From assembly GCA_951406725.2 (NCBI GenBank), contig OX597815.1:148118001-148182000 (forward strand): a stretch of 64,000 bases of DNA. The letters are read 5' to 3'. The position numbers were made by a program, and so were the translations under genes. Positions 1-64,000 of this stretch are shown in pieces. The notes beneath the pieces were generated by a model. That model ran no database searches. It saw only the letters and a program-made list of their open reading frames with translations, and had not been told where the DNA came from. Every line of letters starts with the position of its first letter. The stretch's first letter is position 1. The DNA is from Octopus vulgaris (lineage: Eukaryota).

Positions 1-232
1 TGTTTCAAATTTTGGCAGGAAACCAGCAAGGTCGAGGTTGGGGTAAATCGGTTACCTCGACCCTAGCGCTTAAATGGTATTTATTTTATCGATACTGAAA
101 GAATGAAAACGAAAATGGATATTGGCAGAATTTGAACTCAAGAACGGAGAGACGGATGAAACGTAGAGACAGATGAAATGTCACAAAGCATATCTTTCCC
201 CGGCGTGCTAATGAGTCTATCAGCCTGCCTCC
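1..232 (-). mobile_element. tRNA-derived SINE, family A (MetaSINE-like central domain), decayed
   Basis: Aligns by eye with 35876-36107 (gaatttgaactca, ccggcgtgctaa, tcgaccctag). Confidence 0.75.
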
Positions 233-3200
233 TCCTGAAAGACTATTATACTGGCAACAATTTCATATTTAACTCATCCATTTCACCGATACACGTGTTT
301 GGATAGATAAAGTTTGCGACAAAAATATTGGTAAAGCAGAGGTGATTTGCCACGTAATATCTCTCTACAACTATATATTATACTCAAGTAGCCATTTGAA
401 AATAATTTTTAGAATTCAAATTATAGAGTGTTGTAAATAATATATATTATATTGCATTACTACATTACGTTTGTTTCTCTAAATTATAAGTAATAACATA
501 CATTTATTGCGGCTGTGTTTGTGACAAACAATATATATAACAAATTCAGTTTCACTTTGTCTAAAGAGACCAAAGTATCGCTTCGTTGAATCATCTACAA
601 ACGTATTTGGATTTCATTTAATGTATAGTAACAGATCAGATGCAGAAAAATAATATCTAAAACATTTTAAAATCTAGCACCGGAAATTTAATAACGGATA
701 TATGAACAATGTGATTTGAAATTTGCAACCAATTTGATTGCAAACTGATCATTGGAAATGTCTGCTAATATTCTATACTGTGGAAATTATATTCCTACTA
801 TTGTGATTGGTATTTAAATGAAACTGTTACTTCTATGGTGAGGACACATTGAAATAGATGATGTTCCCGTAGACATTATAGTTACTTCAGAGACAGCATG
901 CTTTCGTGACTTTGCAACCTATAATCTTTTCTCTATTCAAACTAAAAACTATTAATTTTGTTAAGCTTTGGAAACATTTTACACATTCGAATGTATGTGC
1001 ACAGTTAATGTTATTGTTCAAGTTGTCCATTTTATGGAATCGTATTTCAATTGGGTACATTGTAATTAATGTAATGGTTTGGTACATCCATACACACAAA
1101 GGCACACACATACATATATATTTATATTGTAAGGCTCTCAACACAGTTGGTGCAAGTTGATTGTTAGATTTTGCCAAATAAAATTATTGCTGACTGTTAT
1201 GAAGCATTCCACGATCACAGATGAACAATGCTATATGGCAATACGGAAGTGTAATCCAAACACATATCTTTCTACATATGTGAAAGCCAGAGTTTCTGTT
1301 GTCCTTATAGTATTCATGAAGTAGTTATTAATATATTAGAGTGTGTATACATGTGTATCATTTTGTGTGTTTATGTGCGTTTTTATGTTTAGGTTTACAG
1401 ACGCACACAGACCCATTAAATATAAAACAGGAACTGAAATGTCACTAGATCAATACATACGGTTATTTAGTGAAATTGTCATTCTATCTTAGTCTGTTTC
1501 ATGCATATATAGGAGCTTAGTAACTGATAATTATGTTTCTTTCAATAAACATTTTAAAGTACTTTATGTTTGATAGTTTATAACTTTCTGCCTTAGAAAT
1601 CATATAAAGCATTTGAAATATAGAAGAAAGTTAAGCAATGATTTATCTATAAAAGTCAATCCAAATAAAAAATGCATTCTCTCATTAAGAGATATTTGTC
1701 TTACATGAAATTAATTTTGTACTATTTAAAGTTTTATTCTGTCGAAAAACATTTATTGTCTCATGCCTATTATTTTTCAATGAAGTTTCCTGGCTATAAA
1801 TATCCATACAATTTACAACTTGTTTACTGTCAAAAAAACCTACACAAAACATTATATTTTCTCAATTATCACGTCTATATACAGCAGCAATAATTTTCCG
1901 TTTTACTACATCATTTAGCTACATATAAAGTCTTACCTAAGTAGGATTGTGTGACAGTACCGAATAACTGCAAATATTACAGTTTCATAAGTATACAACA
2001 AATTTCATTTGATTACTTGTATGCTATAAATTATAAGTATATAACTCAACCATAAATGTGTGCACAAACATATAAATTAAAATAATAATTTACAGCAGAC
2101 TGCATTTAATTTAAGGTAAACAACATTAGTTACTATAAATCTCAAAATGAAATAAAACAGAACAGACATAAAAAACATTCTAGGAATAAAATGACACAGT
2201 TTTGAAGATTTATTCCCTCTTCGAATTAAAATTATTGCAATTAATAACATATTGCTAATCATTATGTACTTAAAGCGTGTTTTCTTCTGAATTACATTCT
2301 CATAAAAGCAATAAAATGAAAATCACAACAAATTTCACAATCGTTTCAATTAATGGAAAACAATCTAAATTTTACTGAAAGATAGGCCTAGCATCAGGAA
2401 AAATATATTTGTCAATTGCTATATTCGAAATGGTTATTCACTTGGTCTCTCTTTATATTACAGTTATATCTGTAGCAAGAAACATTTGATTCAATATTGG
2501 TCTTAAACATATCAGGTTGCACATAATAGAGACATGAAGAGGCGAACTTATTCTTTAATCTTCTGTAAAACTATGACATCTGTAGCAACGAGCCTGAGTG
2601 TTACAAGTGTTCTTCGATAAAAGTATACGCTCTATATTTGTTGCTATGTGTGCTTGCGCATCTGTGTATATGCATGTATGCATATAGTAAATACAACCAT
2701 CTATCTACATTGTGTGTATGTGTGCGTGAATGTGTGTGTGTAGAAAGACAGACAGTGAGAGATGCCCAATTAGATATCTAAATTTGTGATGCGACTTAAG
2801 AGGAGGCGCAACGTGTAATTCAATAAGAAAATACTTTAACACATTTAGTTTACCAAACATATATTGAGATATTTTACAGATGGTTGGATTTACTAATAAA
2901 ATAAATCATAGTGCGTATTGTATTATGATAAAACGTCCATATGTAGTTCACGAACTACATATGCGTGTAGAGGAAACTTAAATTAACCACCTTAATATTA
3001 AATTCACTCTCAATTATCAGACATCGAGTGTGTTACGGTGTTGCAAATTATTAGAACTAGGTAGTGTATATCTGTATTCTTTCAAACTCAAGAAACGTAC
3101 ACATCTACACATATGTCCATTAATACTTCGACGATTCCACCGATTTAAACAGTAATGTCTATATACTATGGTAGCAATATTTTAAGTGGGAAAAATCACA

Positions 3201-4851
3201 TCAATTATATATTTCATTAATCTCTCACAGCTGTAAATTACATTTTCTTGCATCGATTAATTATTATTAATATTCGATCAGGATTAATGAAAGATATTGT
3301 TTATGATCCTGTGCATAATTCAGTGACAGTAACATTCTTGTAAAGTCTGTTAATATGATGACACCTTGTCGACCGACGTTCAGATGATTCTAGTTAACCA
3401 TTATAGGACAACTAAAAGCATCTGAACTATGTTGTGGATTAGCACTAACAAATGTTAAGAAAATGGATTATTTCAGCAATCACATTACATCCTCAAACCT
3501 TTCATCGATATATGACTCCCACCATCACCACAACTACGACGAAAACTCTGCTTTTTTCGCCTACTTCTTCACCAAATTTCTCTGCCTCCGAATCATCCTC
3601 AATATTATGGCCAGTTCTACCACGATAAGGTAACTTTGTCGCCATGACCACTATCAGAGAAACCACCATCATTACAATCAACCATCAAACCATAGTTGCT
3701 GTAATTATGGTTATTATTATTAGTAGTAGTATTCGCATTATTATTGCTGTAATTGATGTTTTATTTTTATATAATTATGGTCATTACGAGAAGAATTAAG
3801 AATAAGTTTAAAGATCAGTTTTAAACCATGTCATCTGTATCGTAATATATGTGATTAGGACAGTTAATCATGAAACAAACGATGCAATTTAACTGACTTG
3901 CTAAATTGTTAAGGTTAATTAGCAGTAAAGCAGCTTTAACGAGAATAGTGTTAATGAAAAACTATAACGTAAATCACTAGAAAATTCGCACATTGCCTAT
4001 GAATCATTAAACGTGTTATTCCTTAAATTTTCATTTTCAAAACATTAAATTATTTTTAGGAGAAATTATTCTTTCTCCATTATGTCGTTTATCTCATTTG
4101 TAATTATTCGTTGTAGCCAATTAGTCGTTATAGCAATTAATACTTCATTAGTGAAATATATGCCATAGCCATATTCGCATTGCTGCGCTAAATTACATAG
4201 AAGTTTTATATCTAAAATGCATTTTCATAACGATTATTTAAAATTGAAAATACTAGTTGATGCAATAATGACAACTTCACTTATTTTCTGAGAATGTTAA
4301 TAGAATCGGAACATATTTGTCCAATTGCGATAATCAATATGAGTAATAATCTGTTGTTAGACTGGTGCGTACATTATTCTCTAAAGTCATTTCAAACACA
4401 AAAGAAAACAATTGAAGATACATGAAACGTATACATTTTCAGCTTCAATTTATAACAAGCAATTAAAGTTGAAGTAATGTCATGCCATCAATTTATTACT
4501 GAAAATATCCAACAATATATTTTCTTTGTAATTTCCATGAAACAAATTTCACTGAGAAGCTAAGGTTTTGCATGGAGTTTTGAAAAAAAAAAAACTCGAC
4601 CAAGATTCTATTTATTGCAACGTGGTTATGAACCCAACATCTTAATCATTTACCTACACTACATACAGTCATGCATGCATACATAAGTCGATTACAGAGA
4701 TACCATTCTAGTCCTGTACAGAAATAATACTTCCAGGCTCGTCGCCTAATATTGGTGTGTGTGTTCGTGTGCGTTCTTGTTTGAATATGCGCGCGCGTAT
4801 ATGTGAGGGTGCCTGTGTGTGTGTGCATGAGTAGGAATAGATAGATAGATT

Positions 4852-4852
<1 letters not shown>

Positions 4853-4895
<43 letters not shown>
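4853..4895. repeat. (AG)n microsatellite
   Basis: Directly visible. Confidence 0.95.
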
Positions 4896-4899
<4 letters not shown>

Positions 4900-5148
4900 C
4901 CGCATCGATGTAACTATAAAGCAACAACTATCAGTCTGCAGTAAAATAATGCAATGTTAAACGATAAAGAAACGTTTGGAAGACAATAGACCTGTGAGAA
5001 AGATTATCCTGTTTGATGGAGAAGGAACAGACGTAATGCCTTTATATTTCAATACAAACAGTTATGTTTTAAATACTGCAAACAAAATAAAAATATTCGT
5101 TCAAGCCGTTTGGAATGGCTTGATCTATGGTCAGTGGTTTTTAATATC

Positions 5149-5360
5149 TGGCGGCAAGCAGGCACAACTTCTTGAACGTCGAGCAACATTTTCAATGGCA
5201 TTTCGTTCGACTTCTCGTTCTGCGTTCAAATTTATCCAAGGTCGACTTAGCCTATCATCGTTTCGGTGATCAGTTAAGTACTATTTGAGTGCCTGGGTCC
5301 CTGTATTCAATTAAACCCTTTCCCCGAAAATAGTTGGCCTTGAGCCAAAACTGGAAATCA
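5149..5360 (+). mobile_element. SINE family A, decayed
   Basis: cgttctgcgttcaaatttatccaaggtcgacttagcctatcatc matches the family A head and core at 36640-36720. Confidence 0.7.
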
Positions 5361-7429
5361 ATATGAGGCGACAATCGGGCAGTATCATTTCTGTACAGAT
5401 CCATATTGGTGACTCGGTAATCGACTATCTGCCACTTAAAACTCTCTGAAAATAAGAACTTATGAAAAATATGTTTAACGATCAATTTCTTATATTGATA
5501 ATTAGAGTAAATATTTTTCTTCATTGTGACGTCGATAATAATAGCAATAGTCCTGGGCATTCGAATATTTCAGAAAAGGAATTAAATCCTGTAATAATTT
5601 ACACATCAATTCATCAAAATAATACGTAATTCTAATTGGAATTCAATTAAAAATATCAGTATTGACGTTGGTGTTTTTAGCGCCATCAGATTTCATAGAA
5701 TTGTAAAACCTAGTAGCACGAGACACATATCCACTGCAATCAATATTCCGAATAAAAAAACATTTCTCACTAAACTGACTGCGACCTTTGTTTAGCAGAA
5801 TCTTTACTCAACTTTCTCTGTTATGGTCAATGCGATGAACACAGGCTACACCCGTTACTTCCAAGCACTTCTGTAAACAGCACACGTGAGCTAGAACGTT
5901 GAAGGTTTGTGTGCCATCACAGCAGAGTGAAAGGTCAATCTGTGCCAAGTGGTTTCACTGTGTACTCTAGCTTCGATACCATAGCAATAGTCCGGTTACT
6001 TATTGATCAAACCACTCCCTCTCTGTCCCCCCATCTCTCTCTTACATACTCTGTTTCTGTCTATCGTTCTATGTATCTGTATAAGTTAAAACGGTAATAC
6101 CGATTATATTACATAAATACTAAAACATACCTCAGCAGGGAGTATTCAAGAACACAATTCCATGATATATTTCAGCGGAAATCAAATGATAAGGGTCACT
6201 TCCCGGAGCATTACGCGGAAAACAAAATATCTATTATCTTGTCTCTCAAATATGACATTGCATTTTCTATGGATATATTTGAACATATAAACTTTGACAA
6301 TACTAGAAATTAATTGTTTCATTCTTTTTTCTGGGGGTGTTATAAAAGGCGAATTGTCCAAATGGATATTTATTTACGCTTGCATACACACGCACAGACA
6401 CACACACTCACATATGGATATATTTATTTTCGTCGCAGTATCACTCCTACACCGTTAACGTTTTTCAATATCTACACTTTCTCACAGATATTTTTACCTA
6501 TTCAGATAGTTTGTAGTTGCGACTACCTTAATATTTTTGCTCAGCTCTGCTGTCAGTTGTGACAGCTTCGCTACAGTAGAACTGATTATAATAATATTAT
6601 GAATATAATGTTTCTCGAGATATCAACCGAAACTGCCCTACATTATTTACCTGACAGAATATATTTCTATACGAAATTTGATGTTCTATGTTTGCATTTG
6701 TAATTCTGTAATCCTATCAAATTCCACCATAAAAACGTTGTATATCACAGTTATGAAATGAATACATTCTCAAAGGTGTCTTGAAAATTGAGATGCCGGC
6801 AGCCTTAAAGTGTCATCTGTTTGAAGACGAGCACTGACATTTCAATGCTGTTGTTTCTTTTAATGAATACAGATTTTTGCTTGCATATCGCGCTGCGAAT
6901 ATCTTCATTCCTTCTTCCAGCCAGTCCTGGAAATTTTGTAACATAAACATTCCTGTATTTCCTTCTCGGAAGAAAATAATAATAAAATATATTCCAGCTG
7001 ATTGGTAATTAGTAGTATCCTCTACAATAAGTAGGCAATATACACAGATACATACATACATACTCACACCGCACACATGCATGCGTAGGCCTATATGTAT
7101 AAAACATTCAGCAGGTAAATTTCCATTTTTTCTGCTGTTTCTCCTTACTACTTATAGAGAGTAGCTTGACACTTTTTGAAAAAGTGCGGAGTACACTCGT
7201 GTAAGAACATACATATGAAATAAGGGAAAAATACTACACGAAATACATATAAATCAATACCGAATACTATTCGAATACTATTTATTCCCAGCTTGTTTCA
7301 TGTTTATGTGCTTACTCGGGTGTATCCAGATACTTTTCCAAAAAATTCGAGCGACTCTACACAACCGTATTCAAGTTTACACATTGTAAGTACGCCTGCT
7401 GTTATATATACATATCTAAATACATGTAC

Positions 7430-7431
<2 letters not shown>

Positions 7432-7481
<50 letters not shown>

Positions 7482-7501
7482 GACATAGATATACATATAT
7501 A

Positions 7502-7551
<50 letters not shown>

Positions 7552-7630
7552 GATATACATATACTTATATATATATACACATATATATACATGTACATAT
7601 ATATATATATATATATAAACACACACACAT
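7432..7630. repeat. (TA)n/(CA)n compound microsatellite, representative of about 30 such arrays (e.g. 11820-11930, 16410-16510, 17460-18190, 19140-19300, 26155-26370, 28925-29300, 60040-60305, 60667-60732)
   Basis: Directly visible; the source of the poly-YI/HT ORFs. Confidence 0.95.
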
Positions 7631-8289
7631 GTAAAGGAAAGTGAGATGAAATATAAATGATTACTTTATGAACTTCCTTAGTATAATATAAGATTCAATG
7701 GCGTCTTATTCGAGTATCTGAATAAAACATTAGCTTCACCCGAATCTGGAATATGAAGTAAAATGTATTCGGGAGAGTATTGAGAGTGAGTGAGCCATAT
7801 TTTGTATTAAGACATGCCATTCCTACGTAAATGTAGAATCACGTTAATGAGAATATTTGAAATTAAGACCATATTTCCTGTTCTATATATTAGTGTTATT
7901 TCTCTATGCAAGTGTTAACCAGTGACATTCTTAGTATTTCATGTTAAATACAAAACGCATTTAAATAGTTCCCATACAAACACTGATTTTATTAATGAAG
8001 CAAATGCCACGTGCACTGAACACCTGGTAGGAAAAATCTGTGATGAAATAATATGTATCTCTTAATACGGTTAAATAAACATTTGAGCCGACCAACAATT
8101 CCTGAATTTCTAGCTGTGTACGTTCAGGTGTTGAGTCCTTGCTGATGTCCTGAATTCTTAATATGGTAACAGTGGTAGAGAAAAACCAGTTGAGAGAAAA
8201 CGAAGAATATTAACTATTTGGTCAGGATGCAATAAATGGAAGCTCGGTTGGCAGTGTATGCTTTAACATATATTACAGCTGGGAACTAG

Positions 8290-8470
8290 TAGAGATGTTG
8301 GCGCGACAGACACAAAACTCTTAGCGGTATTTCGTTGATTTTTACGTCAGATTTTCGAAGTCTGCTGAGGGTAAATTTACCTTTCCTCTTTCGACGTCGA
8401 TAAAAAATTATTTGATGTAATTGAGCCACCTCATCCTCGGAATCTCCTGGTTTGGTGCCAGAATTTGTAA
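8290..8470 (+). mobile_element. SINE family A, strongly decayed
   Basis: cttagcggtatttcg...tttcctctttcgacgtcgataaa...tggtgccagaatttg resembles 37020-37180. Confidence 0.55.
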
Positions 8471-8555
8471 CAAATATATCTGTTGCAAAAATACATTTGT
8501 AGGAAAATTTTGAAATAAATTTTAAAGATCATGTACATAAATTATCTTTCCCTTA

Positions 8556-8587
<32 letters not shown>

Positions 8588-11500
8588 GTGTGTATGTATC
8601 TGCGTTGAATTCTGGATTTAGAATATTGCTATCTTATTATGACTTAAGCGTATTAATGCTAATGAAATGGAAACGACTCTTTCTGAATGCTTTACGCTTT
8701 TTGTGGCATGGTTAGTATCAGCCCATTAACTTTGGTGTCAGTTCCATTCCTCGTTCACCGAAGCTTACACCCGACACCTCCGAACAATTTATACATACCC
8801 ATAAGCAAGTGTTGTTCTTATGTTGCTCTTGAATTTTTTTTATGGAATTACATTGTTTTCGTATTTGGTTGGTATGATTCTTGGCATGAATGCTTGTGTT
8901 GAAACGTATATTGTTGTTGGTTAGAGAAAGACAAAGAAAATAATAATGATCACAAGGAAACGTTGAAGAGAGAGGACATGTCACCGATGAGTTTGCGTAT
9001 AGCAAGCAAAGGTATTGACAAAAAAACCCCGAGTAATTACTTAACCACTACATTAAACAAACCACCGATTAGTTAGTTGGTCAGATATTTAACAGATTGA
9101 CTAACAATAAATTTATATTGAACCAGAGCTTGTATTTATTAACACGGGTGTAATGACCCTCCCTAGACGCAATACGCTTAATGGAATTCTTTCACAAGTA
9201 ACTCCGTAGTATAAACAACATCATACACTTATTCGTGCCACTTTGGAACGAGATCGAAATTTATCTGATTAAAATAGAAACATAGAATTTAAATTGTCTT
9301 TTGGTATTCAAATTAATGTCAAGTCATGTGCCCTTTAAGTGTATTTCATTAATGATTACGAATTTCATTGTGTTTCGCTTGAAAAAGTGTTGTTAGAATT
9401 CTGCTGATGAATAGCTGTACTTAGTTGGTAAAAACAAATTTGTTAAGCATAAAACAACCGACATTTACTGAAAGATCTCCCATATGCCAAGCGTTGAAAA
9501 TAAAATGCTCTGATGGAGATCACTGATATACAGTTGAATTAACTAAATGTCCAACCTGCAGTAATATAGACTAATGACAAAACACTCAATGCAATTACAT
9601 TAAATGCTTTACGTCCCCATTCGGAATGTTTTCCGCATTTTATGAAACTAACATACTAATCAATATTGCATTATACTGTGACCAACATTACTCTATCAAT
9701 TTCTCTGATTAGAAAAGTTTCCACAATCGAGATCTTTCAGTAACTGAAGAAAGCGAACTTTCTATAGCATGCACACGTGACACTTTATTAAGATATTTAG
9801 TGTGTACGAACGAATTGAAAGGCCAAAGACACGGTGTTTACATCGATCGATTGACTCGATTGGTATTTCTAACCTAATAATTTGTAAGGTAAGGAGAAGG
9901 TCACATACAAGTGGATTCATAGAACAGATTGTTCAATTAATTGCAGTGTGTTACTGGTATTTTCATTTACCAATACAGGAAGGATATAATATTACGCCAA
10001 TACTGCCTTGATTGTGTATAAAATATAAATACGACTAACTAAATAATCTGTAGTAACAATAAATACCATATATATCTAAAATATAAAATTTGAATGTTTG
10101 CGTAGTGCTTTCACTACCCCAACTCTCCATCAAGGTTATAACGGTGCATTCATTTTAAACTATTAGAACTCTCTGATAGGATAATATTTTTGCTCACAGT
10201 CGGCCGGAAGACATATATGATTGAAGGATGAGTATGTTTATAACTCTTGCACTTGAAAGGCATTTTTATAATATTCTTACGGCAATTAATTTCTTAGGTT
10301 GCAATAACCCTGAAGAGACCCTTACAACTGAACTTATACTCATAGTGTTGTTTTTCTTGTTGTTGTTGTTGTTGTTGTTGTTGAAGGTAACGGTATTGCT
10401 AGTGGTGGTATTTGTATCGCTGTATAAGCCCTGGTTACAGCTACGGTCAGAAATTATTAAGAATTTAATATTTCAATTTCATTGAAGTGGTGCATCTACG
10501 CTCATATTTGGTAAAAAAAAAATGCAATTTCCATATATGGATCTTGAGCTCAACATCATAGTGATTTCCTAGCGTAGCGAATTCTTGGCACGTGAAGAAA
10601 GAATGTAGATGGTCATCCATTCACTTATACCTTATATGGTATTTTGCAATTCAATAAACCTTTCGCGTCTGCACATACGATTGGCTGAAACCGCACCAAT
10701 TATCACTATGACAGGGTTTTAAGAAATTCACAACAGGTCGCTATGAAAGGTGTGATCTTTTATTTACATGTGAAGTAATGTCGAAAGCATTAAAGCACTT
10801 CAAAATTGGACTGAAACAAGTAAAAGAGGAAAGAGAATATCAATATAATTTGGGAAACAGAGACAATGATTTAGAGTATGTCAACTCAACGCATGCTTCA
10901 TATTGCTATCAGCCCAAAATTTTACACCGCACAGCCATTATAGAAATACACAAAAAAGGCACCTATAGCAATCTTGCCTTATGATTAATAAAGTTCACTC
11001 ACAAAGTCTCATTCATTATAAGAGCAAGTGTTATTAATCACCACATTTATCATGTACAATTTAACTTATTTATTGATTAAAAACAAAAGCAGGTATACAG
11101 TGTGGTAACTCAGTCACCAATTCTTATCCATTCGCATTTATTATTGTCATAGGGAACACTTTACTGATCTGTCATAGTGACGTTTTAACATTTTCAGTCA
11201 ACGTATTAACTTATAATTCCCATATAGCAGAAAAATCGTTTCATACCGCATCATTGGAGACTGAGGCATAGATTTCGCTAAGAAAATTGTTAAAAGAGGT
11301 TACCATTTTCGAACCGTCTCTGGAATACAATGACTTAATTATATTCATAATATATCAGTATCATGCTTTATGAAGTAGCTCCTGAACAAGCTGTGTTGTC
11401 TTTGCTTATTCTGTCAGTTTCTTTGACGCAAGAGTTCCTTTTAGTAGCAACATCTACTGTGCTTCGAACAAAGTACAAATATTCTTTTCAAAATCCCTTT

Positions 11501-11821
11501 CTATGTAGTGTGTAACAATTCCTCGTCTCTGAAATGCGACTTTATCTAATAGACAGTTCCTGTTCACAGAATTGTAATATATTAAAAATCTATCAAATTT
11601 AGTAATGCTAAATATCATACTGAACATGTTACAGAAAACCAAAGTTCTAACAAACCTTTGTGATTTGAGCGTGTCAGTTCTGTTCTGAAAGATGACCACT
11701 CGCAAGGTAAACGGAGCTCAACACGCGTGTGTATATGAATATAAATGTGTGCATATATATGTACATACATTGACATATATGTACATATATACATACATAC
11801 ATATACATACACAGTCAGACA

Positions 11822-11921
<100 letters not shown>

Positions 11922-12699
11922 AGAGAGAGTGAGAAAGTGAAAGAAAGATAGAAAAATACATAAATATGAGCATGTGTACGTGTTGATTTTTACGTTTGCA
12001 TTGTTGTCTGGAAATAGAAAAGTTCAAATGTGACAATTTGTCACAAGTTATATATGTTGAATAGATAACATATAGAAGCGCAATGATCAATACTACTAAT
12101 ACTACAGCCAAATTTGTGCTAAATAAAAATTATAAAGAGCTAAACTTTTATAGAAAGAGTTAATAAATTACCAACATCATTGTCTGACAATTTGTTGAAA
12201 TAAATGTGTTAATTCAATGTTTTATTTGATCTTGTGTAAATGCATGAAAGACTCAAGCTTTATAAAACTGATTAACATTCGAAGCTGGTGCTCGAGTATT
12301 TGGAGACCTCACTATTTCTATCATTTAAATTGTTTTTATTCTCTGTCGATCATTCATACGAAACGGTGGCTTAAAGCGACAATATCGATGCAAATATTTT
12401 CAGTGCGTTTCTTTGTCATAAAAGGAAATATAGGATTGCAATGTGAACTGAATCAAAAAATTAAAAACTTACTCTAATTGAAATTCGAACATCAATGTAT
12501 ATTTGGTAAACGATTAAAAAACCCGCAGAACTATTGGACTATTTCAGTGAAATAGAATCGGTATTATGCATGTAAAACTGTCTGGAAGAGTTTATGTGTA
12601 TGAGAAAGCTATGTATGAATACACCGATGCATAAAACGATACAATACACATGCACGCACACGCGCACAGGCACACATATACATATATTTCTTTTTCTAT

Positions 12700-14104
12700 G
12701 AATTCGCTTGTTACAAAGTCCTTAGACCACTGAAAACGTAAGAGTAACAAGAATAAAATGGACACTTGAAGGAAGTCAATAGGTGACCATGTACATTAGA
12801 TTGAAAGACTGGCTGTCATATTGAAGAGGAAAACCAGACGGTGGAAAAGAATTCCAACGTTCTGAGGTGCGAGAGAAGAAACTGGTACTGTAAAGTGCTT
12901 TACGACACTTAAGAAGTTGCACAGCATATTGATGAGAACTGGATTCAAATCTAGTTGATCGCTGATCAGTCCTTAAAGGAGGAACGAGAGCAGTGAAATC
13001 AGCTGAACAATGTCCATGAAAATACTTATTGAAAAGAGAGACAAGGAAATACACGACGACGATGACAGAATGAATCCAATTTAGAAGATAGATCAGAGAC
13101 AATAGCATTACAAATACGGCGTTGAACGCGGTCCAACAGAGTTAAATAATCTGCAGGATGATATGTGACAACAGTACTCAAAGCTGTGGCGAATAGTGGA
13201 CTTATAACGATAAAGAATAGTTTCAGGAGTCAGGTTACTCCTCGAACGAAGGAGTGAGATTACATTCGTTGCAGTCGATTTGGAAATAGATTCGATGTAA
13301 GTCCTCCAAGAAAAATCATTACAGCAAGTCACCCCTAGGAGACGAAGAGAATGACTCTATACCATACATCGATATCGATGGCAAAAAAGGTTGTCTAAAG
13401 CGATTAATTGAAAACATTTTAGTTTTCGATGGATGACTCGTTACGAGCAATTTCCTACTCCACTCAACAATAGATCGAAGATCATTCTCCAGGTTAGCAG
13501 CGAGTAATCAGATTTTTCCAAACAAGAGTACAAGTAGAAACATTAGCAGAGATTACAAGCGGACATGTGATATCATCAAGCACATCATTTATAAAATGAA
13601 GAAAGAGAGTTGGGCCCAGAGCAGATCCTTGAGGAACCCAAGGTTACAATCAAGAACAACCTAGATCCAATGGTAATAAAGTAAAGAGGAGATAATGATC
13701 AGCATGAAACGTGGCACATCAAAGGATTGGAGCTTACATAGACGTCCAACATGCCAAACCCTATAAAATACCTTAGACATATCAAGAGTAATTGCAATAA
13801 CATGACCAGATACATTCAAGGCACGATAAACACGCACAGATATGACTGTGAAGAGAACACGAAAACATATTGAGAGGATGAGATCGAACCACAGTTCGTA
13901 AAGACATGAACAACAGTTGGGAATTTCCATAAAGAAGGAAAACAAAATTCTGAGATACACTTTCGGAAGAGCCTAGATAAGACAGGAGAGCACTTCTGAT
14001 GAATAACGATTGAAATACCATCAGGTCCAGATGATCTACATATATCCAACTGTGCAACAATCGCCACAAACTTAGCAGCAGTTATATCACAAACTTAGCA
14101 GCAG

Positions 14105-14110
<6 letters not shown>
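12700..14110 (-). mobile_element. 5'-truncated LINE (CR1/Jockey group) reverse transcriptase remnant
   Basis: Frameshifted RT motifs: SSGPDGI, FPSLWK, LDMSKVFYRVWH, GVPQGSALGPTLF (about 13610-13645), YKSTIRHSFEYCCHI, FFSRTSERWNS. Confidence 0.9.
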
Positions 14111-14145
<35 letters not shown>

Positions 14146-14186
14146 GTGTGTGTGTGTGTGTGTGTGGGTGTGTGTGTGTGTGTGTA

Positions 14187-14294
14187 TGTTTGCCCCCCCC
14201 CCAACATCGCTTGACAACAGATGCGGGTGTGCTTACGTCTCTGTAACTTAGCGGTTCGGCAAAAGAGACCGATAGAATAAGTACTAGGCTTACA
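14187..14294 (+). mobile_element. SINE family B (CORE-type with internal microsatellite), 3' part only
   Basis: cttgacaacagatgc...aacttagcggttcggcaaaagagaccgatagaataagtactagg, near-identical to 21085-21170. Confidence 0.85.
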
Positions 14295-16420
14295 TATATA
14301 TATCGTAGCATGTTTACTAACTTCTAACATAACGAGATATATATGAAGCATTTGGTACAAATATATCGAGTGAAGTGCAAGAAATATTACTGATAAATTT
14401 TAGAAAGCAAAGCATGGTGAAAGAGAAAATAATTTGCAGAGCAAAAAAAGAAATAAGCTTCTAGAATTTTAAGCTCCTCTTCTTCCCTATTTTATTCTTC
14501 CCCAAATGCACACAAATCTCGAGTATTCGTAAACTCTTTGTATGTGTCGGTATTTTTGTTTGTCTGTTGTTTTTCCTTCTTACGTACTGACAAATTATTT
14601 CGTTTCCGTTGTTCACGAATATAGATATTTCGGTGTCTTTCCACTGAAAACTTTTGGCACAACATTAAAAGTCTAATTGCAATGTGATAAGATTTTCCGT
14701 TCTGCTCAGTGTAACAGTTTGGATGTAATAATATGAAACTTTAACACAACTTCCCGATATCCTCTTTCTAAATATGCTACGGAAACAACATTTCACTCTC
14801 AAATGTTGAATTGCATATTGCAGCACCTAAATTGTGAATTAATACTTGTATTCCTCGCGTGTTGATGACTTCAGGTTTGAAACCAGATGTACGTTCTTTC
14901 AACATTACGTTCATGTCCGTGCTACAACGTTTCTATATTTTAACGTGGTGTTTCATTAAATAGCGTGACGAATGTATTTAGCAGGAAATATGGTTGCCAT
15001 ATATGTCTTCATATCTATTGGGATATTAAAGTTATCACTGCAAGGCAGGCATTGTGTAAATCGTATGCTTTTACAGCAGCACCCTTTAGTTTGTGGGGAA
15101 TAAAGTGAGAAGTGAAGTCGCTGCTAGCGTTCACATTATTGAATAGTTACTTAGTAAATGTCAACACTGTTACTTAATCGACAGAAGGTTTACAACGATT
15201 ATAAAGCTTAACAAATAATTGCATCTAATTCTAAGTAATGGTTAATTATTCTAGTTAAAACCGAAATTCAATTAGATGGCGTGAAGAGAGTAAATAACAT
15301 TAGCAACATCATTAATGAGTCACCCCTGTACGGGGGAGCAATACTGTTGAGGATGTCATTAGCTGATTGAAAAGATTTGCTCCCAAACATACATATATTT
15401 ATGTAATATAATAATATACACACACATCTATGTATATATATATATATATATATATAAATGTGTGTGTATGTATGATTCATGTCGTTATTGTTGCGAGTTA
15501 GCTGGCTATAACTGAATCTTTACGACGCAGTACTTTATGATATGCTAATAAGCACATTTCTATAGGTTTTCACGACATAGAAACAGTTACGTACGCTGGA
15601 ATTTTGTAATGATTCATTGAGCATATACGATACTGCTTCAAAACATATCATGGAACAGGATTTTCTTATGTTACTTAAGGATGATACGGCAAAGCCGATA
15701 TAAAAGAGAGTGCAGGTTTATGCATATTACACACATGATTTGAAAGATGGTATGTTATCCCTAACAACATTCCTCATTCGTATTAACTTTTGGGATATTG
15801 CAAAATATAACAATGAGATTGATGTCACTAATATTTATATTAGTATCGAAAATAAGCGTAGCTGTAGCTTTAACCAACCCAATGATTGTAAGCATTATAC
15901 GTGAACTTCTAGATTCGGATATTTATACCAGTTACAATGAATTTGATGGATTACTATATACAGAGCGTTCGATTAAATTTGATGATACACATGCCTCCTT
16001 TTTCTAAGATCAGCTGGCTGTGTTGGTAAACACTCAACTTCGTTGCAGAATATAGTTGATCTTGGAGATGCCAAGAGTTATTCAACTCAACAGACATCAT
16101 GCTAATTTTTGAAACATTCCAAAATTTTTAATTTCTTTACCTTACATTTTGTTCACCTGCTCTCACACTTTCGGTATCACATACTTCCTCTCGTTAATGA
16201 GTAACAATATTTTACTACCTCATCAACAAAATTAACATCTAGCAGTGCTAACAAGTTACTACAATCAAGCAATTAACATTCTTCGTATTTGTGCATCAGT
16301 CCAAATAGCTTGATGCATAATAGAGATTCAGTCATTTGCACTAAACATTCGTTACACTCTACTAGAAGGTATAGAAAATACATGTGCATGGATGCAGAAA
16401 TGTATGTATCTGTGTGTGTG

Positions 16421-16508
<88 letters not shown>

Positions 16509-16514
<6 letters not shown>

Positions 16515-17461
16515 TTATAATAAAGGGTTAATTGCAACAAGTTGCTCCAACCACATACCGAAAATATTAGATATAGCAGCCAAATTGATCACTATTTCTC
16601 CTACTAATAAAAAATTAATTAATCCATAGGCTGGGATTTCGTTATTTTCTTTCTCTTTACCGTATATGGGTTACAAATTCTGTTTGTTTTTGGAGACTTT
16701 TTTTATTAGTAGGAGAAATAGTGATCTATTTGGCTGCTATTTCTAATATTTTCGGTATGTGGTTTTGAGCAACTTGTTGCAATTAACCCTATATTATAAT
16801 TAATATAATTCTTACCAAATATGGTCTTTTCCATACCGAAAAATCTACTAGGTGAAATTTATTAATGTTATTAAATTAATTATATTTCACCCTTTTTTGT
16901 ATATTGAATACTATTGCTCCCTTACAAGAAGTCTACGAAACTTCGTTTCGTTGGTAATGTTTTTGTAACTCACGTGGTAATTTTGGAGGGAGATACGAAT
17001 TCGCCTGTCTATATAGATGTAGAGATGTTAGCAGTCCGTTAGATCGTTCGATGTCGCTTGGTCGAGCCGGTGTAATGGGGAACTTTTTTTCCTAGCATAT
17101 CTAGATTTATAGGAAATATTATATTGACAAGGAAATGAACCTTCGGTTCTAATCCAGAATTGCTTCTTCTATAATTAATCCATAGGCTGAGAGTTCGTTA
17201 TTTTCTTTCTCTTTACAATATACGGCTTACAGATTTTGTTTGTTTATGGGGACGCTTTTATTAGTAGGAGAAATAGTGATCTATTTGGCAGCTATTTCTA
17301 ATATTTCCGATATGTGGTTTTGAGCAACTTGTTGCAATTAACCCTTTATTATAATTAATATAATTCTTACCAAATATGGTCTTTTCCATAACAAAAAAAC
17401 TACTAGGTGAAATTTATTAATTTTATTAAATTAATTATATTTCACCCTTTTTTGTATATTG
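16509..17461 (+). mobile_element. Penelope-derived/retrozyme-like non-coding element: 1.5 tandem 556-nt units plus a 5' inverted partial copy, in (TA)n
   Basis: Direct repeat 16616-16906 vs 17172-17461; inverted repeat 16509-16614 vs 16699-16805; HHR-like motif at 17118-17175; (TA)n on both sides. Confidence 0.75.
17118..17175 (+). ncRNA. Hammerhead-like motif (U3-A8 core; GAAA apparently deleted, probably inactive)
   Basis: Stem I attata/tataat; core TTGACAA; stem II gga..gaac-cTTCGg-ttc..tcc; stem III agaa-ttgc-ttct; UUC triplet at 17167-17169. Confidence 0.5.
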
Positions 17462-17571
17462 TATATATATATATATATATTTATATAAATAGATATATAT
17501 ATAAATATATATATAAAAATGTGTATATATATATGTATATATATATAAGTATATGTATATATATATATAAG

Positions 17572-17611
<40 letters not shown>

Positions 17612-17617
17612 TAAATA

Positions 17618-17659
<42 letters not shown>

Positions 17660-17674
17660 TATATACATATATAA

Positions 17675-17717
<43 letters not shown>

Positions 17718-17795
17718 TAAATATGTATATGTATATATATATAAGTATATGTATGTATATATATATATATATAAGTGTATATATATATATATATG

Positions 17796-17832
<37 letters not shown>

Positions 17833-17874
17833 CATATGTATATATATATATATATATAAGTATATGTATATGTA

Positions 17875-18080
17875 TACTTAATAAGGAAAACTTAACAAGA
17901 AATTGTCAGGTAGATATAAAAACCTCATATATAAAATTTCGAAAATAATTATTTCTTATTGAACATATTAATTTATATATATATATATATGCCAGAAGGC
18001 ATTATATATCAATAAGTATATGTATGTATATATATATATATAAGTATATGTATGTATATATATATATAAGTATATGTATG

Positions 18081-18116
<36 letters not shown>

Positions 18117-18152
18117 TATGTATGTATGTATATATATATATATAAGTATATG

Positions 18153-18196
<44 letters not shown>

Positions 18197-19131
18197 GCAA
18201 TTAAGGACAACTACTTAATAAGGAAAACTTAACAAGAAATTGTCAGGTAGATAGCGTAAAAACCTCATAAGAGAAAAAATTTCGAAAATAATTATTTCTT
18301 ATTGAACATATTAATTTATATATAGAGGGCATTATACATACATGCCAGAAGGCATTATATATACATGCCAAACGCTAAGAGGGACAATTAGTCATTTCTA
18401 GCACATGGGTGAGTTTACATATATTACATCCGGTCAAATGGCAAACTTTTACGAATTGCATTTCGGGAGAGGAATAGTTTTTTCGGAATAAAAATTTAGC
18501 AATTATGCAACTCGTTGATGTTGAACAGTTAGCTGATCGACTTAAGCGGGGCAGGGTCTAGTTGTTTATTTATAATGCATTCTAATTGTCCCTCTTAGCT
18601 GATTGGCATGTATATATAATGCCTATCTGGCATGTATGTATAATGCCCTCTATATATAAATTAATATGTTCAATAAGAAATAATTATTTTCGAAATTTTT
18701 TCTCTTATGAGGTTTTTACGCTATCTACCTGACAATTTCTTGTTAAGTTTTCCTTATTAAGTAGTTGTCCTTAATTGCTAAATTTTTATTCCGAAAAAAC
18801 TTTTCCTCTCCCGAAATGCAATTCGTAAAAGTTTGCCATTTGACCGGATGTAATATATGTAAACTCACCCATGTGCTTCGTTGATGTTGAACAGTTAGCT
18901 GATCGACTTAAGCGGGGCAGGGTCGTTGTTTATTTATAATGCATTCAGGCCTGCTGATGAGTACGTAAGTATGAAATCACTGTGATACAGGTCTATATTT
19001 TTTTAAATGTCTTACTTTGAAAAATTGCATTCGGTGGGATTAGTAATATTTTTGGTAGAAATGACTAATTGTCCCTCTTAGCGTTTGGCATGTATATATA
19101 ATGCCTTCTGGCATGTATGTATAATGCCCTC

Positions 19132-19140
<9 letters not shown>
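17875..19140 (+). mobile_element. Penelope-derived/retrozyme-like element: 483-nt tandem unit with HHR and scrambled inverted copies, in (TA)n
   Basis: ctaattgtccctc at 18582 and 19065 (period 483). 18193-18400 and 18401-18505 are reverse complements of unit segments. 17875-18010 is a further decayed inverted piece. Confidence 0.8.
18947..18994 (+). ncRNA. Type I hammerhead ribozyme, intact core
   Basis: Stem I aggcctg/caggtct (7 bp); CTGATGA; stem II gtac-GTAA-gtat; GAA; stem III Atcac-t-gtgaT; cleavage predicted 3' of A18987 (AUA). Confidence 0.88.
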
Positions 19141-19199
<59 letters not shown>

Positions 19200-19240
19200 A
19201 GTATATGTATATATATAAGTATATGTATATATATATATAA

Positions 19241-19301
<61 letters not shown>

Positions 19302-19306
<5 letters not shown>

Positions 19307-20275
19307 TCTTGGTAGGGGTAATCCCAGAGAAGCACTTGGCCCGAATCCTACGGCAAACTATATGAAGTACATTTTATGACCATGGAAATGATTCCTCGCC
19401 TGTCAGGACATACAAGACAAGAGTTCTTTTTTTCTATCACAGATTTACCACAATGTGGAAGACCAATATCAAGACTGAGCTCTGAAAAACGTCGTTGAGG
19501 AAAGGTCAAAGAAACCTACGACAGGATTAATAAAACTGTTCTATTCAAGTCACTCATCGACCATAGATAAACATTTAGGAATTAGGAAAATGTTTGAACA
19601 AATATAAATACAGTAAAATCACTTCACTGTGCCCCTGTCATTTTTCTGGCACCTCCTTAATTCTTCTATCCATCTGCTTCTACAACTCTCTCCTTTCTCT
19701 CACCCCTCATTAATTCTGTTGTTCCTCTTTTTCTGTCTCTCTTCTCTCGTGACCGATAGGCCAGAATGCTTCCTCTTTTTTTGGGTTTGACCGTGGTCAG
19801 TGCAACATCGATATTCTTCCCTGTGTTTGTGATAATTTTGTATGTCTGCCGTAAGCCTTCATTTCCACACATGCCAGCTGAATTCAATTCGTCCCCAGTC
19901 GAAAGACACCAGTTGTTATGTCCTGGTATTTTTATTATTTTTATTGTATTTATATTTGTGTAACAGCGTCTGTCTTTCCGTTCTTGGTTTCGTATACATT
20001 CGGTGCTTTCTTCCAAGGAATCTAATGCTTTTGCTTAGTTTTTCCTTGGGACTTGCCAGATTGGAGCAATCTCAAGATTAATCAGACGAAATTGCGAGGA
20101 TGATATGGTTCTTGACTGACGATAGAAGGTTCCGAATGACCCGTCCTTTTTTCCTTGTATCGTCTATATGGATGTGTTTTTGTCCCTTTGTGTATCACCT
20201 AGTTGTCTGGATGTTTTGCGTTCCTGTCCCATTTCGTATTTTATATATATATAGGCGTACGTACACTTTGTTCTC

Positions 20276-20280
<5 letters not shown>
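19302..20280. mobile_element. Unclassified probable retroelement 3' fragment between (TA)n arrays
   Basis: Higher-complexity block sharply bounded by microsatellites, with a pyrimidine-rich tail; no recognisable protein motif. Confidence 0.3.
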
Positions 20281-20308
<28 letters not shown>

Positions 20309-20311
20309 GTA

Positions 20312-20579
20312 TCCAGCCTCGCCTGGCACCCGTGCCGGTGGCACGTACAAAGCACCATCCGATCGTGGCCGTTGCCAGCCTCGCCTGGCCCCCGTGCCGG
20401 TGGCACGTAAAAAGTACCCACTACACTCACGGAGTGGTTTGCGTTAGGAAGGGCATCAAGCCGTAGAAACATTGCCAGATCAGACTGGGCCTGGTGCAGC
20501 CTTCTGGCTTCCCAGACCCCAGTTGAACCGTCCAACCGATGCCAGCATGGAAAGCGGACGCTGAATGATGATGATGATG

Positions 20580-20582
<3 letters not shown>
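20312..20582 (+). mobile_element. SINE family C, 5'-truncated, with an internal ~62-bp duplication and (TGA)n tail
   Basis: ccagcctcgcctggc..gtgccggtggcacgta occurs twice; gcgttaggaagggcatc..gccgtagaa motif; tail tgatgatgatga. Confidence 0.75.
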
Positions 20583-20633
<51 letters not shown>

Positions 20634-20661
20634 TATATATATTTACATATATTCATAATTG

Positions 20662-20837
20662 TACACACGAGTGACTACGTAGTAAGTAGCTTGCTTTCCA
20701 ACCACATGGTTCTGAGTTAAGTCCCACAGCATGGAGTCTTGGGCAAATGTCTTCTACTATAGCCTCGGGCCGACCAGAGCCTTGTGAGTAGATTCGGTAG
20801 ACGGAAACTGAACGAAGCCCGTCGTATGCATACATAG

Positions 20838-20871
<34 letters not shown>

Positions 20872-20965
20872 TTCTAGTTTCAGCTCAGAGCTGCAGCCAT
20901 GCTGATGCACCGCCGTTTTGTGCTACACTGTTATTACGACGAACCTCGTCTAATATGTGGCACTT

Positions 20966-21037
<72 letters not shown>

Positions 21038-21260
21038 GTGTGTGTGTGTATATGTTTGTGAGTTTGTGCTTTCCCCCAACAATGCTTGACAACCGATGGT
21101 GTTGTGTTTACGTCCCCGTAACTTAGCGGTTCGGAAAAAGAGACCGATAGAATAAGTACTAGCCTTACAAAGAATAAGTCCTGGGATCGATTTGCTCGAT
21201 CGACTAAAAGGCGGTGCTCCGGCATGGCTGCAGTCAGATGACTGAAAGAAGTAAAAGAGT
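20662..21260 (+). mobile_element. SINE family B, full length, with an insertion (20872-20968) in its internal microsatellite
   Basis: tRNA-like head, CORE-like cttgggcaaatgtcttct, central (TA)n, 3' part ending gactgaaagaagtaaaagag. Confidence 0.88.
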
Positions 21261-22674
21261 TATCTATTGCTAATTGATTGCATAGAATTTTACTTAACAA
21301 AATATCACAGTTTATCTTCTTTATTAGAACTTTACTAAATATTCAAATGAGAAATGAATGTTTAAATTGCATTTGGAAATTTAGAGTCTGTGCTTCAGTG
21401 GATGCTTTGAGGAAATCTGTATTTGTCCAATTCCGATATCCACAAAGCAACCATATCAAATAATTACCGTGCAAACTAATTCTAAATATTACTTAGTATA
21501 CACGACACGAAACATTGCAATATGCGAAGTATCACCAATATGAAATATTAAATCTTCTCTCCATGAAGATTCCACGGCTACCTCGGATGTGTAAACACAA
21601 TACATAAATGGAAACAGAACAGTATTGTTGGCTAAGCTTAAAATGCAATCAAGTTGGAAATTAGTGCTTAATCATTCATTGTAATAAATGTCGCAAGATA
21701 TGTTTTAGCTCTCAGAAGTGTATAAATATCAGTACAATAGAACGATCTATCTTTTTTTTTTTTTTTTGTAAACAGTAGCGTTATGGGTCGTATGTGAGAA
21801 AGTACATCCTAGCATTCTGAGGGAATTAAAATCCCCTGGGTAAGGAACAAATATTCTCTCATTAGAATGGTGCAACTTACTGCATAACTCCGGGTAGTGA
21901 TCTGTGTGTGGTAGATTATTTAATCGAATTAAAAATAAAAAAATAACGTCCAAGTATTTAACCAAATGTTCAAGAGATTGTAAGCTAGACGTATTAAATA
22001 TAAAATTATCCCTACACAAAATCTATGTAATAAATGAGGAAATCAATAGATTTGAACTTCAGATTTCAGAAAATTATATATATATTCTGTCACATTTCAA
22101 ATTATTACTGAGTTGAATTAAATATATAAAATGAAATTTTCCTACGATGAGGAAGTTTACACGTTAATGTATTTCAGGTTTTAATGTTGCAATGAATGAA
22201 ATATTATTTGAATTAGAAAAAATCCTATTTGATTTAAAATTTTGCCCGAGGTGTATGAAAAAAAAATTGTTGATGTACGTTTCATGTTTCACATTTCTAA
22301 ACTCTAATGATATAATCTCTGTTTGTCAAATTCTGCCAAATTGATTTCAAAATTCATAAGAACATATGAAATTCAAATAAAACATGTATATATTTCAATT
22401 TTCCATATGCACTTTAGAGGCTTTACACATGCGATTTTAGTATTATATTAGTAGAAGTTTTCGGTAGATTTTGAAGCAAATTACATATATTCAGTTAATA
22501 TATGCATGTTATTTTGTATTGCTTTATTGAAGATACTGCCATTTATCTAATATTCATAATGTAACGTTTTTTTAAAAATTACACTACTAATTCATTTCTA
22601 GTAATCTATGTAAATATCATTCTATCAATCTCACTCCATCTCTCCCCTCTTTCTCTCCCTTTCTCTCTGCCAAT

Positions 22675-22723
<49 letters not shown>

Positions 22724-23278
22724 AGTGTGTGTGTTTTTACATATATATATATGTACTTATGTATATATGCGTGTATATGTGTATATCCGTATGTATATAT
22801 ACATACTGGTGATCATAATGAAACACACACACAAACAGCCACACCACATGCACGCATGCACACACATACACACACACGCAAGCTCACACACATATAAGTA
22901 AACTTTATGATCGTATGCACAATTATATGTATATCTCTACAATTCTTATTCTGTGAACGAATACTTATTTTTCTATTACATTATTATAAGCGAATCAAAT
23001 AATTTCACCCTAGATATATTATTGCATATATGTAAACTTCTATTCAGCTCTCTGATATATAATTTATAACTTATGAGCAAGCTTATATATATATACATAC
23101 ATACATACATACTTACATACATACATACATACGTGTATATACGTGTGTGTGTGTGATTATAACTTCAATAAATCATGTTTTGTACATATAACGTACGTGC
23201 ATTTATTTGGAAGATATGCTCGCCAAATACACCAAATACCTCTTACATTTTAAATAAATAAACATTGACATTGTGTTG

Positions 23279-23353
<75 letters not shown>

Positions 23354-24722
23354 TGTGTGTGTGTGTATGTGTGTGTGATTAGATAATCCTAATGTTTGTA
23401 TATATCTTCATAGACATGTCTACTATTAGGAAACTGGTTTAGATAAAAATCAATAACTTACCTGTTTGTATAACTTCAATTCTGTCTATTTGTTGATAAA
23501 TTAATTCCAGCTGTGTTAATTTGCTGCAGATTATAATCATTTTCGCATGAAATCTGTGTCTCACATTTTCTGCTTTTAATATTATGTACAATAAATTAAT
23601 GATTGAAACAAACCTGTTGAACCGTGAAATATTATTTCATATCCAAAATTTCTATTCGAGTAATAAATCCTATCATATTGGGAACAGACAGACAGACACA
23701 CACACATAAACACGTGCGTACATACGTGTGCATTTGTGTGTATGTACTTCTGCTTGTGCGAGCGTGTGTGCCTTGGATATATCTATATGAATTGCCTTTC
23801 ACAAAACTACCTTTTGAGTGAAACATTTAAAATGTAAATTTCAACGACTCTTACTATGAAACATTCAGCTACAAACACTAAGTCATCCACTTTCTAACCT
23901 TTTGCTATATATGAGAAACCTTTATATCAATCCAAAGCTCTATCAGTTTTGTCTTGCACCAGATTGGACAGCACTCAAGTCGTGACAGGAATATCTAACC
24001 AAAGGTAAATCCAACTAAAATCAAGGAGCATCTCCAGTGTAACGGACAACCAAAGTTTTTCAAAGATATGCCTAGGATGTTGTGGTTGAATCGAATTATT
24101 ACAGAATCTATCCAAGAATAAGATGCATTGCTGCCGATATTTGCTGCTGGAAATAATGGCAGAAATTCTCGATCTTAGTTTCACTTGAAATGATGGCAAT
24201 GTACCAAGACAAATAAGACAAGAAGCACCTATGATTCTGTCAATTGATTAAGAAAACCTGACGTCAAAGTACACTAGTAAAAGTTGCTACGAGACGAATT
24301 TCAAGTTTAAAAAAAGTAACAAAGCATTCATTAAAAAAGCAACACCCACAGCGTAAAACATTTAATCTGCACAATAATAGTGGTAACGTTAATTTATAAT
24401 TTAATTGATTAAATAAATTAGTTGCTGCTACGAAAATAAAATACTAAGTCATTTGGGTAAATATAAATTATTGATTTTAAAATATTGTAAAATCAGCATA
24501 ATTATTTTTCAATAAATTGTCATTTATAATTAAATTCACGAACCAACATCATAAACACGCATTCAGTTACGCAAAGGCTAGTAAGCATACATAGAGCCTG
24601 TTGATTCACTGTGGAGCTAAGATCTTCGAATGCGAATCAAATCTCTTCACAAAAAACACAGCAAAACGAGAGATGGAAGCTCGTTTTCATGAGCTTCTAC
24701 AGAGACTTATCAATGTGACAAC

Positions 24723-24745
24723 TCTATCTATCTATCTATCTATCA

Positions 24746-24790
<45 letters not shown>

Positions 24791-24792
24791 GC
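24723..24792. repeat. (TCTA)n microsatellite
   Basis: Directly visible. Confidence 0.95.
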
Positions 24793-24906
24793 TAGCTATT
24801 TATGTCTATCCTACGATAAATGAATGCACACAGACAAACAAACACACATATATACATATATATATAACAAAAGAGGCGGGTGTATTTCCACGCAGGGAAA
24901 ATTATT

Positions 24907-25150
24907 ATTTTATTCTTACTTATTTCAGTCATTTGAATGTGGCCATGCAGGAGCACCGACTTTATTGGAACTAATCACTCGTAGTATTATTTGTAAGCCT
25001 AGTAGTTCTTTTATCGTCCTCTTTTTACCGAACTGCTAAGTGACGGTGACATAGATACACTAGCATGGGTTGTCAAGTGATGGTGGGGACAAACACTGAC
25101 ACACAAAAACATACACAAACACATACACAGACACACAGAGAAAGAAACAG

Positions 25151-25193
<43 letters not shown>

Positions 25194-25355
25194 ATGGGCT
25201 TCTTTCAGTTTCCGTCTATCGATTCCACTCACAAGATTTGGTCGGCCCGAGGCTACACTAAAAGACAGTTGTCCAAGGTGCTGCGCAGTGTGATTAAACC
25301 CGGAAACATATGGTTGCTAAGCAAACTACTTGCCACACAGCCACTTCTGCGCTTA
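24907..25355 (-). mobile_element. SINE family B, full length
   Basis: Reverse complement of 30393-30796. Confidence 0.85.
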
Positions 25356-26222
25356 TAGAGGAACATTTTTTGCTGAAAATGCACATGAATTTGAAAACTT
25401 CTAATTGTTTTTAAATAGATATATTTACCTATTTAAATAGATATATTTAAATATATTTAAATAGATTTATTTTGTTTATCAATGGTAAAAATTGCAAAGT
25501 TCAAAAGCATGTTTACAAGATTCAATAATATAAAAAATGTGGATCATCTTGTTTCAATGCACAGAATTCAATAGTGTTAGAGGGTATCGATAAGAAATGC
25601 ATATATAATTTGTTACATCTACTGTATATAACAATTATTATTAAGCAGGTAGCATTGATAATTATTAATAATGCTAGAGAATAACATGTGATGAGGTGCT
25701 TGTGCGTTTGCTTACTATATACATGTTTTCTAGGGGTTAAAAATTAGTAAAATAGTCCTAGCCAAGACTACTACGCTATGTTGGCAAATAGACTTTACTA
25801 TTTAGTACTGTTACTACATAGATCTCATTCAGAGATTTTAAACTAGTTGTTTTCCTCTTACGGGATCAGCGATTGTCTGTCGCTTCTATAATTATATACT
25901 ATGTACAAGGTCGAATGGCCGCTGTCTCTAACCTGATAGTTGTACAGTACCGACGAGGAAAGATTACTCGTAAATCAATGGCCTGCTGGTACTGCTAACA
26001 GCTAGATGGAAGCGATAAGATCCTAAACCCACAGTATGTCTCCAACATCCATTATATGTTGATATCCAGCGGGTAAAGATTGTCTCTTGGGGTTATAATA
26101 TACTAACCATAGGCCTATGCAGGACTACCACGCTATATTGGCAAATAAACTTTCTTACACACACACACATACATATATACATAAAATATATACATATGCA
26201 TATATATATATATATATACATA

Positions 26223-26281
<59 letters not shown>

Positions 26282-26369
26282 GCATATATACATACGTATG
26301 CATATATGTATATATATATACATATATATATATACATATGCATATATGCATTCCTATATATATATATAT

Positions 26370-27216
26370 GCCGTGGAAATATTGAAAGTCGAAAAATCAA
26401 AAGATGTAAAGTGGTGGGGTTATGCAGTGCAGGCGTTAGTCCACATTACAATGCCTGACCTGTATAACATCCCGGAGGAGTTGGCGTTCCCCGACGAGAC
26501 AGGTCTCAGAGTCGTGGTGGAGGGGAGACGCCCAGTGTGTTACAAATGCAAAATAAGATGCCACATGAAGGATGTGTGTCCACTGGGAGAAGTTCAGGAG
26601 AAAACGATAGCACTGGAGACTTTAACGAATGTGTTGCAAGATGCGTGTGTGGAGGAGGAAATCTTCACTACAGATAATGTGGAAAGTGGTGAAGAGTTGG
26701 AGAAAGAAAATAGAAAAAGAACGCGGGTGGAATCACCACCCAAAGAACAAAAAAAAAAAGAAGAAAAAAGCGAAAAACAAGATTACTAACGAGAAGGAAA
26801 ACCGAACCGGCCAAGAGGATATAAAAGCGGATGTGAGTGAAACGGTAAAACTAACAGCAGAGGAAGAATGGGACAGAAGAAAGGAAGAGCAGATGAAAAT
26901 TTGTAAGAGAGGAGGAAGACCCAAAGGGAAGAAACACAGAGTGGTAATGTAATACGACAAGGACAAAAATACGGAAAAGATGTTGGCAGGTAGGAAAGGC
27001 TTAATTAGAGTAAAGTTGAACCCAGAAATGTATAGTGACCTGTGGAAGGCGGTAATCGTGGAGAAAGAGACAGTGAAGAAAATGATGTATGATTATAGTG
27101 TATGTGAATGGTTATATATACGTTATGACACATTACCAGCTATTGTGGATCAGGAGAGCTTAATAGAGTATATAACAGATGAAAAACCAGACATTACAGA
27201 CGAGCGCCCGACGTAG
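26370..27216 (+). pseudogene. 5'-truncated Gag-like/L1-Tx1 ORF1-like reading frame with a CCHC zinc knuckle
   Basis: [37 protein letters not shown] (CX2CX4HX4C). One frameshift in the A-run near 26750 and one stop at 26950 join ORFs 26196, 26629 and 26980 into a single ~280-aa frame. Confidence 0.75.
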
Positions 27217-27458
27217 CAGAGTAATATATGTAATTGTAAAATTGTAAATTGTAAAACTGTATTTTAAATGAAACTGTGAGTTTTGGGGGACTCGTAAGCC
27301 GTTCCATCTAATCCATTATAAATATCCATTTCAATTCATAATTTTCGATTTGTTTACGTTATGTACGCCACGTCCTGTCTTGTAATGTCCCCTCTTAATT
27401 CGGGCCTTAGTGCCTATACTAAAGATTTCAGTAGCGACACCTGCTGGTTCTGACTACG

Positions 27459-27499
27459 CTGCATTGATAAAGAGCAACAACCCTGAAACATGTCTGCAG
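27459..27499 (+). ncRNA. Minimal type I hammerhead ribozyme, U3-A8 core variant
   Basis: Stem I ctgca/tgcag; TTGATAA; stem II agag-caacaa-ccct (one mismatch); GAAAC-AT-GTC with palindromic ACATGT; cleavage predicted 3' of C27494 (GUC). Confidence 0.72.
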
Positions 27500-27760
27500 A
27501 TGTCTGACTAGCAAGGTGAAGCGGCTGACCTCCCCTGTTCGAAGGTTGTAATAGACGCAGGTTCGTGTGTCATATAGCTAGCTAGAGGCGAATGGCCTCT
27601 TGCAGATAATCAGCGACAGCTTTAGCCTTATATTTAGACTGCTATATTAGTATGGCGATAACTATTAATATCCAGTAACGCTGCCGTAATCTCCTTTAGA
27701 GAGACTTAGTAATTTTAATATTTCTATTATATATATATATATACATATGCATATATATAT

Positions 27761-28919
27761 GGAATCCGTGGAAAAGTTCTACACTAGATTAAGTATTTCC
27801 TGGCGAATAGAACACAACATGATGTAGTTGATGGAGTCCACTCAAGCCCAGCAAATGTCACCAGCGGTGTCCGCCAGGGGACTGTCTTGGGTCCGCTACT
27901 CTTCATGATTTCCATAAACGACCTTTCCAGTGCCGTACATTACTGCAATGTGAAAATATTTGCTGATGACTCTAAGCTCCAGCAAATCGTCAATGAAGAA
28001 GCAGACCGAACTGAACTCCAGTCTGATCTATATGCAGTGAGTCAATGGGCAGAGAGAAACAAAATGCAACTGAACGAGGGAAAATTTGAGCTGATGCATT
28101 TTGGAAGAAATTCCTTACTAAAACAGCCATACTCTCTTCCTTCAGGGGAACCGCTCACAGCCTCTAACAATATCAGAGACCTGGGTGTAATTGTTGATGA
28201 CGAGCTCAGTTGGAGTGCACACATCAACAAGAAGGTCGATATAGCTCGTAGGATGAGCTCCTGGATCTTAAGAACTTTCCGGTCCAGAGAATAAGGTGTC
28301 ATCATTCCTCTCCTTTGTACGGCCACACCTCGAATACTTCTGCCCACTGTGGTCTCCCCATACAAGACAAAACGTCTCGAGGATTGAATCACCCCAGACG
28401 GCACTCACTAAGCGAATTGAAGGCATGGCTGGTCTCGATTATTGGGATCGCCTTAAAGCCTTGAAATTCCACTCTCTCCAGCGTCGCCGTGAGCGGTACA
28501 TCATTTGTACGATGTGGAGAATATACCACCAACTTAGCCCAAACAACCTGAAAATTAGCTTCAATGTTCATCCAAGACTGGGAGCTCGGCCGATACGTCC
28601 CCTGCACAATTCAAGATCACAGCATAGATGTACACTGCAACATAATTTCTTTTCCTCAACAGGCCCTGCCCTATTTAACATTGTCCCGAAAGAGATAAAA
28701 GAGGAAAAGGATCTCATCAACTTTAAACGGAGTCTGGATAGATTACTTCAAGGAATACCAGATAAGCCACCCATAATCGGATACAACTCACCCAACAAAA
28801 ACACACTACTTGAATGGACCATAAACAAAACTTGACTTAAACAGGATTCAAATAATCCTATCAGGTGGTGCTATTAATTTAGACATGGCCTGGGCCAATC
28901 TTTGGTCGAAACATATCTA

Positions 28920-28922
<3 letters not shown>
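27761..28922 (+). mobile_element. 5'-truncated CR1/L2-group LINE (RT C-terminal half plus 3' UTR), fairly young
   Basis: SGVRQGTVLGPLLF, FADDSKL, RDLGVIVD, VRPHLEY.C.LWSP, YWDRLKAL, SLQRRRER; flanked by (TA)n. Confidence 0.93.
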
Positions 28923-28981
<59 letters not shown>

Positions 28982-29199
28982 TATATATATATATATGCAT
29001 ATGTATATATATATGCATACGTATATATAAATATGCATATATATATATATAAATATGCATATATATATATATATATATGCATATGTATATATATATATAT
29101 ATATATAAATATGCATATATATATATATACATATGCATATATATATATATATATGCATATGTATATTTATATACATATATATATATATATATACATATG

Positions 29200-29244
<45 letters not shown>

Positions 29245-29307
29245 CATATAATTACGCACACACACATACATATAAATAAGTTATATACATATATATTCAT
29301 ATATATA

Positions 29308-30360
29308 ATCGCCTTCTTGGTCCCGCTACCCTTTATGGTCTATGTACGTGAACGACCTTTCCAGTGAAAATATTCGCTGATGACTAAGCTTAAGAAAATT
29401 ATCAATGATGTAGAAAACTGAACTAAACTATAGTCTGATTTACATACTTGTGATTCAATGGACAGACAAAACCAAAACGCAACTAAACGAGGGAAAATTT
29501 GAGCTGATGCATTTTTGAAGAAAACTATGCTAAAACAGCAATACTTTCTTTTTTCAGGGGAACCATTCACAGCATCTAATAATATCAGAGAACTAAGAGT
29601 AACTGTTGACAACAATCTCAGATGGAGTACCCAAATCAACACTAAGGTCGATATAACTAAGATGATCTTGTCGACACTAAGAACCTGCTGGTACAGAGAA
29701 CAATTTGTCATCATTCCTTTTTCCTCATTCTTTGTACGGCTGCACCTCGAATACTGCTACTCCCCTGTAGATACTCCATATATACACACACACACGCCAA
29801 AAAAGAAAAAAAAAATTTGAAAACTGAATCAATCCGAATGTCATTCAGTAAAAGAATTACGGGTATGACCGATCGCGGTTATTAGGACAGCGTTAAGATA
29901 TTGAAAGTCTATTTTCTTCAGCGCCGCCGTGAGCGATACATCTTTTGGTTGATGTAGAATACGTACCAGTAGCATTACCTAAATGACCTCAACTTTAGCT
30001 TCAAAATTCGTCCAAGGCTAGGACCAGGGGCCAAGAGTCCCTTTCTCAATTTAGGACCACAACACATGAATACGCTGTAACATAAATTTTTATCACCAAC
30101 AAGCCGTGCGATATTTAACCTTGCCCCGAAACATATCAGAGAAAGGATCACGAAACCTTTAAACGGAATCTGGAGAAATTTCTTCAAGGAATAACAGGTA
30201 AGCCACCTATTCCTAAATATAATTCACTCAAAAAGAACCCCCTACTCGAGTGGCCATGATACCACAAAACTTGATTTATAAAGGATTTAGCTAATCCTAT
30301 CAGGTGGAGCTATTATGTAAGACATGGCCTGGACAAATCTTTGGTCGAAACCTTTCACAG
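29308..30360 (+). mobile_element. Older, decayed copy of the same CR1/L2-group LINE family
   Basis: Colinear similarity to 27885-28915 (gggaaaatttgagctgatgcattt; cagcgccgccgtgagcg; taatcctatcaggtgg). Confidence 0.9.
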
Positions 30361-30392
30361 TTATCTTTGTTATTTAATATATATTCACATAT

Positions 30393-30796
30393 AGGCGCAG
30401 GAGTGGCTGTATGGTAATAAGCTTGCTAACCAACCACATGGTCCCGGGTTCCGTCCCACTGCGTGGCATCTTAGGCAAGTGTCTTCTGCTATAGCCCAGG
30501 GCCGACCAATTCCTTGTGAGTTGATTTGGTAGACGGAAACTGAAAGAAGCCTGTCGTATATATGTATATACATATATGTGTGTGTATATGTGTTTGTGTG
30601 TCTGTGTTTGTCCCCCTAGCATTGCTTGACAACCGATGCTGGTGTGTTTACGTCCCTGTCACTTAGCGGTTTGGCAAAAGAGACCGATAGAATAAGTATT
30701 GAGCTTACAAAGAATAAGTCCCGGGGTCGATTTGCTCGACTAAAGGCGGTGCTCCAGCATGGCAGCAGTGAAATGACTGAAACAAGTAAAAGAGAG
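30393..30796 (+). mobile_element. SINE family B, full length (tRNA head, CORE-like domain, internal microsatellite)
   Basis: ggcgcaggagtggctgtatggtaa (A box), gggttccgtccc (B box), tggcatcttaggcaagtgtcttct. Confidence 0.9.
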
Positions 30797-33400
30797 AAAA
30801 AGATAGAGATATATATAATGTGTACATTTATGTATATCTTCATATATATATTCATTCATGTGTGTGTATAGCAGTTAAGGTGTGTTGTGCTCTTTGAGCA
30901 ATTCACTTCATTTCACCTTAGACCGCGATCGCTTCCCCATCAGATGTATGGCAGACTGGACACAGGTAATGTGGATTTCATTGAATGAGTGTGTGAACTG
31001 ATATGCAACATACATCTTTGATCACTATGTCTAAATCTTTCGTGTAGGTGGTACAGCAAGAACAGACGGAATCGTCTTGCTGAGATCGAGAGACAACCAT
31101 TACTTAATATTTCATATCACGTAAAATAAATATACATACTTTACATTACACACGCGTATATACATATAATAATTTACATAGGTAGAACAAAATGAGTTCA
31201 CCTCTAAAACATTATTTTTTCAATTTTTTTAGTATTTTTATCTTGAATGCAAACATTTTAAGATAAATTGCTTTCATTAGCAAATTTCAAGTACAACAAA
31301 TATGATGTTTTGAAATGATTTATTGTCTGTATATTTTAAGCAAATGGATCTATTCTTATGAAGTTGTAGCAAATAGCTCATTTTAGAAGAATGAAAAAAA
31401 TTCTTATGAGATAAAATCATCAGGAGTTAAGATGTGTTAATTACCTTTTTAATTATGGAATGCTATTTATAATACCAGAGAGACTATTTTACATTATAAG
31501 CGACTTTTGCTGTCATTAGTGATATCTAGTACATTACTGCAATATTAATGACTGACAACATCTAGCTGACCAGTATACACTCTTCCACACTTTATTAATT
31601 AGACATCAATACATTCTCTTCTTGTGTTCTTAATTGTTACTCTTCATCTATGCTATGACTAAAATCTTTGGCGATACCAGCTTTATATAGTTCACCAGTC
31701 AAATATATTAGTGTTTGGTATTGTGTTTTGTATCATTAATTATATACTGAGGAATCACTTATGAACTGTAGTTTCCATGGTCTTGATTAAGCCTGTTAAT
31801 TGGTCGATTTTATCCTTCATCCTGTGTGGGTCATAGACAACGAACCAAGCTTTTAAAAGTTCCATACTATTACTAGTAGCGTATAAGGATGGCTGTAACA
31901 CTTGCATATAATTCTTTTGTTCACACCAATGTGGTATATGTCAATTTGGTGTAATACGATGAATGAACAATCGCAAAATGTTCATATATATACATTCATC
32001 TATACATAAGTGTGTGTATATATATGCATGTGTATGTCTTTCCACATATGTACTTATAAGTGTATATATGTTTGTATGGAACTGACTTTGTGATTGTCAC
32101 TGTTTTCCATAGAAAGAAACAACTGAATCGTTTTACAGTATCTAGTAGCCAAATAAAGAAACATAGGTATCCTGTGAAACGTGGTGACCAGACACAGTGA
32201 TCTCTTTGTAATTGTTATTAATTTACACACACTTCATTTCTTTTTAATGACTAGTCATGTGGTCTTGTTGTAATTTTATTTTCAATATGTATTTTATCTT
32301 ACTTTAGAATTACAGTTTGAAAAGCCTTTTACAATTTGTCTTTATATCGACTAATAATATTTTATGTTTCAGATTTGAAATTTTCGTTTTCAAATTGGTT
32401 TACTGCAAGCGAAATCCGTTTCATTATCACAAACATAATGTTATACTTCCACCATATCATTTCACACATATTGAGTCTCACTCGATTTCTGCGTCTCTAG
32501 TGTACTAGGGTTTCTATCCTGATCATGAACTATAAATCCTGAAAATATGGCAACGTATAATCTCGCCTATATTTATTCCTCGCTCTTAAATTATTTTGAA
32601 CGTAGTCAATATAAAGATTTGTATTTGGTAAACAATTACGTTCAATTGTTCTCCATGATCACCCTGAGAGTCATTACTCGAGGACATTTGAATTTTACGT
32701 CATCTGTAAACGAGACATGCTTGTGGTGATTATACAACTTGCTGGCAGGAGATACCGAACGAAGTGATGTGTTTCTAATTCTATGTCTAATGTTAAATTA
32801 AATATAAACAGAAATGTCGACAACCTTACATCCACTAGAATATTAAGTTTAGTGAGTTGGAAATATTTAAAATTTAGTGGCCATGATGAATGAATGACTT
32901 TTATTCTCACTTGTATTGAAAAAAGTCTATTGGAAGCATATGTGCTTTAAGACATCCATGAATTCCATTGAAATGCGAAAATGGTTTGGCATATGTAGTT
33001 GACAACTTATCATAGATTCGTTATGCGTGACTAAATGTATATAACCGCTGTACAGGTAACTATAACACAATAGAGTCTTATCAAGCCATATGCACTGATT
33101 TCTACCTCAAGGAAATTCTACGTTTCTCTCTAGATTGAAGCTATATTACAAATAAAACCATGATTCATAAGCGTATATTTCGTTAAATAGAATCTAAATT
33201 GAAAACTGATGCAGTTGAGGCCCTATACTACATTACGTATTGCAGAGATGGATTTAATATTTTATGTTTCAATAAAAAGTGCGTCATTAATAAGAGACTT
33301 AATACCTCATGTCGATGAATATAGCATTGCTCATAACTTCCCCCTAGGTTCCTATGTATATATGTGTGTGTGTACACAGATACCTGATTATCTATCTATC

Positions 33401-34723
33401 TGATGCGCTACATCATGTACAGGGTAGTTAAGGAACCTGGCATAGGTGCGCCGCTGATCAGTTTGGGTCAGGCGGGTCAGGTGTTACTCGCCGACGCACA
33501 GGTTCTCCCCGACAACGTCATCCCACCTCCCCTCCACTAACCCTATATGGAACGCCTTCATGGAATTGAAGTTGCACAAGTTTAGCCCCGGACGACAGAG
33601 ATGCTTGAATGCAAAGCGACACACGCGGTGCCATTCGCCTAGCTTCAGTCTCTGTTTGATCCACGACTGCAGTTCGGGCAAAGAGACAAGCTGCGGGAAA
33701 GCAGGTCTGACAAACTGCGACCACTCATGGTCACAGTTGTCTATGACGGCATGTCTGCGCTTCATCAACCACAGCATGTCCAGCCCTCCATTTAGCGGGT
33801 GTTAATAGCAAATGGATCGTCTAACGACCGTGAAGGAATACCTGACCCGCCTGTTCAGGACAACTTTCGGGCCAGGACCTATGGACAACCACCAAAGATC
33901 CCTGGCCTGGCAGTGCACTCGGGAAGCATTGACTGTTCGAAATAAGCTATACATACACGGTTCGAGACACACCGGACCGACTTGCCCAGCATGCACTCGT
34001 GCAGTGTCCAACCATTTCGGACCTGTGGGCTTAGGCAGAACGGCTGCTGTCGTGTGTGGGACGAATTCGCTTGTCAGCCGAGTCTATCTTGAAAATTGCT
34101 CCGCAACCTACCCTTAACCAGGAAGGTAAGGCAGTTTTCATTGCACTAGTGGCTATGGTGAAAGAATGTGTGTGGTGGATTAGAGCGAAATGTTTAGAGA
34201 CAAACATTTCCTCTCTGGCCAATCGCTGACCAACTCTTTCAAATACCACTTGAGAAGAAATTTGAGAATAGAGAGTCAAGTTTTGTCTCATGAAAGATTC
34301 AATTAATGCTGGGTGAATGTAGCAAGTATGGTACGAGCGAATGACGAAACCACTTTGAGCATGATCCTGTAAATCCAAAAAAGTGTGTGTGTGTGAGAGA
34401 GAGAGAGAAGGGGGGGGAGACAAACAGAGACAGAGCACTTTGTTCTCATGTGTTTTTTCCCTCCCTGCCTGAGATTATCGTGATCTTTTTCGTAGGCTTT
34501 TCTTTCCACGAATCAACCTAATGTATTTTTTACATTTTGTTACTCTGTTCTGTGATACACGATCGCTTTTGATCTTTTTTTTTGTTTTTACACGATCCCC
34601 TTTTGATGGGAATTTTTCTTCCTTCTTTCTAGTTTTTTTCTTTTTCTTTTCTTTCGAAAAGAAAAGTTCTACGTTGAATATTGTTCCCTCTATGTTCGGC
34701 TCTGTATAGTTAATAAAGAAAGA
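33401..34723 (+). mobile_element. Tx1/L1-clade LINE 3' fragment (C-terminal zinc-binding region plus 3' UTR)
   Basis: LFRTTFGPGPMDNHQRSLAWQCTREALTVRNKL..GPTCPAC (zf-RVT-like); KECVWWIR; T-rich UTR; AATAAA at 34712. Confidence 0.75.
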
Positions 34724-34734
34724 TATCTATCTTT

Positions 34735-35790
34735 CTTATTTGGTATTGCATCAAATTTTGAGCGATTGATTGGAAAAAGTATAGCGAACTGGAAGACGGA
34801 ACTGACAGCATATGGAAGAAGTATAGTGACAATAGAAATCAGGAAGGGCATCTTCCAAGGGGACTGCCAGTCTCTTCTGAATTTTGTACTGTGCATGATA
34901 CCACTAACACTGATTCTGAGGAAAGCAAAGGCTGGGTGTATATTCAACAGCCGCAAACAAAATACCAACCACTTGTTATTAGTGGATGACCACAAACTTT
35001 ATTGTAAAGATGAATTCCAAGTCAGTTCCCTCGTTGATACCATGTATACTTTCAGTGCCGTATCAGAATGACTAAAAGTTTGGTGTGTTAGTCTTGAAGA
35101 GAGGCTAAATCAACTGTATGGACGATCTAGCGATACCATCAGAAGAAGGTTATGAAGGAAATAGAAGAGGCAGGATATAAGTATTTGGGTCATTGGAAAT
35201 AGATTAATTGATGGAGAAAGAAATGACAGAACAATTTAAGGTGGAGATCATTGAAGACAGACTGATCGTTAAATTGAACGGACGGAATAAGATTGAATAC
35301 GTCGTCGGTTTTACTCATTAGATATGAAGTAGGGTTAATTGTATGGACAATATACGAACTAAACAGCTTAGGTAGAAAGACAAGGAAGTTGCTGACTAGA
35401 TATGGTATACTTCATCCGAAATGTGACTAAGTCAAACTGTATGTACCAGAAGGAGAGGGGTAAGAGGACTGATTGCATGCGGACATTGTTTGGATCCTCT
35501 AATCTGTGCTCCTCAAAAGCAAACTTTAAGAACGTATTACATCAAATACAGAATAGGCAACACATCAGAAACTGATAAGTGCTGCATTTGTGGGCAAAAT
35601 GGTGAAACCTTATGGCGTATTAACAGTACGCTACTAGCCAAAAGCGAATATAAATGATGTCATGACCAGAGAGCAACGAGGGTCCATTGGATATTTTTCA
35701 ACAAATATTGACTTGACAGCGCAAAAATTAATACGAACATAAACCCAAAGGCATCATTGAAAAGGATAATGCAAAGATCGTGCCACCATG
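34735..35790 (+). mobile_element. R4/Dong-clade LINE RT and CCHC-region remnant
   Basis: RKGIFQGD..SLL.FVLCMIPLT, NHLLLVDDHKLY, YKYLG, CCICGQNGETL, LAKSEY, VHW. Confidence 0.8.
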
Positions 35791-35875
35791 AACAAAATAG
35801 AATTTTAATAGATATAAAATAGTCTGGAAAACTAAATGTTCGTGAAACCTTCGGTATTTAAAAATTTCACATTTT

Positions 35876-36107
35876 TATTTCTTTACTACCCGCAAGAGGC
35901 TAAACATAGAGGGGACAAACAAGGACAGACAAAGGGAATAAGCCGATTACATCGACCCTAGTGCGAAACTGGTACTTAATTTATCGACCCCGAAAAGATG
36001 AAAGGCCAAGTCGACCTCGGCGGAATTTGAACTCAGAACGTAGCGGCAGACGAAATACCATTAAGCATTTCGCCCGGCGTGCTAACGTTTCTGCCAGCTC
36101 GCCACCT
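35876..36107 (-). mobile_element. SINE family A, full length, young
   Basis: Head ggtggcgagctggcagaaacgttagc; B box gagttcaaattcc; central gcctttcatc..tcggggtcgataaattaagtaccag. Confidence 0.9.
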
Positions 36108-36117
36108 TTCACATTAA

Positions 36118-36347
36118 CCGATTACGTCCCACTGTCCTATAAATAGGATTCTAAATGAGAACATTAATTAAGCTATGTCCCATTGTTTCAGTGTCCTATT
36201 TATAGGACACCGAGTATTTCCTTTTCTATTTGAAATAATAATAATAATTTTAATAATTATTATTTCTTTCATTTTAACCAATTTTCAATCGTCTGTAATA
36301 ATTTGAAAGTAATATTCAGAAATTTAAGTACTCTGAGACTTAATGGG
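36118..36347. mobile_element. piggyBac-type MITE
   Basis: TTAA at both ends (36114-17 and 36348-51); imperfect TIRs ccgattacgtcccactgt / cccattaagtctcagagt. Confidence 0.6.
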
Positions 36348-36580
36348 TTAATATGAAACAATAAAATGCCACTTCGATAAATTTCAAAACAATAATACGT
36401 TTGATTTCTATGGTTCAAAGCAATATGAAGTGTTTAATAATATTTTTTTATACAAGTTGGGTGGCAGTGTGTGAGTGAGAGAATTGGTTGTTGTTTATTT
36501 TAGTGATGGAAGTTGAACTATCACGTGCTGATGCTCTTTTGTATAAATAGGCTTTAAGATATGATATTAACTCTTCCCAC

Positions 36581-37190
36581 GGTGGCGAGCTGGCAGAAAC
36601 GTTAGCACTCCGGGCGAAATGCTTAATGGTATTTCGTCTGCCGATACGTTCTGAGTTCAAATTCCGCCGGGGTCGACTTTGCCTTTCAAGCTTTCGGAGT
36701 CAATTAAATAAGTACCTGTTATGCACTGAATACGATATAATCGACTTAATCTGTTAGTCTGTTCTTGCTTGTCTTCTCTTTGTTTAGCCCCTTGTGGGTA
36801 GTAAAGAAATATGTATTTCGTCTGCCGAAACGTTCTGAGTTCAAATTCCGCCAGGGTCGACTTTGCCTTTCATCCTTTCGGGTTCAATTAAATAAGTACC
36901 AGTTACGCACTGGAGTTGATGTAATCGGCTTACTCCCTTTGCCTGTCCTTGTTTGTCCCCTTTATGTTTAGACCCCTGTGGACAATAAAGAAATAAGAAA
37001 CGTTATTACGCCGGTCGAAATGCTTAGCGGTATTTCATCTGTCTTTACGTTCTGAGTTCAAAATTCGCCAAGGTCGACTTTGCCTTTCCTTCTTTCGGGG
37101 CCGATAAATTAAGTACCAGTTGCGTACTGCGGTTCATCTGATCGTCTGGCTCGCTCTCCATAAATTCCGAGCCTTGTTCCTTGAGTAGAA
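36581..37190 (+). mobile_element. Three head-to-tail SINE family A copies
   Basis: gtatttc..ctg....acgttctgagttcaaa recurs at about 36630, 36813 and 37030. Confidence 0.9.
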
Positions 37191-37899
37191 AGGAATATGA
37201 ACTGTTCATCGGATCTTGCTTCTGTTGTTTGAGTGCTGTCATTCTGTTCTTCAATATTAAACTTTTCTCTGTTATGCTACTTAATGGAAGACTTCACTTG
37301 TTTTTGGATGGCAGGAAGAAAATAGCCTATTAGTTTGAAGTATATATATATAAGCTTCAATATCCGTATATCATTTGATGAAATATATGCTTAACAGTGG
37401 TTGTTTTTCATTATATTCCATGTGGTGAATTAGTGTTTTAAGCTCATAGAGCTGATCCATGTATTGTGTACAGAGGAAAAGACAATCGAATAAGTATCAC
37501 ATTTTTCTCATCGTGATTTTCAAACTCCTGGGAATGATATGTCATTTGGCTTTTATTTTTAGTACAATAGGTGAAGCTATCGAAAATGTTATCATTTATA
37601 TATAATTAAAAAATTAATAATTAATAGATGGTGTGCTTCGCATCATGTTGTCCCTTATACGAATTTAGATTATCTGATATTTAATATATAATTACGTGTT
37701 TTTGTAATATTCTAGTTTATATAACAGCGTTCATATTTATATTATACGTAAGATTCTCTATTACGTTGTAGCATTTTGAAATATACGATGTTTTTGCATA
37801 ATATATGAATGAATAAATAACATATAGACTTGAGTGTATTAGTATAGTCAATATTATCCAACCAAATATTAAACTAACACTTTGTCGGTTACGACGATA

Positions 37900-38195
37900 A
37901 GAGATCCAGTTGATCCGGTCAACGGAGCAGCCTTCTCGTGAAATTAGCGTGGAAGCAGCTGAGCATTCCACCGACAGGCGTACAATTACTGTAGTTCTCA
38001 ATGAGATTCAGCGTGACACAGAATCTGGAGAAGGCTGGCTCTTTGTATTACAGGTACAACTTTCTTAGAGCTGAGGTGACTGGAGTAAGGTGAATTAAGA
38101 CATCTCGCTCAAGGACTCAACGCGCTGACGGGAATCAAACTCCCAGCCTGCGATCGTGAACCAAATGCCCTAACTACTAATCTATGCGCTTTCAC
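37900..38195 (-). mobile_element. SINE family D (tRNA head plus CORE-like gtccttgagcgagatg)
   Basis: Similar to 61183-61438 (ctcgtgaaatta, gagattcagc, aggctggc, gccctaac). Confidence 0.8.
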
Positions 38196-40670
38196 AACAT
38201 TATGTTATGTAGTTTCTAAAACGATAATGTGCAAGATATTACACATCAGGAATAGTCTTATAACGGCTTCTCTGTTGGCTCTAAATTAGATCATTCGAAG
38301 AAATTGTTCATTTATCTAGTGTATCTCTGTATTCTGCTGTTAACAAAAATACGTATTTCTCTCACTAAAATCTTAGAACATGTTATTTAATATTGTATGA
38401 GTCTTTGCTTTAATATTTAATGAAACAAAATGCCACTTCGTCTTTTAATAAAGAAAAATTAATTGAATGAATTTACCATGAGCTCTAATTATCACCTTCG
38501 TAGAATTTGAATGGAAATGTTTAGCAAAGCAACGAGAAATCAATGTTCATTATCCCAAATACATGCGTCATTCATTATAAGACTAACCACATGCTTCAGA
38601 CACTCTTTTTGTATTAATGTGCATCATTCGTTGGTAGCATTCAATATCACTAACGCGTCTCAAAGAGAAAAGAGAAATAATATTTAATAACGGATTTACG
38701 GCATTATGCTGAGCTTATTTGCATTTATAATCAATTAGAACAAACTTTAACAAAAATATCCTCATAATTTGTTATATCAAAATATGAGCTTGTAACACCG
38801 ACTTCATCTGCTGCAATTTGTATTAGAGATATTGCTTTCATTTTTAATCATATCGTATGTGGGTGTCTCGTTTGAAATAATCTTAAAATATTCCTTCTGC
38901 AATTTCTCATTGATGACTGTTTCCGAAAATAATGTAATTTTCAATTCTAATAATGATGCATAACCTCCTACAATGTGTTATTGAAATTATACATTTCGAA
39001 TGTCGTATCGGAAAAAAAAATATCGAATACATTATTTATATTATTTACATTATTCACATTTGACAGATATTTGTCCTCATCTTGTTTGTTGTTAACACAG
39101 ATATAATATCGAATAGTTAGTAGTTGAAAACATTCATTACTATATATCTCCGGCAGCAGATCACCACTTTCCAGTATGCTGAAGTCTTTATCGAGTTCGT
39201 TTTGAAGCAGCGTCGTTTGAAACTCGATCAATGTGACACTAAACTGTGGGAAGATCGGAAACCGTAAAACCTGTAATGCTTATAGGTTTCACATTGCAAA
39301 TAATTTTACATAACATCGGCGATTTGCTTTTAAAAGGTCTTACAGGAAGTTGTGCTGTTCGTGCTAGCGATTTTATTTATAATTTTAATAAGTTTCTAGT
39401 ACATTATTTACGAGATCTCGAGTTTGCTGTAGTTGCTTTTGTATTGGTTAAGTAGACTATGAACTTTAATTGCTAAATATAAATAGAAAAAATTACGTAA
39501 TTTCTAGAGGGACACATTTCCTGCCAAAAAATAGAAATTACTAAAAGTAAATAAAACGCATATATCGAAATTGTGAGTTTAAGTTCCTCACTAGAGAACA
39601 GAATTAAGGATTACTACAGATTGGCAAAGGAAAAGCATATCGTGTTCCGGTATATATCCATAAAACACCAGAAAATTTGGACGACTTAAGTATTATTGTT
39701 ATACATTATTAGAATAAGTAATTCATAATCAGAGAAACATATTTTTCTGAATAGATGGAATTAACTAGAAGAATATAAGTGACCAAATGCAGTGTTTCCA
39801 ATCCGATAGTATCAGGTTATTGGGGATAAGAGATAAGAATTAAAAGCAAAGGAAAAGTACTGAAGGTGCATATATAAATATGAAGTAAATACTGCAACAA
39901 AAGTTGGCATGCAGAGTGTGTCACTGAAATATGAAGTAAAGGAAAAGAGTACGACAGAAACTAAAATACTGTATGGGATATGCAGCGAATGGCATTCATT
40001 GAGAACTGAACTCCTCTCATATGAATGTTGTCGACAATGATAAATAATATGGCAATGAGTTTGTGAAAGAATTGATATCAGAATTTCTATAAAATATACA
40101 CGAAGGTAATATATTAATCCCATTAACAATTATTAGATAATCAATTATAAGTATCAATATTAAGAAAAATTAATAATGATAATATGCGTCGTTTTGTTGG
40201 ACAGAAATATAAAAAAAAAAACTTTGTAAACAAGAAAAGTCACATGATCTGTGGCCCAAAGCTTATTCATTTTGCTAGATATACAAGCTGATAGGTCTCA
40301 CAAGGAGCCGCTCACCATTTTTGTGCGAATTCACGGGTAGTCGAGATAGGGTGAGAAGTGGGAGAAGGAAAGATAGGAAGACAGAGAAATGAAGACGAAA
40401 GTGATAGGAGGAAGCAGCATTTGAAATACAGAAATGCTGAATAACTTAGGTGGTGTAGGACGAAATGCTCCCAGGAAAAAAAAAAAAAAAAAAAAAATTC
40501 CGGAAACTAGAGATGAGAGAGAAAAAGTGAAGCAGCAATATAAATTAATCATTAATGATCTGTGAGAAGTTGAGGGGAACTTATGGAAGAGGAATAGGAA
40601 TAAATAGTATGATCATTAGTGACTATTAATTATTTACACATAACAACATTAACGGAAAATATCATTGCTA

Positions 40671-40755
40671 CAGGCGCGAGCGGTTATAAATTTGCTTCCC
40701 AACCACAAGGTTCATGCTTAAGTGCCACTGCGTGGCACATTCATTAAATTCATTT

Positions 40756-40797
<42 letters not shown>

Positions 40798-41182
40798 CGG
40801 GCTTTTGTCAGTTTCTATCGATCATATCCACTCACATGTTAGTCAGGCCGAGGGTGTATAGTAAAATGAATTTACTGAATGTGGGTGTGTCTTTGTGTAT
40901 GTTTTTGTTCCCACCACCTGTCGAAAACCGATGTTGGTGTCATCTACTCTTTTATTTGTTTCAGTCATTTGACTGTGGTCATGCTGGATGTGGGGCACGG
41001 CCTTTAGTCGAGCAAATCGAACCCACGACTTATTCTTTGTAAGCCTAGTACTTGTTCTATCGCTCTCTTTTCCGAACCACTAAGTTACGGGGACGTAAAT
41101 ACGCCTACATCAGTTGCCAAGCAATGTGCGGGGGGGGGGGCGCAAACAGAAACACACAAATACAAACACACACACACACACA

Positions 41183-41220
<38 letters not shown>

Positions 41221-41540
41221 ACGGGCTTCTTTCAGTTTCCGTCTACCAAATCCACTCACAAGACTTTGGTCGACCCGAGGCTATAGTATAAGACAATTGC
41301 CCAAGGTGCCACGCAGTGGGACTGGACCCGTAACCATGTGATTCCTAAGCAAACTACTTACCACAGAGCCACTCCTATACCTGTATGTGTTTACGTCCCA
41401 GTAACTTATCGGTTCGGATAAAGAAACTGGTAGAATAGATATCAGACTTTGAAAAGTCATACTGGTGTAGATTTATTCGACTGCATAATCTTCAATTCGG
41501 GACCCAGGCATGGCCGCAGTCTAATGGTGAAAATAAATAA
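40671..41540. mobile_element. Nested family B SINEs: a minus-strand copy (40944-41383) inserted into an older plus-strand copy
   Basis: The plus copy breaks at gatgttggtgt (40940) and resumes at gtgtttacgtccc (41387). Confidence 0.8.
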
Positions 41541-41555
41541 AAATATAATATTGAC

Positions 41556-41710
41556 TTCCAAATCTGGCTCAAGGTCAGTAATTTCGGAGAGTTTGTTACT
41601 CGACTACATCGAACCAGCAGAGATGAAAGGCAAGGTCGACCTCGGCGGCATTTGAACTCAGAAAGTAAAGATCGGTGAAATGCCGTTAAGTATTTTGCCC
41701 AGCGCGGTAC
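41556..41710 (-). mobile_element. SINE family A, partial
   Basis: gatgaaaggcaaggtcgacctcggcggcatttgaactcagaa. Confidence 0.8.
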
Positions 41711-44700
41711 CAAAGGATAAAAGTTGACTAAATATGAACTTAGCGGTTACAAGTATAAAAAGTATTATTTTGCAATAGAAGAATTACAATATTTTATGAC
41801 TGAACGTACAGTTAAATGCGCAAAACCCACCCTGATCTATTGATTACACAGTTCGTGCACTGATCCTCAGAGTAATTTGTAGAGTAAATGAGCGAGAGTG
41901 TGTGGTTGTTGTTGTTGTTGAACAGCAAGACGGGTAAGGGTGATTAGGTGATGGTCTAGGGCTTAAGGCGGGAGACCTCAGACCTTGGAAAAAAAAAACT
42001 TTGGTCGTCTTCTTGCAGTCGAGAACTCTTCGTTGACGCCCGATACCACTGGGAGGTGGCCCTCGAAGTCACTGGAAATGGAGATATCCAGGTCAAAATT
42101 CTTGAGCGGCAGAGTGTGGGGGAGAGGGAGATAGTAACAAAGGGAGTGAAAGAGAGAGAGAGAGAGAGAATGAGATGGACCATTTGATGCCGAGTACATG
42201 AAACTTATAATGGAATTCTCCTCGTTAATAAGTTGTAGCGAGAAGAAGAGGGGAACAGGATAACAAAGCAAATTCATAATTAATGCAAGGAGAGAATTAG
42301 TGTAAGAATTTCGACAAAAATAATAGGAAAAATCGTTAACATCATTAATATCTATTAATTATTTCAAATTAATATCACTGAAAAATATGGGAAAATAGCA
42401 AGATCATTATTTGGTTAGAGGGAAAAACTCATTTGACGAAAAGTAAAAGCGCTATATAACGCGTCAAAAAACATGTACTTTACACCCATCCCCTTGCTAA
42501 TGATCGATATTTCACTTCATGGTTTCTCTTTCTTTCTCTCTTGTGCAACCTACATCACCCACCCTTCTTGCCAACTCAGCGAATTCATCTACGGAAGATG
42601 ACAGCTCAGTGCAGGAGCCATCAGACCAGGAAAGTAGTAAAATAGACATGTCTGTGACGCACCATCATGAGATTTTAATTTTCCCATTTAGATACGTTCT
42701 CTCTCCTACCCAATGAGCTCTATCTCTCTTCACGTCTCCTTACCTACATCTATTTCTCTTTCTGTCTGAATCCCCTTCTCGCTCTCAATTAGGTGATTTG
42801 TTTTGAAGGAAGTCGGCCAGTTCGCTTAGAGATACCTCAGCTAGATGTAATGCTACATGTGTGTTTGAGGCACAAGATGCGCACATTCCCCCCATTCAAA
42901 AACTTATCCATTTATATCACAGAAACCTAATATGCTGACTTCTCTTAGAAACATTCGACTTGTGGGAACTCACTCTGAGAAAACGTCACCAAACTGCTAT
43001 CCTTAAATCTGAAGCATTACAGATCATGTGATTTCCAACGTGTCATATATTGTATTTATTTCCTCTTCATTTCGTGAACTTTATAGAACTACTATAAGTA
43101 TTCACCTGTATATCGTTGCCACTATAGGTCGCATTTGAGAAACTTAACATTTATTTAATTAACAATCAGGGTGCATAGGTTTCTCTCTCGTATTTAATAT
43201 CACTATGTTTGTAATTTGATTAGTTGGTGTCCCAAACGGCCGTAGAACGGCAACAGAGCCAACAAGCATGATTCGCCAAATTCAGAAAAGAATTAAAGTT
43301 GGAAGAGCTTTAATAAGCGTCAAACACTTTAGTATAAAAATGGGCGGAAAACTTACGTTTCTACCAATGCTAAAAGTAACATTTCTTACAGAAGTAATAA
43401 ATAACGGATTGTATGCAGGAAAGGGAGTGTAGCAGAGAGGAATTGAGGACATACTCTGAGATTTAAATGAATCAAGGCGACGACAAAACAAATGTGCTCA
43501 ACCTAATGCAGACTGGAGTTGATTTAGTTGAAACTAAAATTTCACATTGTATTGAAAATTCCGCTGTCAGCTCACATTGAATACAAAGTGTGTGAATGTC
43601 ATATGATCACTGCACTAATACAGTAAGGTATTCTATACAATATTGTGCAAATAGAAACGATGCATTGCAAATGATCGAAAAGAGGTTGTCGTGTGACTGT
43701 ACATTATATGTGGAAAAAGATATAAGAATATATCAGAGTACGATGACGTAATTGTTATGGTGTCAAACCTCTCTGTAATTTAGACAGCCAGCAGAACTTT
43801 GGATGACTACCAGTAGGTAATAGGAACTTCTATTAAACGGAACATACCTGTGGACCAGCAATAAACTCACGTCCACGCGGGACGGCTCGTACTTTGTCTG
43901 GATCGAGGTTCGGTATAATGTAAAAATTCAGGTACATGGAACCAAGGAAAAATGCTTGGTCAGTGTTATGATGAGATAGATGAATGTTCTAAAAATTTAC
44001 ATACTAAATGCAATTTGCAATTCTTTGTGCACTTTTATTTCCACATTTAATTTTTGATTCTTCACATTTTCCGTTTCTATGATGTCTAGTTTTTCTTAAG
44101 GAATATTTCCTCTATCCAAATCGAAAACCAGATACACAATTTAATTTTTACAGCTTTTATAAATGATTGTTTAAGTTCTCTCTATTGTTTAAGTGTCCAT
44201 AATATTGTTTCGATAAATCACGTCAATAACTCCATCATCTTAACACGTGTGTTATTCAGTGTGTTATTTCCTTACATACGTGAAAAAGCTAAAGTGTTTC
44301 TTAGATACATTATTGTAGTTCTTTGTTATACATTTATTTTCAGGAAATAGATTGGAATTCCATAATGTGTATTTGATAAAAGCTCCCTCACAGAAACAAA
44401 ACAACCAGATATTAACTGAGGTAAATGGGTACATATTACCATTGTTTTCTTATTTCATTGATGTATTGAAATACATTTTAGCTCAGTTTAAATGGAATCT
44501 AATCGTGTTTTTCTTTCAGTTGTGAATATTATTACAACTTATTAAATGAAAACATTGGATAATATCTACCAGTCGGCGCCGTTTAATTATTTTTTAACAT
44601 TAATCTAATACCTATAATCTATTCGATTGTAACATTTTCTTTCGTTTCAGTGTACTCAATTTTATAATCTTCACTGCTTTCATGCTCGTGTTGCTGTTAG

Positions 44701-45399
44701 AGAAAACAGCATTCCCGTTTTATGTTTCTGTTTACCTATTGAAAACTGATATTTCAAAAGTGTTTTGAAGAGAGAATTTGTTTGACGTCAGTTATTGAAG
44801 TGGCTATTGTGTTATACGATAAGTTATGGCCGTTTTATGGCTGCCAATGGAGTTTAACAACTTGTTTTTCACTTTATGTCACATACAAATGCTTGCCAAC
44901 GATTCTTTTTGTACTTCGTTAGTTGCTTTCAGCTTGAGTGGTAGTAGCAGTTGTGGTGGTAGAAGTAATATCTCTATTTCATTTATGGTGGTGGTAGTAG
45001 TAGTAATTAATGTGGTTGTTGTTGGTGCTGGAATTTTCGCTCTTCGTTTTTTTACTTTTAGATACATAGACAAAAGAAACAACGGTCGTAGGAGACACTT
45101 AGATCTTATATTCTCTGCGTATGGATGGCCCTTCAGCTTTCGTGAAATATTCATTCATCAAATTGTATATCAAATATATATATAAAATCCAGCTTCATTG
45201 TAATCGAAACTTTTGATCTTCAACGTCGATTTGAATCCAGGAAGCAATATGTGACCACAAAAAGAAAGAAATTTGAGAGGACATACATCACTACAACTAC
45301 ACTGGATGCATTATGCTCCTAGAATTTTTCGTGTTTCTTCGTCGAGGGGCTTTTCAAATATTTTTCAAGCAAAAATATAGCAAACGTCTAAGAGTGAAG

Positions 45400-45622
45400 T
45401 GTTGATAAATAGCACAATGTAAATATCAGACAAAATAGATATATTTGTACATGTGTATCTGCTTGGTAATTCCACACAGTCGCGTTGTTCGGATTATTCA
45501 CACACATACTAATTCCTTTCTGTCGACGGGCGCAGGCTCGAAACGTAAACGACATTTTCATTATACCGAAAGTCAGACTAATACACCTCTCTTCGTCGTT
45601 TGTTTTCCTACGGATTTCAACT
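45400..45622 (+). mobile_element. Penelope-LTR-like fragment with a decayed HHR (45520-45548)
   Basis: CTGTCGA c gggc-gcag-gctc GAAACGTA; ends in (CA)/(TA)n; similar to 55130-55297. Confidence 0.45.
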
Positions 45623-45682
45623 ATACACACACACAAATACATATATGTACGTACATATATATGTATACATATGTATATATAA

Positions 45683-45717
<35 letters not shown>

Positions 45718-45744
45718 AACATATGTATATTCATATATATAGAT

Positions 45745-45775
<31 letters not shown>

Positions 45776-45978
45776 CATACGCGCACACATATACATATAC
45801 ATATATATATACATGCACATATGCAGATATGCATGCAGGTAAATGGATAGATAGATAAACGGATATATCAATGTTTGCTTTTATATTATTATAATAAAGA
45901 AAAGCATGTTTACATTGATGTAAAGTGTTAGCCGACAATTTTGTAGAGTATATATTTATTATTCTTAAATAGGAATAA

Positions 45979-46170
45979 GCGCAGGAGTGGCTGTGTGGTA
46001 AGGTGCTTGCTTACTACATGGTTCCGGATTCAGTTCCACTGCGTGGCACCTTGGGCAAGTGTCTCTTCTACAATAGCCTTGGACCGACCAAAGGCTTGTG
46101 AGTGGATTGTGTTGACGGAAAATGACAGAAGCCCGTCATATATATATATATATAATTATCAAGTACTCAC

Positions 46171-46217
<47 letters not shown>

Positions 46218-46477
46218 AGTTGAATGAATTATCCTAGTATGGATAATTCGGTTAACCGATATCCGGGTAGGAAATTTACGTCAGAAATCACGGTTGAAGC
46301 TACATGCCAAGGGCAGAAATCACGTGCTTTCGTGTGGAAATTTCTGTGTTTTTTTACTATAAATAAATGAAAGAATGGAGTCGAACGACGATTTAACAAA
46401 ATTCCTTTATTCTCGACATATGTTTCGAAGACTGCATATTCTCAATTCCGAAGGAATAAATGGTGCATTTAGCCGCC

Positions 46478-46553
<76 letters not shown>

Positions 46554-46752
46554 TTGTATATATTTGCGTGTGTTTTTGACAAGAAATGCTAGTCTGTTCA
46601 TGTCCCCGTATCTTAGCGGTTCAGTAAAAGAGACCGATAATATAAGTACTAGGCTTACAAAGAATAAGTCCTAGTGTCGGCTTGCCCGACTAAAGGCGGT
46701 GCTCTAGCATGGTCGAAGTCAAATGACTGAAACAAGTAAAATAATAAAGGAG
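45979..46752 (+). mobile_element. SINE family B carrying a 270-bp insertion in its internal (TA)n
   Basis: 5' half 45979-46140; 3' half 46570-46752. Confidence 0.88.
46213..46482 (-). mobile_element. Penelope-LTR-like fragment with the 3' half of an HHR
   Basis: Minus strand gtcttc-GAAAC-ATAT-GTC-gagAATAAA; the CUGANGA half is missing at the (TA)n junction. Confidence 0.5.
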
Positions 46753-47499
46753 TAATCGTAGTGTCAGTGATGACTTGTAAGTTTAAACTTCTTAATCCAT
46801 CGTCGGACTGAAATGCATTAAGTTACTATTTGGCGGGATAATTTTTCTTCGGGGCTTTTGTAGTGTACAGTTGAAGGAAATTACGTTGTTAGATGAAAGA
46901 TTCTAGGATTCTAGGAAAGGGTTTTGAAAAAACTTACTGATGAAATTTGGAATTACGTTTTGTTAAGGTTTTATTCATGCGAATAAAACTTTGTAAACAA
47001 GTATGTTTAACTGTGACAGCTTCATAGACAGGTAGGTAGGTAGGTAGATAGATAAATATATAGATATATACAAAGATAGATGGATAAATAGGTAGATATA
47101 TAGATAAATAGATAGATAGCTTGACAGATAGATAAACAGATAAATAGATAGATATATAGGTTATCAGAACATTTACTATTTTACCCTTTTATAATGCAAT
47201 GTAAACAGTATCTGTTATAATATTATTACAAATTTAGGATTTTAACAATAGAGCCGCAACTCATAATTCAGGATAACCTGATTGTATGGAATACACATAG
47301 AAAGTTATATCCAATAAAATAACATAATCATTTAAAAATTACCTACTATAAAATACAATAAAATTATTTGAAAAAATAATAGGAAACATATATATAAATT
47401 ACCTGCAATTGGTCTGTGTGGTACGAAGATAATTTTATCAACGCTACACCTACATGTGTTTCTGCGCTGGTGGGGTGTTTATGCCTAATACATAAATTC

Positions 47500-48474
47500 A
47501 CCAGTGCATCATTAGGCTATTTATCTTATTGTTATTATTTTTAACGGATTAAAGTTTAAAATACATATTAAATTAAGTCATATTAAATAGAAAAAAAAAG
47601 AATATAAATAAAAATATAATAAAAATATATAAATTACAAATATATTTTTAAAATTAAAAAAATGAAAAGTTAAAAAGTTTATAAAACTATATTACCGATA
47701 TATATAGAAAATGCTGTACCTAAAATTACCCCCAACGACTATATTATAAAGACATCAAATCGTACAACCTATCTATATAAAGATTACGGGAATTGATAAT
47801 TTAGTGTAAGATTTACCCCTATCTATACAAGTATAAATTACCATTTTTTAATGTCAAACGGAAATTAATTGTATTTGAAAAGATTATTTAGTAAAAAACA
47901 CTATATACGTTATAAATATATAGAAGGAATCTGATAGAAAAAATTACTGAAAATTAACAAAGGAAGAATACTTATCAACATAACGTTTAATCCTTCTCAT
48001 TCCTATGCAAATGGCTGCTCCCTCTGCCATGAGCTAAGTATTATGGGAATAACATAAATGAAATAAAATTCTCTGAAAAATTCCCCAAGAGTAAAAAATA
48101 TAAGAGATATTTAATTCAAGGGAAGATAACAACTATATACTCTTAAATCAAGCTGTACCTTGATTTTTTTAGGGTGTTTAAAACTTAGAGATTTATGTTA
48201 GATTAAATGTGGCCTGTCTATTCTTTTAAAGGTAATATTGCTTAATAAATTCTTGGTTCCTGATATATGCGTATCTAATATTAATATAAAATTCTATTAT
48301 AACTACAACTAACTATCTTCCTCATAAGTATTTAAGAGACAACATACTTGGTGGGGTGGGTTTATAATTTTTTATATTTTTCATTTTATTATACGTTAAG
48401 TTACACTTCTGTCAGAATTTTCGAAGGACTGATAAGGTTATCCTGAAATAGGAGTTGCGCTTCTATTGTTAAAA

Positions 48475-48478
<4 letters not shown>
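47500..48478 (+). mobile_element. Possible highly decayed Penelope-like element 3' region ending in an HHR-like motif and (TA)n
   Basis: SYANGCSLCHELSIM (48001-48045) resembles the Y..C.LC..E..I motif of PLE GIY-YIG C-termini; CTGAT-A agg-ttat-cct GAAA taggag-ttgcg-cttcta TT at 48429-48467. Confidence 0.4.
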
Positions 48479-48548
<70 letters not shown>

Positions 48549-48582
48549 TTGGATGTATACATATATATATATATATATATAT

Positions 48583-48879
48583 GTGGAGGCACAATGGCCC
48601 AGTAGTTAGGGCAGCAGACTCGCGGTTGTAGGATCGTTGTTTCGATTCCCAGACCGGGCATTGTGAGTGTTTATTGAGCGATAACACCTAAATCTCCACG
48701 AGGCTCCGGCAGGGTTGGTGGCGATCCCTGCTGTACTCTTCAGCCACAACTTTCTCTCACTCTTTCTTCTGTTGGCCTGCTCGCTTAGCCAGCGGGTTGG
48801 CGTTATTTGAAGGTTAAATAGTGCGAAGCGCATTGTGACCAGCGATGTTTAACATCATCTGATAGCCTGGTCAATCAAG

Positions 48880-48883
<4 letters not shown>
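48583..48883 (+). mobile_element. SINE family E (tRNA-derived head)
   Basis: tggcccagtagttagggc (A box), tgtttcgattccc (B box); bounded by (TA)n. Confidence 0.8.
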
Positions 48884-48928
<45 letters not shown>

Positions 48929-51900
48929 GTGTATGTATGTATATACATATATATGTACATGTGTTTGTATGTGTGTGTGTGCATGCATACATATCCCGAA
49001 CCAATGTGTCAGTAAGGCAGGTTTCCCAGATTCTGTGCTCTATATATTCCGCCCTGAATGAGGTGCCTATCCGCTCAGAGGATTGTTTATTTTTTCTTGT
49101 TGAATCAACTTGGGTAACATGAAATTAAGCGATTTGTTGAAGAACTCAACGCTTTTCCCAGTTCAGGAATCTAAACCATAATCTTCCCACCGTGAGTGCA
49201 AAACTGTAACCACGAAGCCACATCCCACCACCCACACGTATGTACAAACGCGCACATACACACAGGCATACACAAACACATACAGACAAACAATTTGTAT
49301 ACTCTAAATTAGGAGTCGTGTACAATAGCAAATAGCGTAGGTTGTGTCGAGCATCTGTATGCTGTCGCTTCACGTATATTAATTTAAGGTTGACTGCCAA
49401 TTTAAAAAGATTACAGTAACGCTAACATTTTCAAATGACGTGAGTTTGAAGCTGTTAAATATATTAGAAGATACGTAGCCGCTCTCTAGCTCTCAAGAGA
49501 TAAACTATATCGCTAAGAGGGATACGAGTAAAACTGGTTTGGATGAGGAAAATTAAAGGATATTAAATGGTATATAGAAAGAGAAAACTATAAGATTGGA
49601 GGCGTTTAAATATATGAATAATGCTTAAGAAAATCTAGTTAAAAGAATATTAGGTTGAAAAGCAATTACATTATTACATATGACAATAAACCCAAAACGG
49701 AAAGAAAGGAAAATGTTAAGAAGCGTTTGTGAATGATGTAGGTAAAAGACAGCAAATTACAAGTATATTTACCTGAATATAAGCGTAAGGATATAGATAT
49801 CGAAGTTTATGTGCCGACAAAATAAAGGAAAAAGGAATTTGATAAAAATGAGTGGTAGGATGCACGTGACATTGTATAAATTAGAGTCATGATAATTTAA
49901 TTATCATGACTTAACCTTAATAAGGTAGACAATAGAAAATTTGAAGTGTAATGTATGATATTGAAATACACGGTATATGTTGAAATAATATTAATTAATG
50001 AGACAATATATATCTGCATATTTATGTAGAGAGATATGTGTATGCGTGTGGTGTCCGCGTGTGTTTGCGCCGCTTTTAAACATACGCGCGCGCGAGAGAG
50101 AGAAAATACGAAGAATGAAGGCTGCACATTCATATTTAGCTTCTTCCTTTTGGAAGCGGGATGACATTTTGTTGCAAAAGCATGTCGGGAGAAAATTCTC
50201 CGTATATAACTACGTGGGACACTTGCTCAGTAAGCTATGAAGGATCTTATCTGTCTTAGTTTGCAACTGTTCCTGCCTCATTAATATTCCTCAGATATGT
50301 ACTTTAGACCCAATCAATCACTCATAGCTGTTAAAGAACGGTTGTTCGTATTTAGAAAGTGAACGAATAGCATATATGCTGATAAACACCCCATGGCATT
50401 TTATACTGAACGTACATAAAAGGAAGAGCAGGTAACAGTGTTGAATATAATTTTAGTGAGTAGAAGTATTTTCGCTCCATCATTTTCTATATTTAATATT
50501 TTCTTTTGAAAATGCTCTCAGAAATCATGCATAGTAAACTTATAAATTGCATAAAATCTTCCGCAATAGATTTTTAGTTTAATTCTGTTACTTTGCTGAC
50601 TTCGAAATTCTATATTTTGAGTTTTTTAGAATTTTTCTCCATTTAAAATTTCTACATTTTGGGTAAAATATACTTAAGTTAAAACTAAATGTCTTTGAAA
50701 GCATGATGACGTTAATAACATAATTCCTATTTTCATTTTCAGAAAATTAGACGCAATGTAATGTGATTTTAATGGGAGAAATTATTGAATCTTAGGTCGT
50801 CTTCCTGTGATATGTAAACATTACATTTATTTTAAAAAGTATTTTATTCCATATTCTATCATTTAAAAATATACATTAAACAATACTCACATTTACTTAG
50901 CTGACATCTTAAGAATTTTTCTACTCCAGTTTTAACATTAATCTTCAAGGTGTGTGTTACTGTCTGTGTGGATTGAATTCTCTTTGATCTGCGAAGAGAC
51001 TCAAACGTAAATGTTGTCCAATATGCTGATAATGACATAAAACCTGTCTTCGGCACCAACACTGCAGTGGGAAGATACATATCACCTCTGCTTAAAAATT
51101 ACTCGTGACTCTAATTTCTTAACAGAACAGATGTGCAGTGTGTAGGAAATTGCATTATCATTAGAGTAACTAAGTAATTTATGTCATGCGTTTGGCCAAT
51201 CAGATCTATGCATTCATCGTCAACTTTGCTACGTCTTTTCGACGATCACTAAATTGTGAGTAGCATTCAAAACCATTTCTGTAATTTATATTCTGCTGAA
51301 GATTCAAACTTGATTTCTATGATATCTTCTTATGATATATAAATATTATATTTATTTTAAGAAATATTTTATTCTACAATCTACAAATGAAATATATACA
51401 TTGTACAATGCTCACACTTACATTGCTGGCTTCTTAAACTTGATTTCTCTTCGATGTATTCGAAAGTTGAAAGTTAGATTATTATGACTCTGATGTCTAC
51501 TCCAACCAAATCTGTAATTCTTCGTTTAATCACATTTCTGGAAAGGTTATTCATAATTAATTTCCCCAGTATTTTACTAGCTTCTTGTGATAATAGCTTT
51601 TTTAAGTCATAGACCTCTCACATGGCGTCTTGCAAAAACTGCACGAACAAGTGAAGCCGAATATTATTTGGTATTCACGCACGAGTAGCAAAGGTAGAAG
51701 ATCAATAAAGTCCAGGAAAATTGTGTGAGTATGAAAAAGATTTGTAAACAATCGAACGACCACCTCCAGCAACCAGTTTAGCTGAATAATGCAGTAAAAT
51801 CATTATTATTCAAACTACTGAGAACTGTCATACTTCTTTTTATATGTCAAGATTGCCATTGATACGAAAATGGGAGACATTTTTATGCATGTATAAATTA

Positions 51901-53818
51901 TCAAAACCGTTGAACTTTACGAAGTGGTGGAGAAGTTTCCAAAAATCTCTGCTGAATACGTATCTTTTTCCAGCAAGAAGTTGCTCAATATTCCTTACAA
52001 TCTCAGGCGTTCAATTAAAATTTCCGAGACGAGACCGGAGGCTTGTTCGGCATTTTCCTATACTATAACAGAATAATGTGCAGAAGGCTACGAATTTCAT
52101 CATGAGGAGATATGAGAGACGGTTGTACATATTACTGGAAGCGATAATAGACAGTCGGTACCTGCTTGTGTAGTTCAATCGCAAAACGGTACGACACGTA
52201 ACTACAAAAACACCACAATAGCGAAAACAGCTAAGCCACCGACAGTAGGGAAAACAAATGAAATAATACAAGGGACAAATAAAAGATCACAGCTAAAAAG
52301 CAACAGAAAATGTGACAAGCACTTCATCAGTAGCAACTACAGCAACCAAACACGCCAAATAAAACTTTAGTAAATTACAGAACAACAACAAATTCATAAA
52401 ATATATATATCACAACAATATACGCTAAGAGTTTTAAAATTTAAGCGGTAAAATACAAAAGGCACACTCTTAGAGAAATCTACAGGTCACTAGATACAAA
52501 TCCCAAAGAAGAGTCGAGGTATTGCGGAGTAAAGTGGAAAAACTTATTTTACACCTGTCTTCATGAAAGTTATTCTTCACATTTAATTCAAATTACATTC
52601 ATTTCTGTAAGAAGGAAATATAATTCTTTTTTACCATTACGTTTTTGTTCTGGAAGTCTCCTTAAATGAAATCGTTTGTTGAAACGGATATTGTTATATT
52701 TCGTGATGGTCATTTTTTGCCAAATATACACTAAATATTCTGTCTTCACTTGTACTTCGTTATTGTTCTTTTTTTTTAGTCCTTTGTCTGATATATTTTC
52801 CTTTTCTGTTTAGTCCAATGAACTAAACAAAAAAGGTGGAGAAATGCGGGAACGAGAGTCACTGAAGAGGTCACAGGATGTGTGACGATGAATTTAAATA
52901 AGGGGACACAAATATAAGAAGAATAAAGCTGAAGTGAAGAACGAATATATAGTGTGTGTGTGTGTTTGTTTGTGTAATGAAATGACCGTCCCAAAACATA
53001 GAAATGTGTATTATCTCAAAATAATTTTGCAAATATAGAAGATTCTACAAAGGGCTGTATACGTGAAGGCATTTAGTATTCGATTGTAATAAAAGTTCAT
53101 TATTCAATGACCTCGCTCTTCTAGAAATACATCTGTTGAACACAAAAGAGTCACGAAATTCTGAAGAAACATGTACAATGACTCGGTTTTGAAACATACG
53201 ACATTGACGCGTTATTCTTTTGTTTAGAACAGGGCATCGGAAAATAAATCTCGTTTCAGAAAACAAAAGATTACGTCTTGTTATTCGGGAACTTATTGCG
53301 TAGACATACGAAACCCGATGAAGTTATAGAGTTTCACCTATTTGCCACTCACAAGGCCTCTCCACCTTTTGTTCGTGGCAGAAAAATATAACCGAACGCA
53401 CGTCTTCAAATAACATATCGCTCTCTAACAATTAACCTGCATTGAGGTATATTTATCCCAACATTAAGGACCTGATAAATATTTCCAAGGTATCAGAACG
53501 AGGTCCACGTCAATATTATGTATTTTAATATCTGTTAACATATTTCCATTGCAGTAGATTCTTAAAACAGAATCTGCATATGCATATGTATGCATGTATT
53601 CATGTATGTGTGTATATATATTTATGGGTGGATGTATGGATATATGTATGTATACATTTAAGGACTTGCCTGTATGTATAGGAAATTGATAGGTATTTAT
53701 ATTCATATTGACACATACATATATGTCATCAAACACATGAACGTATAACTACACCGAAATACAACAAATATATGGTGACATTTATATATGTGTGTGTGTA
53801 TCTGTGCGTGTATACATA

Positions 53819-53855
<37 letters not shown>

Positions 53856-54464
53856 GTGTGTGTTTATGAGTGTGTGTATTTTTATGTACACGTACACATG
53901 CGTATAAGCGCGTGTGTAACTTAACGAATGTTCAGTTGTAGATATATATCTATTATTATTCAGTTCTATAAGTATGTAATGATATGTGCAACAATACGCA
54001 TCACTTATTATATCTAGAGCTTCTCCTTTTTGCTAATATAACATAATTATTCTACCTTGAGCCAGCATTTCTTTTCTTCCTTTTCGTATTATGTTTCAAT
54101 TCATTTTTCTGTTTTCAAATTTTGTATGAATCTCAATATACACTTCAGATGTGTTTGTGTTTTCGTCTCTCCATCTTCATTTTTCTTTATGCTTCTTCCA
54201 TTATATGTTATTTCAATATCAATATTTCGAAACATAATATTCGCTTGTTTTTGTGCAGATATATCTTTTTGTATAAGATTTTACTTTCAAGTTGCCTTAT
54301 GAAAACAATCCTTTGTATATATAATGTATACACTAGTCCTTTAAATGTTCGGTGGGTGATTTGCATCCACACGAAGTGTATAGAAGGGATACTGTGACAA
54401 TGCCAATTGCTTTGAATTTAACAATGAGGCAGTGATCTTCTTTACAGTTACGGGATTATAGATT

Positions 54465-54536
54465 ATGATGATGGTAATGATGATGATGATGATGATGATG
54501 ATGGTAATGATGATGTTGATGATGATGATGATGGTA

Positions 54537-54582
<46 letters not shown>

Positions 54583-54605
54583 CGAATATATGATGATGAT
54601 GATTG
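54465..54605. repeat. (GAT)n microsatellite
   Basis: Directly visible; produces the poly-His/Ile/Ser ORFs. Confidence 0.95.
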
Positions 54606-54984
54606 TGATATGGTGATGAGGATAACAACAGCGAAAGCGACGGCGACAATGGTAACGATGTTGATTATGATGATGACTGCGTTGAAAATAATTTTCATGA
54701 CAATTCCGAAGTCGATGTCGATAATGGTAGAATAATTGATGATTGTAAGTAGTCGTAGTTTTCACTTTGATGATGCTGGGGAGGAGGAAGCGTCTTTGAA
54801 CATCATGTCTCCGAAAATCATAAATCACGGTTCACTACCCATCCACACCATTTACAATATTATCAGGTGAACTATTCTGTAGTAAGTTGAGAATGCTGGT
54901 AACAAGAATAGTTAACGATAGTGAAGTTTCGACCTCCTAAATCATCAGCGGACGGAGATGCATTAAGTAAGTTTAGATATTATA

Positions 54985-55293
54985 TAGTGTTTCTTGAAAT
55001 AAAGTTTTCTGTTTGGTTTCCTTGTACCTTCTTCTCTTGCAGTCTCCTGTCATAGAAAGAACTTTTCTTCACTCATTCCCTTCCGGTAATTACAATATGT
55101 GACCGCGTGTGTAACGTTAGCGATATTATTTCTCCGTCTTCCTATCTTTGGACTTTTTCTATATTTTTGATGAAGATCTCAGCTCGAAACGTGAAGTTCA
55201 CTTTCTTTCCTTTCCTTTCCTGAGCGTCCAATAACACAGTTCTTTTACCACGTTCCCGCGCTGTTTTTTCCTGGTTGTTCTTGTTTGGATTGA

Positions 55294-55297
<4 letters not shown>
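54985..55297 (+). mobile_element. Penelope-LTR-like fragment with a decayed HHR (55167-55193)
   Basis: TTGATGA a gatc-tca-gctc GAAACGTG; ends in (TA)n; related to 45400-45622. Confidence 0.45.
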
Positions 55298-55337
<40 letters not shown>

Positions 55338-56224
55338 CAAAGTAAAGCTGCAAGCTATCACACGCGTGGAAATATATATGAAAGAAGGTTTGAAAATGCA
55401 ATTTTAAAAATGTTTATTGACTTGAGAAATATTTCAATTTTTTAGAAAAAAGTTTGTCAAAAGTAATTACACACATACACACAGGCACCACCGGGACAAT
55501 TATAATGACACAAACATACTCAGACATAGAGACACACAGACACACTCACGTAGACACACTTAACATCCCCACCAACACAAAAGACACAAACATAAACACG
55601 CGCATACAGACGCACACATACACATACACACACACAAGCACATGTATAGAGACGTGCACAGAAACGCACACACCAACACCATTCTGACCACTAAGACCAG
55701 TCCCAAAACCACTGCACCATGACAGACTAGCCCACAAACAAAAACATTCTTTTGATTCCACATTGCTACTCCCTCCCCCAACAAACCTTCCACACTGTCC
55801 CTTAAAATAGCAAACATTCCTTAGCTACACACAAGGCAGAAAATGTCTGAAAGACAGGTCAGTTATTCCTCTCCAATTTTTTGTAAATTCTTAAATATAT
55901 CTCCTTCTGTGTATATATATACCAAAAACAAAAGACATAATATTTATTGAACTCCTGATGCTTTTTATAGTCCCGTTCTGAAAAGTGTTTTTAACATTTT
56001 CTTATTATTATTTTAAGTATCAAAGAATGTATAAATGTATTTTAATACTTTTGTGATAACAAGTAATTAACACAAGGCTTATACAAAGCTTCACATTTTA
56101 CATTTGACAATCTTTTTCTAAAAAAAGGCAATAAACATCTTTAAAATTGCATGTTCAGCCCTGATTCATATATATATAGGGAGAGCGTGAGAGAGGAAGT
56201 GAGAGGCAGATAAATAAATACATA

Positions 56225-56306
56225 ATTAGATAGATGGGTATATAGATAGAAAGATAGGTACATAGGTAGGTAGGTAGGTAGGTAGGTAGGTAGGTAGGTA
56301 GGTAGG

Positions 56307-56400
<94 letters not shown>

Positions 56401-56440
56401 TATAGGTATGTAGATAGATAGGGAGAGAGAGAGAGAGATG
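56225..56440. repeat. (TAGG)n(TAGA)n compound microsatellite
   Basis: Directly visible. Confidence 0.95.
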
Positions 56441-56449
56441 GCAACAGAT

Positions 56450-57640
56450 CAGCCTTTTATATTTTGATATCCGGTTAAGTATATCGTCTTCACTCTTGAT
56501 TTCTTTTTCTTTCAGTTGCCTGCTTGTTCTCTGATACATATAATATCAACATTTTTGACGGCCATTTTCTTGTTTGAATACTTTACTAGTGTTTCCTTCT
56601 CATCTAAAGCTAATGTCTTTCACGTTTCACTTTCTCTATTGATTCGACTCTAGATTTAGTTAAAGAATAGCGCATACTCATATTACTTATGCTATCTATA
56701 TTTATTGATGTTCCAAGCTATAAAATAATATATTTTAATGGACTCTATGTATCCCTGTAAATTTTCATCTATCTGTACGATAGCATTTCTTAACACTATA
56801 TATTAGATCTCACGAAAATTCCCCCACTCCTCTGTAAATAACAAACTTAATTTGATGAGCTTATTCCATTTGAAGGACGATATTTTTCTATGGTAAATTG
56901 GAGAATCTTCTGTAAAAATTGCAATTTTCATCGTTCTTGCGTATTTTCTTCCTTCTTACTAAAAAGTCCCTGTGCAATTGCATCTATCCACTCCATTAAT
57001 GTACTAACTAATAGTTGTAGTTCTTTCTCCTCTATACTATTCGGACTGCGTCGCCCATATGAAGGTTACGGCAACTGCTTGTTCTCCTATCAATATATAT
57101 ATATGACGTTCACTAGATCATATAATCTGTTCTCTGTATAATAAAACAGATGTTTCATAATACACGCACTGCATCAAAATCCACTCTGGATTCTCTCATA
57201 CAATGCTGTTTCGTTCTGAATTCTGGCTATCTCGTTTTGCAAGCAATATGCTTTTTCTGACGGTACTTAATGATATTCCGTCTATATTTATATTTACTCA
57301 TATTTCAATGATTTCTTCTCTTACTTTATCAAAATGTTATTGGGTGTTCTATGAATCAGGGAGTTATGTATCATAACTGTGCTAGCGTTATCTCTATCCT
57401 ATTCTTTAAGAGAATATATACAATATAATGCACTGTTCTTCTCAACAAAACGACGTTCAGTTTCGGGAATCCTAGGCTTTGTCTGGATCTTGACATCAGG
57501 AATTGCAACCACATGTTTGAATGCGACTCCTAAATCTGACATTGCTTTTTATCAACTTTCTGTTATTTGGAAGATTGCGCAAGGATATTCACTCGACAGA
57601 CATTAGACAATGTAGAGTAATGAAAATTCATGAAAAATTG
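56450..57640 (-). mobile_element. Ancient RTE-like LINE reverse transcriptase remnant
   Basis: Ordered decayed motifs on the minus strand: QSLGFPK (Q.GFR), FDKVREEII (AFD.V), and NLHMGDAVRI..EKELQLLV (NL.YADD..L..E.ELQ). Confidence 0.5.
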
Positions 57641-57759
57641 TCTTTTACAGAACGGTGATGGATATTCTCCTAAGGATTGAGTAATATATAATTACGTCAA
57701 TGTCAGCTGATATTGTATACAAAGAACAAGATATGCACTATAAAACAAACGTATGCCCG

Positions 57760-57956
57760 ACAGAATCGCTAGATCACCGGCATAATGCTTAGTAGCATTA
57801 CGTCTGTTTTACCTTCTAAGTTCAAATACGGCCGCAGTTGTCTTTGCGTTTCATCCTCCGGGAGTCGATGAAATAAGTAACAGTTGGTCGTCGGAAATCA
57901 TATAATTGACTTCCCCTCTCTAGAAATTGCTGACCTTGTGCCAGAATTTGAAACCA
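57760..57956 (+). mobile_element. SINE family A, decayed
   Basis: tttgcgtttcatcctccgggagtcgatgaaataagta...cttgtgccagaatttgaaacc. Confidence 0.7.
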
Positions 57957-60075
57957 GTTATATGAGATAACGCTTGAAATAGATGTACGCTAACCGTTAT
58001 AGAGCACACATTGAAATATTTCACTGAATTAAACTTCAAAAGCATTAGATGAAATTCACTGACAAATGGATCAGTTCTCCGAATTCGAAGAGCTATTTTT
58101 TAGCATTATGGAATATAGCCAAGTTTAATCAATCTGTTCTGAAGTATGATGTTGTTAGTGGTTAAGTAAACATCGTAGTTTGTTATTTCTTATTATAAGA
58201 AAAGAATTGGTCGTTGAAATATGGCTAAATATTATTTTCCTATATTTAATGTATTGTGTTTGCTTTTGCTTGAAGCAACTAAATTTGTAAGTAAAGATTA
58301 TTATGTAATACGCTATATTCTGGAGGCATATGTAAGTAACTGAATTATTACAGACGCAAAAAATGTGTGTGTGTGTGTTTGTGCATATCCTAGACAAAAA
58401 CGTTTCTATTAAAACTTGCAGTCATAAACTATTATTTATTTCCAAGGCGAATATGCTGTGAAATATGGAATAAAACAAAACATGCATAACATTTATTGAT
58501 ATAGACACAGTATTGTTGGGTTTTGGTGTATACTTAATATAGCGATGGATGAGAAAACATTAAGCTGTAAAGAGATTAGTTTTATAGAAAATATATTTTA
58601 TGATACAAAGTATGTTATGGTTTACAATAAGTAAGGGACTATGCATTTCTATAAAATTTTTAGGATACCATAATTTAAGCAAATATAACTTTAGCTAAAT
58701 ATTTTGTGTACCGTTAGTCATCGTTTATCATTCATCGGATTTTGTTTAGAGACGTTTTGAAAAAAAAAAAATAACGTTCACCCCATTTTAGAATTGTCGG
58801 CGTTTAGCTGGTAATTCAAATACCCACATATAATTTCAGCGTTCCTTAATAATAATAAATTGTTTTATATTAGAAGTATAAACAATGAAATCATTTTAAT
58901 CTACAACTGAATTTGCAAAAACGACTATCACAAATATCGGAGCTGTCTACTTTAACGATTCTATCATTCCAAAAGATGATTATGTCGAGTAAATGTTAAA
59001 CTTTAGCCCTTAAATTCAACGTATTTTGCAAAGCATAACAGAACATGGGTGTGGTATTTTGCATATAACTAAATGAACTAAAACATTTGAGTTTGACTTA
59101 GGCAATCATAAAATTGATTGACGTTAAATCATGTTCCAAATGAATAATTCTGGCCATTAGTAATTTTCCACATTAATATCTTAAATGAGGAAGGATATAT
59201 TAGATAATATAGCTCTTGAGGCATTGCATAGAAGAGAAACGGTTTCTTCAAAATAGGAATGCATTGATCACAGATAAATTCGAGCCCGTTGAAATGAGAG
59301 CATCTTCATCTTTGTCACTATGAAGGTGACTTCCTGAGATAAAACAAACAATCAAATAACCCAAAGTAAAGTGTTCTAAAATAAGGAATTATAGAAACTG
59401 TCTGGACTGATATACTTTAGTGAACCTTTTGATCTTTCATTTTAAATAATAAAATTTGCTCCCCGAGATCAGACATAAAATGTTATATAACATGCAGAAA
59501 TTTCAAGAGAAATATTATATACTTTGCTGCAATATCTTATCATTTTATTAGAGATAAATATACAAAGTATTAGAGGAAAATAATACGTTGTAAAATATTT
59601 TTGAAAAATAAGTCAATATTGGATTTTATATCTTATAAAGCAACATTTTACATATTCATAACATTCTTTTCTTTGTGAAATGATTTGATCTTAGACCATA
59701 TTTGAAATATCATTACAGTAACTGGAACATTAATTTTATCCATGAAAAATTCTCGCATAGAATATATCATCTAATTATATTTTATTAGTATTTTATCACC
59801 TGGTATTTTGTATAAGCGTTGCTTCTGACTCAGTCGATAACAGCCCAACCAGGGTAGAAAATCTGATTAAGTTTCCAAATTTGATATAACACACATATCT
59901 CTGCTATCAATCCAGCGAATTGATATATACCGCTGATATTTAATTTACGTGAGCACATAGATATATTTTATCATATTTATAACACTTTACTCTCTCTTTC
60001 TCTGGCTGGCCTGTCTTGCACTCTCTCTGCATTATCTATGTACACACACACACGCATATATATATACACATATAA

Positions 60076-60120
<45 letters not shown>

Positions 60121-60310
60121 CACACATATAATATATATATACATATATACACATATATACATATATATATACATATATACATACACACATGTAATATATA
60201 TATACATATATATATACATATATACATACACACATATAATATATATATATACATATATATACATATATACATACATATATATACATATAAATATATATAT
60301 ATATTTAAAA

Positions 60311-60662
60311 AAGGAGATGTGGAACACGAGTTGTGATATATAAAAAAGGAAATGAAGAAAATGCTGACAAAATAATTTAAGTAAGGGAGAGTGTATTTAA
60401 TTAGGTGAGAGTTCTTTTTACCGGTTGCGCTATTGGTAAGGCTTATCAAAAGATATTTTTTTAAGAGAGATAGAGTTCCTTTCTGATAGATTTTTTTCTC
60501 TTATCGGATAAGACAAAAAAAATCTATCAGAAAGGAATTCTATCTCTCTTAAAAAATATCTTTTGATAAGCATAACAAATGCGCAACCGGTAAAAAGAAC
60601 TTTCACCTAATTAAATACACTCTCCCTTACTTAAATTATTTCGTCAGCATTTTCTTCATTTC

Positions 60663-60666
<4 letters not shown>
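60311..60666. mobile_element. Fold-back element (~160-bp arms, centre 60506) in (TA)n, with an HHR-like motif in each arm
   Basis: 60345-60505 is the near-perfect reverse complement of 60507-60666; TTGATAA gcat-aacaa-atgc GCAAC-CG-GTA at 60563-60592. Confidence 0.8.
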
Positions 60667-60734
<68 letters not shown>

Positions 60735-61182
60735 GTGAATTTAAATATAAATCCGATCATAGAGTGGCCAATCATTTTGCACGCATAAATATCGTAGCTT
60801 TATAGACGACTCACCAGATTCTAACGACAGAGTAAAAATAAGCTCTCTTGAAACTGAAGGTAGAAAAATCGTCACGGTCACTTAATTTGCAAACAAATAC
60901 ACTGATTGAGCTTTCCACTGGACAAGTTGTCTTGTTTAGACCGGTCCGGTTGGCAAACTTTATAGTTCTAAAGGGCGAACAAGAAATCTCCGCCTTTACG
61001 TTGGATCCCCTCTGCAAGAACATTTTTCAGCTCTAAGTGACGAACAGTGGATCCCAATCGTGCAGCAGGTAGCTTCTTAAATGGGAGCAGGGATTATAGA
61101 TTTCATTTCTTGAGCTTAAGGGAAATAGGGTTCCAGCGAGTCTATAACGATCCTTACCCGCTGTGCTATACGAGGGTCTCAG

Positions 61183-61437
61183 CTGATACGACCGACGGTA
61201 CAGCATCCTCGTGAAATTAACGTACAAGTGACTGAGCACTTCACAGACGAGTGTACACTTAACGTTGTTCTCAGGGAGATTCAGCATGACATAGATTGTG
61301 AAAAGGCTGGCCCGTTGAAATACATGTACTACTCATTTTGCACAGCTGAGTGGACTGGTGCAAGACTCATTGCCGGGAATTGAACTCACGATCTTGCCAT
61401 CATGAGCGGAATGCCCTAACCACTCAGCTACGAGCCT

Positions 61438-61438
<1 letters not shown>
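61183..61438 (-). mobile_element. SINE family D with an internal deletion
   Basis: Head aaggctcgtagctgagtggttagggcattcc..gagttcaattccc; body as at 37930-38090. Confidence 0.82.
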
Positions 61439-61504
<66 letters not shown>

Positions 61505-61607
61505 CGGAGTAAGCACATAAATGTGAAACAAGGTGGAAAAAAGAGTACTCGAATACCAGTGGTAGAGTAATATGCTTTATTTAAAGCAGCAGAAAATTCA
61601 ACAAAAT

Positions 61608-61645
61608 CTGTTACTCTGAGTTTCTCGTTGCCGTTCATCAGACAG
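61608..61645 (-). ncRNA. Minimal type I hammerhead ribozyme (minus-strand copy)
   Basis: Identical to 61664-61701 on the opposite strand. Confidence 0.7.
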
Positions 61646-61663
61646 TTTTTGCTAGAAAAAAAA

Positions 61664-61701
61664 CTGTCTGATGAACGGCAACGAGAAACTCAGAGTAACA
61701 G
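61664..61701 (+). ncRNA. Minimal type I hammerhead ribozyme
   Basis: Stem I ctgt/acag; CTGATGA; stem II a-cg-GCAA-cg-a (A.A at the base); GAA; stem III Actc-a-gagT; GUA cleavage 3' of A61697; AATAAA about 30 nt downstream. Confidence 0.72.
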
Positions 61702-61972
61702 ATTTTGTTGAATTTTCTGCTGCTTTAAATAAAGTATATATATATATATATATATATATGTAATTCGACAAGAGGACTTAAATGACATGCAAAGGTACAT
61801 GAAGCCCAGTTACAACTATAACCGGTTATTACCAATAAAGGTTTTAGTTGCCAATTTTGTACAAGACATTGTAGATATTTAGCTGGGCTAAAAAGTCAGT
61901 AATATTTAAGCCAGTAATATTTAAGCTTCGTGCAATGGCCATACTCGATAACGAGTGGGCAGCCATAATAAT

Positions 61973-62019
<47 letters not shown>

Positions 62020-62024
62020 TGCAT

Positions 62025-62446
62025 ATATGGGTCCATGACGTCGCTAACGGTGCAAATAACACGAAATACATAAACAAACGTGTTAAATACGTTAACAATA
62101 AGAAAAAAAATGGAACCCATGCCAAGTAAACTCAGAGAACGGATCCTATCTAATCCTCATTTCGTGCACTCAATGACAATATAAATCTTCAAAGACTTTT
62201 GCTCCCTTACATTCTATAATGAAATTTATGATTTATGGAGGGTCAAAGTTGGGAACTAAAACATGACAGGGGAGACATACAAGTAAACTGAACGAAAACA
62301 AATATGGAGGGTCGTTAGATCAGAACGAGAGGAAAATTGCGAACGCTTTAAGAAACATTATTGGGTAAGAGGAAATTGAAGAGAGAGAAAAAACACTTCC
62401 CTTGAACGTCCATGCACGAAAATAAAGATGGTCACGAGAGGAAAAG

Positions 62447-62450
<4 letters not shown>
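62025..62450. mobile_element. Unclassified insertion between (TA)n arrays
   Basis: Complex block bounded by microsatellites; no diagnostic motif. Confidence 0.25.
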
Positions 62451-62498
<48 letters not shown>

Positions 62499-64000
62499 GT
62501 CTGTATATTTATGCGTATATATAGATAAATACTGAGATTGTTATATGACAATATATATAGAGAGGGTGATAGATATATATTTAGATTTCTTAAAGTTCTT
62601 TCTTCTATCAGTTATTCATTTATTCCCCCCATAACACCCGTGTCCTTCTGATTTTCCTACAAGCAGCCGCTTGAGTTTGCGCTCTATTGTGATGTAGAGG
62701 TTTGTATATAATAACTTGCGTTCTGCATTCTTATTCCTCATAACACAAAATTCTTATTAATCTCCTTGCAAAAATGCAGGTCAATTTCATACTCTAATAT
62801 GAATTTGCATATGTTTTTTTCTTGTGATTAAAAAAAAATGATGAATCTGGACAAAGTTAACTAAGCAATATTTAAAGAATGCTGCAATCTTCGCTTCTTA
62901 ATTGTAATTGGTGGATCCTCTTTGTTACATATTCCAATAATTTAGAAGAAAATTAAAAAATAACTCTCAATTAGGAACTAATATTAATTAAAGAACAAAA
63001 AAATCATTCCTACCTCAATTGGTTTAAACTTACGTTATAAATCTAAAATATTTAAACGATGGTGTCATTTGACATGGTTACACCAAAGAATAAGTTTCTG
63101 AATAAGTTTCACATGGATAGCATATAGTAGCGCGCAGCCGCGTGTGCTCGCACAGGTATAAATACACATGTACAAATGTATATATATAAACATATGTATT
63201 ATATGATTAACTTCTTGTAATACGGCTGGATATCTTGTGCATTACGCATGTAAAAATAAAAAAAAAAAACAGAGATTACACAGCTTGGTGTCATGTTCTT
63301 TTCCATGAAAATGAAATATTTATCAGCAGCTCGGCGCAAGTAATTTTTTAAGAGAACAGATTAAAATATATAGGTGCAAAATGAAAAATATGTATTTGGT
63401 ATCACAAATGCTCGAACATGACACAGAATCGACAAGTTTAATTACAGTTTAGTAAGGACAAGTGAAGTTAACCAAACCAAATAAATAAATCAATAACTAA
63501 AAGAGCAGCGTTGAATGTGGAAAAGCGAGTATTTGAAAAATTTTAATGCATGTGACATGACAAAAAAATGCATATCTTTGTAATAGAGACAGTAAAATGA
63601 TTACAAATATCGTGGTTAGAAAGTTAAAATGTCAGACATAAAAAGAAAGAAAGAGTTGAGAAAAACAATAATGATGGAAATATATTTTTTTCAGAACGTA
63701 CATTAATTTATCTTGCAATGGAAAAGGAAAAAAATTAAATTATATGAATCATGTTGCCAGAAGTCGTAGAGGGAAGCTTATTACAGACAGTCAGTCTATA
63801 GGTGGAAAAGAAAAAAAAAACATGAGAACAATGAAATACGCCATGAATAATATCGAATACTTTATTAAATGTTAGAAATTAGATGTGCAGAAATGACAAC
63901 AAAGAAAAGAGAAAATACACACTCAGAGAAATAGCAAGTAAACTTCGGGCTTTGGGAAAAAGGATTTTAAATCAGAATGGAGCGAAATATATGATGAGAG

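Follow-up and report, generated by a model that had tools for sequence, protein, structure and literature searches.

The closest described systems to the repeat family considered here are the metazoan non-LTR retrozymes and the endonuclease-positive Penelope-like elements (PLEs). In the available portions of the retrozyme reports (PMC7229834; bioRxiv 10.64898/2026.07.22.740005), non-coding tandem units of low GC content are described which carry one type I hammerhead each and occur both as dispersed copies and as arrays, all of which the octopus family shares; its unit of 559 nt is, however, longer than the 170-400 nt reported there. The family also differs from these retrozymes in its core, which is of the minimal U3-A8 type, and in the additional A that precedes G12. 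As far as the accessible parts of the sources go, it has in common with endonuclease-positive PLEs the 5′-truncated partial tandems, the inverted 5′-truncated arm, the one-ended tail and the (TA)n targets (PMC8557442, PMC3846280), as well as a minimal hammerhead with a palindromic helix III (PMC4209133). It differs from them, within the same limits, in that its unit is devoid of an ORF, its tail measures 97 nt and not 30-40 nt, and the unpaired base lies on the 3′ side of helix II, whereas in PLEs it lies on the 5′ side.

A further likeness, for the octopus family as interpreted below, is to the Poseidon PLE of the green anole, which was studied in vitro. According to the text available (PMC11167929), two internal reverse transcription starts downstream of its hammerhead define the tail, and both DNA strands are cut and extended at AT-rich targets. 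No strand difference in the start site is described there, whereas the two ends of one octopus insertion almost always use different sites. Both the route by which PLEs produce tandem and inverted insertions and the role of the hammerhead in their cycle are called open in the parts of the literature at hand (PMC8557442, PMC11167929). In main texts outside subscription journals we found no counts of start-site pairing in PLEs, nor of how many 5′ ends coincide with the cut of the hammerhead; Fig. S2 of PMC11167929 may bear on these.

Layout of the locus and its repeat family

The window, i.e., the whole stretch of 64,000 nucleotides of Octopus vulgaris DNA that was analysed (contig OX597815.1, positions 148,118,001 to 148,182,000), contains one insertion of this family. 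Its parts are listed below, with unit positions numbered from +1 = 17170, the first base past the predicted cut.

16422..16509, no strand: (TA)n flank on the left, the likely insertion target; no legible target duplication
16507..16614, minus strand: inverted arm, unit +86..+194; its outer end is the proximal fixed end (+194)
16615..16616, plus strand: head-to-head junction, a single T (16615) and then unit +3, without microhomology to the inverted arm
16616..17169, plus strand: near-complete unit, +3..+559, without a long reading frame
17118..17175, plus strand: type I minimal hammerhead-like motif, cut predicted after 17169
17170..17460, plus strand: partial second unit, +1..+291; its outer end is the distal fixed end (+291)
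17250..17460, plus strand: domain kept in sister families, with predicted helices at both fixed ends; mean column identity 69%
17461..17880, no strand: (TA)n-rich flank on the right, as read from the sequence

The direct arm runs from +3 to +559 and then from +1 to +291, and both outer ends of the insertion sit within (TA)n. In the second unit the proximal fixed end falls at about 17363, which leaves 97 nt between it and the distal one. The direct repeat extends from 16616 (=17172) to about 16910/17465, with 92.5% identity over 295 nt. The first-pass annotation had recognized a hammerhead-bearing retroelement here, with the first repeat copy starting at 16616, an inverted copy directly upstream of it and the junction 2 nt downstream of the predicted cut. 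This description is borne out by the repeat itself, by the inverted arm with one T between, and by C17 at 17169, which takes its place in the family triplet; the predicted cut position was also right. The locus is an aged copy of a common, mobile non-coding repeat with a hammerhead motif.

The 559-nt unit, with one type I hammerhead and no long ORF, forms tandem arrays and is present in several hundred copies in the 2.8-Gb genome. An exact 18-mer near its 3′ end has 537 genome matches, 100 of which were read, while ribozyme-adjacent anchors gave 107-188. The +80..+291 domain recurs in sister families (2075 motif matches; alignment and predicted helices), where the hammerhead core at the corresponding position is of the canonical CUGANGA form. 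This conserved domain, 17250..17460 in the window, would likely be the site bound by the reverse transcriptase. One sister family, with a unit of 594 nt (L266-L355, e.g., L272), is young and occurs in many arrays; its core is canonical, the loop of its helix II is long, and its two fixed ends lie close to +195 and +290..+305. A single insertion at L026 (G000:C10:27049500-27051830) contains about six tandem repeats of a deleted, 266-nt unit in which the hammerhead is retained. Among the sequencing runs listed as containing the repeat, none is recorded as RNA. One 590-nt contig (unit + 31), from a run whose RNA origin is a guess, could represent either a circle or a multimer; contigs show neither ends nor strand.

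An autonomous PLE ORF (reverse transcriptase plus GIY-YIG endonuclease) is absent from the 559-nt unit, and the search via ORFs in the fetched loci and the sister-family loci gave no autonomous partner. PLE-like endonuclease ORFs lie near four loci (L075, L087, L254 and L093) and do not match the unit; from their cysteine motif we take them to belong to a Neptune-like clade. The ORF ends at L075 and L087 have almost the same sequence, which makes theirs a young family, and at L254 a family arm lies directly against a truncated ORF. The Pfam scan, which covered 19 of the 32 window ORFs, returned one reverse transcriptase fragment, LINE-like in appearance (27788-28291; PF00078, E=5e-11), whose position is unrelated to the insertion. 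A second, unrelated insertion with inverted and tandem repeats occupies 17875-19150; its arms are 97-99% identical, a canonical-looking type I hammerhead core lies inside it at 18954-18976, and it probably represents a PLE-type element of more recent date that entered the same TA tract. Elsewhere in the window, two opposed CTGATGA...GAAA motifs at 61621-61688 possibly represent another head-to-head hammerhead pair.

Outer ends and the pairing of arms

Of the 200 insertions of the family that we mapped, 97 consist of two arms joined head to head and 102 of a single arm, with 1 complex case. Their outer ends fall exactly at +194 in 97 instances and exactly at +291 in 80, and no use is made of the unit's remaining TA-like positions for outer ends. 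Among the 96 non-duplicate pairs, 33 with a non-canonical outer end were excluded from the pairing count; the +194/+291 combination was found in 61 of the 63 pairs with two canonical ends (p=4e-16). The corresponding pairing of ends occurs in 11 of 12 cases in the 594-nt sister family. Single arms of the 559-nt family end at either fixed site (51 and 41 of 102). Fixed 3′ ends, a one-ended tail, variable 5′ ends, an inverted 5′ arm and a microsatellite target, i.e., the layout of PLE-mobilised copies, are all present.

Both arms of an insertion derive from a common source: rare variants common to the two arms amount to 5.1 per kb, versus 0.47 for subfamily-matched foreign arms (73 pairs). The arms are not nested in 34 of the 61 +194/+291 pairs, and at L051 the non-nested arms are identical in 193/193 overlap columns. 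Later gene conversion could account for the sharing between arms, and later deletions at the palindrome centre for the non-nesting. At the junctions, a short overlap (microhomology) was seen in 46 of 96 pairs.

The inversion had previously been attributed to a switch of template at the 5′ end of the RNA. This does not fit, because such a switch should leave the arms nested and their outer ends unfixed, whereas the outer end observed is the fixed +194, paired with +291, and over half of the pairs are non-nested. In L1-type twin priming, the inverted and direct arms are adjacent and non-overlapping on the RNA; this is not the arrangement seen here, as 3 of 61 pairs are adjacent within 20 nt.

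The hammerhead-like motif and 5′ ends at its predicted cut site

The motif of the window copy, on the plus strand throughout, consists of the following parts.

17118-17123 / 17170-17175, plus strand: helix I
17124-17130, plus strand: core TTGACAA (U3-A8 reading)
17131-17155, plus strand: helix II
17156, plus strand: extra A
17157-17159, plus strand: GAA (G12-A13-A14)
17160, 17161, 17163 and 17167, plus strand: four private substitutions

Family motifs have the order helix I, TTGACAA, helix II, extra A, GAAAC, palindromic GA(G/T)TC, GTC, helix I. The consensus tccGAAAagaa expected in the first-pass annotation was therefore not recovered, the family reading tcc-A-GAAAC-GA(G/T)TC-GTC instead, nor is UUC the cleavage triplet, which is GUC in 150 of 158 motifs. 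The internal motif had also been said to lack GAAA; nothing is deleted and GAA is kept at 17157-17159, but the motif is indeed damaged by the four substitutions. We took a minimal type I hammerhead to comprise a C3/U3-U-G-A-N-G8/A8-A core, GAAA, an NUH triplet and helices I and II. Core, GAAA and triplet are intact in 136 of the 158 family motifs (non-redundant set), and the window copy is not among the intact ones, as A15.1 is changed.

In this family G12 does not directly follow helix II (C11.1), an extra A being present before it in 98% of copies and likewise in two sister families. Helix III is short and palindromic (ACGA-N-TCGT), which allows a dimer fold. Both a U3-A8 core and a palindromic helix III are known from minimal hammerheads of PLEs, the U3-A8 core in schistosome PLEs, in the parts of the report that were available (PMC4209133). 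Judged from the sister cores, the U3-A8 core could also be derived from the canonical one by loss of G8, as the letters would be the same. The fold at 17118-17175 is of ordinary stability (z -0.11), and the Rfam scan gave no hammerhead family among its 43 hits at E<=1, mostly TA-repeat noise. At L049 and L053 the palindromic helix III segment is briefly duplicated within the motif; these motif-internal duplications were left out of the end counts.

The dead variant of the window has 1 exact match genome-wide and is thus private to this copy. Rare changes amount to 2-5% in the rest of the copy, and four changes within 10 nt are more clustered than such divergence predicts (p about 0.001, calculated after the fact); they may stem from one complex event.

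Read-through of the motif was scored by eye. The set consisted of the 155 listed of 188 rows, from which the window copy and one duplicate were left out, giving 153 passes anchored at +16..+37, and 118 of these run past the predicted cut site. Internal motifs are intact in most arms longer than one unit, and in one array 6 intact-looking motifs are read through in succession. A dead internal ribozyme, which had been thought to let a 1.5-mer survive, is not needed, because intact-looking motifs are routinely read through; the motif damage is private and is not required by insertion. Since read-through is routine, we infer that the template was mostly an uncut multimer or circular RNA.

Among the passes of the fetched loci, with the window copy left out, 8 of 134 end at 0..+3, about 3.5× the background of 1.7% per 4 nt, and 3 of these 8 are ambiguous in position, being joined to (TA)n with TATA at the site. 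Eight other TA-alternating runs hold 20 of 601 ends (3.3%; Fisher p=0.2 against the site). Hence the predicted pile-up at the cut stands as a modest excess over background, but not as one significantly above other TA-like runs. Counted by eye, 9 ends lie at 0..+3, 8 at +4..+10, 18 at +11..+15 and 12 at -1..-24, so that the +11..+15 cluster (18/153) exceeds that of the site. The end rate falls about 3.7-fold across the site (35 in +15..0 versus 12 in -1..-24, p=2.5e-5). This drop is also significant for ends outside (TA)n (p=0.001). The excess at the site itself is real when set against a flat background, and of the ends outside (TA)n 7 lie at the site versus 8 upstream (p=0.004). Of the later passes, 5 of 21 terminate at +18..0. 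In the 80 letters viewed per row, a qualitative clump of ends near +50 was also visible. An apparent cluster at -235 corresponds to one local 266-nt tandem and was counted once, and the duplicated loci L189 and L227 were removed from the end counts.

For replication we used the 594-nt sister family, in which the sequence following the cut lacks a TA-like character. It has 545 anchors, of which 166 rows were listed (all 66 W and 100 of 479 S). Among the 166 listed rows, no end falls on +1 or 0, and +2 is the end of 3; weighted for unlisted rows, there is no excess, with 0.0026 ends per nt at +15..0 against 0.0027 at -1..-26. The site rate is 9/127 in the 559-nt family versus about 7/520 in the sister family (p=0.001), a difference that fits either AT-rich microhomology or a more active ribozyme in the 559-nt family.

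The +86/+1 junction of the window recurs in an independent copy, L246, where the join is blunt; at +1/0, the joins of L246, L198 and L116 are all blunt or nearly so. Three arms stop at +3 (window 16615, L085 and L247), and each of them is preceded by T, which yields the palindrome TTAATTAA; either slippage or a lost A after an end at +1 would explain this T. Cleavage may have made the 5′ end in the window, as had been suggested, but the modest family excess is confounded by TA microhomology and absent in the sister family. Most likely the arm was simply truncated at +3, where the sequence is AT-rich and self-complementary. The coincidence of the 5′ end with the cut site is real at this locus and is weak evidence for cleavage; a single-copy cleavage fossil is not established.

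Possible routes of insertion

We consider it probable that the family is a non-coding 559-nt non-LTR retrozyme which is inserted by Penelope-like copying from both ends of one (TA)n break. A PLE protein would bind the conserved domain and cut both strands of the (TA)n target, after which one DNA end would prime at unit +291 and the other at +194, on the same RNA species. Both cDNAs would stop at variable points, and the truncated products would be joined head to head, often via short overlaps. For the window insertion this would mean a direct arm of about 845 nt stopping at +3 and an inverted arm of 109 nt.

It is possible, at a clearly lower probability, that insertion proceeds from two starts in this way while a minority of templates (roughly 5-20%) are linear RNAs cut by the hammerhead, the window arm having run off such an end and trimming having spread the ends over +1..+15. 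The step in end rate at the site, the 8/134 ends at 0..+3, the site rate above that of the sister family, the 5/21 later passes ending at +18..0, the blunt or near-blunt joins of L246, L198 and L116, and the conservation of the motif (136/158 intact) are all consistent with this. The window junction without microhomology and the identical +86/+1 junction of L246 also count against the two-ended copying of uncut templates. However, the sister family has no excess despite its canonical core, the larger +11..+15 cluster can be explained by TA microhomology or by a pause at the outer helix, and the position is ambiguous for 3 of the 8 ends at the site, which are joined to (TA)n. Moreover, in the available text on the anole PLE the hammerhead is dispensable in vitro and no RNA reads end at the cut (PMC11167929). 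We regard as rather unlikely the fuller proposal in which coordinated two-ended PLE insertion from two fixed starts on the same retrozyme RNA is combined with a live U3-A8 hammerhead with an extra A, which would cut a minority of templates; its scar would be the step in 5′-end density, and copies such as that of the window would record the cut.

Self-priming or fold-back has been proposed for PLE inverted repeats, in the portions available of that report (PMC3846280). Here it would entail a hairpin whose nesting was blurred by later central deletions, with fixed ends arising as (TA)n microhomology joins. Arms of common source, some palindromic junctions and the TA-like character of both fixed ends agree with it, but it does not predict the strict +194/+291 pairing (61/63; 11/12), the unit's other TA-like spots are unused, single arms end at either site, and L051 combines identical arms with non-nesting; we therefore hold it to be very improbable. 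Even less credible is the complete scenario of the first-pass annotation, in which an upstream live cut made the end, a 1.5-mer survived through its dead internal ribozyme, and a template switch gave the inversion. It accommodates the junction 2 nt from the cut, the damaged internal motif and the nesting of the window's inverted arm in its direct arm. Against it, most copies and arrays show read-through of intact motifs, the damage is private, and the inverted arm ends at the fixed +194 in strict pairing with +291, over half of the pairs being non-nested. Two of its three mechanistic steps are contradicted.

The octopus family adds another case of known element kinds, namely of non-LTR retrozymes and of the PLE layout. 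That its two starts are paired almost without exception speaks for a coordinated priming at the two ends of the DNA, and the frequent read-through for a mostly uncut or circular template. The value of the case lies in the testable contrast between two sister families.
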